Assembly (NCBI GenBank): GCA_030295235.1
Contig: AP026123.1
Location: forward strand, 2,108,001 to 2,172,000
Length of the DNA: 64,000 nucleotides
Origin: Fistulifera solaris
Lineage: Eukaryota
Reading direction: 5' to 3'
How positions within the stretch are numbered: the stretch's first letter is position 1; each line of letters begins with the position of its first letter. Positions 1-64,000 of this stretch are shown one piece after another. The notes below the pieces were generated by a model. It did no database searches and was not told the DNA's origin. It saw nothing but the letters and a program-made list of their open reading frames with translations. The position numbers were made by a program, and so were the translations under genes.

Positions 1-1125
1 ACAGATCTGTCAATGACATCGGCTCTGCGTCTTTCTCGTCGTCAGTTGCCATTTCGATACTGTTTGCGATAATGCCGACGGCTCGAGGATTCTTTGCCTG
101 CACCTCTTCTAGCTTCTTCTCGTAATCTTCCTTCTGCTGTTCAAGCAGTTGTTTTGATTCAGTTTCCAATTCAACGCGTAAGCGACTAAGTTCCTCTTCG
201 TTTGCCTCCATGGCACGTGCAGCTGCTTCTTTCATGTCTTCATTCTGACGGACCACGTCATTGTATCGCTGTTGCCACCTTTCTAAATGATCCTTTTGCA
301 ATTGAACGAGTCTCTTTTCCTCTCTCAACTGATCTTCACTTGTCTCTTGGACGGCAACAAGCTCTTGCTTTACGGAAAGAAGGTCCCGAGATAGTTGGTC
401 AACCCTTTCTTGTAATTCGACCTCAGTCTGCTTTACAACTTGGAGAGTTGCTTCCACAGTCTTTTTTCTCTGTAGTGGTTTGGTCTAGTTGCATGTGGAG
501 GTCAAGCGTGCGGTCGCGCGATTCTTGCTGAAGGCGGTTATAGTCTTCGGCTTTTTGCTGAAGTTCTTTCTCTAACCATTTAGAGTGAGCTTGCAAACTA
601 TCGATTTCAATTCGAAGGCGTTGAGTTTCATGAAAGAGGGGGATAGCCTCAGAATCCTTCAGCTTGGTCTGAACCTCTAGTGTCGAAATAATCTTCGATT
701 TCTCAGCATTCTGATCAGATAAGCGACTTTGTGACAAGGAAAATGTTAGAAGACGGTTCATTATGGGCATACGGTATCCTAGAAGAACGTACCTCAACTC
801 TTCTCGTAGCGAATCGCTCTCGGCTTGAGATCTATCGACTCGTTCTTGAGCCAACTTGACGCTCTCTTCCAGAGTCAGAATTTTCGACTGTGTGGCCAAC
901 TTATTTGCTATTTCTTTCTCAAGCTCGATCTGTAATCGCTGGATCGTTCCACTGGCATCGTCAACTAGCTTTTCTTTAGCCTCCAACAGCTCGTGCTCCA
1001 GACGATCGCGTTCCTCTCGGACTGCAAAATATTGGCGCTCCAAGTCTTCCAGCACCGTTTGCGAAACCAAATCCTCACCACGGGGGGAACGGCGCATCTG
1101 CCGTACCGCCCAAATCCATGTCCAT
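1..1125 (-). CDS. TPR: Nucleoprotein TPR/Mlp1-like coiled-coil nuclear basket protein (N-terminal part; runs off the window)
   Basis: Long coiled-coil with Tpr-like motifs 'HSKWLEKEL' and 'MSLTDL' (frame continued by eye to base 1). GT-AG intron 727-792. Apparent homopolymer frameshifts near 465 and 1085. Start ATG about 1125 is approximate. Confidence 0.7.
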
Positions 1126-2109
1126 CTTTTACAACTTTCCCTGTCCTTGATAAAGCAACTTCACGAAGATGACTTATCAAGTGGATGGGATTGATTGTAT
1201 ACGTAGTACCCCTGTATCATTTATCTTCGGTCCGCTGCCCCCGAAGCCGAAGCCCGCGATGCGAGGCAGAGTGCGGCAAAGCGATATTTATTCTCGTACG
1301 ACGCACGTACAAACTAGGGGTGCTGGGTCGGTAAGTTCGCCTATAGTATTGTATAGGACTGGGAACCCACGAAGCAGCCTCCCCTGAGCTTTGGTGATTC
1401 TCTTCATCGAAACGTTTTAAAAGCACATAACGAGTCCGGTGATTGAAAAGAGACGTTTTAAAAGATACAAAGTATATTCGATAATGATTGATGAATGATG
1501 AATCATCGTCATCACCGCATCGAAACGCTGAATGTCCTTTGGTAATACCTGATAGGAACGCCTATCATTCAGCGTTTGTTGACTTTCCATTTGTTAGGAC
1601 CCAACACTTACTCAATACCTCGTAGTTATTGTCGATGATGGATGATGAGGGAGCGTGTCGGCTGGGATAATGGTGTATCGCCAACGATTACAAATTCTAA
1701 AGCATCGTGCTTAAAGAGAATATTTCTGTGGTCATACTGGACAGGAAGGGCTTTGAGCTTGAGGGAGGAGATAGGAACACGAAACACGAGAGACATTGAA
1801 CTTCTAGTTTTGATTGTCGGATTAGTCTAATGCCTAGCTAGCTAGCAAGGATTACCGTTGATGGTCCCTATTTAGCAATTCAACGGAAAACGTAGTAGCA
1901 ATGACTACAATATACAACTATAATTGAAATAAAAATGTACAACATTTGGACACAAGAAAACAACCTTGAAAGAAAGCAATGACGACAAGAAAACATGAAC
2001 ATGGAGCGATTGACATGAAAAAGGGCGACGGAAAAAACTAATTGTTCTTACCCCTGGCGTTCCATTTTGTATTCTTCTTGCTAATTGAAGTCTCCCAAGA
2101 ATTTCAAAG

Positions 2110-2934
2110 ATGTCCAACAATCAAGATAATGTTCTTGTGGCACGCAACAACACTTTAGTCGCCGAATCAGACCTTGATGCGGCTGCAAGTGCCATTAATC
2201 TCTGTTTCGAAAAAGAAATGTCAAAGCTGCAAGATGCACTCACGGATGACGAGGCGGCACGACACTATGTGCAGCTGCTTACAGCCTGCCGCGATAGTCT
2301 CCTTTCCCACATCGAACGCGTCGTTGAGCCTGTTTCTGAAGAAGCCTTTTTTCAGTTCGTCAACAATGAAGATCCATCAAAGTCAGAGGGCCTGCAACTG
2401 AAATCTAAAAAGCAGGATAAACAGTCTCTTACGACCAACAGCGACGCTCGTTACGAATTCGATGTAGAGGATTTGATAGATGAACAGGCATCACTGCGCG
2501 CGAGGGAGTTACGCAAAAGCGCACGTGACGAAGCTCGACAGCTCCAGGACCTCCGCATTGCTGTAATCGACCGTGCAACGTCCTTAGCGAAAAGACAAGT
2601 CGATGTGCTCACAAACCATCCAGAGAATAACAGCGCTCAGATCGAAAATGTTTCCAGTGCCCTTTTGCAAAAAGTTTCCAACGAAGCTGATGCGAAATTG
2701 AACGACATTCGCGAACAGGTCTCTGTGCTATGCTCGTCTTTGCAAAAGCATGCCCAAAATGGTGTCGCTAGCAGTGTTTCCTCCCTAGATGAAACGGTTT
2801 CAAATGTACGCCATGGGCTTGAAATGCAAATTAACTCGAAGACCAGCCAGGCAATTCTGGAGCGCAGCTCGACCAGCTCAAATGTGGAGCAGATAAACAC
2901 ATCTGATCGCTTCATTCAGTTTCTTGGTCAATAA
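2110..2934 (+). CDS. Coiled-coil protein, possibly Mis12-complex kinetochore subunit Nsl1/Mis14-like
   Basis: Clean 274-aa ORF. The segment 'YEFDVEDLIDEQASLRARELRKSARDEARQLQDLR' resembles the Nsl1 E-x-F-D...R pattern (by eye only). Confidence 0.55.
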   Translation: MSNNQDNVLVARNNTLVAESDLDAAASAINLCFEKEMSKLQDALTDDEAARHYVQLLTACRDSLLSHIERVVEPVSEEAFFQFVNNEDPSKSEGLQLKSKKQDKQSLTTNSDARYEFDVEDLIDEQASLRARELRKSARDEARQLQDLRIAVIDRATSLAKRQVDVLTNHPENNSAQIENVSSALLQKVSNEADAKLNDIREQVSVLCSSLQKHAQNGVASSVSSLDETVSNVRHGLEMQINSKTSQAILERSSTSSNVEQINTSDRFIQFLGQ

Positions 2935-4647
2935 AAAATGATACAGATATAAGTAACTCCCATTTTACGAACGCATGCTCTTCAGCTGTGTCACATTCGT
3001 CCATAAACTTTCTCGTGATCCTCTCGAAGAAGCACTTTGCTATTCAAATTGATTCTTTCACCTGTCACCGGCAACGGCAGTACAGGAATGCCGAATCCAC
3101 AGAAGTTCTTATTTAAAGCATGGGATTTAGCGAGGCTCTTGCAAGAGTCCAGGCAATTATTGCCGACGACAGTTCTCAGCAATCTCCAACAGAACCAAGC
3201 GAAGGCACAACCGGACATCAAACGGGATCCACGAATGATCCTAATGCTCCTTGGCAGCCTTGGGCCGATAAGGCTGGAACCCAGAGTGAGACAGGAAATG
3301 AACCTGTACTGCCTGACGAGGAACAGAGACTCAGGATGAGCCAGCTGATCAAACAGACGACGACGAACCCACGGACGCATACGATATACCAAGAAGTCAT
3401 GACGATCAAAAATTGATGACGGGCCTAACGATGATATTTGACCAAACGGACGATGAACCCAGCCACTCAGACGGCGACCAAACCGGCGACGATGAATGTT
3501 ACTGATGACGCAGCACTTGATAGCGCTTATGATCAAGGCTCGAGTACACCTCATCAATCCATCATGATGAGTTTACGAACCAAGCCTCTCTCCAGTTTTG
3601 GCTAACTAAAAGCAGGCTTGAAAGAGCTGCAAAAAGCTCAGCCACGTAGCTGAGCCCCTCGTGTGGTTGACACAATGATAGATGAAGAACAACTCCCAGC
3701 TGGAAAGCCGCTTTAACTGAAGAAGCTCAAAGATCTTTGCTTCGCCTTTCCCACGATAAAAGATGTTGGGTAAAACCGAGTGGACGATAGCGTTTCCATC
3801 CAATTCGATCGTAAAGCTGACTGAGCCTGCGTCAGCGGCCTATTTTCGATGCATGTCTTAGTCTTTGTAAGTGCCTTAAATCCAAACACACCTGAGGACG
3901 GTCCCTTTGCCGCGCTTTCGATCCAGATTCATGCGCCACACTTTTTGTCCGTTGGATGATGCATAAACTGGGACAAAACAAGTGTGTGGATCCGCGGATC
4001 AATCTCGAGGAGAAAGAATACTGTAGCAGTTTATCACAATGTCACAGCTGAGATCTAAATATTATTTTGGCGGGGGGCACTTCAACATTGTCACTTGGTC
4101 GTGCCACTAGAAATATATCTTTAGGTTTGTCAAGATCCCCGAATTTTGAATTAACATTTTTATTTATATCAGCAATTGCCGTTTTCAATTTGTCATTTAT
4201 TAATTAAGTCTTACTTAAGAAAATCAGATATAAAACTTAAAAGATTTAGTTCTCGATCCGATAACTTATTAAGTTGTTGGGAGAAACCCAAAGGCATAAT
4301 CTTTCTTCATTCTTTCATCTGTTTTGGATCACTGGAAGCAGGCATGAAGAGCTGCTGCAAAAAAGCAAATGCGCAACGTGCGACATCGTGACAAAGGCCA
4401 GTGTGGTAATAAAGTTCCTGTAATTTATAGCGAAATTAGCTAAAGAACAATTCCTTTCAACTGCTTGTAGAAGAACTCAATCATCTGGTAGCAGCTCCTA
4501 TCTTATCTTCCTGAGCTTTTGATCTCTCTGGTTTCATCCAATTCGTCCTTCGCGAATTCGCGAATTGTCTTGGTAATAAAGAGGAGAACATCTGATCAGG
4601 ATCGGAAGGTCAAGGCTGTGGACTATCCTATTGCTACAGCGAATACG

Positions 4648-4862
4648 CTCATGGTGGGATAATACATTAATTGTATTAATACCAAAATTGTATTACGGGC
4701 GGTTGACGGTCAGGCATGGTTTTGCAGGGCGGCAGAGCCTGTTGTTGTGCGACGGTCACAACATGCAACTCATGCGATCATCTCCATGATTAGTGGATGT
4801 AACATAATTCATCTATTGCATGCCTTATATCATTCTATTGCTAACGTAATAGGATTCATTGT
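4648..4862 (+). repeat. 5' LTR core (about 215 bp direct repeat)
   Basis: Near-identical to 9861-10074; I see one substitution and one 1-nt indel. Confidence 0.9.
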
Positions 4863-4869
4863 GTTTATC

Positions 4870-5234
4870 AGACCCAATACGAGATGCTACGTAGCTTCCG
4901 AAGTCAGTTGGAGGCGGTGAAGCAAAGACTTATTCTACAGCCGAATGGAAGAAAGTACCTGCTGAAGTTAAAGGTTCAAACTGGCAGCCAAGTGCTTTTC
5001 ATGCATTGACGGAAAGTCAGAAAGCAGATGCGGGCGCACGCGCGCAAAGAAGAAGAACAAGAAGAACCAGAAGAAAACGCCAAGGCAGCCGCAGCAGCGA
5101 AAGCAGCCGCAGCTAACGCCGATGATAGCAGCAGTGCCACTTCGGATGAAGAAGTTCCAATGAAGAATGCCGGGGAGCAGTTTGGTCGTGCAGCGCACAA
5201 GACAAAGAAGGGCAAGGGTATCCCCAGTCTCTGA
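4870..5234 (+). pseudogene. gag: Truncated copia gag, C-terminal remnant
   Basis: Low-complexity tail ending 'NAGEQFGRAAHKTKKGKGIPSL*', the kind of ending seen in diatom copia Gag. Only about 370 bp lie between the LTR and the gag stop. Confidence 0.6.
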
Positions 5235-8200
5235 CTAGGGTCGCTCCGACACATTCATTGTGTCGAACGGCACGTCTATAGGATGGATGTCCTGGACGAT
5301 GCTGGCTCTTTTGATCGCTGTGAGCTCAATAGCCATGCGGACACAGTTGTTGCTGGACGGAATATGGTGTTACTTGAAGCTAGTGGAGAAACGGTACAAG
5401 TCTCTCCGTACAGCCCCGAGTATCAACCATTGTCAGACATTCCGATTGCCACATGTGCCACTGCTTACGACAATCCTGAAACTGGCGAAGTTATTCTTTT
5501 GATTTTTGGACAGGCGTTGTATTTCGGGGGACCGTTTAGCTACTAGTCTGTTATCTCCGAACCAGATCCGTGACTCCAACCCAGTATGTTCCCGAATCAC
5601 GACACTCTATCATTTTGCCGTCCTCCTGAGCAACCAGAACTTGTTATTCCTCTTTCTATGGATGGTGTTATCTCAGGTTTCACTTCACGCCTACCAACTG
5701 ACTTCGAGCTACGTAGCATCTCGTATCTACGCCACGTCAGAGGACGAGTGGGATCCATCATCTTCACGTTTTCAAGAGCGCGAGCAGGCGGCTAAAGACG
5801 TGGATTTTCTTTACCCTATGTATCCTGTTCATCGCAAGATCTCGGCCCTAGCAATTGCTGAAAATCCGGCGTATGACTTTGACCCTTTGCATTCCGCCGG
5901 GGACATGGTTGACCGGGGACTTCAAGAACGGGGACTTCACTGTTAGCGGATTGGCAAAAGGTCTACTATTTTCAGATGTTTGCGGTTTTTGTCACGAACG
6001 GTATCAAGATTCCGGGGACTGGTCAGACACAAGACAGGTTGCGGCGTTTCGGAAGGAAGCACCAAAGCCAGCGCTGTCGCCAGAAGTGTTGGGGAAAACG
6101 GTGGGGAATTGGCAACGAAATCGCCTCTAATACCATCAGGACCACGACACAGAAAGGAATTCGGAAAGTGGTACATCCAGTTCAACGACGATTGAGATCG
6201 CAACCGTATCTCAGGCACCCAACGCTACGAGGACGATGGTATTCGGATACTGTTTTCTTCAAGGACAAAGGCTTGGGTGGAGAAACTTGTGCTCAGTTGA
6301 CTACCAACGGAAAAGGTTACGGTCGGTTTTGGCCGATGAAGTCGAAGCGTCTTGCAAGTCATGGATTGGTGAATCTGATCCAGGAAGACGGGATCCCAGA
6401 AAAGCTGATCACCGACAACTCCAAGGAACAGGGAGCTGCTGCAGCTGGGAATACCGAGTGGGAGAAGGTGGTGTCACGTTATCACATCAATCGTACCTTC
6501 ACGCAACCATTCTCCTGGTGGCAGAACCGAGCTGAGTCGGAAGTGCGAGAAATCAAGAGAGGCATTCGGAAGTGGACGACACAGAAACGTTCGCCACGGC
6601 GACTTTGGCCATACCTCGGTGATTTGGTCACGCGCATTCGAAGTTTCACAGCTTTGGGCATTCCATCATTGCAAGGACGGACACCTTTTGAGCACGTTAG
6701 AGGCTACACACCAGATATTAGTGTCTACGCTCAGCACGAGTGGTACGATTGGGTGTGGTATCTGGACGAAGACGGCGAGAATCATCTAGGTCGTTGGTTA
6801 GGACCAGCTGGAGAGTACGGATCCGGTGATTGTTACTGGATTCTCCCAAGGTCGTGTCAACCGATCGTGAGATCCACGGTGTGGGCGGTTGATGCCCAGG
6901 AATTCGGAACCGATGCAATGAAGGCTAGAGTCGACGAACTGACTGCTATCATTGAACGAAAAATCGGCGACGCCGCGGAACTTGACGAAGAGTTGCTACC
7001 CGACATTTCAATGCCTGTTGATTTATTTGACGCGGATGCGGATGAACAGCCAGAGCCAGAGGAACCTCGTCCGGATTTGGACGACTATACTCCGGAAGCG
7101 TCACGATCACTATATTAACTCAGAGATTCAACTACTAGTTGGTGGTGAGCTGAGGCATGGTGTCGTCAAGCGGAGGGTTAAAAATGATGATGGCATACCG
7201 ATAGGTTCAGCGAATGAGAATCCGATCCTAGACACGCGATACTACGAGGTTGAATTCCCGGATGGGACGGTCGACTCGTACAGTGCTAACATTATTGCTG
7301 AGAATCTTTATGCTCAGATCGATGATGAAGGTCGGATGTTTGCGGTATTATCGGAAATTGTCGATCATCGGAAGAATGGTCATGCAGTATCCAAGGAGAA
7401 CGGCTTTCTGCCTAACGGAACTGGCAGCAATCCTAGTCGGAAGATTACTACCAGGGGCTGGGAACTGTTATGCAATTGGAAAGATGGAAGCTCGGATTGG
7501 GTCCGTTTGTCGGATATCAAAGAGTCGCATCCAGTACAAGTTGCGCAATATGCAGTTGGAGCCAAGATCGACGACGAACCAGCGTTCGCCCTGGTGGGTT
7601 CCCTATGTGATTCGGAAAAAGGATCGGATCATTGCAAAGACCAAGAACAGATATTGGAAGAGAACTCACAAGTACGGGTTCGGTTGCCAAAGACTGTGGC
7701 GGAAGCCTTACAGATAGATCGCGATACCGGTACGGATTACTGGCGGAAAGCGATTGAGAAAGAGATGAAGAATGTTTCGATTGCCTTCGAGTTCAATGCC
7801 GAGGATTTGATTCCAGTGGGACACAAGGAGATCAAGTGTCACATGATATTTGACGTGAAGATCACCTTAGTTCGCTTTGTGGCGGATGGACACAAAGTCG
7901 AAGAACCGAAGGAGAATACGTTTTCATCTGTCGTGTCGAGAGATTCCGTAAGACTATTCTTTCTGCTTGCTGCTTTGAATAACTTGAAAGTGTTGTCAGC
8001 CGATATTCAGAACGCTTATCTAACGGCCGATCAAAGAGAAATACTGGTACAGAACAGGGTTGGAATTTGGTTCGAATCAGGGTCGCCCGGCTAAGATTGT
8101 TCGTGCTTTGTACGGACTTCCTTCGGCTGGCTTCCGATTCCGATCACACCCTCGCATCTAAGTTACGGGAACGCGTGTAAAGCTGATCCTGACATCTGGA

Positions 8201-9338
8201 TGAGGCCAGCTCTGAAGCCGGATGGCACCAAGTAATACGAATATTTGTTGGCGACGTGGATGATCTTGTAGGACAAAGTACCGATCCTGATAAGATGTTC
8301 GGCGAAATTGTACAGATCTTTCAGTTTAAAGACGGGAAAGCGGAAGAGCCGGAATTGTACCTCGGAGCCGACGTTAAAAAGTGGCATATTGATAATGCCG
8401 AAGACCCGACAAAGGACCGTTGGGCACTCGTCGGAAAAGTATACCAAAAAGGCTACCAGCGAGGTTGAAACTGAACTTCACAAGGTTCGGTTGGAACTAC
8501 CGAAGAAAGCGGCAACTCCATTTAGTGCAGGATACCGTCCGGAATTGGACGTTTCACCAGAATTGGACGATCGGCCGTCAGAATTATTTCCAGGGGTTGA
8601 TTGGCGTGTTACGATGGTTATGCGAGTTGGGACGCTTGGATATCATTGTACCGGTCTCGATGTTATCGAGGTACCTGGCGCAAGCCAGAGAAGGTCATCT
8701 TGATCAAGTGTTTCATATCTTTGCTTACTTGAAATCTCACGACCGTTCTACTTTGGTTTTTGATGATACCAGACCTTTCATTGATGACAGATGGTTCGTA
8801 AGAAGGGACTGGAGCGAGTTTTATCCGGATGCAGCTGAAGTGGATCCCACCAGACAAACCGGAGGAGAGTGGTGAGCCTGTGCTTATTTCATGTTTCTGC
8901 GATGCGGATCATGCCGGTTGTAGGGATACTCGACGTTCACATAGTGGCGTGCTTGTTTTTGTTAACAGGGCTCCTCCTATTCTTTGATTCTCGGGCGCCA
9001 GACAACTGTCGAGACTTCTACTTTCGGAAGCGAGATAGTAGCTTTGAAGATTGCCGTCGAGATGATTGAAGGTTTGCGTTATAAACTCCGGGATGATGGG
9101 AGTGCCAATTGATGGACCGACTTCTGTTTTCTGCGATAGTGATTCCGTGGTCAAGAATACGACACATCCTGAGAGTCCTTTGAAGCTAATGCGGTAGCGT
9201 ATCACAAAGTTCGTGAAGCGATTGCTGCTGGTATTATTCGATTGACGAAGGAATGGTGACACGAATTTGAGCGACATTCTCACCAAGTTGTTGGGAGGTC
9301 CGCGTCTTCGTGATCTCAGCTCTCGGGTGCTTTGGTGA
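5235..9338 (+). pseudogene. pol: Copia pol (protease, integrase, chromo-like segment, RT, RNase H), frameshifted
   Basis: PR 'CELNSHADT'; IN DDE 'WYSDTVF...ITDNSKEQ...WQNRAESEVRE'; RT 'SADIQNAYL' and a degenerate xVDD near 8255; RNase H 'FCDADHAG...FCDSDSV...NLSDILTK'; ends at TGA about 9338. Confidence 0.9.
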
Positions 9339-9860
9339 CGCTCTTGTGCTGATTGTTGCCGGTGGTATCGACAGTGAGAGAGTTTTATTTATATTTACAT
9401 GTAAGGGTTAAAACAACCCGCCCCCATTTGAAAACGAAGGGGCCTCTGCAAATCTGATCATGTGAGAACGAGTTCGCGACATGCTCACGGGGACACAGCG
9501 AATACGCTCACCCTAACAATGCGTTTCAACAGGAATTTTCCGAAATTTTGTCACTGCATCCGGTATCATCAACAGATACATCTGAGGCCCATTTTTGACT
9601 CTTCTCTTGTCAGAAACACTTACTCAACATAAGAAACCAACCATGGCACAACTTTATCAAAATTCATTCTTTCTTACCTCTTCAACATACCCAAATATTC
9701 ACCGTTTTATTGCGGATGTAACCGTGAAGTCGCTGGTTCAATTGGACCATTTCTTCACAAGATACAGGTGAAAAACCGGCTCACTGAACAATGGCTGTTG
9801 ACCAAACTTCAAATTCCTATAAGTCTATCAAATCAAGTCTTCTGAGAATATATCTTCTTC

Positions 9861-10074
9861 CTCATGGTGGGATAATACATTAATTATATTAATACCAAAA
9901 TTGTATTACGGCGGTTGACGGTCAGGCATGGTTTTGCAGGGCGGCAGAGCCTGTTGTTGTGCGACGGTCACAACATGCAACTCATGCGATCATCTCCATG
10001 ATTAGTGGATGTAACATAATTCATCTATTGCATGCCTTATATCATTCTATTGCTAACGTAATAGGATTCATTGT
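9861..10074 (+). repeat. 3' LTR core
   Basis: Direct repeat of 4648-4862. Confidence 0.9.
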
Positions 10075-12254
10075 TGCTCATTGCAGATTATTGAGGGAAA
10101 TTTTTATTGGGTAAAGAAATCTGAGTTCGAGGAAATCAGATATAGCATTTCACTGTATCACTCGATGTTTGTATCGCCCCTAGCTCGAATCGATATTTAG
10201 CTCTAAGTTAAAATTGAAACCATGGGCGAATCCTCATGAATTCATTCATTTTTATTAGCATAAACGTAACAAAAACCCAAAATTCATGATGTGTCTCCTT
10301 GAAAGAAACAACAACTGATATCCGTTATTTCTTCTCCCAAGACGACGTCTCGTTCAAATGAGCCATCCAGTCCGAATCCGTTTCTAATGCTTTATTTCGG
10401 CAAAAATGAATCCCTAAGACGTGGATAGGACTTAAAATAATATAATTTTGTGCTTTTGGCTACCCCGACAGGCGAACTTCCTTGAACCAAATGATAAAAC
10501 CAGATTCTCTCCAGTCAATAAGGTTCGATCCTCTTAATGTTAGATAGGGCTTGTTATTGTTATTGCAACAGGCGAACTTCCTCAAGCGAAATCATTAAAC
10601 CATACAGTCCTAATGTAAGATCATAAGCAACCTGACAGCCATATTGTCGTTCCTTTAACTTCCTCCTTAGTTTACAAAGCAGGGCATTTGACGTCCGATG
10701 GATAGTCCATACTCATGATGATAAGCAGCATGATTCACAACCACAAATCATCAATAACGTTCCGTCGCAGTGCAAAACGGTTTTAGTTTCTACCATAAAC
10801 ATTTTAAACTTTTCGCTCAAAAACCGTGCTCCTACGTGCAGTTTTGAGCTTTTCAATTAAACATAGTAAGGAAACCGATATAGCATTGAATGGATTTGTT
10901 CGCCTTTAAGACAGTTTTGCGTGATACATCGTCTTGAAAAGTATGCTACTTATGACTTTTAGATCTCAAAGACATTAGGAACCTGGTTACTTTTTCGAAT
11001 TGAGTTCCGCTTTGCTAGCCCCGCTTATTGTTTACCCAAAGAAATGAATGAATAACATTTGACAAAGGGCTTGCTTGTCGATGTTGCGAGTTGAACGAGT
11101 TTAACGTTCTGATCCTCATTAGCTCAGCAATCTTAGAAACGGAATAATCGCCAAATTCATAAACAAATGTATTATTGCTATCCGAAAGTGACTTTGATTA
11201 CGTTTGTCGTGTTGTTGATAGTTGTATAGCACAATGGTTAGTCAGCCCCCACCTTGAATTCAAATAAAAAATATATGAAACCTGCTTGTTTTATGTTCGG
11301 TATCACAACCCAGCAGCAAGCACTTGATAGATTTACAACAATATAAAAGTAACGACGGGGTTCGTAAGCACGTGTACGTGGTGATAGAAAAAGAGATTAT
11401 GATCGCTGATGGGCGAGCTGTAGATACGCCCCGCCATGCGCCATCCAAGTGACTATTTCTAATCAAGGAAGCTAGCTTGCTGGTGAAGATTTCTGCATAG
11501 ACGTTCTGTAGGTAGTGCGCGCCAAGCATCCTCTCAAGCCAAGTGAGCAATTCTGATCAGGGAAGCTAGCTTCCTTTATTCCCGAATATACTCAGTGGAT
11601 ATATTTTTAACTTCGATCCACGTGGTTTTACGAGAGAAATTGGGTACAAAAACCAAAGTTGTTTTTCAGTCTGGCAGATAATGAATCATCAATTTTAGGA
11701 AAATTTGTGTTTCTGATTTAATCAATTTCATTTCATAAACACAGACTATAAATGCCAATATTTTATTTTTTCGATCCACGTAATCTTACGAGAGAAATAT
11801 CGGATACCTGACAAAATGCGTTTGACAGGCTGGAATCTCTCAGACATAATAGAATCGATTTCAGGTTGGGCGTCAAGCTGAAGACGTTCAATGAATGTCG
11901 TCCTTGTCTTACTTGTCGCTCACAAGATACGATTTTGTCCGCCATTCCTTGGTTGTACGGCGAAGTCGGAATTGGCGCTCGCAGTGAGGCTTGGACTAAA
12001 AAAAGAGGCGCATGCCCCTATTTCGGTTTTGAGTTCGGTTCCGAGTAATGTAAATCTGCACTCAATTCGGTTCTCACTTTGTAGTCTAGAGAAAATACGG
12101 CTACTAGTCGTCTTATTTTTCCTAGTGTCAGAATGCAATTTCGACATCCGACTGAATTTTTCATTGTTCTTTTTTTCCCTACCCAATGCGGCTCTTAAGG
12201 TTTTGTCACGACAGGGGCGCGAGGCGCGTTTTTAGCTGCTCAAATCAGAAAAAA

Positions 12255-15200
12255 TTAACTATAAAGTTGGGCGACAAGCTGCGAAAAAGGGTTCGGTTTG
12301 TCTTTGTCTAAGCAATCAAGCAATTCTTGCGATCGGTTGGAACAGTGAAGACATACAAGAAGAATTGGAACGATTTTGTCGGGTATAGCTTGTGTCTCGT
12401 GCAGATTGTCACATGAGAGCACGGCGAGGTCGGCTATTGCGCTCGCAGCGCTAGGTTTGATTTGCTTTGCACATTCTAGATATTCTCTCCTAAGAAAGTA
12501 GAAAGCATTCCCTATCTCGGATTCGAGTGATGATAGACAGGTGATCGTAGATAGCCCGCGCCCAATTCGGCTTTTTAGTTGTCAGCTTCGTCCCCCCGTT
12601 GTCCATTCCTAGCAACAGCCTTGCCGTTAACGCACCAAGCCGCCAATTTGACTCACTGGAAGCAGGAAGAACTGCTTCAATAAGAGTGTCGACTGTACAG
12701 CGCGCTACATCGTGACAAGAGCCCAGTGTGGCTGAGTACAGGTAATTTTCGTTGTTAGATGAACAAGCCCAGCTGGTTGTTGAATCTTCATCAAAGCCGC
12801 TTATAATAAAGGTAGCAGCTGCTTCTCCTATCTTTGCTTCCCCTTTCCCACGATAAAAGATGTTGGGTAAAAAACAAAGTGCTGATTGGCGTTTGATCTC
12901 TTCGTCTTCCTTCGATTCGTTCGCAAAAGTATCATGAGCAACAGCGTCGCTGCCTATTTTCAATGCATATCGAAATAAGTCTCCAATTAAGCTCATTTCG
13001 TGCCGAAGTCTTGATCCCATCATTGGTCTCATCCCGTTCCCTCGCGCTAGTTTGTGCAATAACTCGCGGAGAATATGGTAGCAGTATCGCAAGGTGTTTT
13101 GCTGAGATGTTAGCATCGGTAAGGTGGCCGTGGCAACATCAAGCGCGCCTTGGTCTAAAGCCATTTCGAGCAAGTCAAGGACTTCCTCATGGCCCAACAT
13201 CCAGGACGAACTTGGAAGGGGGAAGAGCTTTCCGAAATTGCCCGGCTCGACTTGGCGCCCAACCTCTAGAAAGAACATTGAAAAATGAAGGGGTGAAGAA
13301 GCCATTCGCGCGCTGTCTACGCTGGTGGCTAAAAGTCGTTGTAGCAAACATTGCTTTGGGTCCAGTGTGAATGTCTCGTTATTGTTCAGGTTTTCCAGCA
13401 CTCTGAGGAAAAACACTTGGATTGCTAACATGAAAGCTTCATGAGAAGTACTCTGTTCGAAAACACGAACAGGATACTCTTGAAGGATTGTTGTCTGGTT
13501 CCAAACATCCGCAGCAATCGTTTGACTCGCAACAGAGTTAAGTGTAGGTAACAATCCCGGCGGTTTAACGCGAAATGCGCTTGGAGCAAATATTTCGTTT
13601 CGTAAAAAATCACACCTGAATAACAGGCTCTCGTGTCGATCGTCGAACGATCGGTGAAGCTTGTGGCTTTGTTGAGTTACAGCGATCATGCAGTCGGCGG
13701 GTCCAAGTTGGAGAGGACCTAATGTGATTTCCGTACTAGTTGTCGCGACAGGAACTTGCATCCAATCGGATGCTTTACCAGAAAAAGGCACTCCAGCCCA
13801 GCTTAGAGCTGGATGTGTGTACTGGCGACAAAAAGTATCTTTTAAAATATTTGATTCCGTTGCCTCGAAACAAAGCTCGCTGTCGCAATCTCCTTCTTCG
13901 CTGTTCCAAGACGGTACTATCCAGGTCACTATTTTATCGTCAAGTAGATGAATGATCCATACTGTTACCGGCCTTGACGTTGCTGCTGCTGTTGAAAATA
14001 TGGACCAAGACTGAGATATGCTGGATACTGACGATGACCTAGCGTCCGTACAATTTGAGGGGACAATTTCGCCGACAAGGCTAACGCCATTTCGAGACAG
14101 GGCCATAGCATCCAAACCAGCACCGAATTCCCTGGCAACTCCGATTGTAACCAGATGAGGGTCGGAAGAAGCTCGCGGTTTTTTAGCACCGAGATGGAAG
14201 TCAAACGAAGCGCCAGCGATGAAGATATCGCCTGGGCCTCCAATTGACCCCTCACCTACTAGTTCGCCTAGCACCCTGTAAGGTGGCGTATCCAATTTAT
14301 TCCCCCTTTTGGACTCTGCTGAAATAACTTGAAGCTGAAAACATAGGTATTCAGTCGACTCATTGTCGGTGGTAAGCAAAACGTACGATTTTCGCGATTC
14401 CTCTTTTGATACAAGAGGTTGCCCGAAAACGCTCAATTTCGAAGGAATAAAATCTTGAGCAAGCTTCAACCCCCAAGGCGAGGAGCAACTAGCGCCATTA
14501 CAGTCCGCTAGAAGTTGGTGACTCAGATCAAGTTTCGACTTGGACCAGCACGACAAGAAATATGAGAAAATGTTGCTCTCGTTCTGGATTTTTAGAACTG
14601 TAACGAGGATATCATCTGATAATCTATCATGAACAGACACAGTTTCTTCACTGTCTTCCCACCACGAAAAGCAAACAACTTGAAAGTTTTGCGCTATCAA
14701 ATCACTGCCAAGCAGATACCATCTAGGCCAAGCTCTTCGCTGTATGGAAACAGCGCAATTCTTCTCGCTTACTTTATCGATATCGGCAAGAGTCTCTCTC
14801 GATACGACGAAACTACTAGCAGACCTCTCGCTGGTCCAAAACCTGTTTTTTGTGTCAAAAAGTGAAGTTGATTTTTCAGCGACATCTACTACGCACAAAC
14901 CGACGTCGCAGGCAATTGCAATAGACCTGCCCCAGCGTCGACCAAATGCTGACATGCAGGGGTAGCGAATATGTGAAGGCAAACATGCTTCTGTCCACTC
15001 TAATTCGTAATCATCTCGTATCGCCCTTTTTTCATTCTTGGATATGCTACTGTTTTGGCGGTAAGAAAAACAGGCGAGTTGTGATCAAAGAAGGCATTGT
15101 TTGGCGATCGGCGTTCACAGGCAGGAGACAAAATCCCCAATTCGTATAAATCTTTCCTTATGAATTGCGTGACACTCAGTTCCCCGTGTAAAAACAAGGT

Positions 15201-16889
15201 AACGTCCGCTAGAACCATGATCTTATTCTGCTTGTCGCGAGCCAGTTGCAGGCATGAATACAGATAATGATCCGGGCACGAGTCGTGTTGGGCGTTTGAA
15301 GCCGTTTTGTATATTGAGAGGCCTTGTGTGTTGCTTTTCCAATGCCACAAAAGCGCATACGCTTCATTTGCCCCTGCGTCGTTGATGAAAAAGCACTGAA
15401 TAGTTGGTTCGTACTGAATTGGTCTGATATAGGTTACATGGGACACCCTTGTTGCGAGTGAGTGTGTTCGCTGGTCGTATCGATTATGATTGACCGAAGC
15501 TTCGAACACAAGCTGTGAGTGGGCAGACTCCTTCACATACTGCTTATTTATGGATAGCTGAGAAAGCACGCGCAACAACAAAGGAGACATTACATCGTCG
15601 AAATCTTGATCATTGCATAAGAGAACATATAGCGTGGATTGGTTACCACTTTGAAAAGAACAGCCAGCAAGTTACTTTTCGCCATCCAAGTAGCAAAAGT
15701 GATGCAACCGCTCTCTGAAAAGGAAAATTGTAGACGCCTTTGCGTCACTTGAAGGAACCAGCATCCGTCAGACGTATCGATAAGCACAAAAGGGTCGGGG
15801 CTTGTGAGATGGTCCTCAGTTACATCGGTGTTCGAGTTATTTTGCGGCAGTAGAAATTTATGAGCCTCGTCACTTTTTTTGACAAAGGTGAAATTCCACG
15901 TCAAACACACGTAAATTACCATCGACATCAATGGTGCACAACCGTCCTTTCTGTTTTTTAGCTAGCTCGGGTGTCGTTACTTGGTCCATACATTTAAGTC
16001 CGACTGGATTCAAGTGTGTATCGAAAGATGCAAAATCAATAAATCGACCAATAACACTGGCCCTTCGGTAAGAGACTGCCATAACACTGCCGTCACTGCA
16101 TCCCAAAAGAAGTAGGGATGACTCGTCATCATATCCTGATTTGGAGAAACCTTCATATGGTGTTCTAAGGTTGCATAAGCAAGTCGCTTTTCGAAAAGTG
16201 AGTGAATTTTCTTTGTTGTTCGCAACGCGAAGCAAACGCGGGGCAGCTGCAACCGGAATCTCCGTCAGGACCTCGCTGCCCACTATCGGAGCATGAATGT
16301 ACGTTGGAATCGGAGGCGGTGGTTTACCAGACTTCTTTCGAGGCACACGAAGCTGGAAAATCACAACAATCGATTCTTGACAGTCATCGAGAGGAACAAG
16401 GCAGGTCAGGAAACGTCTATCCGGCGAAAACAAAGTCTGCAATGGCGGAGCGCTATTTATGTTACTGGTGGATCTTTCGCCATTGCGCTCTTGTGTAGTT
16501 TCCAAGTAGAGTCGAAAAACTGACTCACGATGAGCGCTTTTTGAAAGTTGTTGGGAGAGAGGCGAAACGCGGACACGAATTTCAACAAATCTATCTTGCT
16601 TGGTCTCAGTGTTTCTGCAAACCATATAGCCGCATAGCGTAGTGACTACTGCTTGAAGTTCATTTTCAGGACATGAGCTAAAACTGCATAAAGAGGGGGA
16701 ATGCTCAGAATAGACGGCGTATTTCTCCTCCTCGTCATCCTTGGGATCGACAGTTTTGTTGATCGGCGAGAACGACAGCAAAGAAATGCTTTTACTACCT
16801 ATCGCTACTGGAAAGACCATGCCTCTGTCTTCTTCTCGGTTAGGAATGCAGGTCAACGACGGTGAAGTAGGAATCGTCAAGTTAAACAA
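12255..16889 (-). CDS. RIC1: RIC1-like subunit of the Rab6/Ypt6 GEF complex (frameshift-split)
   Basis: ORFs 15870-16889, 15590-15931, 15000-15590 and 12490-14982 tile one gene. RIC1-like motifs 'IRYPCMSAFGRRWGRSIAIA', 'EVGRQVEPGNFGKLFP', 'LEMALDQGALDVATATL'. A shifted frame continues to '...SQLVAQLYS*' (TAA 12255-12257). Confidence 0.75.
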
Positions 16890-17317
16890 CGTTCCTCATG
16901 GTCGGAATAATAATCACCATCTTGCGATGTGAAAAAATCACGCGCATGTTACTTTAGTACGAGCGTTGCAGACATCGTAGCGGTACCGGACTTTCATGCC
17001 TGCATTCTCTTTGAGGTTGACGTATTTATCTAGGCTTGTGCCTAGTTAAAAAATTCTAGTTTCATGAAGAGGGTTGGCTGAGATCGAAAGCAGACTCATC
17101 TTCCTTTAAGGTTACTATCGTCACTTTAATTATCACGGGTGTCGCGTGCTAATCCGCGTACTAGAGGCAACATGCCCAAGTGCGTGTGCCTAAAATGAAA
17201 AAAATTGGACGATGATTCTTTTGGCATTTGTCCGGATCATTGTACAGCTAGCTACATCGAAAACTATTGACGTCAGTTTTTGTACAAAACTAGGATATTT
17301 AGACTCTTATAAGCACT

Positions 17318-20300
17318 CTATGCACGTTTTCCGCGACATGCTCTGTTCATTTCTTGTCGTCTCCGATCGTCCATCGCCATCTGCTGCTTCTTTAGCTGAC
17401 GAAAGCGTTCTCGAATCGCCATGCAGTTAGGAACTGCACAATTTACTGTCTTGCATTGTCGCGCATGAATTTGCAAAGGGCCCAAATACGCTTGCATACA
17501 TTGCAACCACCTGTTGCCTTGATTTGACACTGCGATCCATGCTTCAAAAGACCCTTCATCTTGGTACAGTTCGCCGAGGGGCACTTCGCATTGGAACATG
17601 TGGCAGCATGTTGTAGAAGTGTCATGTGCAACTGTATACTGCGCTGACGCTCTTTACGCTGCTCTTCTGTCAAATCAGATTGTTGGCCGTTACCGACCGC
17701 AATCGGTTTCAACGGATGTGGATGCCTCGGCATCTTCGAGTTTGATACGCACTCGTGGCATTGATCGAAGTCTGCACAAGTAGGACAGTGGTATCGCACA
17801 CCAGTTAATATTTCCCTGGAACACGTGGCGCATTGTTGTACAAACTTGGGGGCGTCACGATTGTGAAGGTGCCACAGCACCATCATCGAAGAATGTTTTG
17901 CTCGACGGATCGTATCAAATTGGTAATGGTTTCCCTGACAAAGATTCAAGAACGCTTGCCGGTTGTTCAAGAATTCGCAATCAAGCTCCTCTTCATCATC
18001 GTCCAAGACTTTTACAGTTCGACCCTTGCTATCTTTGACAGTGATCGTTTTCGTAGCGTCTGATTTAGTTTTGGCAGGATCGTCTTCCTTAGAACTTTCT
18101 TCTTTCGGGACACCTTCCAAGTCTCTTTTCCTGGCAGCCATGGCGGCGAATTTTCCTTCCCGGATACTCAAATTTACTGCGTTGGGTTGAGAAGCAGTCG
18201 CTGGAACGGAAGCGCTTTCTTCCGCCTTCATGTCAACTTGTGGAGCGGATTGTACATCTCCGTTAAGCTCTCCTGCGGTAGGATCCGAGTCTGGCTTATC
18301 AGAAGATTTATTAACCTCTAATGACTCATCACCTTTGTCGTTCTTTGCCTCGACGCCGTTTGCGTCTGTGTCCATATGCGTTGTGGTATCTTTCTCTTCT
18401 TCAAGCTTGACTGGCTGCTGTTCCGTTGTTTCAGTCGCTGCTTTGTCGGTGGATGTCGGATTCTCCGTGATTGAGCTCTCACTTGAATTCAGTTTTTCGT
18501 TCGTATCCATTTCACTTGAATCCGCCGTTTTAGGATTATCTTTGGTCGCCGTTTCTGTTGACTCGCCTTCGTTGATCTTCCACGTGACGCCGTGCTCTTT
18601 GCGGTACTCTTCAATTTCTTTCGGAACTTGCATGTCCTCTTCCTTCGCCCCGCTCCAGGCGAGATAAGCCACAATAAAACTTTCCTTCATCGGTTGAATG
18701 GTTTCTCCCAATTTTACCATGACGTAGTCTCGACCTCCTTCCTCTAAACTTTTCTGATCAGCGCCGGATGGCAGAATGCCGCTGGCTTTCAAAGCCTCCT
18801 CGTCTAAGCCCGTAGACCGTGTGCCGCCACGACCAGACTTCTTCTTTTGTTTCGCCTTTTCCTTTTTCTTGCCTTGAAAGCTCGACTTTTTCCCCGTTTT
18901 CCCTTCTTCGATGTCTTTGATGATATTCTCGGCTTCGGCTGGAAAATAATCCCCGTCCATGTAAGGAACAACCGTGGCATCATTCTTCGGATTCGAGAAA
19001 TAGAGATCATACATGTTCGTCACTTTTCCAACAATTCCTCTCCGTTGTGACTCAACAAGCATGTCAATATACCACTGTTTCAAACGATCGTCTCTAGGAG
19101 TTTTCTGGTCTTCCGGTTTTGCATATAAGATGTAGTCATCGCCCTTCAAAGGAGGACACGCCCAAATGTGGGCTGTGGCGAACCCTCGACGGCGCACGTA
19201 GTCTAGGTAGGAAATCAAAATTTCATGGTAAATGAAAGTTCTCATCTGCCGCGGGCGCATGTAGTGAACGCTGTCTAAGTACGAAACATAGACAGTGCGG
19301 TTGTTGGGAGGAGGGTTTTTCTCGTCGTGCTCATAAACATAAAGCCCAAACAGAACAACGTCCACCCCGTCGAGATTTTGGAAAACAATGAAGCACTTGC
19401 AGCGAAAAGTGAATTCCTCGGGGTAATTCTTGAATGCATACCTTCTTTTCATGCGTTCCCTAACTTCCAGTTTTCTGTCCATGGACGTGACTTGCCGTAT
19501 CGTAATCGCGCCTCCCATTTGAATCTTTTTCTTGGCCTCTTCGAAAGGAATGTTTTCTGCAATGGACACCGCCTTAGACTTCTTCTCAACAAACTCATCG
19601 ACCTTCTGACGAACATGAGATTCCAGATACTGAGACATCTTCGTTCGAGGTAGATCTTCCGCCATCGGCGAGGAGGAGGTAGCTTCTAGGTTACCTCTTT
19701 TCTTACGTTCCTCGATCGTGCAACGAGGACAAGCATACTCCGAGCGTTGATCCTTGTTCTGTCTTGTGTTGAACAAGGCACAAATCTGGTGTACCCATCG
19801 CTCGCACCGATCACATTGCACCCAGCTTTCCTCATGCACCTCGTCGTTCTTCTTTTCGTCAAGCTTTCTTTCTTTACTTGAATATCACCTAGATCAATTG
19901 TTGAATTATCCCGGAGTTCCTGGTAACATTGATGACACCAATGATATTGATTGTTACCAGCCACGTAGTAGTGGCTGTTCCGTCGTATACGCTTCGACGG
20001 ACAATTCATGCCATTACAATAGAAGACTGGAGGCTCAAAAAGTAGCTTTTCGCAACCGCACAACAGACACGCTTCTCCGTTTTTCCTTTTCACATCTTCC
20101 TCCTCATTGAGAACTTCGATCAATTTGGCATAATCACGCACAAATTTCTCCCTCATCTCTTTTGCCATATTGTATACAACTGAACCTTCAGGGTTATAAA
20201 GCATCGCGTTGTCAAATGTCAGTAAAACATGCTCCTCGAACTCTTCAATCTTCTGATAGACACCATTCTCGAGCTTCTTCCTAATCGTCCCAAGGTCCAT

Positions 20301-21980
20301 TGGTTTCTTGATGACTTCAAAATAGTCAGGTAAACCAAGCTCGACCGGATCAACCGGGGTATTGAAAACCCAAGCATGCTGATGTGACTGCAGCAGTCGT
20401 AACACGTCAAGGCATTTCGCTTTCAGCTTTACTGGGGGCAACTGCAAACCGTTGTTCAGCGACTCGATATGACATTCAATCTGTTCGACCGAGAAACAAT
20501 TGATCAACGTGTGATCCTCCTGAGGTTTTGGGCCGGAATATTTCGGAGTTATGACCTGCCCGTTCGAAAAAGCCAAGCCAGGTGTAGCTGCAACAACCGG
20601 GCGCGAACTCTGTTGTTGCAACGCTTGTTGGTGGGCTAGCTGTGGATCCGTTTGTTGTAAGCCCGGTTGTTGCGATAGGCTGTAGCCGGATTGCGTTTGG
20701 ACGGGTACACCTGGTCGCGCGCTTGGGTGCTGCAAGGGTCGCTGTTGAACTTGAAAAGATGGGGCGGTCAATACCCCAGCAGTCCGTTGTTTCTTGTTCG
20801 GTGGTTCATTAGACAGGGGCTGCGGCGGTTGCGCTGAAACGGCCCCCGCCGGAACTGGTGCAAGAGGTTGTTGCTGCGTACCGTCTTGTGTCTGGTTTTG
20901 CTGCACAGCTTGCTGATGCCGTTGTTTGAGCGCTTGCATGTGCTTTTGCTTTTCGTGACTCCGATGGATGGCTTCGCGAACTGGTCCGCACACAGGGCAT
21001 CGCACGTCTTTGCAGCGATGGTAATGGCTCAAAACGTAACGAGAGCTTACGCAATGCGGAACAAGACATTTCTGGTTTTTGCATTCAGCAATATGCTTCC
21101 ACAATCGCTTCATACCTGCGCAGTGAGGGGTCACTGGGCATCGACCGTCTTCGTACTGACATTTTGCTGCGTGACGTAAGAGAAGTAGGCGCTGCTGTTG
21201 ATGTCGAAGGACTTGCTGTCTATTAGCTATTTGCCTTCCTCCATTGTTAGCCGTTGATAAATTTGGATTAGGTGCGCCTGAAAGTGCCGCCGGAGGTGCA
21301 GGAGCAGCCGGAGCGGCCCCCGGCTGACCGTATTGAATCTGTTGTAACGGAGGCGCCGGAGCAGCGACTGGGGCCTGCGGCTGCGAAGGAGCCGATGTCT
21401 GGGAGCCCATCATGGGGTTAATCTCAGCCATATTCACTATCCGTTGCTGTCCGTTGCTGACTTGTTGAGCCGGCATCTGAAGTGGTTGCTGTGTTTGTGG
21501 TTTGACGAGAGGTTGTTCTTGCGGCATCTGCCCAGCCATAGTCGACCGCGAGAACTGATTTATACCTGGCTGTTGCGCTTGTTGCTGCATCTTTTGTTGT
21601 TGCATCAACGCTTGTTGTTGCTGAAGTTTTTTTGTCTTCATTCCGATGTTGACGGCAAGTTGCTGCAGCCTGTGCTTCAAAGTATTTGCATCATTATACT
21701 CATTGAACGACTTCGCCGACCTGTACAAAGACTCTTCCAACCTTTTCGCCATTTGAGGCAACTTTTTCAGCCACTCCTGTGGCGCGTTAGGCTTCCGTTG
21801 TTGCAAGAGGTGCACAATTTTCGCAATCATTTTCCGACGATCCTCATAATCTTTGTCACTTTGCCATCCTCCATTTAGCCCTTGATGCGGAAATATTTGC
21901 TGCTGCTGTGGTTGTTGTTGTGTATTAGGTTGGGGAAAGCTCGTTCCACCGGAGCTGGGCTGCTGCGGATGAGTTTGCAT
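17318..21980 (-). CDS. CBP: CBP/p300 histone acetyltransferase (KIX-like, TAZ, bromo, RING/PHD, KAT11 HAT, ZZ, TAZ2)
   Basis: TAZ '[10 protein letters not shown]', bromodomain '[22 protein letters not shown]', HAT 'YVSYLDSV...HIWACPP', ZZ and TAZ2. Frameshifts about 19850 and 17480 lie in A/T runs. Confidence 0.95.
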
Positions 21981-22969
21981 ATTGTTGCTTGGAATGTTTT
22001 TTCCCGAAAAAAGAAAACAAAATGGAGGATCGGCAGGCACAAATCGACAGCCGCAAAAGCGATACGTCCTAGCCGCTTCCTTTATCTTCAAAATGAGAGC
22101 AAAGTAAGTCAAGGAGTTTCGTTTAAAAGAAAAGAGACGCTTTGAAAAAGGTCGGCCAAAATTAGCTGCAAGTACCGCCAGCGTTCGTGCTTGTCACCGC
22201 GGCCGCGAGCGAAAACTCCCCGTTCTACGTGGCTTCACTACGAGATGGCCGTGGGGATTTTCGCATCTCACCATGATGACACGAATTGAGCGAACATCTC
22301 GAAAAAACATCTTTTCGAACAAAAATAAGATCGTTTCATGCTGCCATCTACTTAAGAAATATTATGAACATGAAAAACGTCGAAAGAACACTTACAATAG
22401 GATGTCAATAAGTGATTGTTACCCCGATGATGCCTTCCGCATGAACGTCTTGCTGCAGGGGCGTCCGTAGGAGTTTATACGGCAGATTACTGGGAAGATT
22501 GATGAGGGTGAGGGGTGGGGAAGAATTCATTCATTGCCGTGATGGCATGGTCGGCTCATAACCGGTTGACGAAAAATCACACAACAGACCTCTGCCTTAA
22601 TTGGCGTTCGTCTTCGCCTCATTTGTTAGAAAAAAGATGTGAAGTCGAGAACCGGAACAGAAAAGTATGCTCTGTCGCTTTAAGTACACTTTTTAAATCT
22701 ACCGATTATAGTACAATTACACAGTCAAATTTTTACTTACTACGTACGGTAGTCATCCATTCCACTCGTACTGGTACTCAAAATTTAGTGTTCTCGAAAA
22801 TACGCCTGTGCGCAACTCTCCGCAAAGATCTTGCTTTCTCTCTGAGAGAGTCTAGAGAGACCGAGTGGGTTCTAACGCCAACGCCCACTCCAAAATGAGG
22901 AATTAAATCGGTTGAACAGCTTTAAAATATCTTGCCGAGAGATTAGCGTTACAGTTCATTTACAAAAAT

Positions 22970-23905
22970 TCATATTTCCACCGTCCGCAAGACTAGCTCC
23001 CGCAGCTCGCCGGGATTTCTCGCAGCTGTCTGAAACGAGATGGGGAGTTCCGCAGTTTCGAGGTCAAACGTTGTCTTCCCGAGCAAGATTTCATCGGCAT
23101 AGTTGGCACGAATAACAAGACCAGCAGGCCCGATAAGGGCAACCGCGGCCTGTTGAACATCGAAATCTTCTCCCAAAACAGTTGACATCGTACGACACGC
23201 TAGGCCCCTTAGGTCCTTCGAGAATTCGTCTTCATTTAGCAGTTTCTTCAAAAATTCGCACTCGGCAATAAGCTCGCCGATTGGGTTTACCCACCAGTGA
23301 GGCAACTCAACCTCGTGACAACGGCTTAACTCTTTGTAGCGTCTCTCTTCGGCACGATATGCCTCAAAATTATCCATCTCATGACGTATCTTTTCTACCA
23401 TTCTTGTAGCTTCAAAATCGAGAGCATTGATATTATCGTAGATGCATTCCGATAAGGAATCAAGCGAGCTACCAGCGTGACAAGGAGAAGGAAAAGACAC
23501 AGGGACAGAAAGTGTAATGCATTCCTCGTTCTCGCAGAGAACAGCTTCAATGTCCAGATGCTTTTCATCCATATCAAGAACCTGAACCTTTTCGATGTTA
23601 TCTAATCGAATTGCGCGATCGGGAGGGCTAAAAGCCACTGCTAATCTGGCGAGGGACGCAACGAAGTTCTTTGATATGCTTTCGGCGAGCTGGTTGCAGG
23701 GAGAACTCGTTCTTGCGTACTTGTTGATATACAAGCTGCTCCCTACAGAATCGATTTCCTCAAAGCGTTCTCCATCAGAAGAAAAGATGAGGGCGTCTCG
23801 AGAACATAACGTCCTTTTTCGGAATGCTAACTTGTTTGTATGACCATGGAAGGAGGAGGAAGAAACCGAGAAGAGAACTACAATGATCACAGTTACGTAA
23901 TGCAT
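22970..23905 (-). CDS. Probable plastid-targeted protein with two DUF2470-like domains
   Basis: 311-aa ORF. Signal peptide then 'SSS-F' (ASAFAP-like) transit. Two units ending 'LSVPVSFPSPC' and 'ELPISFQTAA'. Domain call is by eye. Confidence 0.6.
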   Translation of the reverse strand: MHYVTVIIVVLFSVSSSSFHGHTNKLAFRKRTLCSRDALIFSSDGERFEEIDSVGSSLYINKYARTSSPCNQLAESISKNFVASLARLAVAFSPPDRAIRLDNIEKVQVLDMDEKHLDIEAVLCENEECITLSVPVSFPSPCHAGSSLDSLSECIYDNINALDFEATRMVEKIRHEMDNFEAYRAEERRYKELSRCHEVELPHWWVNPIGELIAECEFLKKLLNEDEFSKDLRGLACRTMSTVLGEDFDVQQAAVALIGPAGLVIRANYADEILLGKTTFDLETAELPISFQTAARNPGELRELVLRTVEI

Positions 23906-24348
23906 TTAGAAACTTCGATGTATCCAACAGAACTGAAAAACAAGGTCGCCTTTAATTAGATGAAATAAAGATGGGGGGTTCATGAAGTGAGTTTAAACCA
24001 TCTTTCATCACAACACGGAACATCATCTCAAAAAAATCCAAGTTCCGGACGATCTTGAAGGCAAAAGGTGCAACGTCAGCACCACTATAGCGAAAAATGT
24101 ACAAGACATCATTCGTGACCTCATCATGACATCATCGTGACAACAGGACATTGCTGCTAAGGAACAGCAAAGATTAGTTAGTTGTACCGGTACGGCTTAG
24201 CCGAGCCAGATTTTCCGTTATTCAGAAGAACACTACCAGGTATTTTTGTCCATTGCTTTTCATACACTATTCGTAGGCCAAGATATTTTTAAGACCAGTG
24301 TAGATCTGGTTGAAGCAATTTTATTTTCTACCAGCGACAGTCCTAACA

Positions 24349-25828
24349 TCACTTGAATTCAACCACTCCTGCTCTCTTCTTTCCGGCACGCAATGTGATT
24401 TCTTTTGAGTCTCCAAAATCCGCTAAAGTGAGCATTGCGCTTTCGTCTTCTAACTTCTTCGAATCACCAAGTCTTGCTCCTCCACCTTGAATCAATCTTC
24501 TTGCCTCTTTCTTGGTACTAGCCAATCCCAGATCTACAAAGATATCTGCAAGCCGCATGCCCTTTTCAAGATCAGTCGCTTTCACCACTACTCGCGGCAG
24601 ACTTTCTGTGGATTCACCCGACCCAGCAAACATAGTTTTAACTGTTTCATGAATGACAGGTAGACATTCTTTACCATGCAAAAGCGCTGTGGCTTCGTCT
24701 GCAAGGACAATCTTCGCCTTGTTTATATCAGCGCCTTGCAACTTTTCAAGCTCGGCAATCTGTTCCAAAGGCAGCTCCGTAAATAATTTGAGAAATTTAA
24801 CGACATCGTCATCAGCCGTATTCCTCCAAAATTGCCAATAGTCGTATTCCGAAAGCTTGGAAGAGTTGAGCCAGACGGCTCCGTTCGCAGTCTTTCCCAT
24901 CTTCTTTCCGTCTGATGTCGTCATCAATGGGGCTGTCAAGGCAAACAGCTGAGCACCTTCAATGCGACGTCCTAGCTCTGTACCAGACACCATGTTGCCC
25001 CACTGATCACTTCCGCCAAGTTGCAGTATAGTATTGTATCGTCGGTAGAGTTCCAAGAAATCGTACGCCTGTAGGATCATGTAGTTGAATTCCAGAAAAC
25101 TCAATGGGGCCTCTCGTGCAAGCCTTTGCTTTACTGATTCGAACGACAACATGCGATTTATTGTGAAATGCGTTCCGTAGTCCCGAAGAAATTGCAGATA
25201 CTTCAGCTCACTTAGCCAATCATCATTATTGACAGTCACCGCATCCGTCGGATTCGTGTCGCCGAACACAAGGAACTTTTGAAAGACGCTGCTGATTCCT
25301 TCAATGTTCTTTTGAATCGCCTCTTCGGTCAACATAGCTCGGGACTCGTCCTTCCCAGTAGGGTCACCTACTTTCGTTGTCCCTCCCCCGACGAGCACAA
25401 TGGGCTTGTGCCCGGATTTTTGCAAGTGCCGAAGAATCATAATTTGCAGCAACGATCCAACATGCAAGGAATCCGCGGTCGCATCGAATCCCAAATACGC
25501 GGCCTGCGTGCCTTCGCACAGCTTGGCGTCCAGTTCGGTGATTCCGGTACACTGATGAAGAAAGCCTCTATCGCGTAACGTCTGAAGGAAAGGAGACTTT
25601 ATTTTGGACAGAGCATCCGCCTCGCGTGCGTAAATAGAAGAACTCTCTTCATTATTATTCGAATTACTTCCCGAGTCTTTCGCCAGTTCGCTTTCAGTAA
25701 CCGCAGTGAAAAGACGATGGAAGGATGCTGATCGGCCCCCTTGCGATAATGGATGTGTAAGAGTGAGCCAGACGGAAATGAGCCAGCGCGCAAGTCAATG
25801 TGAGAAGCTGTGGCATGGCGAGCTTCAT
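24349..25828 (-). CDS. tyrS: Organellar (bacterial-type) tyrosyl-tRNA synthetase
   Basis: 'GFDATADSLHVGS' (HIGH), 'QLGGSDQWGN', 'KMGKT' (KMSKS) and a C-terminal S4 domain. N-terminal presequence from ATG 25828 joined through frameshifts near 25600-25740. Confidence 0.93.
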
Positions 25829-26270
25829 TTTACGCAAAAAGATCGTGCTGCTGCGGAGATGATTTAATAAGCGAGGTCAATTGTTTTTTGGTTATCTTTC
25901 GCTTTGATCAAGAAATAATAATGATGAAACGCGCTCGTCGATTGTAATGGGTTGATATTGGTGCGGTGATGTGTTGGCAGGAATGTGCGCGAACGCGATG
26001 AAGCACAAAAACGTTTTCATTCGTCATCCATGGGACAGCAGGACAGACAAGCCTTAAAACAAACCAATTAAGTGTCTTACCGGTAAGAAGCCTCCTTGCG
26101 TTGCGTGTCTCGTGCGACCGGTGTGAGCGTGATGAGATGCGACATGCGACGCGATGATAAACATGAGCGAGGCATTTTTGTTCCTTAAAGCAACAATTAT
26201 TTCTGCTCTATGACACATTGAATTGACAAAGGATGTTCATCTAGTCTAGGTAACACATTTCGGCCAGTAC

Positions 26271-27725
26271 ATGATCAAACCAGTGAAAAGTGACGACGAA
26301 GAAGTGCACGACGATGGACCGGCTTCTGCTCCTAGCGGGCACGATTACGCCTCCGTCAATGATCCTCATCGACACAGGCATTACAATTCGTATTTTCAAG
26401 CATCGGTGACGCTGAATATAGCATTGATTCTGTCCTCGATATTCATGTCCGTACTTATTCACAAGATGGCTAGAGAGAGCGCTTCTTCCGAACACAGCAA
26501 TGAATACTCATCATTTCCAGAGCTTCGTTGGAGGCCTCTTCCCGATGAAAAGGAAGTCATTCACCGTGTTGCGTTCGGTAGCTGCAGCTCGCAACGCATG
26601 CCGCAACCGTACTGGGATATTGTGACTGTCTTTGAACCGGATATTCTGCTTCTCATGGGGGATAATGTTTACGGAGATTGCGAACCTTTACCATCCAACA
26701 ATACACCCGTCGATCCCATTGCCGTGGAGAAGGCTTGTGCACCACTGGAACAGGCTTACCGAGACATGGCCAACCATCCTTCCGTGCAAGGCGCTGCTGG
26801 CCGTATCCCTGTATTTGCGACGTTAGACGACCACGACTACGGTATCAGTGATGCGAATACGTTCAATCCTTACAAGGATGTGGCCCGGGAACTCTTTCGT
26901 GATTTTTTCAATATTAATGATTTACCCATTGACGGCGTATATCGTTCGAAGACCTGGGGACCCACAGGACAAAGACTTCAAGTAATCCTGCTCGATACGC
27001 GGTACTCTCGCAGTCCATTTCGTACAACCGGAGACCCCACCATGCCTTTCGAGCCGCATCAAGATGAATCGTCTACAAACGCGAACGACACTTTGTCGGA
27101 ATCGAAACGAATGCTGTCTGATGAGCAGTGGACATGGCTGGAAGCACGCCTTTCCGAACCGGCTGATTTAAGAGTTATAGTGAGCTCTATACAAGTTCTC
27201 AATTCGGTAACCCCCTTTGAGTGCTGGCGTCACATTCCTGCAGAACAAACGCGTTTTATCAACCTTATTCGAAGCAAAAGTGCGCTTTTACTTTCAGGTG
27301 ATCGTAAGTAGTATCCGCTTTGTTATTTTGACAATCTTGTGCTTTTGTCTCCAGGGCACTAATCATTGCATAACGTTGACTTGACAGGCCATGTTGGCGG
27401 CTTCTACTGGAATGAAGATGGAACCATCATTCAAGAAGTGACAGCATCATCTTGGACGCACACCATTCCCTATGGTGCTTTTGACAATTGTTCCTCGGCA
27501 AGTGAATGCGATGAAAATGACCCGATGCGAGACGGAGACTTTGTGAGGGACAACCATTTTGGCAGTTTAGAAATTGATTGGGAGAACCACACGGCTGTCG
27601 TTGCCCTTCGCCGTGCACAGAGCTCTTACGGAACTCCATACTTTCATGTATTAAGTCCGGTTCGCTTGAAGAAAAGCGATGCTGGTGATATCATAGACGA
27701 AAGAACGATAACTTTTCCATTTTAG
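26271..27725 (+). CDS. phoD: PhoD-family alkaline phosphatase with N-terminal transmembrane anchor
   Basis: 'AFGSC', 'MGDNVYGD', 'DDHDYG', 'LLDTRY'. Removing intron 27304-27387 restores 'LSGDRH'. Confidence 0.92.
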
Positions 27726-27781
27726 TTTTGATTATTACATTAAAGAGCTATAGATTTCCTAGCTGCCTCACGGCTCGTTAT

Positions 27782-30215
27782 TCAGACTTTTGATTCGCCC
27801 ACGGTCGGCTTTTGATCCATAGATGAGGTTTTTGTTTCTGCGTCCTTTTCTTGTAGACAAGCCTCCAACCCGGCAAGCTGGGACTCCAAGAATCTCGCGT
27901 GATCATCGAGCCGTTCGCGCATTCGGATGAGATGCTCGACTTTTCCCCGCTTGCAGTAGTCGAGCAAAATATCAATATACTTTTGCGGAATGACATCAAC
28001 GCCAAACCGCCGTGATATTTGCATGCACTCTCGAGCTCCGGGTTTTCGACGAGGTACTTTGCCTTCGACTGTCATGACGACGCTCGTCTGTTCGGTCGGA
28101 TTCGAGGCATCTATGCTTAACCCTGAAGCAAAGGGTTGACCAGATCTATTAGTGTCGAGTGCCTTGCTTGACGTGGCTGCTAGATCGTCGCGCAGACCAA
28201 TGCGTGAGCTACTTTGCGGGCTACTTTTTGTGCTCTGAAGTCCTGAGTCGTCGATACGGGCAACCACGACGGCCTCAGGAGTATTTGTGGTTCCAGCTCC
28301 GTCCGCTGACATGCCACCCGAGAATGTCGGTTGCAAAGACAAAGAGCCTCCAGTCGACACCGACCCAGAACTGTCCTGTTGAAGCGTGGCGTAACCTTGA
28401 TAGGTCGTCGGTTCGGTGACTGGTCTTCCTACGCGTAGATGTTGTTCACCTGAACTCAATTCGTCATGGAAAGGACTTCGTTTTAAAGTCCTTCCGCTCC
28501 TGCTCATTGTAACTGATACAGCTCCAGAGACTTCGTCATGAATCTCTTGCTTTCGTCGTAACGTACTGTCGCTAGAGTGTGATGAAGATTTAGCAAAGTT
28601 GTCTGCGTCTCGGGAAGAACTTGACTTGCGACCTCTCGACGACCCATCTTTCAGAGCTTTTCGTTGAGACCCAACGGCTTTATTCGCCGCTGGAGGCCGC
28701 CCCCGCTTTCGAGGCTGCTCCGGTGTTGATGCCTTCGGAGTCTTGCTACGACCCCGGCCTGCCCCCGGTGACAGAAATCTTCCGGATGGATCTCTTGGCT
28801 GATCTTGATGATTCGCTCTATGCTCTGTTCCCTTGGCTTTCTGGCGAGAAGGACTGGTCGAGTGCTCACCAGCTCGACTGGATCCCTGAGACTTCCACTT
28901 GCCCCGTGTTTCCACTCTTGATGAAGTTCTACCAATACGTTTTTCTTCGGATTGTGCGCAATTGGGACAGAACCACTTCTTCTTAGGAACTGCTTTAAGC
29001 GGCGGATCAAGGCAGAACGTGTGATATTCGTCGTCGCACCGATCGCACAACAAAAGCTTCGTTTGATGGTGTTTTCCAAAACAAACGCGACAAGCGCAGA
29101 AACAACATACTTTGATGTACGGATCATCGCCACAAAAGTTGCACCAAACGTCATCCTGATTGTGATCGCGGTGGGTGGGAGTTCTACTCTCTGCATTTCC
29201 GTTAGTACTTGCAGAGTCGTCATCGGAAGTGTCCGACTCCGAATCGACAGTTTTCTTTGCACGAACGTCGTCCGATTCCCATTTGCTCGCAGGACACAGT
29301 TGCGGATCATACAATGTCGGTTGCTTTCGTGCCCGCTTTGCACGTCCTTGCGAATCGTCGGTGTCAGCAGACAATGCAGTCGGAGTCTTCTCAGGTGTTT
29401 CTTTGTTCGTAGGGGTGCTAGATTCTTCCTTGCTATGAATACGTTTCTTTGAAAGTGTATCATTATTTTCCATCGTGTTTTGAATAGCAACGCCATTTTC
29501 ATCACTTTGGGGCTCAGCTACAGGCGCGCTTTCTTGCAGAATCGACTTTGCATCGGGTTTTGGTTCGTTCCCTCTTCGCTTCTCTGTCTCCTTGACGCGC
29601 CTACACCTATTACGAAGTCTAGCCATCATTCGCACTGCTGCAGCCGCTTGACGACGTGTTTTCGAATTCTTCGGCTCCGTTGACAGAACACAGTACGAGC
29701 ATCTCCATGCCTTATCTTCTGGCGGGGTCGTCATGGTCGGTCGGACACACGTTTTATGAAAGTGCAAGTTGCATTCGCTGCAAGTGACGAACTCCCCTGG
29801 CTCATCGCATACACTACAGAGATGCTCATTTCGTGCATCACTTTTCTTCGCCAATGACGTGATTTCGCAAGATTGCAAAGACAGATCTTCCGTATCCTCT
29901 TCCTCTTCTTCCTCGTCGTCCTCGGATTCGTCTTTGTTGCGGATCGTCTCCTCATCCGCACGTTGGGCGTCGAGCTTCTCGAGGAGATACTCGTAAAACG
30001 CAATGGCGTGTTCGGTGTTCGTCTTGCGACCCGGACCGGCTTTCGGAGTGAACGGATTCCGGCGCTTGGCACGCACCAACGACGCGCGGATGCTGGCGAT
30101 CTTCTTCTCGCGTGAGGAGCCGAGGTGTCCCAAGACATCTTCGGCGTGATCGTCCCACGCATCCGGACGGGGTGCCTGACACAAAAAAGCGTTTGCTGGG
30201 TGTTCCGGAAGACAT
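27782..30215 (-). CDS. Chromatin protein with two PHD fingers and an AT-hook-like RGRP
   Basis: PHD 'CSVC...CSEC..HFHKTC...WRCSYC' and 'CRVC...LLLCDRCDDEYHTFCL...WFCPNC'; 'KRGRPP'. Likely ATG 30215 after a 5'UTR intron (donor 30299) and a T-run frameshift about 30185. Confidence 0.8.
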
Positions 30216-30596
30216 GTCTTTGAATGAAAGAAACAGATAAGGGTTGGTCTTTTCGTACGAGCCCGTCGAAGGAACGAAGTCAATACTTTGTAAACTTACC
30301 AGGTACGGAGGAAATAAGCCTGCAAACAAGGACCAAGGTTCCTTTTCTGGAGTAGTTATACTGTCCCGATGTAGCGCTTGTACTGTTGAAGCCGTACAAA
30401 GATGTGTTCCAGTAAGAGCGCTCGTCAATGTCTCTGTCCGTAAACCGTAAACGTATGATGTGTCTAAAAAGATCCTGAACTCTATTGCCGTCGGCACAAC
30501 TTTCTGAACGCGGAGCATTTTTTGTGAACAACGACAACAGAACACCCCAAAGAACAACACGGACACGAAACTATGCTGCACTTGTTTCTTCAGTGA

Positions 30597-30719
30597 ACGA
30601 CGTCATGATTGGCGGGACCTGTCGCTCGTGTCATCACCATGATTGCTTCAAACAAGGCAGACCGCGGCCTTGCGGCGGCCATTCACTCTGAAAAGATTAC
30701 GGCGGCGACGCGCATTGCT
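30597..30719 (+). promoter_or_regulatory. Conserved upstream module of LRR-like family, copy 1
   Basis: ACGACGTCATgatTGGCGGGACCT (30597-30620) and GCGCATTGCT (30710-30719), shared with copies 2 and 3. Confidence 0.7.
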
Positions 30720-30797
30720 TTCCTTTTCGTCGTGTTGCTCGAAAGCAAGTTCCTTTCCGTTCATCTCATTCATTGCTGAAAGATTTCGATCACAACA

Positions 30798-32579
30798 ATG
30801 AATCACACAAACGAGGCTTACGATCTCTTGAAACCCATTCCAAAGAAAGAATTCACGCTCCGACAGAAGAAACTGTTGGGCTCGGATGAGGAGTTGGAAT
30901 TTTTTGATCTATACGAATTGCGGCGCGAACCCACTCGCCTTGACGAGTTTGACTGGGACACGTACAGATACACTGCTATATGGCGGGAGAATGAAACTGT
31001 CATTCTTTGCACCGACAACATGGAAGATTTTGATTTGTATATGCATTGTTGGACAAGGTTTTTATTTTTTACGATTCAAGACGATTGTGAAAAGATGTGT
31101 TTTGTGATCGACGGGAAAACAGATGCTGCAGTTGCGGAAACGATCACGTTCTTTTGGTCGTTGAAGCAGGAAAGTAACGTCAATGCGTCGCTTCGTGTCC
31201 ATAACCATGAATATGGCAGTGAATGCATTGCGAGCTGCTTCGATTTTGCTACATTACAACCTGAGCAGCTCTCTCATATATTGGACTCCAATCCGGCACG
31301 TGAGATAATTTTGTACTGCGGGAAGTGGACTGTCGAGCAAGCGGTCATACTCGCATCAAGACCTTATCCCTTGCAACTGACTCTCGGAGCGGATCCGTCT
31401 CTCAGTCGTGACCTCTACTATCTCCATGGCTTTTCATTTATGGACGGTGGCACCGAGTTTCTCAGTGTGCTGGAGAAGCGAGAATCGTTCTTTGGCTCCA
31501 TTAGCCTTTTCTATGGCAATGGTCAGAGTAGCCTTGACCACGAGTATGGTACTGGTGATGATCATGTGGTACCTCTTGATTACATCAATCGAGAACGCCT
31601 GTTGAAACTCGACTTAGTTGACGTCGGTGGGCTTCATAACAGTAACCTGACCGAAGAATCTCTCTCTGTTTTCTTTTCTGCCGATGTGAATGCGTTGCAC
31701 TGCATATTAAAGGCGGCAGACTTTGGGCCAGAAGACTTTGAAGCGCTCAACATTGCGTCTAGCGATCTAAGTCTGACAATCTTGTTGCGTCCAGGTAACA
31801 AGTGGGATACGCTTCTGATATCGTTCCTCAATCGATTGGCTCAGTTAGGCCATTTTGAACGATTGACTTTGTCACTTCAGTACGAATATTGGTCCAATCC
31901 GCCTCGACGCGAACCGTCGGATGATGAAAGTTCTGTTGTAGAAGCGTTGATCGGTGCCATTCAGGCCAATCCCAAATTGTCGCATCTGGATTTGGGCGAC
32001 ACATGCGAAAACATACGTTGGAACGTCCACTGCAACACTATTTTTGGGGCCTTGGAGAAGCATGGGGGCATGCGTACGTTTGTCGTTCCAAAGTACAAAT
32101 TTGATTATGAAACACGCATGTATCGTGTCGAGTTTGACTTCTCTTCGTTGGAGCAGCTGCTTTCGCGAAACCGCTACATTGAGGTTTATGAACCTTCTGG
32201 AAAACGGTCTGGAAAACTATTTTCCAATGGACCTACTATCGATAATCTTTATGCGCTGAACCGGTTTTATCGTGGATCGACGCGCCTGGTGGAAGAGTCT
32301 GCATCCTTTCGACCACTGCTGGTCTCCTTGACGCTTGCGAACAATGCTTCGAATATGTTTCAGCGCATTGCACTGTTGCTTGCACACCATACGGACGTGC
32401 TGTGTGAATGGATTCAGGAAATGGATCTAGACACTGCTGATGCTGCCGGATCGGGCACGATGGAGAATGGGCCTACGCTCGCCTCTGTTCCTGCGCCATT
32501 GAATCAGATTCATCCGAAGCGCAAGTCTCGCGCGCGAGCTTCGGGAGCTGCCAAGAAACCGGCTCGTGATCCAAAATGA
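30798..32579 (+). CDS. Lineage-expanded RNI/LRR-like hypothetical protein, copy 1
   Basis: Intronless 593-aa ORF, clearly paralogous to 34154-35814 and 61953-63564 ('FDFATLQPEQL', 'LASRPYP', 'IDNLYALNRFYRGS'). Confidence 0.85.
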   Translation: MNHTNEAYDLLKPIPKKEFTLRQKKLLGSDEELEFFDLYELRREPTRLDEFDWDTYRYTAIWRENETVILCTDNMEDFDLYMHCWTRFLFFTIQDDCEKMCFVIDGKTDAAVAETITFFWSLKQESNVNASLRVHNHEYGSECIASCFDFATLQPEQLSHILDSNPAREIILYCGKWTVEQAVILASRPYPLQLTLGADPSLSRDLYYLHGFSFMDGGTEFLSVLEKRESFFGSISLFYGNGQSSLDHEYGTGDDHVVPLDYINRERLLKLDLVDVGGLHNSNLTEESLSVFFSADVNALHCILKAADFGPEDFEALNIASSDLSLTILLRPGNKWDTLLISFLNRLAQLGHFERLTLSLQYEYWSNPPRREPSDDESSVVEALIGAIQANPKLSHLDLGDTCENIRWNVHCNTIFGALEKHGGMRTFVVPKYKFDYETRMYRVEFDFSSLEQLLSRNRYIEVYEPSGKRSGKLFSNGPTIDNLYALNRFYRGSTRLVEESASFRPLLVSLTLANNASNMFQRIALLLAHHTDVLCEWIQEMDLDTADAAGSGTMENGPTLASVPAPLNQIHPKRKSRARASGAAKKPARDPK

Positions 32580-33957
32580 GACATCAGTGTTCCTACAAAC
32601 TGGTTTTACATAGCATACCCATTACTTAGGACTACTTTCAGATCACATCTAATGCTACTAACATCTAACATATACTTATCGGCATCGCTCATCACAGTCG
32701 CGCCGTATTGGAATGAATCTAAAGTACGAATGGCGGCTAAACTCGATTAGAACTTTGTGGGTTGTTCCCAAAACTGCGATTCTTGGAAAGGATATTCACC
32801 AATGAACTGCCATCGCAGGCTACCAGCCCTTTCAATACAATGTTTCCGTGCATTTCACCTTACGGATCGTCTGGTTGGATACTCCGTTTGATGTTTGTTA
32901 CTTTCACAATTCAAAAAGTCTCTTTTGACTAGCTGTGTTGGTCGACAACAAGGTACGCGCATAAACTTGTCTCCCGCCGTGAGAATTAGTTTTGAATCGC
33001 CAAAGTCGTGCGATTTGTGGATTGAATCGAAATAAAACCAATAAAACAACCATCGCATCGACAAAAGATAAAATCAAATGAGATCAAAATCAACGTCGTT
33101 CGAGACGAGGCGGAACCAAATATTGTCGCGCATGCGCTGTTATGGCTGTCGTCTCCGGTTATAGACGTAAACAGAGAAACGTGCGACTCTCTCTCAGGGG
33201 GCTGTCATTCGATCTCATGTCGACTCACGGACATCAATAAACTCGAGACAGTCGCATTTATCATAAGCTACAGTACTCATGCCTGAGTTTTAAACTGTAA
33301 CAGATTTCTCGCCTGTCGTCCATTTTTGACGTTTTCTACGATAAGCGATGATGTAAATGGCCGTTGTGGCGTTCGACGCTGCTGGTATAGTCATCGAATC
33401 ATCTCAATCCTGAATAGACCATGTAGCTTCGCAAGTTGTCGATTAAAGTATTAAAAAAGTTCGAGAAGAATCGTCCAGTGAATGATTTCGGCAAAGAGAG
33501 ATGACAGATCACATCATTACGTGCTTCGATTGGATTTCCTGCTAACGACGTTACTCGTTTCTCTCACAACCGCCCGCAAATCCGTCGACAGGCATCAAGG
33601 AACGAGAGCAAATGACAAGTAGTTGCTGCTGTAACTGGTATTTGTGTTGGCACAGTAAGCATTTCTCCGGAGTAACAATCAGTTGCAACGACCTCATTCT
33701 TTATCTTTCATGATGCCGGCGACGCGGTGCGAGGTGCGAGATCGTCTTGATGCGATGGCGATCGCGATGAGACACTGATGTCAGTGACCTCAATCTTGAA
33801 GGGACTCAATGTTCTGGCTAAACCGTAACCTTACTGTTACTTGTAAACGCAAAAATCATCGCATGCAGCGCATTACCAGGTAACCAAGAAGCAACAATAA
33901 ACGCAACACCGCAAAGAACAATAAAGAACTTCAACAAGAAAGCATGCGACTCACTCT

Positions 33958-34089
33958 ACGACGTCATCCCTTGCGGGATCTCCCGCCTTGCTTCACTTGA
34001 GAGAGTGCGGTCTCAACGGTGCGGCAGCCTTTATCAGCGGTCTTATTTCTTTCGTTTGTGATCGTTTTCGCTCTGCGGCGCGCATTGCT
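33958..34089 (+). promoter_or_regulatory. Conserved upstream module of LRR-like family, copy 2
   Basis: ACGACGTCATcccTTGCGGGATCT (33958-33981) and GCGCATTGCT (34080-34089). Confidence 0.65.
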
Positions 34090-34153
34090 TCGCCTTGACA
34101 AAGAATAGTAGACTACATTTACGTTGTATCCATCTCTTTCGAACGATCTAAAG

Positions 34154-35814
34154 ATGGAGCGAGCAAAGCGGTACAGCGGCCTCTTGCAACACGTCCCAAC
34201 GGAAGAGCTTACGGACCGACAGAAAGCATTCTTCCCGTACGAGTTCTGGAAATACACACCCGTGTACAAAGTGCTGCGCGAACCAAGCAGCTTCGATGAG
34301 GTGTACTGGAAAAATCATCACATTTGCGCTATTTGGCGGGAGAACGGAACCTTTATTGTTCATTACGACGATGACCAGATGTACCCTATCTTTTGGAATT
34401 TAGAACACAATCTTTTCTTCACCAACGAGGCGGATTTCATTATTCTAGGGGAAACAGAAGCTGCTATTGCGGAGACGGCCACGCTCTTTTGGTCTTTAAA
34501 GCAGGAAATTGATGCGGATACGGTCCTTCTCATCGAAGGCTGTCACAGTCATAATGACTACGCATACGTCCACAGAAGCAAGTTCGACTTTGCTACCCTC
34601 CAACCTGTTCAGCTAGCTCAGATTTTGAACTCGAATCCGACGCGAGCCATTGATATTCAAGAGGGAAAATGGACTGTGGAGCAGTCCGTCGTTCTCGCAT
34701 CGAGACCTTACCCCTTAAAATTGACGCTCGGGAAAGCCTTTGCCTTTAAGGATGGCGGGATAAAGTTTGTGGATGTACTGCAGACACGAAACTCTTCATT
34801 TGGATCCTTTTGTGTTGACTTCGAAGACCAGGGATCGCCTCTTGATAACTACAATCTGAAGCGCCTCTTGAAGCTTGATGTCTTTGAAACGCTGGATATT
34901 CGATGCCCCTACAAAGAATGTGTCCTGCCGATGTTTTCTGCCAAGGCGAAGACGTTGCGGTGCACGGTGGACCCCGATGACGCTGAGCTTGAAGATTTCA
35001 AAGTGCTCAACGTCGTGACTAGCGACGTCGGCTTGAAAGTCGTTTTACGCGGGGATGACAGTCAGTGGGATGAAGTGTTGGTCTCGTTCCTCAATCGAGT
35101 GGCTGAGTTGGGTCATCTTGAACGATCTCAATCGACAATGATTCGGGAGAATATCAAGCTTCTTCGAATCTACAACATGTCGCGGAGGCATTGATCTGCG
35201 CTATTCAAGCCAATAAGAATTTGTTCTACTTGAACATAAGTGACACATGCCACGACTTTGATTGGTCCGTCCATTACAAGGCTATCTTAGGCTCCATGGA
35301 AGAACACAAGGGGCTGCGTACTTTCGTCATGCAAAATTCCGAATATTATGATGATGAAACACGAATGTTCCGTGTGAATTTCGACTTTCCTTTGTTGGAG
35401 CAGCTGCTTTCGCGAAACCGATACATCGAGCTACTTGACCGTTCGGGAAAGAGGTTGTCGAACGGACTTACTATCGACAACCTCTATGCGTTGAACCGGT
35501 TTTATCGTGGATCGACAAGCTTGGTGAAGAAGGCTGCATCGGTTCGACCGTTATTGGTATCTTCGGCGCTACTGAACAGCGCGTCGAATCAGTTCCAGAA
35601 CACCGCGTTGTTGCTCTCAGCCCACATTGACGTTTTGTGCGAATGGGTTCAGGAAATGGATCTAGACACTGCTGATGCTGCCGGATCTGGCACGATGGAG
35701 AATGTATCTACGCTCGCCTCTGTTCCTGCGCCATTGAATCAGACTCATCCGAAGCGCAAGTCTCATGCGCGAGCTTCGACCATTGCCAAGAAACCGGCTC
35801 GTGATCAAAAATGA
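34154..35814 (+). CDS. Lineage-expanded RNI/LRR-like hypothetical protein, copy 2 (frameshift about 35125-35190)
   Basis: ORFs 34124-35194 and 35191-35814 align end to end with copy 1. First ATG at 34154. Confidence 0.8.
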
Positions 35815-36538
35815 GATATCGGCTAGACTCTTTTACAAAGTCTTACTTACATAGCATACACATTATAGTTTGAGTTGTCGTCTACATTTAATAAATCTTT
35901 TTCGTTGGCGTCCAGATACTAACGTAAGCTGATCAACATCTATCATCAAAGTCTAGTGGTTTACAAAAGTGGAGTAGGCTGCTCGTAATGACGACTGCTG
36001 GTCACGGAATTCCAACCGCTGCCCAAGCGACTAGCGCTTTGTAAAATGTATCCATGGAGGAGTGTGATGGGATGCATACTCTTGTTGTGCGACATTGCGC
36101 ATCACGTTTGCAGTTTCGTGTCCCTGACTAGAGCAGCCGTTGCATTGAAGTACTTGACCGAGCGCGTTTGATAGAGGTGATTGAGTCTGCATTTTTGGCT
36201 ATTGCTGGTGTCAACCGGTGCTAAGAACAGTACGTCGGTTATGTTCATCAGCGCGCACTGCTGTATTGCTTGCAAATCCACACGGATGCTGTGTGCAAGT
36301 TGAATTTAGAGGCTTGATGTAGATCCAGTTGGTGCAGCTTTCTGTTACTGAAGATCAAGCGTAAGATGGAAGCTATTGTCAAACCACAGCAAGGAATGCG
36401 ACGATTTGAGATGAGTGAAACGACCCGGTTCCCAATTGAATCCACTACATTACTCAATAACAACAACATGAAAAAGCATAGCCAGAAATTCGAAGAAAAC
36501 TGATGCTAAATAGCTTACATCATCATGAGTGGCTCCTT

Positions 36539-39500
36539 CTACATCATCATTGGTGGTTTCTCAGAATTCAGACCTGCAGACCTCCGAACACATTCTATTT
36601 CTAAGCGACGCTGATTGACTTTATCCAATGCTGTTGATATCATCGCTGAGACGCTTCTGGACGAGGGCGCTGGAAGAAATACAAGTCTGCACACTGATGT
36701 GGACTTCAGCATCTTGTGAAAGACGCTTAGTGCATTCTCAACAAAGGCCAACGAAGTAAGAAGGTGCTGCAGCTGATTGAGATTTCGACCGACCTGAGGA
36801 TCGGAGAGCTGCATTTCAAGGTCAAAGTACTTGTGCATGGTTGCTGCAAGAGTACCAGCTTCAGATTCCTCGATAAGTTTTTGTGCTTTCAAGATCTCCT
36901 CCGTGTCATTTCGGAAGAAGAGTTCGGGCAAGTAAAGTTCTTCCAATAGGATACGAGCACTTTTCCGATCAAAGGCCATGGTATTGTCAATCAGTTGGTT
37001 AAGATCATGCTTGTAGAGGCCACGAATAGCTAGTGCTTCTGACAACCAACAATCCGGAATTCCTACTTTCTTCAGAAGGAAATCCTGTACGGAGGAGTCA
37101 TGTGCATCGAAATGTTGCAAAACAATTTGTTTCGCTCGGAAGCGCTTGAGTGCCTGCTGTGTTGGATTTAGTTCAGCGAAAGCACAAAGCGAAATGAAAA
37201 CGGCCCAAATCCATTGCCCTTGTGAAACCAATTGTGAAACGTATCCATCAACCAGCCTTTCAGCATTATAGTTAGTTATCTTTGCAGAAGGATTTGAACA
37301 ACAAATCGCTAAGCCAAGATAAAAAGAATGCGAGCAATCGTGGAGATCCTGAGAAAACCCAGTTGGATCAATCACTTCGCAAACCCCGTCCTTGATACCT
37401 GCGCACATCAGCAATAGCTTATAAAGCATGTCCTGTGCGATGGATTTCTCAGCAGCGTGGGGAAAGGGGGCTTTACCGAGTAATATGTCATGGTCGTACG
37501 TTTCGATGACTTTCTTCAAATCCTTTCCCTCAGATTGCCACAAACGTAACGCCAGCCGCCGGCGCCAATCTAGGGAGTTTTTCTGCTGTGATTGCAAGAG
37601 ATCTTCATAATCGCCAGCATGTCCGAGGGCTTTCATTACTCGTACAGCTGCTGATTCAACTTTCGAGGCGCATCCTTGCTCAGCGAGTAAGGCAGACTGT
37701 CGAATAAATTCTCGGCGTTCAGCATTCCCTACGGTAAGCGCGACAAGAAGATTTAGGCATCCAGCCTCACTGGCCAAATGGCATGATCGATCCAAGTCAG
37801 CACTGGACAGTGCAGCAAAAACAGATTCAGCTGAGGTTGTTTTCGTGTTCCCATCCAGAATGCTTGGCTCAACATCTGGGTGACAAACATCGATCAAGAA
37901 ATCATGGGCGGCAGTTACCTGACGGTCAGTAACACTGTCAGAGTCACTATGAAAAAGAGAAGCTTCGTTAACATCATTAGACCATGCCTTACTTCAGAAT
38001 GAAGTGACGAGGATGTTGCGAGGCTCTGAATGGCTCCTATCAGCTTAGGACTCGCTAAGTCGCGTCCAGGAAGCATGAACAATGGGGCGTTTTCAACGTG
38101 CTCGGAAAGATTGGCTTGGATGACATGATTACTCAAGATACTAGCAGGGGCCGCGATACCATTTGAAGAATTTACAAGTGGTCGTCGTTTTACTAAGACA
38201 TCGGACACGGATCCACGTTGTAGTTGAAGAAAGGAGCCGTTAGGGAGCCAACCGACTCGGAATGACCTCCTCATTCTCATCCCCATATCAATCGATGATG
38301 TCGGCACCTTACATTTTGCGGCTATCCGGTTGCAAATACTGTACGAGGTATTGGCTCCGCGTAAACTCTTGTTCGGGTCCGCAATGACAAAAATTGGCTG
38401 ATAGTCGTCCACGATGTCTTGCCCTTCATTCTCAAAAGTTACTACATGAACAGGCTCAGCTACTTTCGTATTCTCAGCCGCACGTTTCAGTTCAATTTGT
38501 TCACTGACCATATCTGCTTCTATCCTATACCTGTCAGCCAAAGATTCAACCACGATGTCGACGTCGCTAACCATGGTAGCATCCTCAGAATGACTTGAAC
38601 AGTCCATGTCTTGTTGAGTAGTGCGAGATTGTTTTGTCATGATGGGCAGCGGTTTTGGATCAAGATCGCGTTTACTCGGTAAAATTTCGTTTTTACTAAA
38701 ACCGCCAAGGCCTTCGTCATTGTCTGAGTCATCGTCGACTAAAGCATATCTGCTGAAATGTTGCACACGAATCTTCCAAACCCCTGAGTTCTTGTTGTAA
38801 TCAATGAGTTCAGCGCCCATGTTTGTGGTTCTCATGACCACTTTCTGTGCATAGCGATTTCTTTCTTCTTCAGAAGCATTTCGACCAGCTGGTGGGAAGA
38901 CATCATAGCATGTAATGATGGCAGGCCGGTTCAGTTTCGAACCAACCGCAGGTTTTGTACCCTGCTCTTCTTCTAACGAATACACTTCAACGGCCTTCGG
39001 TTCAATCGATATGATACTATCAAGGTCGGCGCCCCGAATATCGACTGCGCCTTCCCATTCTACCATTCCCACACCTGTTCGTCTTACCGAAAAAGCGGCA
39101 ACAGTTGCCAGATCTGCTTCCGACATCCTCTTCATGTCCTCGATGCTCGGAGACACTTCGTAACCTGGCTTAGTCAGTTTTGGCATCAAGCTTGAATCCA
39201 AGGATACAGCGTTATTGGTCGTTGCGGGAGGTGAAAACTGCGGATTCTCAGCACCTATCAACTTGTTGTAGTATTCTTCCCCGGGGTCGCGACGGAGCGG
39301 GTCTGGCGAGAGAGACGGTGACTTATTGAGCGATTGCCCTGCGGTAGCACGCAGCGACGAAGGCGGTGGTGGAGATACATCCTCAGGTGGGGGCTGAATG
39401 TCCTCCTTGGTAGCAGTAGAGGGTGACGGTACAGATGTATTCAAACGAAGCGGGCGTCGTTGTGTCAGTTTCTTTTCCGATTCGGGTAACACAACCAAAG

Positions 39501-41561
39501 TCAGCGCCGAAGAACGCGCAAACGATTCAGGTGTCATGACCGCCCGATTGTCCCGACCAATGGGAGCGATAGGCGGCGTTTTGCTTTTGTTATCCTCAAA
39601 GAATCCTCTCGGGCGAATCTTTACGGCAGAAGTGGGAGTGGAAGCAATGTGAGGAAGATAAGCTGGTCGGGATAAGCTATCGGACTCGGCTTGATTTGTG
39701 GGAGTCGTCCGTGACCCACCGGAGGGAGATTTTCCCTTCCATACGTCAAACTTTTCAAGTTCTTTCCTTTCATTCACTAAAGCACGAACTTGTTGCGCAA
39801 CCACAGCATTTACTGGTTCGGGAACTACGTATGTATTTGCTGGTATTACAGGCTGCTGTGCCATGGTCGAAGCAAAGGGAGGAGCGCCAAATCCACCCGG
39901 TGCAGGCGCTGAACTACCAAAGAAACCGCTCTCGGGTGGCTTCGCACCAAAGCCACCACCGGCAGCAGGAGCCCCAAAAAGCCAGTGGATGGAGCAGGCG
40001 CTCCAAATGGTGCGGGGTAGGTGCAGACCCAAACAATCCTCCAGTTGCTGGAGCAGGAGCTCCAAAGGGAGCCGGGGCCCCAAATGGTGCAGGAGTTGGC
40101 GCAGATCCAAAGAGGCCACCACCGGTGGACCCGAATGGCGCAGGAGCGGGGGTACTGCTACTACCGAAAAATCCACCAGGCGCCGGTGCTGGTGCACCAA
40201 AAGGTGACGGGGCGGGTGCGCCAAAGGGTGACGGCGCCGGAGTAGAGCCAAAAAAATCCAGAAGGCGCTGGACTGGGAGAGCCGAAACCGGAAGAACCGA
40301 AACCAGAGGAGCCGAATGCTCCTGGTGCAGGAGCAGGAGTACCGAACGCAGAGGGAGCTGGTGCCCCGAAAGGAGCCGGAGCGGGTGCCCCGAATGGAGC
40401 AGGAGCGGGCGACCCAAAGCCACCTAATGCCGGAGCAGGCGCTCCAAAAAGACCAGTACTTGGCGCAGGTGCTGGAGACCCAAAGCCTCCAAAACCACCT
40501 GCCGTCGGATTACTTTGCCCTTTGTTACCCTGACTATAATCTTCGTATCGAAGTTCTTCAAAAGACTTATTTTCGTATTGTGGCATAGCAGTGATCGAGT
40601 GCAAATTCATTGACGTCTGTCCGTCTTGTCGATTGGTAACGGTAAAGGGAGCCGCACGGGTACCCCCTTGTGCCGGCGTTGTAGCCGGTTGCGCTCCAAA
40701 CAAACCACCCGATGGAGCGGGAGAAGGAGATCCGAAAAGACCGCCGGGTGCGGGAGCAGGCTGTGCACCAAAGGCTCCACCAAAGGCCGGAGCCGGCGCA
40801 CCGAACGCTGGTGCCGGGGCACCAAACGCCGGAGCGGGCGCACCAAACGCTGGTGCGGGAGTAGCACCGAATGCCGGAGCAGGGGCACCGAAGGCGGGAG
40901 CACCAAACGCGGGAGCGGGCGCCCCGAATGCGGGTGCCGGTGCCCCAAAGGCCGGTGCGGGCGCTCCAAAGGCTGGTGCGGGAGCCGCACCGAATCCGGT
41001 GGATGGCGCACCAAAAGCGGGCGCTGGAGCACCGAATGCCGGTGCTGGAGCTCCAAACGGGGAAGGCGCCGGCGCACCAAAAGGCGAAGGTGCTGGGGCC
41101 CCAAACAATCCTCCCGAAGGTGCGGGGGCACCAAACGATGAACCAAATCCGCCAGTCGTCCCCCCAAACGTCGATGTCGACGGAGCCCCAAATGCCGGTG
41201 TTGTGTTCGTTTGACCAAACGGAGTCGAAGCTGGTGCTGGAGCACCGAACAAGCCCGGCGCGGGCGATCCGAACGCTGGAGCAGGAGCACTACCGAACAT
41301 GCCGGCCGGGGCACCAAACGGTGCCGGTGAAGGGCTACCAAAACCACCTCCAAATCCTGTCGGTGCCGGAGCTGGATTGCCAAAGAGTCCACCCGACGCC
41401 GGAGCGCCGAAGGTAGATCCGAACGGAGCTGGCGCGGGCGTCCCGAACGGTGCCGGAGCGGGTGAACCAAACAAACCTCCCGACGCGGGGGCCGGACTCC
41501 CAAAGGCCGGAGCCGTATTTTGACCAAAGCCGGATCCGAAAGCGTTGCTTTGACCGAACAT
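36539..41561 (-). CDS. NUP98: Nup98-Nup96 precursor nucleoporin
   Basis: FG repeats, GLEBS 'SITAMPQYENKSFEELRYEDY', autoproteolytic domain ending 'VQHFSRY', Nup96 'RRSFRVGW' and helical C-terminus. Frameshifts about 40255, 39990 and 37915. Probable 5'UTR intron (donor 41704). Confidence 0.93.
40785..41065 (-). repeat. Coding tandem repeat, about 21-nt unit encoding FGAPAPA
   Basis: Repeated AFGAPAP units in the Nup98 FG domain; synonymous positions vary. Confidence 0.85.
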
Positions 41562-42226
41562 AGCGATATACTATTCACAGTCTAATCTAAATGAGTCTTT
41601 TTGAGGGAAGTAGGACGAAAATGAGTGCAAAACGTCAAGAAATCGAGAAAGGAAAAGAATCAACGGCGGTTGGATACAACACAGAAAAATCAAAGAAAGC
41701 TTACCTTCCGCCAAAGTACTTCAATCAGTTCTGCTTTATGTTCACTTGTAGTATTGCGTGATTCTTTGCTTTAAAGAGTGAGTTGTTGGTGCTGCCGAGC
41801 TCGAATGATGGTTTGGGCACCAGCAGTTGGACGACAATGGGTTATTGCTGCCGCTGCACTCCTTTTCGACCGCGCGCCCATCTTGTTGCTCGTCGTTGCG
41901 ACAGGGAGCAGGGAGGCTGGCGCCTTTTGCGCGCGTGCCGGCACGGTATCTAATGAGAAGCGGTGTGATGTTTATCTAAACAATGCTTATTGAATATAAC
42001 CCAATCTAACCCAGTGTGACACACTTAGGTACACAAACAACCATACGATAATGGGCTGTAGGTTGTTTGAAACTACAGTTAACGTTAACCCTAGAGGCTT
42101 TTGGGGCGCAACCCATGCAATTCATTCTCGCGTCTACTCGCTCGTCTCCATTTTTCGTCGACGCTCCTTTTAGTTGCCATCAATAATTATTCGACAAGCA
42201 TCTCATAATCATTAACAACAATAACC

Positions 42227-42664
42227 ATGGAAGCAACCGGCACGGAAACGAACCAACCCGAGCGCAACAGTACCGAAAGTTCGCATCCGGAGGACCGCTT
42301 GTCCAAGACGTGGCGCCATTTGATATCTTCCGTCTTTCATGCGACATCCAAGGCGGAGCAAACGACCGCGGATGTGGCTTCTATTAAAGAAATTGACGAT
42401 GCGGTTGTGGCGTTTTTGCGAGCGAGACTGGAATGGGGACGGAATATTTCGTTTCTCGAAGCCAAGTTCGAAGGCAAAGCGAAAGAAATGGAAGTGTTGC
42501 AGCATTATAGCCGGACACAACCGTGTTTGGGGTTACGGAAGAGAAAGCGAGAAGTAGTGAAGGAAAATGACGTATTATCTGTATCACAAACGATACAAAC
42601 GGCCGCGTCTACACAAGAACCTGTTGCTACCAATCCGAGCAACACCGAGCAGTCACTGATATAG
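42227..42664 (+). CDS. Hypothetical protein (145 aa)
   Basis: ATG in aaccATGG context, ORF fills the gap between genes, basic 'RKRKR' patch. No family recognised. Confidence 0.6.
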   Translation: MEATGTETNQPERNSTESSHPEDRLSKTWRHLISSVFHATSKAEQTTADVASIKEIDDAVVAFLRARLEWGRNISFLEAKFEGKAKEMEVLQHYSRTQPCLGLRKRKREVVKENDVLSVSQTIQTAASTQEPVATNPSNTEQSLI

Positions 42665-42791
42665 AGTTGTATAGCACAGTTCAGTTCACTTTTCTATTGA
42701 ATAATAAACAAACAGAGGTCTTAACATTAATAATTCTACTTTAGCTCACAGCCCTTGTTTGCGTGACATTCAAATTGATTCTATTGTTTCG

Positions 42792-44791
42792 TCATATAGT
42801 CACACCCAACTTCTGAGCGACTGCTCGGAATTCATCATGCCGAACAGAACGGTTTACGGTGTCATCTTTCGCTTTAAAGTTTTCCAGAAACTTGGAATGA
42901 TACGAGACAAATTGATAAAAGACGGGAAATTTGTGGCGTCTCACGTATCCCCTCTCTCTCCTATCGGCGAGAGCGAAAGCTTTCTCGAGTGCGGGCTCGT
43001 AGTACCATTTGGGACGGTATTTCTTGATGTAACGGCTCAACTGATCGTAGTTCACCTTTCCCCGCCCCTTCACGTCAATCAAGTCGAAGATACGCATCAG
43101 CACTTCCATGGGTGGCACGTCATCGTCATGCTTGCCTGGACCGCCATGACGGGCTTGGATCGTCTTGAGAAAATTACCAATCGTAGAACTGGCGTCCGAA
43201 TTGTCAGTATCACTTTGAGCGTCATCATCATTGTATACCACTTGAGATGAGCACCACGCACAAACATCATCCAGACGGACAGAATCCGGCTGGCTGCCCA
43301 TCATGCGTTGCATGGCTTCACTAATATCCATGCCGGTGATACGTTTCACTTGAGCAACCGCTTCGGCTCGGCTGATCTCGGCGTCTCGGTTTTCACCCCC
43401 TCCAAGTTGATTCCACAGGCTACTATAGCGAGCAGCGTATTCGCAAAAGACTGGAAATTCGCTCCGCAAGACATTGCCGTCCCGGTCTTTGTCGGCAAAA
43501 GCAATCGCACGGATCATCGAAGAGCCTTTATTGAGCTCCGGATATTCGGACGCGATAAGGTGATCAAGTTGATCCAACCCCATCATGCCTTTCTTCTCCC
43601 TGTCATACTGATCAAATGTCGTCATGAGAACTCCTAGCGGAGGAACGTTAACGGGAGTAGCTTTCTTGTCAATGTGTTTCTTCATGGCAGAATCGACCAG
43701 CGTTCGCTCATCTAGACTATCTTCACTTATCAAGGTACTGTTGAGGTTGTAAGCGTTTACACCCGCATCGGTAGACGTAGGCTCATCTTGACTATCGGCA
43801 CTTATCAACGTACTGTTGAGATTGTTTGCGCCCAAATCGTCACTCTTCAAAGCATCGTCAACAGTGTTCAGCACCACACCGATGTTCTCTTTGCCCTGAA
43901 GAGACAGAATTTCTGGAGAACTTCCTGGCCGACTGTCCCATGTTAGCAAATCAAGCTTCTTTTTTTGCGCAAGCATCGCAGAATGCTTGCAATCGCGCGA
44001 ATCCGTCGCCGTCCGGATGAATGGAATTCCAAGTCTCTTCCACATCCTCAAAAAGCCCCAACTTCTTCGCGACGGGCGTGTATTCTTTTTGGAAACCCGC
44101 CATTCATCGTCATTTTCAAAGAGAGTAAATTCATCCCACACGCTATTGAAGTATAGAACATACAGCAAGAAGTAGGGGAAGTCCACTTCGGCCAACGACC
44201 CGCCCTTGTTGCCGTATGAATCCACGGCCAACGCCCGGTACCGCAGACCCGGATAGACTTTCGCCAGATGCATTTCCAACTCGGAAATAGGAAGCAAACC
44301 TTTTCCTCCCACATCCAAATGACGGAAGAGTTGCAACACTTCTTCGAAACTGGGAAAGTCCGTGGATGCCAGCGCCGACTTGGCGTACTCTTTCGCTTTG
44401 GCGTCCGCATTCACTAACTTTTCCGACTGACTCTTTTCCGACCAGAAATCTCGGAGGGGATGGGGATTTTGGAATGTCGGGTGAGCTCGAATTTTAACGA
44501 TCGTCGATAATCCAATTTGCGCGGTTGCGCTATCGGTTCTGCGGAGTTTCGTCGGGGTCCGGACCTCACACCGGACGGCGATTTTTCTTTCGGTGGTATT
44601 TTGCGAGGAGCCGGAGTGTAGGATTTGAAGCGGGATGAGGTCAAGTTTCCCGAATATTCCAAAAAGCTCGAAGAGGTGCGTTTGAGGCCTTCCGGAAGCT
44701 CGGCGTCATTTTGCTTCAAGCGAGACGCGTTTGTTTGTGTTTCATACAGTCGCTCAAACACATTGCGGCTGAGGTACTTGTCGACGTCCAT
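42792..44791 (-). CDS. Multi-EF-hand calcium-binding protein (frameshift-split)
   Basis: EF loops 'DVGGKGLL', 'DREKKGMM', 'DKDRDGNV', 'DVKGRGKV', 'DRRERGYV'. ORFs 44414-44791 and 42792-44414 join if one A is restored near 44420. Confidence 0.75.
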
Positions 44792-45510
44792 AGTTCTCAG
44801 GGGGATATCTTAACTTCTATCTCCTAATTCTCACTTAGTCGGGTGACCAAAAATGAAATAGATCTGCAGCAACAGGAAAATGGATCGCTTCAACTGGTAT
44901 CCCTCGAACCGTATCTCCCTTGACCTCGCTCACTCGAATGACAGGTAACCAAGTTGTTTAGCAAGATACTTGGTTAAGGTTCACAATAGATGATTATCTC
45001 GTTTTCGATGTCTTGTTGCAAAGACTGAATGCATGCAGTTGAATCAACTGCAGATTTCTTTTGCGCGCAAAAGAAACCAGGAGATGGTGGTGCATCCTCC
45101 CTCCAAGTACCGCTTTCTCGATGTGTACTTTTAGTGGAATACAAAGAAAATTGGAACTGTTTTCAGCAAATGGGAGCGGCAGTCTGGCGCACTCTATTTT
45201 TGGGCTTTTGGGACGTCATTGCACTTAACAAGTAATAGTACGAAAAGGCTTCTCTTATATCCATAAAATACTATACTCGTAAATGTAAAACAAATTTTTG
45301 AACTTATCTGTTGGAAAATTTAGGATTTCGTGCGGAGGCCGCGCGCGCTCGGGTCGCGGTTGTCTTTACCGGTACGACTTCAAACTGCAACCACTGATTT
45401 TGGAAACGTTCTTTGCGCGTTCATCACAACACCATTATTTACATCGGCAATCACCACTGGAGCGTCTCATAATAACATCAATCGATTTTATCATTCAGCG
45501 AAAGCACAAC

Positions 45511-47409
45511 ATGAGCTCCCCGAATGAGAATGGACACGAGGAGGAAGTCCAGAATGTTTTGGATCCCGACGCCGTAGTGCCCCAACTAGCCTCGCAAAAC
45601 ATCAATTTCGGCGACATGGCCATTGCCGTCAAAGTACTGAATGCCGTCGGGGACTTGATGCCCAAAAAGAAACAAAAGACGACAGAATATTCGGACTATT
45701 TGAGCCAGTATCAACATAAGAATTTGAGACCATTCCGCAAAGCACTCTCAGCTTGTCTCGAATTACACAAACGCACGATGTTCCAAGGGAAGACCGAAGA
45801 ACAACATTACGAACAGAGATTAGAGGAAAGAAAGTTGAAACGACAAAAGATTGCCGAGACACAAATGCAAAAATTACACATTGCCAAAACGGCTCTCCGA
45901 AAGGGTCGATTGGAGCGACTGCAGGAATTACTGACCGATCAGCAAGAGGGAAGAACAGGCCAAGCTGCTGGCCAGTCAGAATCGATTGACGTTTGTTCCG
46001 GACGGTCATGTGGAAACGGCATGTCCCATGATGCTCAAGGATGTAGCAGAAGAAGAATTTGTGGCCCAGCTACCGAAACTACGCTCTTGTTACGTTTGTA
46101 AGACTCGTTACCGGGAGTTGCACGCATTCTACGACCAGCTGTGTCCTGTTTGTGCTGCCTTGAATTGGCAAAAGCGTCATGCAACGGCAGATTTGACCCA
46201 CCGCGTGGCTGTGTTGACCGGAGCTCGGGTGAAAATCGGCTTGCAGACGGCATTGAAGCTCTTACGCGCGAATTGCACGGTGGTCGCAACCACTCGTTTT
46301 CCGAATGCAGCAGCTGCCGTGTACAGAAAAGAAAGGGACTTTGACGAATGGAAGGATCGATTGCATATTTATGGGTTAGACTTGCGAGATGTAGCTGGAT
46401 TGGAAGCTTTTGTGCGCTACCTAAAGCTCAAGTTTACCAACGGGATCGATATTCTGATCAATAATGCCTGTCAGACAGTACGGCGTCCCGCTGCCTATTA
46501 TACACCCCAAGTGCAGCGAGAGCAAGACCTGTGGACTGCAGGAGATGATGTTCATAGGTCTATACTTGCTGGATGTCAAGAATTTGAGCGGATACGACGA
46601 AACGTCATGATGGATCATAAGAAAAGCGAGAAGCGTCGAGATGGTGGTCAGCTACCTAGCATACTTCCGGCAAGTGCTGGTGAAACCGAAAGCTTTGAAG
46701 AGATGGACGTCAGCACAAGCGAAGGTGAAACTGAGTTGAGAGTTTCAACTGTCAACCAGCCAACTCCATTCGATGTGAGTGGTCTTTCACATTCTGCTGC
46801 CATGTCCCAAATGGTTATTTTACCTGAAGATGCGGGGTATCGGATTCTGTCCTCCCACCCGGGATCACAGACATTAACGGCCAGCAACTAGACTTGAGGA
46901 CGACCAACTCATGGCTCTTGAAAATGGAGCACGTATCGACTGCTGAATTGATGGAATGCATGTTTGTAAATGCCATTGCACCCTTCGTACTCAATTCGCG
47001 TTTGGTACCATTGATGACTGTGCATTCTGGAGACGGGCCGCGTCCTGATCGTTTCATAATCAATGTGTCTGCCATGGAAGGAAAATTTTACAGATATAAG
47101 ATGCCCAATCATCCTCACACCAATATGGCTAAGGCTGCTTTGAACATGATGACAAGAACGTCCGCGGAGGATTTGGCGACAAAGCATGGTATCTACATGA
47201 ACTCTGTCGACACTGGATGGATCAACGACGAGAATCCAGTAGAGAAGGCAAGTAAAATTGCCGAAGTTAATCATTTCCAAACACCGATAGACGAGGTCGA
47301 TGCCGCTGCTAGGATACTTGATCCTGTATTCAGCGGCGTGAACAAACAGGACAACGATGTGCTTGATTACGGAAAGTTTTTGAAGGACTACAGAGAAACT
47401 GAATGGTAG
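45511..47409 (+). CDS. Short-chain dehydrogenase/reductase with N-terminal CxxC...CxxC zinc ribbon
   Basis: 'RSCYVCK...LCPVC', 'TGARVKIG', 'DILINNA', 'NVSAMEG', 'HTNMAKAALN', 'DTGWI'. Frameshifts about 45950 and 46840. Confidence 0.85.
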
Positions 47410-47468
47410 GAAGTGATGATTCAGAGCACTTCACATAAAATCATACAATCATCCTAATTTGTTAACGT

Positions 47469-48926
47469 CTAGAATACAATAGCAGCAGCCAATACAAGAC
47501 ACGCCGAGTATAATGCAGTTGGGGCGTATGCGGCACTTCCAATGCCTTCCGCATTGGAAAAGCTGGCATACGTACTTTCGTCGGAACTACCGCTGGACTT
47601 TTTACCGGATTTCTTCGACAACTTTTTCGATCGTTTGCCCGATTTAGAGTTACCTTTTCCGGATTTCCCCTTACCTCCTTTCCCAGATTGACCCTTGCCA
47701 AAGAAAGATCCTTTTCCGCCACCACTTGGAGGTGTTGGGAAAAAGTCGCCAGATGGTGCAGAAACGGGAGGTGCAGTATCACTGACTGGTGAGGGATTTG
47801 TGGGGATGATTTCCGTGACCGGTGGAGGTGCCGGTGCAAGCGTCTCAAAACCGCCAACGGGTGCCGTGGGAATGACTTCCTCGATTGCAGCTGTCGGAGT
47901 CTGTGTTGTTTGTTCTTGGGGCAATGGTGATGCTGAAGTCATGGCGGGCGCCAACGTGCTAGGAATGGGTGACGAAACTGGCGTTTCAATGGTAACGGTA
48001 GGAGTAGGTCCCATCGTACTTTGTTCCTCCAGGGGCGCGGCGGTAGGAATCGATGTGGTGTTCGTATCATCTATTTCACTTGTAATCAGTTCTGTTTCAC
48101 CATTGTCGTAAAGGCGAATCCAATCGACTAACATACTAGCCGGCAACGGAGCGGTAATTTCCTCAGGTCCCCGGAAATCGCATCCTCCCGATGATCCGCT
48201 CGAAGAAGACGACCCTCCGCACGATTCCTGGTCTGTTGTGAAGCCACCACCCACCGCTATATTTAGTAAAATACCATGCTGCCAGTGAAATTCCTCACAA
48301 TCGGTACAACTGGGGCCAATGTCGAACCTCATGACGGTCGTATCATCCACAAACGTTTCAATGAAGGTGCTGTTCCATTCTATCTTGTAGACGTGCCACG
48401 CACCGTTCAGGTCGGTGGGAAAATCAATCGCATCATCATGAAGAGCATAAGTTCCTTCGTGAACCCAATGCGCTGCGGAGTACACTTTTCGGTTATCTTG
48501 TCCCCGCCATCCAACTTCCGCAATATCGATTTCTCCACTGTCCGGCCACGGCTTATTCACATCGCCCATCAACCAAAAAGCCGGCCATAAACCAGAGACA
48601 ACATCCGGCATTTGAATTCGGGCTTCCAACGTCCCGTACTTGAACGCCACTTTGCCCATGGTCTTGACACGAGCCGATGTAAAGACGGTATCACCGACTT
48701 GGTGAGCTTGAATGACCAGATTCCCATTTTCTACCCGAACATTGGCGGGCTCTTTCGTATAGGTTTGAAGTTCACCGTTGCCCCATTGATTCACTCCTGT
48801 CCCCAAGTCATAATCCCAATATTGTGTGTCGGGTTCGTAGGACATGCTGTCATCGAATTCATCCGACCATAGTAAAGATGCCGAGGCCATCTGGGAGGTC
48901 AAGAGGACGAATGTGGATAACTTCAT
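47469..48926 (-). CDS. Secreted, GPI-type GH16 beta-1,3-glucanase-like protein with Pro/Thr linker and Lys-rich tail
   Basis: Signal peptide 'MKLSTFVLLTSQMASA', 'WSDEFD', 'WPAFWL', catalytic 'GEIDIAE', hydrophobic C-terminus. Confidence 0.9.
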   Translation of the reverse strand: MKLSTFVLLTSQMASASLLWSDEFDDSMSYEPDTQYWDYDLGTGVNQWGNGELQTYTKEPANVRVENGNLVIQAHQVGDTVFTSARVKTMGKVAFKYGTLEARIQMPDVVSGLWPAFWLMGDVNKPWPDSGEIDIAEVGWRGQDNRKVYSAAHWVHEGTYALHDDAIDFPTDLNGAWHVYKIEWNSTFIETFVDDTTVMRFDIGPSCTDCEEFHWQHGILLNIAVGGGFTTDQESCGGSSSSSGSSGGCDFRGPEEITAPLPASMLVDWIRLYDNGETELITSEIDDTNTTSIPTAAPLEEQSTMGPTPTVTIETPVSSPIPSTLAPAMTSASPLPQEQTTQTPTAAIEEVIPTAPVGGFETLAPAPPPVTEIIPTNPSPVSDTAPPVSAPSGDFFPTPPSGGGKGSFFGKGQSGKGGKGKSGKGNSKSGKRSKKLSKKSGKKSSGSSDESTYASFSNAEGIGSAAYAPTALYSACLVLAAAIVF

Positions 48927-49869
48927 GGTTCTATCGTGCAACAAGGACTGTCGGCAGTAATTCTGTGCTTCCAAGGGTTCATTTGCGGACGAGATTAGAA
49001 AATTGTGAGCAACTAGATGTTGCTTTTCGTTTCTTGTGATTCTTCGAGTTCGGAGTCTCTTGCTTTTTTGTCGGTTGGAAAAGGGTGGAGAAAAAGATCC
49101 GGAGGAGCTTCGAGAATTTGTGGTGCACTTGTCTACTCTCATTGCGCAAGCCGGAATCCAACGGACGTAAGATGGTACAAAATGCATTATAGTCTAATAC
49201 TAATATTACTTTTCAGTATTGATTACTTTGAAACTTTTAGGCATATCACAGAAACTCTTTCAAACGTGTTTAGCATTCCATAGTACTTCGGTCGCCATAC
49301 TCATTGGGTAGCACCGTGAATTTCCATACCGGACGCCATCTCCAAATTTTCATCACGATTAAAATCGACTCCAACCTCCAGTCGTGGAACTTCGACCAAG
49401 AATTCTATGGATAATAGAGCGGCCCATCATGGAACGAGGCACAAGGCAGCAGCCTTGGTTTTGAAGAAAGAAGGAAAACGGTTTAAAAGAGAACAGAAAA
49501 TGATCTAGTCTGATGGATTGATTAGTGGCGTTGTTATCGCTTAAAGATAGGAAACTCGGTGCAGTTCATGGAAACAAAGCAACTTGATTAACCTTCCGTC
49601 AATGCAATGTGATTCACTATGGAGAGTTCAGAGTTGTGGCTTTTAATGCTTATTAATCCGTAGTTCGTTTCATTTTTCATGAAGCAATAGATGCCATGTG
49701 AAACCGGTACGACGCGTGACACATTGAAACGTGAATGAGCATTTTAGAGAACATAAAACGTACTGGTAAACAACAACTAACTTTTGCTTGAAAATGAGAG
49801 AATGCGCTACCAGGTAAAGAAAGACAAGAGCTTTCTTTTATGACTTATGAATTACTATTTTCGTAGAAA

Positions 49870-50444
49870 ATGACGCTACTTGTATCGCTATGCCGCGCAA
49901 ATCAGGGAATTCTGAAACAAAAATGGGATTGATGGAAGCCTTGTTGCGCCATCACGGTCCTGCGACGGCCCACAACATTTATCAAACAACGTGTCCAATC
50001 GTTAAAGCCAGCATCGGTCAACATATTCGGCATAGTATGGACCATATAGAGCATGCTGTCCGGGCAGCACTGGATCCGGAACACGAACTGCATTACGATC
50101 GGAGAGAACGAGGAGGAGCGGATGAGAATCAGTGGGATGCAGCTCACGATCGGTTGCACAAAATCGCTAATCTGATTGACAATCTGAGTTCGACGGCATC
50201 CGATTCCGTCACAGAACATCCCGTTGGGGCATTGTTTATGCTGTCGGGAGACACCGACACCGAGTTTCGATTACACTCAACGCTAGCACGCGAACTGGGT
50301 TTCGCTGCTCATCATGCGATTCATCATTTGGCCATGGTAAAAATCATTGCCACCAACGAAGTCGGAAAGTTGAAAGAAAGCGATCTCCCACCTGATTTTG
50401 GCCGGGCGCCGAGTACTGTGAACTATGATCATTCTTTGAAATAA
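49870..50444 (+). CDS. DinB/YfiT-like four-helix putative metalloenzyme
   Basis: 'SIGQHIRH', 'YDRRER', 'RELGFAAHHAIHH'. True ATG probably 49870 (MTLLVSLCRANQGILKQK) with an A-run frameshift about 49920. Confidence 0.8.
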
Positions 50445-51070
50445 ATGATCAATAAGCATCTCTGTCAAGGAAAGATTCATCTCAAGTTTTCAGTAAAAAG
50501 AATGGACCATTTCTCGTATCTCATCCAACATTCAAGGCTTTCCAGAGAATGCTTTGCTCTGATATCGGAAACTGAAAAGGAGTTTCAGCACGACTTGAAT
50601 GGGCGCAACGAAGTGTATAATATAACCGGTTCCTTTTTGGGATATGCTTGCTCATAAACATGCTGTTTCTTTGCACAGTCGATACAAGACACATTTCTCT
50701 AGAGTGACAAGGAGATTTATCTTTAGTCGAATCTGCCCCTTCGTTAGTTTAGATCGATAGAGCCACTGCCGTTTTGCCTCTATGGCCTGAAGAGGGCGTT
50801 GTCACCAGTACGACATGACGTGAATCAGTCGTCCATCCTTCACCCGGAAACGGTGACGTGGGTGGGCCGTGGGCCGACATCAAACTTGAATGAACAAAAA
50901 AATTGGCGGATAACGCGATGGCGATGGCGATAGCATGTTAGCAATCTCCTTCATCAGAAGACAGCTAGCTTTTCATTATCAAGAGCCTTCGGAATCGGAA
51001 TATCGGCTGACACGGATCAGCCATTAATCAAACTCAAACTTGGCTGTCATTCCAGCGCTTCTTCGTCATC

Positions 51071-51793
51071 ATGTTCGTGCAAAAGTTGCTCTGGTCACAA
51101 ATCCTGATTCTGCTCGGATCATCGGTCGAGTCGTTCGTGGTTGCCGGTGGCTCGACACGAAGTGTAGTACTTCATGAAACCGCAGCATCCACAAATAGCG
51201 TCTTAAATCCGGCCTACGAAATAGAGAAGTTACCCATGCGCATCGGTCACGGCTTTGACATTCATCGGATGGCACCGATCGCCGAGGCGGGTCAACCCAT
51301 TGTGATTGCCGGTGTACAAATTACGCACACGCCAGATCAAAAGTGGGTGGATGTCGAAGGAAAATATACCGATACACCGGGTGCTATATTCCCGACCGAA
51401 TTGGGCGTGGTGGCTCATTCCGATGGGGATGTCGTCTATCATTCCATCGTGGATGCCATTTTGGGGGCTCTCACCTTACCCGACATCGGTCAAGTCTTCC
51501 CGGATACGGACGCTCGGTGGAAAGGTTGCGATTCTAGCAAGTTCATGGAAGAGGCTTACCGTATCATGAATGAATATGGATATAGTTTAGGCAATGTCGA
51601 TGTTACTCTGATATTGGAAAGACCCAAAGTGGCGTCGTTCAAACCAGCTATGAAAGAAAACATTGTGCGACTTTTGCACACGACACCCGGTCGAGTCAAC
51701 ATCAAAGCTCGCACACATGAGCGAGTGGATTCCGTGGGTGAGCTTCGGAGTCTTGCCTGTCACGTGGTGTTGACACTAGTTCGTAATGACTAA
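51071..51793 (+). CDS. ispF: Plastid 2-C-methyl-D-erythritol 2,4-cyclodiphosphate synthase (MEP pathway)
   Basis: 'MRIGHGFDIH', 'HSDGDV', 'DIGQVFPD', 'NIKARTHE'. Bipartite presequence 'VES-FV'. Confidence 0.96.
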   Translation: MFVQKLLWSQILILLGSSVESFVVAGGSTRSVVLHETAASTNSVLNPAYEIEKLPMRIGHGFDIHRMAPIAEAGQPIVIAGVQITHTPDQKWVDVEGKYTDTPGAIFPTELGVVAHSDGDVVYHSIVDAILGALTLPDIGQVFPDTDARWKGCDSSKFMEEAYRIMNEYGYSLGNVDVTLILERPKVASFKPAMKENIVRLLHTTPGRVNIKARTHERVDSVGELRSLACHVVLTLVRND

Positions 51794-52017
51794 GTATTTT
51801 ATCAATTACAAAGCATCCTAAATATATTTACGAGCTCACGTTGTACGAGCTGCTTTTAACCCATCGACTTCGTCTCGAACCGTACTATAACTCAGTTACA
51901 TGAAATTACAGAGCCACTGCTTAGCTGGTTTTATTGTTGCAGTGAAACGTTCACCGAATAGCTAAATATTGACGAGTTGACTCTCGAGACTCTTTTTTAG
52001 AAAGATGCAAACGACCG

Positions 52018-53351
52018 TCATGGCGATGTTTCATCATTCTGTACAGACGAAGGCAAGTTTCCATACACGCGGTCCCAGAGTTCGTTGAGCATGTGCATGC
52101 AGGCACTATTGTTGGCGACCCAGACGAGAAATTTGGCCGCCTGCGTGGGAGTCAAAATACTGCGCACATTGTCAAACTCCGTTTCCAAGTCATCTCCCGT
52201 TTGCGCCAAGCGGTTGCGCAATTCTCCCAATACGCCGAGCGCGGTTTCGAGGCAACCGTCCAGCTCTTGTGCGACATACCGACTATCTTTCAAAGCAGCC
52301 GCCTGCTCGGGAGTGACTTCAAGATAATTTACTAGGTATTGAAAGAGTGCTTTGGGGTCCATCTTGTTCGGGTTGGGACTGCCGTTTGTATCCGCGGCGA
52401 TGGCGGATTGAGATGAGGGACCTGTCGGGCGAGGAATAGTAGGAGAAGCCACCGGTAAGGGCGACGATGATAAGCCGGATTCTTGGACGTTGGCAGAACG
52501 CGCTGCTGTATTTGCTACACCCAATTTGTTCGTTCCTGCCGTAGACTCCATAGTAATACCCCGACTCACTTTCGTTTCCTCTGTAGGTGCTGTTTCCGGA
52601 ACATTCTGTGCAGCTCCGCCCTGCATCGCCTGCAACACTAACGATGTCGTTTGCGTAGGCATTAAAAGTCGCTCAATATTTTTCAAATGAAATTCAATGG
52701 CAGACCGTCGCGACTTGCCATAATCGGCGTGTTTCTCTTTAAATTCCTCTAATTGTGCGTAAATATCCGCTTCCGAAGCCCCCGACTTTAACAAATCGTC
52801 AATGTCCTGTGTCAGCTTTTCTTGATCCCGCAGTCGACTATCTTCCGCTTCCTCCCCAATTTGCAACTGCAGCCGCAATCGGAGATTCTCTCCCTCCAGC
52901 ACATTGATTTGTCGTTCCAAATTTTCCGTGGCTTCGCGTTTGCGTCGACGACATTCTCGAGCCGAAAGTCGGTTCTTTCCAAGCGTCGCAATTTCTTTTC
53001 ACTCAACATTTTACCGTCCTTGGCGTGCGTTAACAATGTCCTCTTACTTCCCGACGGACGGATCGATTGCTTTTGTGAGTCATCTTTGGAGTCGTCTCCT
53101 TCGTCGTCTTCCGAGTAGTCGCTGCTTTTGTGTCCTGACAAAGAAGACGATGATTTTATTAGCGGTTGTAGCTCTTCTTTCGGAAGGGATGTAGTTGATT
53201 GGGTGTTCAAATTTGTAGAGAGTTGCTCTACTGGAGCCGGCGACTTCGCCTCATGCGGACGAACCGAAGCGGACGCAGTTTCAAGGCCTAATGTTGTCGA
53301 CTGCATCTTTCCTGTCGATGAAGCCGTTGTGGTAGTAGCAACCGCTGACAT
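52018..53351 (-). CDS. bZIP transcription factor with helical C-terminal domain
   Basis: Restoring one A near 52977 gives the basic region 'RRLEKNRLSARECRRRKR', followed by zipper 'INVLEGENLRLRLQL'. Confidence 0.88.
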
Positions 53352-53894
53352 TGTATAATAAGATATAATATTTCAATTAAACGAGTCGATGAAAGACAGG
53401 CTTGGCTTTCTCAAGCAAACGAATAGTTGCAATTGATGATATTTTGGTTGGGGATCAAAATGAGAAAGCGGTGTTTGCTTTTTGAAGTGGTGAAGCTCCG
53501 TGATGTGCAGTGTGCAGACTTACAGTAGGCAAGGTACAGTACTGTACGTGAAAAACTTGAAGTGAAGCCTCCCATTTTTCATTCGGAGGAAGGACGGGTG
53601 GTCCACACTTCAATGCTACAGTGTATCAGGTACCGCTTCCTGTCTTTTCTAAGTGTAAGGAGTACCGGTCTATTAACTATAAACTATGTAATTAGTTTTG
53701 GATTATATGCAGTTTACCAACGGACAGCGACCGGTCACGCGCTCGCTTCCTCCCGCCACAAAAAAATGCCGCCATCGAAAGGAAAGAAACGATCGAATGA
53801 CGAGGAAGTCAATACATGTCGCGTCGTTTGACTTCTCTTACATAGAGAGGTTGATAAAACAAACCATTTCTTCTTCATAACTCACCCCCACACA

Positions 53895-56800
53895 ATGTCC
53901 GACTCGAGTAGTATATTAGAAAAGATTCAGTTGCTGCGCAATTTCTGCGGCGACGCGTGGAATGACGCCGATTACACGGATTGTTTGCGACAAAACGGCT
54001 ACAATGTCGAACAAGCGGCGGAATGTTTAGTGACGGGTCGATATACGTCAAAAAGCAACCATCCGATCAATTTGTCGAGTCCTCTGCCGAAGAAGAAAAA
54101 AGCTCCGGCTTCGAAGGAACGCAGTAAAGTCGCTTCCGTCCAGCCACGCAAATCGCCGCCCCGCATGTCAGGAAATTGGATGCTGTTGTGCAATCGCTGG
54201 ATATCCAACGCCATCAACACGGCTCGGAACGGACAAACGGGCTATCAAGAGAATGTGACTATATCGGCTTCACCGAACAAGATGGATTTGCGCTATCAAG
54301 GGGACCGCGCCGAGGGAAAAATGCCGGAGGATTTGACACAAATTCTAGTTCCTTTGTTGCGTGAAAATTGGATCCGAGCGGAAGGGAAATTTCTCATGGC
54401 GGAAAAGAATTTACCCATTGGGGCACACGTGCCTTTGACGGTCCAGATATTCGTGGATGTCGATCGTTTTTTCGCTGTTTTTGATGGGCACGAAGAGACC
54501 GCCTTGCCGGCGTTTGCCGCGAAACAACGACAGGCCAAGCCGACGTCTTGGCTTTCATCTGCCGCGTTCGGCTTATTGCAGTGGGCTGAACACGGAAATA
54601 CACCGGATTTTTCTAGAATGGCCGAGGAAGTGGAAGAAGGGGCCGAATGGAATGAAGCAGACGAAGACGACGATGAAGCCGACGATCGATCTACCGCCGA
54701 AGTCACTTCGGATACCGGTTTGAATTTAGAGGAAGCGGAACAACCAGAAGGTTTCACGAACGTTACTTTGCGACCTTATCAAAAACAAGCCCTGCATTGG
54801 ATGTGGCAACGCGAGACGGCCTCCGAAACACAAGAGGAAGTTCAAGGACGCTTGGAACTGCTTTCCGAAATGGCGGGTGTCACGAAAAAGAATAAAATGG
54901 AAATTATGGACAGTAAGGAAAATATTGTGTGTGACTGTGGACCGGTTCAAGTGGCTCCTGAATTCCGCCCTTCAGTAATACACCATCCATTGTGGTCGTG
55001 CCGGTTTTTGGCATCGCCCGACATGACCGAAGTCAAGCCTTTTTACGTCCACGAACTTTTGGGTGTGGCGTCCATTACACCTCCACGGCCCCCGCGACCC
55101 TGCTCGGGAGGCATTCTGGCGGATGCTATGGGACTCGGAAAAACTGTCATGCTCCTTGCTTTGCTTTTGAAGGGCAAGCAAGAGCGTAACGAAAAGGGCA
55201 CAACAATCGTTGTGGCAAAGCTGTCGTTGCTACCACAGTGGGAGCAAGAGATCAAAACAAAGACTGGTTTAACACCTCTAGTCTACTATGGATCAAGCGG
55301 CCGTATTGGCGCGTCGGACTTTGAGGAAGTGGATGTCGTCGTGACGACGTATGGCACGTTGCAAGCGGAGGTTCGTAATCCCCAGTCGGCCATCCTCTCG
55401 TTCCAATGGCAACGTGTGATACTCGATGAGGCGCACTGTATTCGAAACTCTGGCACGGTAGTCTCGAAAGCTTGTTGTCAACTTCAAGCTCCTCATCGTT
55501 GGTGTGTAACAGGCACTGTAATTCAAAATTCTCTCGAAGATGTTTACGGAATGATGAAGTTCCTGAGACACGAGCCTTGGTGCATTGCAACATTCTGGAA
55601 AGCCGCTATTACAAACGCCACTAGCGCCAATACCGAGAATCCGACGGATGGGGCCAGTTTGGCTCTAGATCGAGTACGTCACTTGTTGGGACCAATTTTG
55701 TTGCGACGAACAAAAGACTCGGTAGCACTAGACGGTAACCCGATTTTGACGTTGCCACCAAAAGATACTAAGACGATCCGCTTGGACTTGACGGATAGCG
55801 AAAGAGAGTTTTACCAGGCAATCTTAGCACGTTCTCAGGCCATTTTTGAGGGCTTTATTCACGACGGAAAAGCCGCAACCTCTTACATGCAAATTTTTGG
55901 CATGTTGCAGCGGCTTCGACAAGTTTGTGACCACATTGGTCTTACAGTGCAGTCACGATTTCGTAGCGAAGAGAAGAAGTCGAAGAAAGCACCTGTCGAC
56001 GATGGCGAAATCCCAGATTCCAACGAAGACGCTTTGGGAAAAGATTTTTGAATGGACTTCTAAACAAGTTCTGCTCAAAGCAACATTCGAGCCGCAAACA
56101 AAAAGGTGAACATGAAAATAATGAATCCCCGAAGAAACCAAGACTCGACGAAAATTACCTCTCTCAAGTCACTACGCAGTTGAGCAAGATAGTCGCCGAC
56201 AAAAATGCAACGCATTTGAACGAAGAGTGCTCCATTTGCCTCGAGGCTCCTAAGGTGGAAGACACAGTTCTCACGCCGTGTGCCCATATCTTTGCCGAGC
56301 ATGTTTGGTAGGATCTCTCCAACGTGTAACGAACGAAAATAACAAAAATCACTCCTCGCATCCCGCTTCCCAATGTCCTGACGGTGAATGCCCAAATTGC
56401 AGTGAACCCGTCAGTGCTCAGTATATTGTCGCGCTGACTAGACTCGAAGATGGCACTGTTTCAAGCAGATTTTTATTCGAAGCAGCTTCAAACAAACCAA
56501 GCGTTGCGGTGACGGCTATTACGCCTTCATGGAAGCAACAAGAGGAGACTACAATGGCTGCACGTCAGATTCTCACAAATGCCATAGACAGAACCGAAAG
56601 CTCAAAAATACGCGCGATCATGGATGAGTTGAACAACATTTGGCAGCTAGATCCTGGATCGAAAGTTCTAGCATTTTCGCACTACCTCGGTTTCCTTGAC
56701 TTGCTAGAAATTCAGTTCCGTTCTGTTGGGATCGGTAAGTCCAGGTCATGTTTCCACGTCTCTGGATCAATTCTGACATTTGTTTTCTTGTGTAGGATAT

Positions 56801-57292
56801 TATCGACTAGATGGAAGCTTGTCACTCAAAGAGCGTATGGCTGTTCTAGAAGCATTTGCCACCGCGCAAGGCAAAGGAAACAAGGGCGTAGTGCTTCTTA
56901 TGTCTATGATGGCCGGCGCGGAAGGATTAAACCTGGTTTCGGCTTCTTCTTGCTTGATATGCGATCCTTGGTGGAATCAGGCCAAAGAAGACCAGTGTAA
57001 GTATGCTTAATGAATCAGATTCGACCTGAAAAGCTGTTTGATGTTCCTCAGTTTCTTACATCGTTTTACTCTAGGTATCAATCGCATTCACAGAATCGGT
57101 CAACAGGCTAAAGTGGTTCGTATTCGACGCTTCATTGTAAACGACAGTGTTGAAGAGCGCATCTTAGAGTTGCAAAACCGCAAAAAATTTATTGCCGACG
57201 AAATCTACAACTCTCAAAAGCGAGGTGATGCAGTGGGAGGTGGGACCGCCCGTCTCGGATTGGATGATTTCAAGCTAATTTTCCGACGTTAA
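53895..57292 (+). CDS. RAD5: Rad5/HLTF-like SNF2 helicase with RING finger
   Basis: 'GGILADAMGLGKT', 'ILDEAH', RING 'CSICLE...PCAHIFC', 'YRLDG', 'AEGLNL', 'RIHRIGQ'. Introns 56735-56795 and 56997-57074. Frameshifts about 56045 and 56293. Confidence 0.92.
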
Positions 57293-57393
57293 GTAGTCTA
57301 GAATAGCAGTAATCTTAAGTAGAACAATCTCATTACCACTTATCAATTGATACAATTACTACGAATGGCTTCGAACTCCCTCAAGCGATACGA

Positions 57394-57999
57394 TTAGGAA
57401 GCAGCGGAGCACATGTCTGCTGCTTGCTCAAATTGACTCGCAATCTTTTGCAGATCCGCCAGTCGATCCTCCGCAATACGAGATTGTTCTTGACGGCGTG
57501 CCTCTAGTTCAGCAATCTTTGTTTCCTCATCCGCGATCTGCTGTAAAAGAAGATCTCTCTCTTTGGCCAAGGAGTCGACCGTTGCGTACGTGACCAAGTC
57601 GCCCGGAGCTCCTTTTGTGGCAAACAAAGCACTCGTCACGGCGTTGCGAGCTGTATCTTTATCCCAGTTTTCAATCTTTTGCTCCTTTTCGTCCTTCTTT
57701 TCGAGTCGTCGGATAATGTTGTCTAATTTGGTAAGGAGCTCTTCGACCTTTCGTTCCTTGAGTTCATCTTTGATTTTCTCCAAGACGTTTTCGTGCACGC
57801 CATCTAACATGTTCCCAAACAGAGAAAATAGAGTATTGATGTCTCCTTCTACGGCAAAGATGGATAAATCGTCCCCGTAACAGTCTTGCAGCATTTCCTT
57901 TACTTTGAGTTGAGCTCGAGAATGTACGAGTGCTTTCTCCTGCACTTTTAGGAGGCGATGAAAGCGCTCAGAGCGATTTTCCGTGCTATTGCTCGACAT
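57394..57999 (-). CDS. Nnf1/PMF1-like Mis12-complex kinetochore protein
   Basis: 201 aa. 'RFHRL...AL...DCY...ERKVEELLTKLD' fits the Nnf1 pattern, followed by a C-terminal coiled coil (by eye). Confidence 0.65.
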   Translation of the reverse strand: MSSNSTENRSERFHRLLKVQEKALVHSRAQLKVKEMLQDCYGDDLSIFAVEGDINTLFSLFGNMLDGVHENVLEKIKDELKERKVEELLTKLDNIIRRLEKKDEKEQKIENWDKDTARNAVTSALFATKGAPGDLVTYATVDSLAKERDLLLQQIADEETKIAELEARRQEQSRIAEDRLADLQKIASQFEQAADMCSAAS

Positions 58000-58380
58000 G
58001 ACTGATGTAACTACAACAGATGTTCTATAATACGCTCAATGATTCAGTTTTCGATGGAAGACCGATGTCATTTTTTGTGCGCGTTTGCGACGACAACGGC
58101 TTTCTTGCATTATTTTTTGAGAGGTGCGCGAGAGCGTGCCTGCTTCTTGTATTTGCTATGTAAAAATATTGTTCCCTAAGTATATCTGCAACCGGTTTTG
58201 ACTCCTGGTAACGGAATCCCTGAACTTGGTTTATATTTAAAGGTCCAAGTACCGCAACTTTTCTAAACCGGCACTGGTTTTTAAAAGTAAATCGGATGCC
58301 TTTTTCATGCCAGCCTTTTTCTTTTCGAAAAGATCTCACGGAAACACAACATCAACCGAGCATTTCTTTCTACTGGTATC

Positions 58381-59759
58381 ATGCCGAGACATGACTTTCA
58401 ACCACCAGGAGCATTCTTCCAAAATATCAACAGCCTGATACATGAAGAACCATTCGGATCCATTCTGTATTGTGTGTACTGGAGCGTGGTCATCGGTGTA
58501 TGCAGTCCCATTGCGATCTTGTTGTTGCAGCTTCGCCTGCTGTTCCGATTGCTGGGTTGGGTTTGGGAAAGCGTGTGTCAATACTCCTCCTGTGACCCAA
58601 AACGACATCCCACACGAGAACTAGCCGTAGTCATTACAGGATGTGACACAGGGTTCGGTAGAGATGTGGCGCTGCGCGCGGCGGAAGCAGGGTACACTGT
58701 CTTTGCGGGGTGTCTGAAGGACGAATCAGTGACAGAGCTGAACCAGTTATCCAGCAACATCAATTCTTTTACAATGAATGTAACGATTGATGTGCATGTT
58801 GAAAAAGCCGTTCATATAGTGTCACAGTGGCTCGATGAAACGACGACGCAACAACGCATCCTGCATGCACTGGTGAACATGGCCGGGGTTGGTTTTTGCG
58901 GAAATGTTGACTTTATGCCTCTGAACCTCTTTCAAACAAGTATGGATGGTAGGTAAATTCCTAGTGAGGAATGTGTGAAGTCGCCTGAATCCTTTGCTCA
59001 CTTGTTGCGTAATGCATCAGTGAATTTCTTTGGAACTGTTCGGTGTTGCAAAGCTTTCCTCCCTATTTTCAAGTCACAAGCGACGAGCAATACTTACAAC
59101 GATGCTAGGTTCGTATACTGATGTCGAGGATCATGCACAGTAGTCGTACATAGACTCTAGTTTCTTACACAACTCGGACGATACAGGATTTTGAATATGG
59201 TGAGCATGGCGGGCCTGGTACCGACATCGGTGGGCACTTCGGCCTATGCTGCTTCGAAATACGCAGTGCAGGGGTTCTCTACAGCCTTTCGACTGGAAGC
59301 AATGGGTTTTGGCATACAAGTAGCAACCATCAACCCGTCGTTTCATGAGACGAATATCGTGACGGGGCTCAGCACGCAAGTGGAAAAGCTTTGTGCAGAC
59401 TTACCGGGTGCGAAACGAGAAGAATACGGTGAAGGTAGGTTGAAAGATCTGTTTTCTTTCGTGAAATTACATCGTATTATTACTCTCAATCTGTTGCAGA
59501 GTATCTCGAGTGGCTTTTGACACAAACACGGATCCCTCTATTAATATCATGGAGAGCCGAAAATGTAGTCCAGCAGACCATGAATTGCTTGGTGAACCGA
59601 ACGATTCCCAGTGAAGTTGTGGTGGGATCGGATGCCAAGTTTGTGCTGGTCACTCTTCGCATCTTTCCCGCTTGGTTTCGTGACATTTTGTTCGGGATCG
59701 ACAGTCTACGGTACGCGGTTCCGGCTTCCATGAGGAGAAGGAAAGCGAAGAGTGATTGA
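58381..59759 (+). CDS. Membrane-anchored SDR (17-beta-HSD/RDH/BDH1-like)
   Basis: 'VITGCDTGFG', 'LVNMAG', 'YAASK'. Introns 58949-59020, 59109-59186 and 59435-59499 give a continuous frame. Confidence 0.9.
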
Positions 59760-60114
59760 ATGATGGTAATGAAGTATTTTGTATTTGTAGTTTGTTTTAA
59801 CGGAGTACGAGTTTATTTGATAGAACGTTCACAATGTACGGTAGCGGTAGCGAGTTGTGATTGCATTGGGCGACACCGTGAATGTGACGTCACACAGGAC
59901 TCCCCAGTCAGACGTGTTTCGTGTCAGTGATGCCTGTGTTTTTTGTACACTTTGGCCGAGACGCATCATCGCGCATCGGTTGACACTTGACACCACCCAC
60001 GAACTCTTTTTTTTCTTTCGCGGGCGCAAAAAGCACCGGTTTCGTTACCATCCAAACTGGTTCTCGTCGGATTATTGTTATCATCTTCAGCTTTAACATC
60101 TGGAAAGATCTATC

Positions 60115-61746
60115 ATGATTGAATTTCGCTCGGAAAGTGTGCACGTGTGCGTTTTGGGGCCATCAAATGCGGCAACGAAAGAGCTCTTAACACCCGATGC
60201 CCTCCGTTTCGTCGGACTCCTCTGCAGTCAGTTTGAACCTCGTCGTCAGGCTTTGTTGGCAGCCCGCAAGACCCGAGCGGTCGAATTTGATGCCGGTGAA
60301 GTCCCTCATTTCATCGAGAATAGTGTTGCCGCGCGCGATCTTTCTTGGCGTTGTGCCCCCGTTCCTGAGGACGTTCAAGACCGTCGTGTCGAAATTACCG
60401 GCCCCGTCGACCGTAAAATGGTCATTAACGGCTTGAATAGCGGTGCCTGTGTCTACATGGCCGACTTTGAAGATTCGACGAGTCCCACCTGGACCAATGT
60501 GACGGAAGGTCAGCTCAATCTTCGTGATGCGGTGCGTCGTACCATCTCCTTCACCAACGGTGCCAACGGTAAGGTCTACACGCTGAACGATCAAATCGCG
60601 ACGTTGTTCGTTCGACCGCGTGGGTGGCATCTGGATGAAGCCCATGTTCTCGTGAACGGTAAAGTCGCTTCCGGTTCAATCTTTGATTTCGCGCTCTACC
60701 TGTTTCACAATCACGTCGAGCTGCAGAAGAATGGTTCTCGTCCGTATTACTATCTCCCCAAGCTCGAGTCACATCGCGAAGCTGCGCTTTGGAACGATGT
60801 GTTTGTGGCGGCCCAGCAGTATTTGGGACTGGCCATGGGTACCGTGCGGGCTACCATCTTGCTCGAAACCATCACGGCGGCGTTTGAAATTGAAGAGATT
60901 CTGTACGAGATTCGTGATCACTCTTTGGGCCTTAACTGTGGTCGTTGGGACTATCTTTTCTCCTTCATCAAGAAGTTCAAGTACCACGGAGATAAATTGA
61001 CGCCGGATCGGAGTCATTTGACCATGACAACTCCTCTCATGGGAGCCTACGTGAAGCGTCTCATTCATTTGTGTCACAAGCGAGGAACGTTTGCGATGGG
61101 TGGAATGAGTGCCGCCATTCCCATCAAGAACGACGAAGAAGCCAATCGTGTGGCCATGGGCAAGGTAGAAGACGATAAATTGCGTGAAGTTCGCGCCGGT
61201 CATGACGGAACATGGGTGGCTCATCCCGCTCTGGTGACGGTGGCCCTTCGTGTGTTCAATGAACACATGCGCACTCCGAATCAGATCACCAGTAATCCGG
61301 GTACGGCTGGATCGGCGGTTCCCGAATCGGAACTTTTACGCTTGCCCCAAATTCCTCGTGGTCAAGCCATTACGAGCAAGCACTTGTCGCATGGCATTGG
61401 AATTGTGTTGGCGTACACGGAAGCCTGGTTGCGAGGCATTGGATGCATTCCGTTGCACAACGCCATGGAAGATGCCGCCACGGCCGAAATCAGTCGTGCC
61501 CAGATCTGGCAATGGCGCGTCCAAGGGACCTCGACACAAGACGACGGACAGCTCATCACGTCTCAACGCATTGCCGACTTGATTGGTCAAGAAGTTGCAC
61601 GTCATTCGGGAGGCAAGTGGAACCTGGCGGGTCGGTTGGTCGAAGAGATGCTGACCAAGAGCGAATTGGATGACTTTCTGACTTCGGTGTGTTACCCTTA
61701 CATCATCACGGCTCACGAGAGCAATGGAACTGCGGCTCGGTTGTAA
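60115..61746 (+). CDS. aceB: Malate synthase A, peroxisomal (PTS1 -ARL)
   Basis: 'DRRVEITGP', 'MADFEDS', 'VRPRGWH', 'LNCGRWDY', 'GHDGTWVAHP', 'MEDAATAEISR'. Confidence 0.97.
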   Translation: MIEFRSESVHVCVLGPSNAATKELLTPDALRFVGLLCSQFEPRRQALLAARKTRAVEFDAGEVPHFIENSVAARDLSWRCAPVPEDVQDRRVEITGPVDRKMVINGLNSGACVYMADFEDSTSPTWTNVTEGQLNLRDAVRRTISFTNGANGKVYTLNDQIATLFVRPRGWHLDEAHVLVNGKVASGSIFDFALYLFHNHVELQKNGSRPYYYLPKLESHREAALWNDVFVAAQQYLGLAMGTVRATILLETITAAFEIEEILYEIRDHSLGLNCGRWDYLFSFIKKFKYHGDKLTPDRSHLTMTTPLMGAYVKRLIHLCHKRGTFAMGGMSAAIPIKNDEEANRVAMGKVEDDKLREVRAGHDGTWVAHPALVTVALRVFNEHMRTPNQITSNPGTAGSAVPESELLRLPQIPRGQAITSKHLSHGIGIVLAYTEAWLRGIGCIPLHNAMEDAATAEISRAQIWQWRVQGTSTQDDGQLITSQRIADLIGQEVARHSGGKWNLAGRLVEEMLTKSELDDFLTSVCYPYIITAHESNGTAARL

Positions 61747-61952
61747 TGTCTTTTAGCGGTGCATGGGTAATTTTCTTGACAGAATAGCAAATCAACTACT
61801 GTTCATGATAAGAAATTCAACTTATGATAGAAATGCAAGTGAAAAGATATTCATATCGTAATGACGCTACTCACTTCTCTTTCACAATAGCCACATGAAT
61901 TCTACTACCCTTCATCAAGTAGGAAATATCGGAAAAACCATCCCACAAATCA

Positions 61953-63564
61953 TCATTCATCTCGAGACGCTTTCTTCGCAAGAGAATAGTCTTGATCTTG
62001 GAGTTTACGTTTCGAAGGGGCACTCCGGCCTGAATCTCCAAGGACGGGGTCAGAAGCAAGCGCCGCACCAACAGCGTCTACATCCAAATCTTGAATCCAC
62101 TCGCATAGCACGTCCGTGTGGTCTGCAAGCAACAATGCAGTGCGCTGAAAACTATTTGACGCGCTTTTCAACAGCGCCGATGATGTCAGCGATAGACGTT
62201 CGGAAGACGACTCGTTCACGAGATGTTTCGATCCACAATAGAATTGATTGAGGACATAGAGGTTGTCGATAGTGGATCCATTTGAGAATATGTTGCCGAG
62301 TGAGTCAAGTACCACGATGTTGCGGTTTCGCCAGAGCTGCCGCTCGAGCCAGAAAAAAGTCGACACGAAACGCATTTACAGCAATTGTACATATCCCTTC
62401 ATGCTCCCCCATGGACCTAAAAATATTCTCGAAGTGAATGGCCGAGTCCGAGTCCAATTCCTTGAAGGTGCTTAGATCCAAACAAGACAACTTTGGATTG
62501 GCATCAATGGCACGGATCAATGCTTGAGTCACATGCTCTAACATTTCGGAGCTCAGATGATGCCTGAACCAATAATTAGTGCCGATCGATAGTCGTTCAA
62601 AATGTCCTAGTTCGGACACTCGACCGAAGAATGATAATAAAAGCTCATCCCACTCGTCGTCCTCCTCTATAATAAATTCCACACTGAGGTCACTGGCCAC
62701 AATGCTGAGCGCTTTGAAATCGTCTGGGGCGACGTGATTTGCGCGTATGGTGCAATGCAACGCCTTCACTTTTGCAGCAAACGGAAGAAGGACGCATGTT
62801 CTCCCAAGATCAGGAATGCCAAGACTTTCAAAAATATCAAGTTTTAAAAGGCGATCCAAGTTGTAGTGATTCATAGGAGCGCCCCATTCAGGTGCAATAA
62901 AGTCAATACGAAGGGATCCAAAGGAGGAATGTCGTTTTTCCAGAGCATTGACAAATTCTGTCCCGCTATCCGTAAAATCAAAACGTGCGTGAAGTTTCAA
63001 CGTAAACGGATAAGGCCTCGATGCCAGAATGGCGGATTGCTCGGGGGTCCATTCCCCGGTGCTCAAAGTCAAAGCGCGTGTCGGATTTGAGTCCAATATC
63101 TGGGCGAGCTGCTCCGGTCGGAGGGCAGCGAAGTCGAAACGGCATCTTATACCATCTTCAGACGGATTGTCAAAGATGCAAAGAAACGACGTCGCATCGT
63201 TTTCCTGTTTCATGGACCAAAAAACCGTGGCAGTCTCCGCAACCGCATAATCCGTTTCCCCGAAAATCGCACCGTTCCACGAATAATTCGCGTCTTTAAT
63301 GTAGAACAAGACACATTTTTGGTAACTTCTCCAAGATGTATGGATTTCTATATTTGTAAAAGTGACGGTGTCATTCTTCCTCCAAATAGCAATCTTGCAA
63401 TACTTCTCCCAGTCAATCTCGTCGAGGCGGTTTAGGTCGCGCCGCAGTTCGTAATGTGTAAAGCACTGTGCTGTACCAGCTTCAATGAATTTTCTTTGCC
63501 GAGCGGTGAGCTCTTCCTCTGGAATGCGTTTCAAAACATTGTCGCTTTCGTTTGTTTCTTCCAT
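61953..63564 (-). CDS. Lineage-expanded RNI/LRR-like hypothetical protein, copy 3 (frameshift about 62345-62355)
   Basis: ORFs 62305-63564 and 61953-62375 align with copies 1 and 2. Confidence 0.8.
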
Positions 63565-63623
63565 GTTTAAGAATAAATAGTTGCAAGCTTATACAAGAGT
63601 TAAAGGCAGAGCGAACAACAAAC

Positions 63624-63756
63624 AGCAATGCGCTGCAACGTTCACAAGAAGCTCACGGCAAAAGTAAGACCGCCGCAAGCCGCGCTCTGTTTTGCTTGAA
63701 GCTAGCCGTAGCATGATGGTGACATGATCGAGAGGTCCCGCCAGGCATGACGTCGT
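63624..63756 (-). promoter_or_regulatory. Conserved upstream module of LRR-like family, copy 3
   Basis: Minus strand ACGACGTCATgccTGGCGGGACCT (63756-63733) and GCGCATTGCT (63633-63624). Confidence 0.7.
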
Positions 63757-64000
63757 TCGTTCACTGCGGAAGCGAGAAAGACAAGAAGGTCTTTTTGCGT
63801 GTCATCGTTTGTTTCGAGAAAATAAACGCCGTTCGCATTTTTTTCGTTTTCGTCTTTTGTGTTTTGCTCAAATACAATAGAGTTAGGGGTATTTGCTTGC
63901 GTGACCTCCTCCTTACCTGGTATCGTGAGGTGACGAACGACCTCCTCGTGACCCGCCTGACCTGCTGCGCGCCGTTTTGTAGCTCGCGCTTTTGAGACAA

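Follow-up and report, generated by a model that had tools for sequence, protein, structure and literature searches.

To our knowledge, the control of the Gag to Pol ratio in copia-type retrotransposons is known for a few models only, namely frameshifting in Ty1, splicing in copia and an unresolved bypass in Tca2. A preliminary description of the locus considered here listed one ORF, frameshifting or splicing as the usual strategies of Ty1/copia elements; that list omits the cases with an in-frame stop, Tca2 and, in the Ty3/gypsy group, Tj1/Tosmo. Stop-codon readthrough is a known retroelement strategy that is not yet spelled out for diatoms. In the fission-yeast Ty3/gypsy elements Tj1, Tcry1 and Tosmo1-3 a lone in-frame TGA with a conserved TGA-CT(A/G) context lies between gag and pol and is read as programmed readthrough, and the Tj1 stop is reported to be essential for transposition (bioRxiv 10.1101/2022.12.06.519325). 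The gag-UGA-pol junction of Tca2, which is followed by a proposed 3′ pseudoknot, is reported to drive no readthrough in S. cerevisiae; an in-frame UGA with a 3′ structure therefore need not suffice (PMC2194720). UGA-CUAG and UGA-C are described as established leaky contexts, as the preliminary description had stated for UGA-CUA(G); UGA-CUA alone is reported to give 1.5% readthrough in human cells, UGA being the best stop with this motif (PMC4132726). Diatom CoDi elements are of the Ty1/copia kind, with the order PR-IN-RT-RH and an ORF1 upstream of a polyprotein ORF2 (Maumus et al. 2009). The text of that paper, the supplement of which may tabulate a stop between ORF1 and ORF2, says nothing of a mechanism, of the frame, or of the identity and context of a stop. 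Among the papers listed in literature searches and judged by title or abstract, none dealt with gag-pol readthrough in diatom elements.

The element under study occupies positions 4648-10075 of the window, by which we mean the whole 64-kb stretch of DNA that was analysed. It is an LTR retrotransposon of the Ty1/copia kind (PR-IN-RT-RH) and belongs to a diatom-associated lineage: a copia-type reverse transcriptase and the PR-IN-RT-RH order are found between two LTRs (Table 1). The Pfam RVT_2 match on 6943-8091 (E 4.2e-05, 23.7 bits) is below the 31.6 cut-off in this frameshifted copy, and full-length relatives P0006 and P0045 score 57 and 73.8 bits. Full-length relatives are colinear with the window, their N-terminus and protease motif aligning with 5247-5770, the integrase with 6000-7100, the reverse transcriptase with 7102-8650 and the C-terminus with 8576-9335. 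The one-base difference in LTR length, at 4697, is not present in independent contigs. Inspection of the LTR ends by eye revealed no target-site duplication, and there is no second copy of the element inside the 64-kb window.

Table 1. Features of the retrotransposon and its gag-pol junction, in positions of the window
Feature	Positions	Strand	Basis
5′ LTR, 215 bp	4648-4862	+	direct repeat with 9861-10074, 99% identity
Inverted copy of a protease-coding stretch (reverse complement of 5683-5726)	4877-4922		inverted repeat, blastn 91% over 47 nt
Gag C-terminal remnant, basic tail with EEVPM...AGEQFG...K-rich motif	4895-5231	+	contigs, tblastn
TGA, inherited gag terminator and proposed readthrough stop	5232-5234	+	orthologous TGA in relatives
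CTAG adjoining the stop; CTA (Leu) as first extension codon	5235-5238	+	letters of the window
pol N-terminal extension and protease region	5235-5790	+	translation; relatives' residues 2-28 onward align from 5247-5316
Predicted hairpin 3′ of the stop: lower stem GTCG/CGGC, internal loop, 7-bp upper stem 5247-5253/5259-5265, 5-nt loop	5240-5271	+	MFE and centroid structures, hairpin census
Second predicted hairpin, downstream	5273-5298	+	fold prediction in the window alone
Integrase ORF, 401 codons	5913-7115	+	49 longer relatives at E <= 0.001
Reverse transcriptase and RNase H region, three frames in the window	7102-9335	+	Pfam RVT_2, tblastn of full-length relatives
3′ LTR	9861-10074	+	direct repeat with 4648-4862

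The window copy is defective: the capsid part of gag is deleted, the protease Asp is replaced by Asn, and an inverted duplication lies at the deletion. This 46-nt duplicate is located between the 5′ LTR and the gag remnant. Both arms of the inverted repeat coincide with contig breaks in runs X1 and X2, and one X1 contig links the LTR to the upstream arm. The gag remnant lacks both a start codon and the capsid domain. As written, the frame that leads into the TGA spans 74 open codons (5010-5231), with another TGA at 5007; with five single-base indels taken over from independent contigs (among them those at 5034, 5077 and 5080) the open frame grows to 112 codons, from 4895. A frameshift at the G run 5526-5530 is not present in independent contigs either, and many of the frameshifts of the window copy look like homopolymer errors of the assembly. 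The protease active-site motif (5325-5345) reads LNSHADT, with Asn at 5328-5330 in place of the relatives' Asp; the motif begins with D in 36 of 37 relatives. Judged from its sequence, the copy is unable to make Gag or active protease. A readthrough signal at this position would therefore be a relic, or would serve only a copy mobilised in trans.

At the junction every letter given in the preliminary description is present: TGA, CTAG, the 12-nt spacer and the perfect stem of CGACACA and TGTGTCG. The protease frame continues in frame past the stop, as had been claimed, and is open for 103 codons, to 5543. The statement that gag ends at this TGA needs qualification, since the stop does represent the conserved end of Gag, while the gag sequence ahead of it is a C-terminal remnant. 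The TGA is orthologous in place, 15 codons past the conserved AGxQFG motif of the Gag tail, and the presence of this motif and of the K-rich motif just upstream identifies it with the gag terminator of the relatives. By tblastn, the relatives' Gag tails match window positions 5142-5210 in the frame of the TGA, the match being confined to the C-terminal tail. Among 120 listed Gag-family proteins, 84 end at most 40 residues from the AGxQFG motif, two of them from Fragilaria crotonensis. Two contigs (X1 record 5 and X3 record 18) span 5232-5234 and have no other letters there among the differences listed.

Conservation of the junction was assessed in relatives of the element. These are metagenome loci, 80 of which were kept out of 542 matched; named relatives come from Fragilaria crotonensis (P0013, P0077 and P0088) and Fistulifera solaris (P0048), and a scan for relatives in viral contigs found none. 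In 51 of 79 related loci 55 protease sites were located, and 50 junctions were informative. The preliminary description had held that a sense codon in intact sibling copies, or a pol gene in a different frame, would speak against readthrough, and this was checked on the relatives. An in-frame TGA was found in 46 of the 50 junctions and a TAG in one; in three the stop was absent, and in none was pol in a different frame. A single TGA separates an ORF1 of 270-680 codons from a pol of 1300-1540 codons in the same frame. This frame runs without a stop for 339-684 codons ahead of the TGA where the contig permits, and for up to 1543 codons past it. After junctions at least 90% alike were dropped, 37 remained, with TGA in 36; pol ORFs at the same loci terminate with TGA (11), TAA (6) and TAG (5). 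The TGA is retained across the integrase tree, the members of which have 23%-58% identity to the window. Loci L034, L035 and L067 and the Fragilaria crotonensis gene model P0013 read across the junction with no stop, which shows that some lineages can do without it; in these fused relatives high sequence divergence prevented the replacing sense codon from being placed. The retention of a lone in-frame TGA between gag and pol in almost all relatives points to stop-codon readthrough.

ORF1 of the relatives starts with an ATG and has a conserved N-terminus, and Pfam contains no family matching it or the gag remnant of the window. A structural model of ORF1 from locus L003 (pLDDT 83) matched the Drosophila Copia capsid 8vvw_A with Z 12.2 over 183 of 184 residues (rmsd 5.3) and the CA-CTD of Ty1 Gag with Z 11.4-12.2 over ~91 residues (rmsd 1.8-2.1). 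On the basis of this model, ORF1 of the lineage is Gag with a Copia/Ty1 capsid fold, the domain that the window copy does not have.

Next, the context of the stop was analysed in the non-redundant set. Because the junctions are related by descent, the p-values given here and below overstate independence. In 23 of 37 junctions a C directly follows the stop, compared to 19.9% of codons that begin with C (p = 2e-8); the remaining 14 have another base there. Nine junctions have CTA as the next codon, compared to 1.0% of codons, and in four of the nine CTAG is present; when the codon after the stop is a Leu codon it is CTA in 9 of 14 cases, compared to 12.9% of Leu codons overall (p = 1e-5). The codon preceding the stop is variable. 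A leaky stop with a favourable 3′ context thus occurs both in the relatives, at the frequencies given above, and in the window, as TGA-CTAG. The expectation of a conserved junction held for the in-frame TGA; CTA is found in the minority of junctions, and stem covariation is sparse.

RNA of positions 5226-5300 is predicted to fold at −25.9 kcal/mol (z = −2.11), a value equalled by 8 of 200 shuffles, and none of 134 stretches of the same length in the element folds as stably as the 70 nt that follow the stop (z = −3.27). Across junctions the segment +4 to +73 has a mean z of −1.13 relative to stretches of its own locus. It has z < −1.64 in 13 of 38 junctions and falls into the most stable tenth in 18 of 38, compared to 2, 2 and 3 of 38 with z < −1.64 in flanking segments −73 to −4, +104 to +173 and +204 to +273, respectively; 11 of the 38 have no excess structure (z > 0). 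Spacers between the stop and the predicted stem range from 0 to 12 nt, and both stop contexts and hairpins vary between sublineages. Covariation was examined in subgroups of 3-4 sequences each. A 10-bp hairpin of one subgroup has no broken pairs, one compensatory and two G-U changes in four sequences; that of another is 85% paired, compared to ~40% when slid, and has two compensatory pairs; in group A the observed count of compensatory pairs was matched by 47 of 500 shuffles. The encoded peptide, such as RVMDLS in one subgroup, may account for part of the stem conservation. MAFFT misaligned the window hairpin with those of L002-L005, and homology of these hairpins was judged by eye only.

Coding signature was found directly after the stop. 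Of the codons that differ from the stop up to the protease motif, 40% are synonymous when read in the TGA frame, as against 8% and 7% in the two alternative frames (Fisher p = 3e-23); the alignment was guided by the frame-0 protein and so favours the TGA frame. In the first 15 codons, which were compared without gaps and anchored on the stop, the synonymous share is 29%, compared to 10% and 13%. By this measure the sequence downstream of the stop behaves in evolution like coding sequence read in the TGA frame, and it appears to be translated in the frame of gag.

The junctions of relatives, the stop context, the 3′ structure and the coding signature together support the proposal of the preliminary description that a diatom copia lineage makes Gag-Pol by readthrough. 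We consider it likely that in this lineage gag and pol form one frame in which the single TGA is a readthrough signal, and that the TGA, CTAG and hairpin of the window represent this signal, inherited by a defective copy. The majority of ribosomes would stop at the UGA and yield Gag; in a minority a near-cognate tRNA would decode the UGA, and translation would proceed into protease, integrase and reverse transcriptase, with a Gag-Pol fusion made at a low ratio as the outcome. Readthrough would be promoted by a weak stop (UGA followed by C, often by CUA or CUAG) and by a stem-loop 0-12 nt downstream. The sequences show the anatomy of the junction, its conservation, the bias in context, the enrichment in structure and the coding signature; from these we infer readthrough, how efficient it would be and what part the hairpin would play. 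A wider reading, to which we give slightly better than even chances, is that a large and old diatom-associated Ty1/copia clade depends uniformly on UGA readthrough for its Gag : Gag-Pol ratio, with fast-evolving, lineage-specific 3′ hairpins and with UGA-CUA(G) reached repeatedly.

Pol could also be made without context-driven readthrough, either by separate initiation (from an internal promoter, at an internal AUG or by reinitiation) or by a non-canonical bypass as proposed for Tca2. The Tca2 junction alone, besides giving no readthrough in S. cerevisiae, is reported to have held a minor promoter (PMC2194720), and an ATG lies between the stop and the protease motif in 30 of 37 junctions. Separate initiation would, however, leave the frame of pol free; in 47 of 50 informative junctions pol shares the frame of gag and is set off from it by exactly one stop. 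Moreover, seven junctions have no ATG ahead of the protease motif, the coding signature starts within the first 15 codons past the stop, and TGA is more frequent at the junction (36 of 37) than among pol terminators (11 of 22). We regard such a route as unlikely. Splicing, which is reported to set the ratio of Gag to Gag-Pol in Drosophila copia (PMC2194720), could remove the stop from some transcripts so that Gag-Pol is made from spliced RNA, and a predicted intron could explain why the P0013 gene model crosses the junction. There is no need for an intron to remain open or coding-like, whereas the synonymous excess in the TGA frame begins directly past the stop and a second stop is never present at the junctions of relatives; the contig joints lie elsewhere (4876-4979 and 5762-5878), and no evidence of splicing was found in them. 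Splicing is accordingly judged very improbable.

A UGA with a hairpin close by could also be recoded as selenocysteine, the hairpin being a redefinition element; UGA-adjacent stem-loops are reported to take part in some eukaryotic selenocysteine sites (PMC4132726). Against this, no Rfam family, SECIS included, was matched in the window element (E <= 1) or in 18 related loci (gathering score), a search that a divergent SECIS could escape; contexts and hairpins differ among sublineages, and a selenocysteine at the linker would bring a retroelement no evident gain. This makes recoding to selenocysteine even less credible than splicing. The lowest probability of all, close to nil, is given to the view that the window TGA arose in a dead copy by decay or by chance and that CTAG and the hairpin accompany it by coincidence. 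The copy is indeed defective, with its truncated gag, its altered protease and many frame breaks, and TGACTAG occurs five times on the + strand of the window, compared to ~3.9 expected for a 7-mer, the other four occurrences being outside ORFs. Perfect 7-bp hairpins with a 3-8 nt loop start at 37 + strand positions in the 64 kb, which puts the chance of such a start at most 21 nt from a given site at ~0.012. The stop is, moreover, at the conserved end of Gag, is common to 46 of 50 relatives, and is carried unchanged by independent contigs.

Throughout a deeply branching lineage from environments rich in diatoms a single in-frame UGA is retained, and its context and structure are those that one would expect at a readthrough site. 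If readthrough does occur there, stramenopiles would join the hosts in which UGA-C/CUA(G) signals act, far from the vertebrates and viruses in which UGA-CUAG was defined. Dozens of natural variants of the signal would be available for comparison, and diatom genetics would gain a natural, tunable readthrough cassette. Annotation would be affected as well, as gene callers now split such elements into "hypothetical" ORF1 and ORF2 proteins. For the window itself the proposal is chiefly an explanation, the stop being an inherited signal in a dead copy.

The UGA-CUAG heptamer of the window is identical to that reported for OPRL1, OPRK1, AQP4, MAPK10 and alphaviruses (PMC4132726). Those are vertebrate genes and animal viruses, whereas the signal proposed here lies in diatom-associated elements, and its CTA is shared by only 9 of 37 relatives. 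Murine leukaemia virus is likewise reported to make Gag-Pol by readthrough of one in-frame stop, aided by an RNA structure a few nt downstream (PMC2194720; PMC4132726); there the stop is UAG, followed by an 8-nt spacer and a pseudoknot, whereas here it is UGA (36 of 37) with spacers of 0-12 nt. Tca2 (pCal) of Candida albicans belongs, like our element, to the Ty1/copia superfamily, but is described as having a purine-rich spacer and a proposed pseudoknot, in contrast to the frequent UGA-C or UGA-CUA(G) and simple predicted stem-loops found here. By description, the element can be set beside CoDi, which has the same PR-IN-RT-RH order and an ORF1 ahead of ORF2. As in Tj1, Tcry1 and Tosmo, one in-frame TGA parts Gag from Pol in the diatom-associated lineage. 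Those fungal elements are of the Ty3/gypsy kind (PR-RT-IN) and are reported to have a strictly conserved GAA before the stop, whereas the lineage described here is Ty1/copia (PR-IN-RT), has a variable codon at this position and frequently carries a predicted 3′ hairpin.

The gag-pol junction of the Fistulifera solaris element carries every letter of the preliminary description: stop, CTAG, 12-nt spacer, 7-bp stem and in-frame protease region are all present (see table). The frame of the protease region stays open for 103 codons past the TGA. The TGACTAG heptamer alone is not unusual, occurring five times on the + strand of the window; the remaining four sites lie outside ORFs. Perfect 7-bp hairpins start at only 37 + strand positions in the 64-kb window, so a given site would have such a start within 21 nt by chance with a probability of ~0.012. 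The 70 nt 3′ of the TGA (z = −3.27) are more stable than all 134 windows of equal length from the same element.

Features at the gag-pol junction of the window element
Feature	Position	Strand	Remark
TGA stop	5232-5234	+	sequence
CTAG directly 3′ of TGA	5235-5238	+	sequence
Perfect 7-bp stem, 5-nt loop	5247-5253/5259-5265	+	12-nt spacer precedes
Longer hairpin with the 7-bp stem at its top	5240-5271	+	RNA fold

A search with the integrase ORF returned 49 longer proteins, most of 1,360–1,416 residues, and most of these start 20–45 residues ahead of the protease motif, at about the position of the window TGA. In the DNA of 79 related loci from metagenome contigs, 55 protease sites were located in 51 loci. 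Leaving out four sites at a contig start and L038, an internal hit within a degraded copy, gave 50 informative junctions. These were examined for a sense codon or for pol in another frame, and the proposed arrangement held up: 46 of the 50 have an in-frame TGA and in none is pol in a different frame from gag. The frame of the TGA extends upstream for another 339–684 open codons where the contig permits, and in contig-limited cases for 58–542 codons to the contig start; downstream as many as 1,543 codons are open. One junction (L036, with a short pol frame) has TAG instead, and three lack a stop, two of them being single ORFs of 1,837 and 1,882 codons (L034 and L035) and the third (L067) having a frame open to the contig start. 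Once junctions at least 90% alike were removed, TGA was found in 36 of 37. The pol ORFs at the same loci terminate with TGA (11), TAA (6) or TAG (5). Every clade of the integrase tree, with identities to the window of 23%–58%, keeps the TGA, and the stop-less forms sit inside TGA-bearing clades. A Fragilaria crotonensis gene model (P0013) also runs across the junction without a stop; together with the stop-less relatives it indicates that the stop can be lost. A partial protein named Fistulifera solaris (P0048) is nearly identical to the integrase end and the next region (window ~7010-7330; 93% over the matched part), so close sibling copies exist in a named pennate diatom.

The upstream ORFs of the relatives (ORF1) begin with ATG and have a common N-terminal motif; Pfam detected no family in them. 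A structure model of ORF1 built from 22 sequences (pLDDT 83) matched the Drosophila Copia capsid (Z 12.2 over 183/184 residues, rmsd 5.3) and the Ty1 Gag CA-CTD (Z 11.4–12.2, rmsd ~2), followed by PEG10, PNMA2, Arc and HIV CA. By its predicted fold, ORF1 is Gag. A profile search collected 136 Gag-family proteins (E ≤ 1e-10). Among the 120 listed, 54 have 450–469 residues, 84 carry the motif AGxQFG within 40 residues of the C-terminus, and two belong to Fragilaria crotonensis, a diatom. AGxQFG and a Lys-rich end are conserved in the Gag tail of the relatives, and the window has AGEQFG (5172-5189) in frame, 15 codons ahead of the TGA. Judged by this motif, the window TGA is the orthologous end of Gag. 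In the tails counted (L001–L079 and P0050–P0169, the related loci and proteins), AGxQFG, with the Lys-rich end behind it, stands 12–15 residues ahead of the gag stop; the motif may serve as a cleavage site for the protease or belong to the termination context.

The stretch from stop to protease motif was compared in nine pairs of relatives; of the codons that differ, 40% are synonymous in the TGA frame versus 8% and 7% in the other frames (Fisher p = 3e-23, the alignment being guided by the frame-0 protein). In the first 15 codons after the stop, compared without gaps and anchored on the stop, the values are 29% versus 10% and 13%. In 7 of 37 junctions this stretch contains no ATG ahead of the protease motif. 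No Rfam family, SECIS included, was matched in the window element or in 18 related loci. The simplest account of these sequence data would be programmed readthrough of the gag UGA as a trait of the lineage, by which Gag-Pol would be made at a low ratio.

UGA-C, UGA-CUA and UGA-CUAG are established leaky contexts (PMC4132726). In the non-redundant set C directly follows the stop in 23 of 37 junctions, versus 19.9% of codons that are C-initial, and CTA is the first codon past the stop in 9 of 37, versus 1.0% of codons. Where that first codon encodes Leu, it is CTA in 9 of 14 cases, versus 12.9% of all Leu codons. The CTA junctions are spread across the integrase tree. A G follows CTA in four of the nine, as it does in the window.

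Predicted structure in the 70 nt 3′ of the stop exceeds that of windows from the same locus (mean z −1.13). At 13 of 38 junctions z is below −1.64 and 18 of 38 fall within the most stable tenth, whereas control stretches just upstream and 100 nt and 200 nt downstream do not stand out (2, 2 and 3 of 38). In the 20 junctions with z below −1 the first paired base lies 0–12 nt past the stop. Excess structure is absent in 11 of 38 junctions, and hairpin sequences vary among sublineages. A 10-bp stem shared by one group of four has no broken pairs; its changes are one compensatory pair and two G-U changes. A second group, of three, has 85% of cells paired versus ~40% when slid, and two compensatory pairs, a count reached by 47 of 500 shuffles.

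The element (4648-10075) is bounded by two 215-bp LTRs that are 99% alike. The repeat they share begins with CTCATGG and ends with CATTGT, the usual form being TG...CA, and inspection of the LTR ends by eye (4640-4652, 10070-10080) showed no evident target-site duplication. Pfam detected a copia-type RT, and full-length relatives are colinear with the element through protease, integrase, RT and RNase H. A conserved stretch between integrase and RT (window 7440-7560, residues ~760-800 of the related protein P0006) with the pattern GW.LL..WKDGS..WV.L.D.KES.P..VA.YA recalls the chromodomain reported at the integrase C-terminus of CoDi-A diatom elements (PMC2774666); it gave no Pfam chromodomain match.

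The window copy has several defects. Only ~112 codons lie between LTR and TGA, 74 of them open in frame as the window is written, and in the Gag of relatives this remnant has a match solely in the basic C-terminal tail. Between LTR and remnant, 46 nt repeat part of the protease-coding sequence in inverted orientation (4877-4922 versus 5683-5726). The arm at 4877-4922 lies just inside the 5′ LTR, where the greater part of gag is absent. Independent-run contigs end at both arms, and one links the LTR to the arm, confirming that junction; the inverted repeat may be a scar left by template switching or repair when gag was deleted. In the protease, the active-site motif is LNSHADT; Asp comes first in 36 of 37 relatives, and the window has AAT (Asn, 5328-5330) at this position, with no other letter in the covering contigs. 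The pol of the window is distributed over three frames. Independent public-run contigs over 4899-5715 and 5139-5289 retain the TGA and have no substitutions, with one-base length differences present. Five one-base indels among the differences listed were applied (5034, 5077, 5080, 5526 and 5945), all but 5945 in or beside short single-base runs; the contigs also differ in length by one base at 4697. Because such indels mostly fall at these runs, many frame breaks of the element are probably errors of the window assembly rather than decay. They look like homopolymer errors, and other frameshifts of the window are perhaps of the same kind. On the simplest account, TGA, CTAG and hairpin in the window would be a readthrough signal borne by a defective copy.

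Text searches found no paper connecting CoDi or diatom elements with readthrough; for diatom elements, the running text of Maumus et al. (PMC2806351) leaves frame, stop identity, context and mechanism unstated. An in-frame stop between gag and pol is known from MuLV. Tca2 of Candida albicans has gag-UGA-pol with a 3′ pseudoknot, but its junction gave no readthrough in S. cerevisiae (PMC2194720), which is a warning for the readthrough proposed here. The fission-yeast Ty3/gypsy elements Tj1, Tcry1 and Tosmo1-3 have an in-frame gag-pol stop with conserved TGA-CT(A/G), likewise interpreted as readthrough, and the Tj1 stop is reported to be essential (bioRxiv 10.1101/2022.12.06.519325). The diatom-associated copia lineage would thus add another case to the several elements in which in-frame gag-pol stops are already known, of moderate interest for work on recoding and on diatom transposons, with a clear prediction that can be tested.
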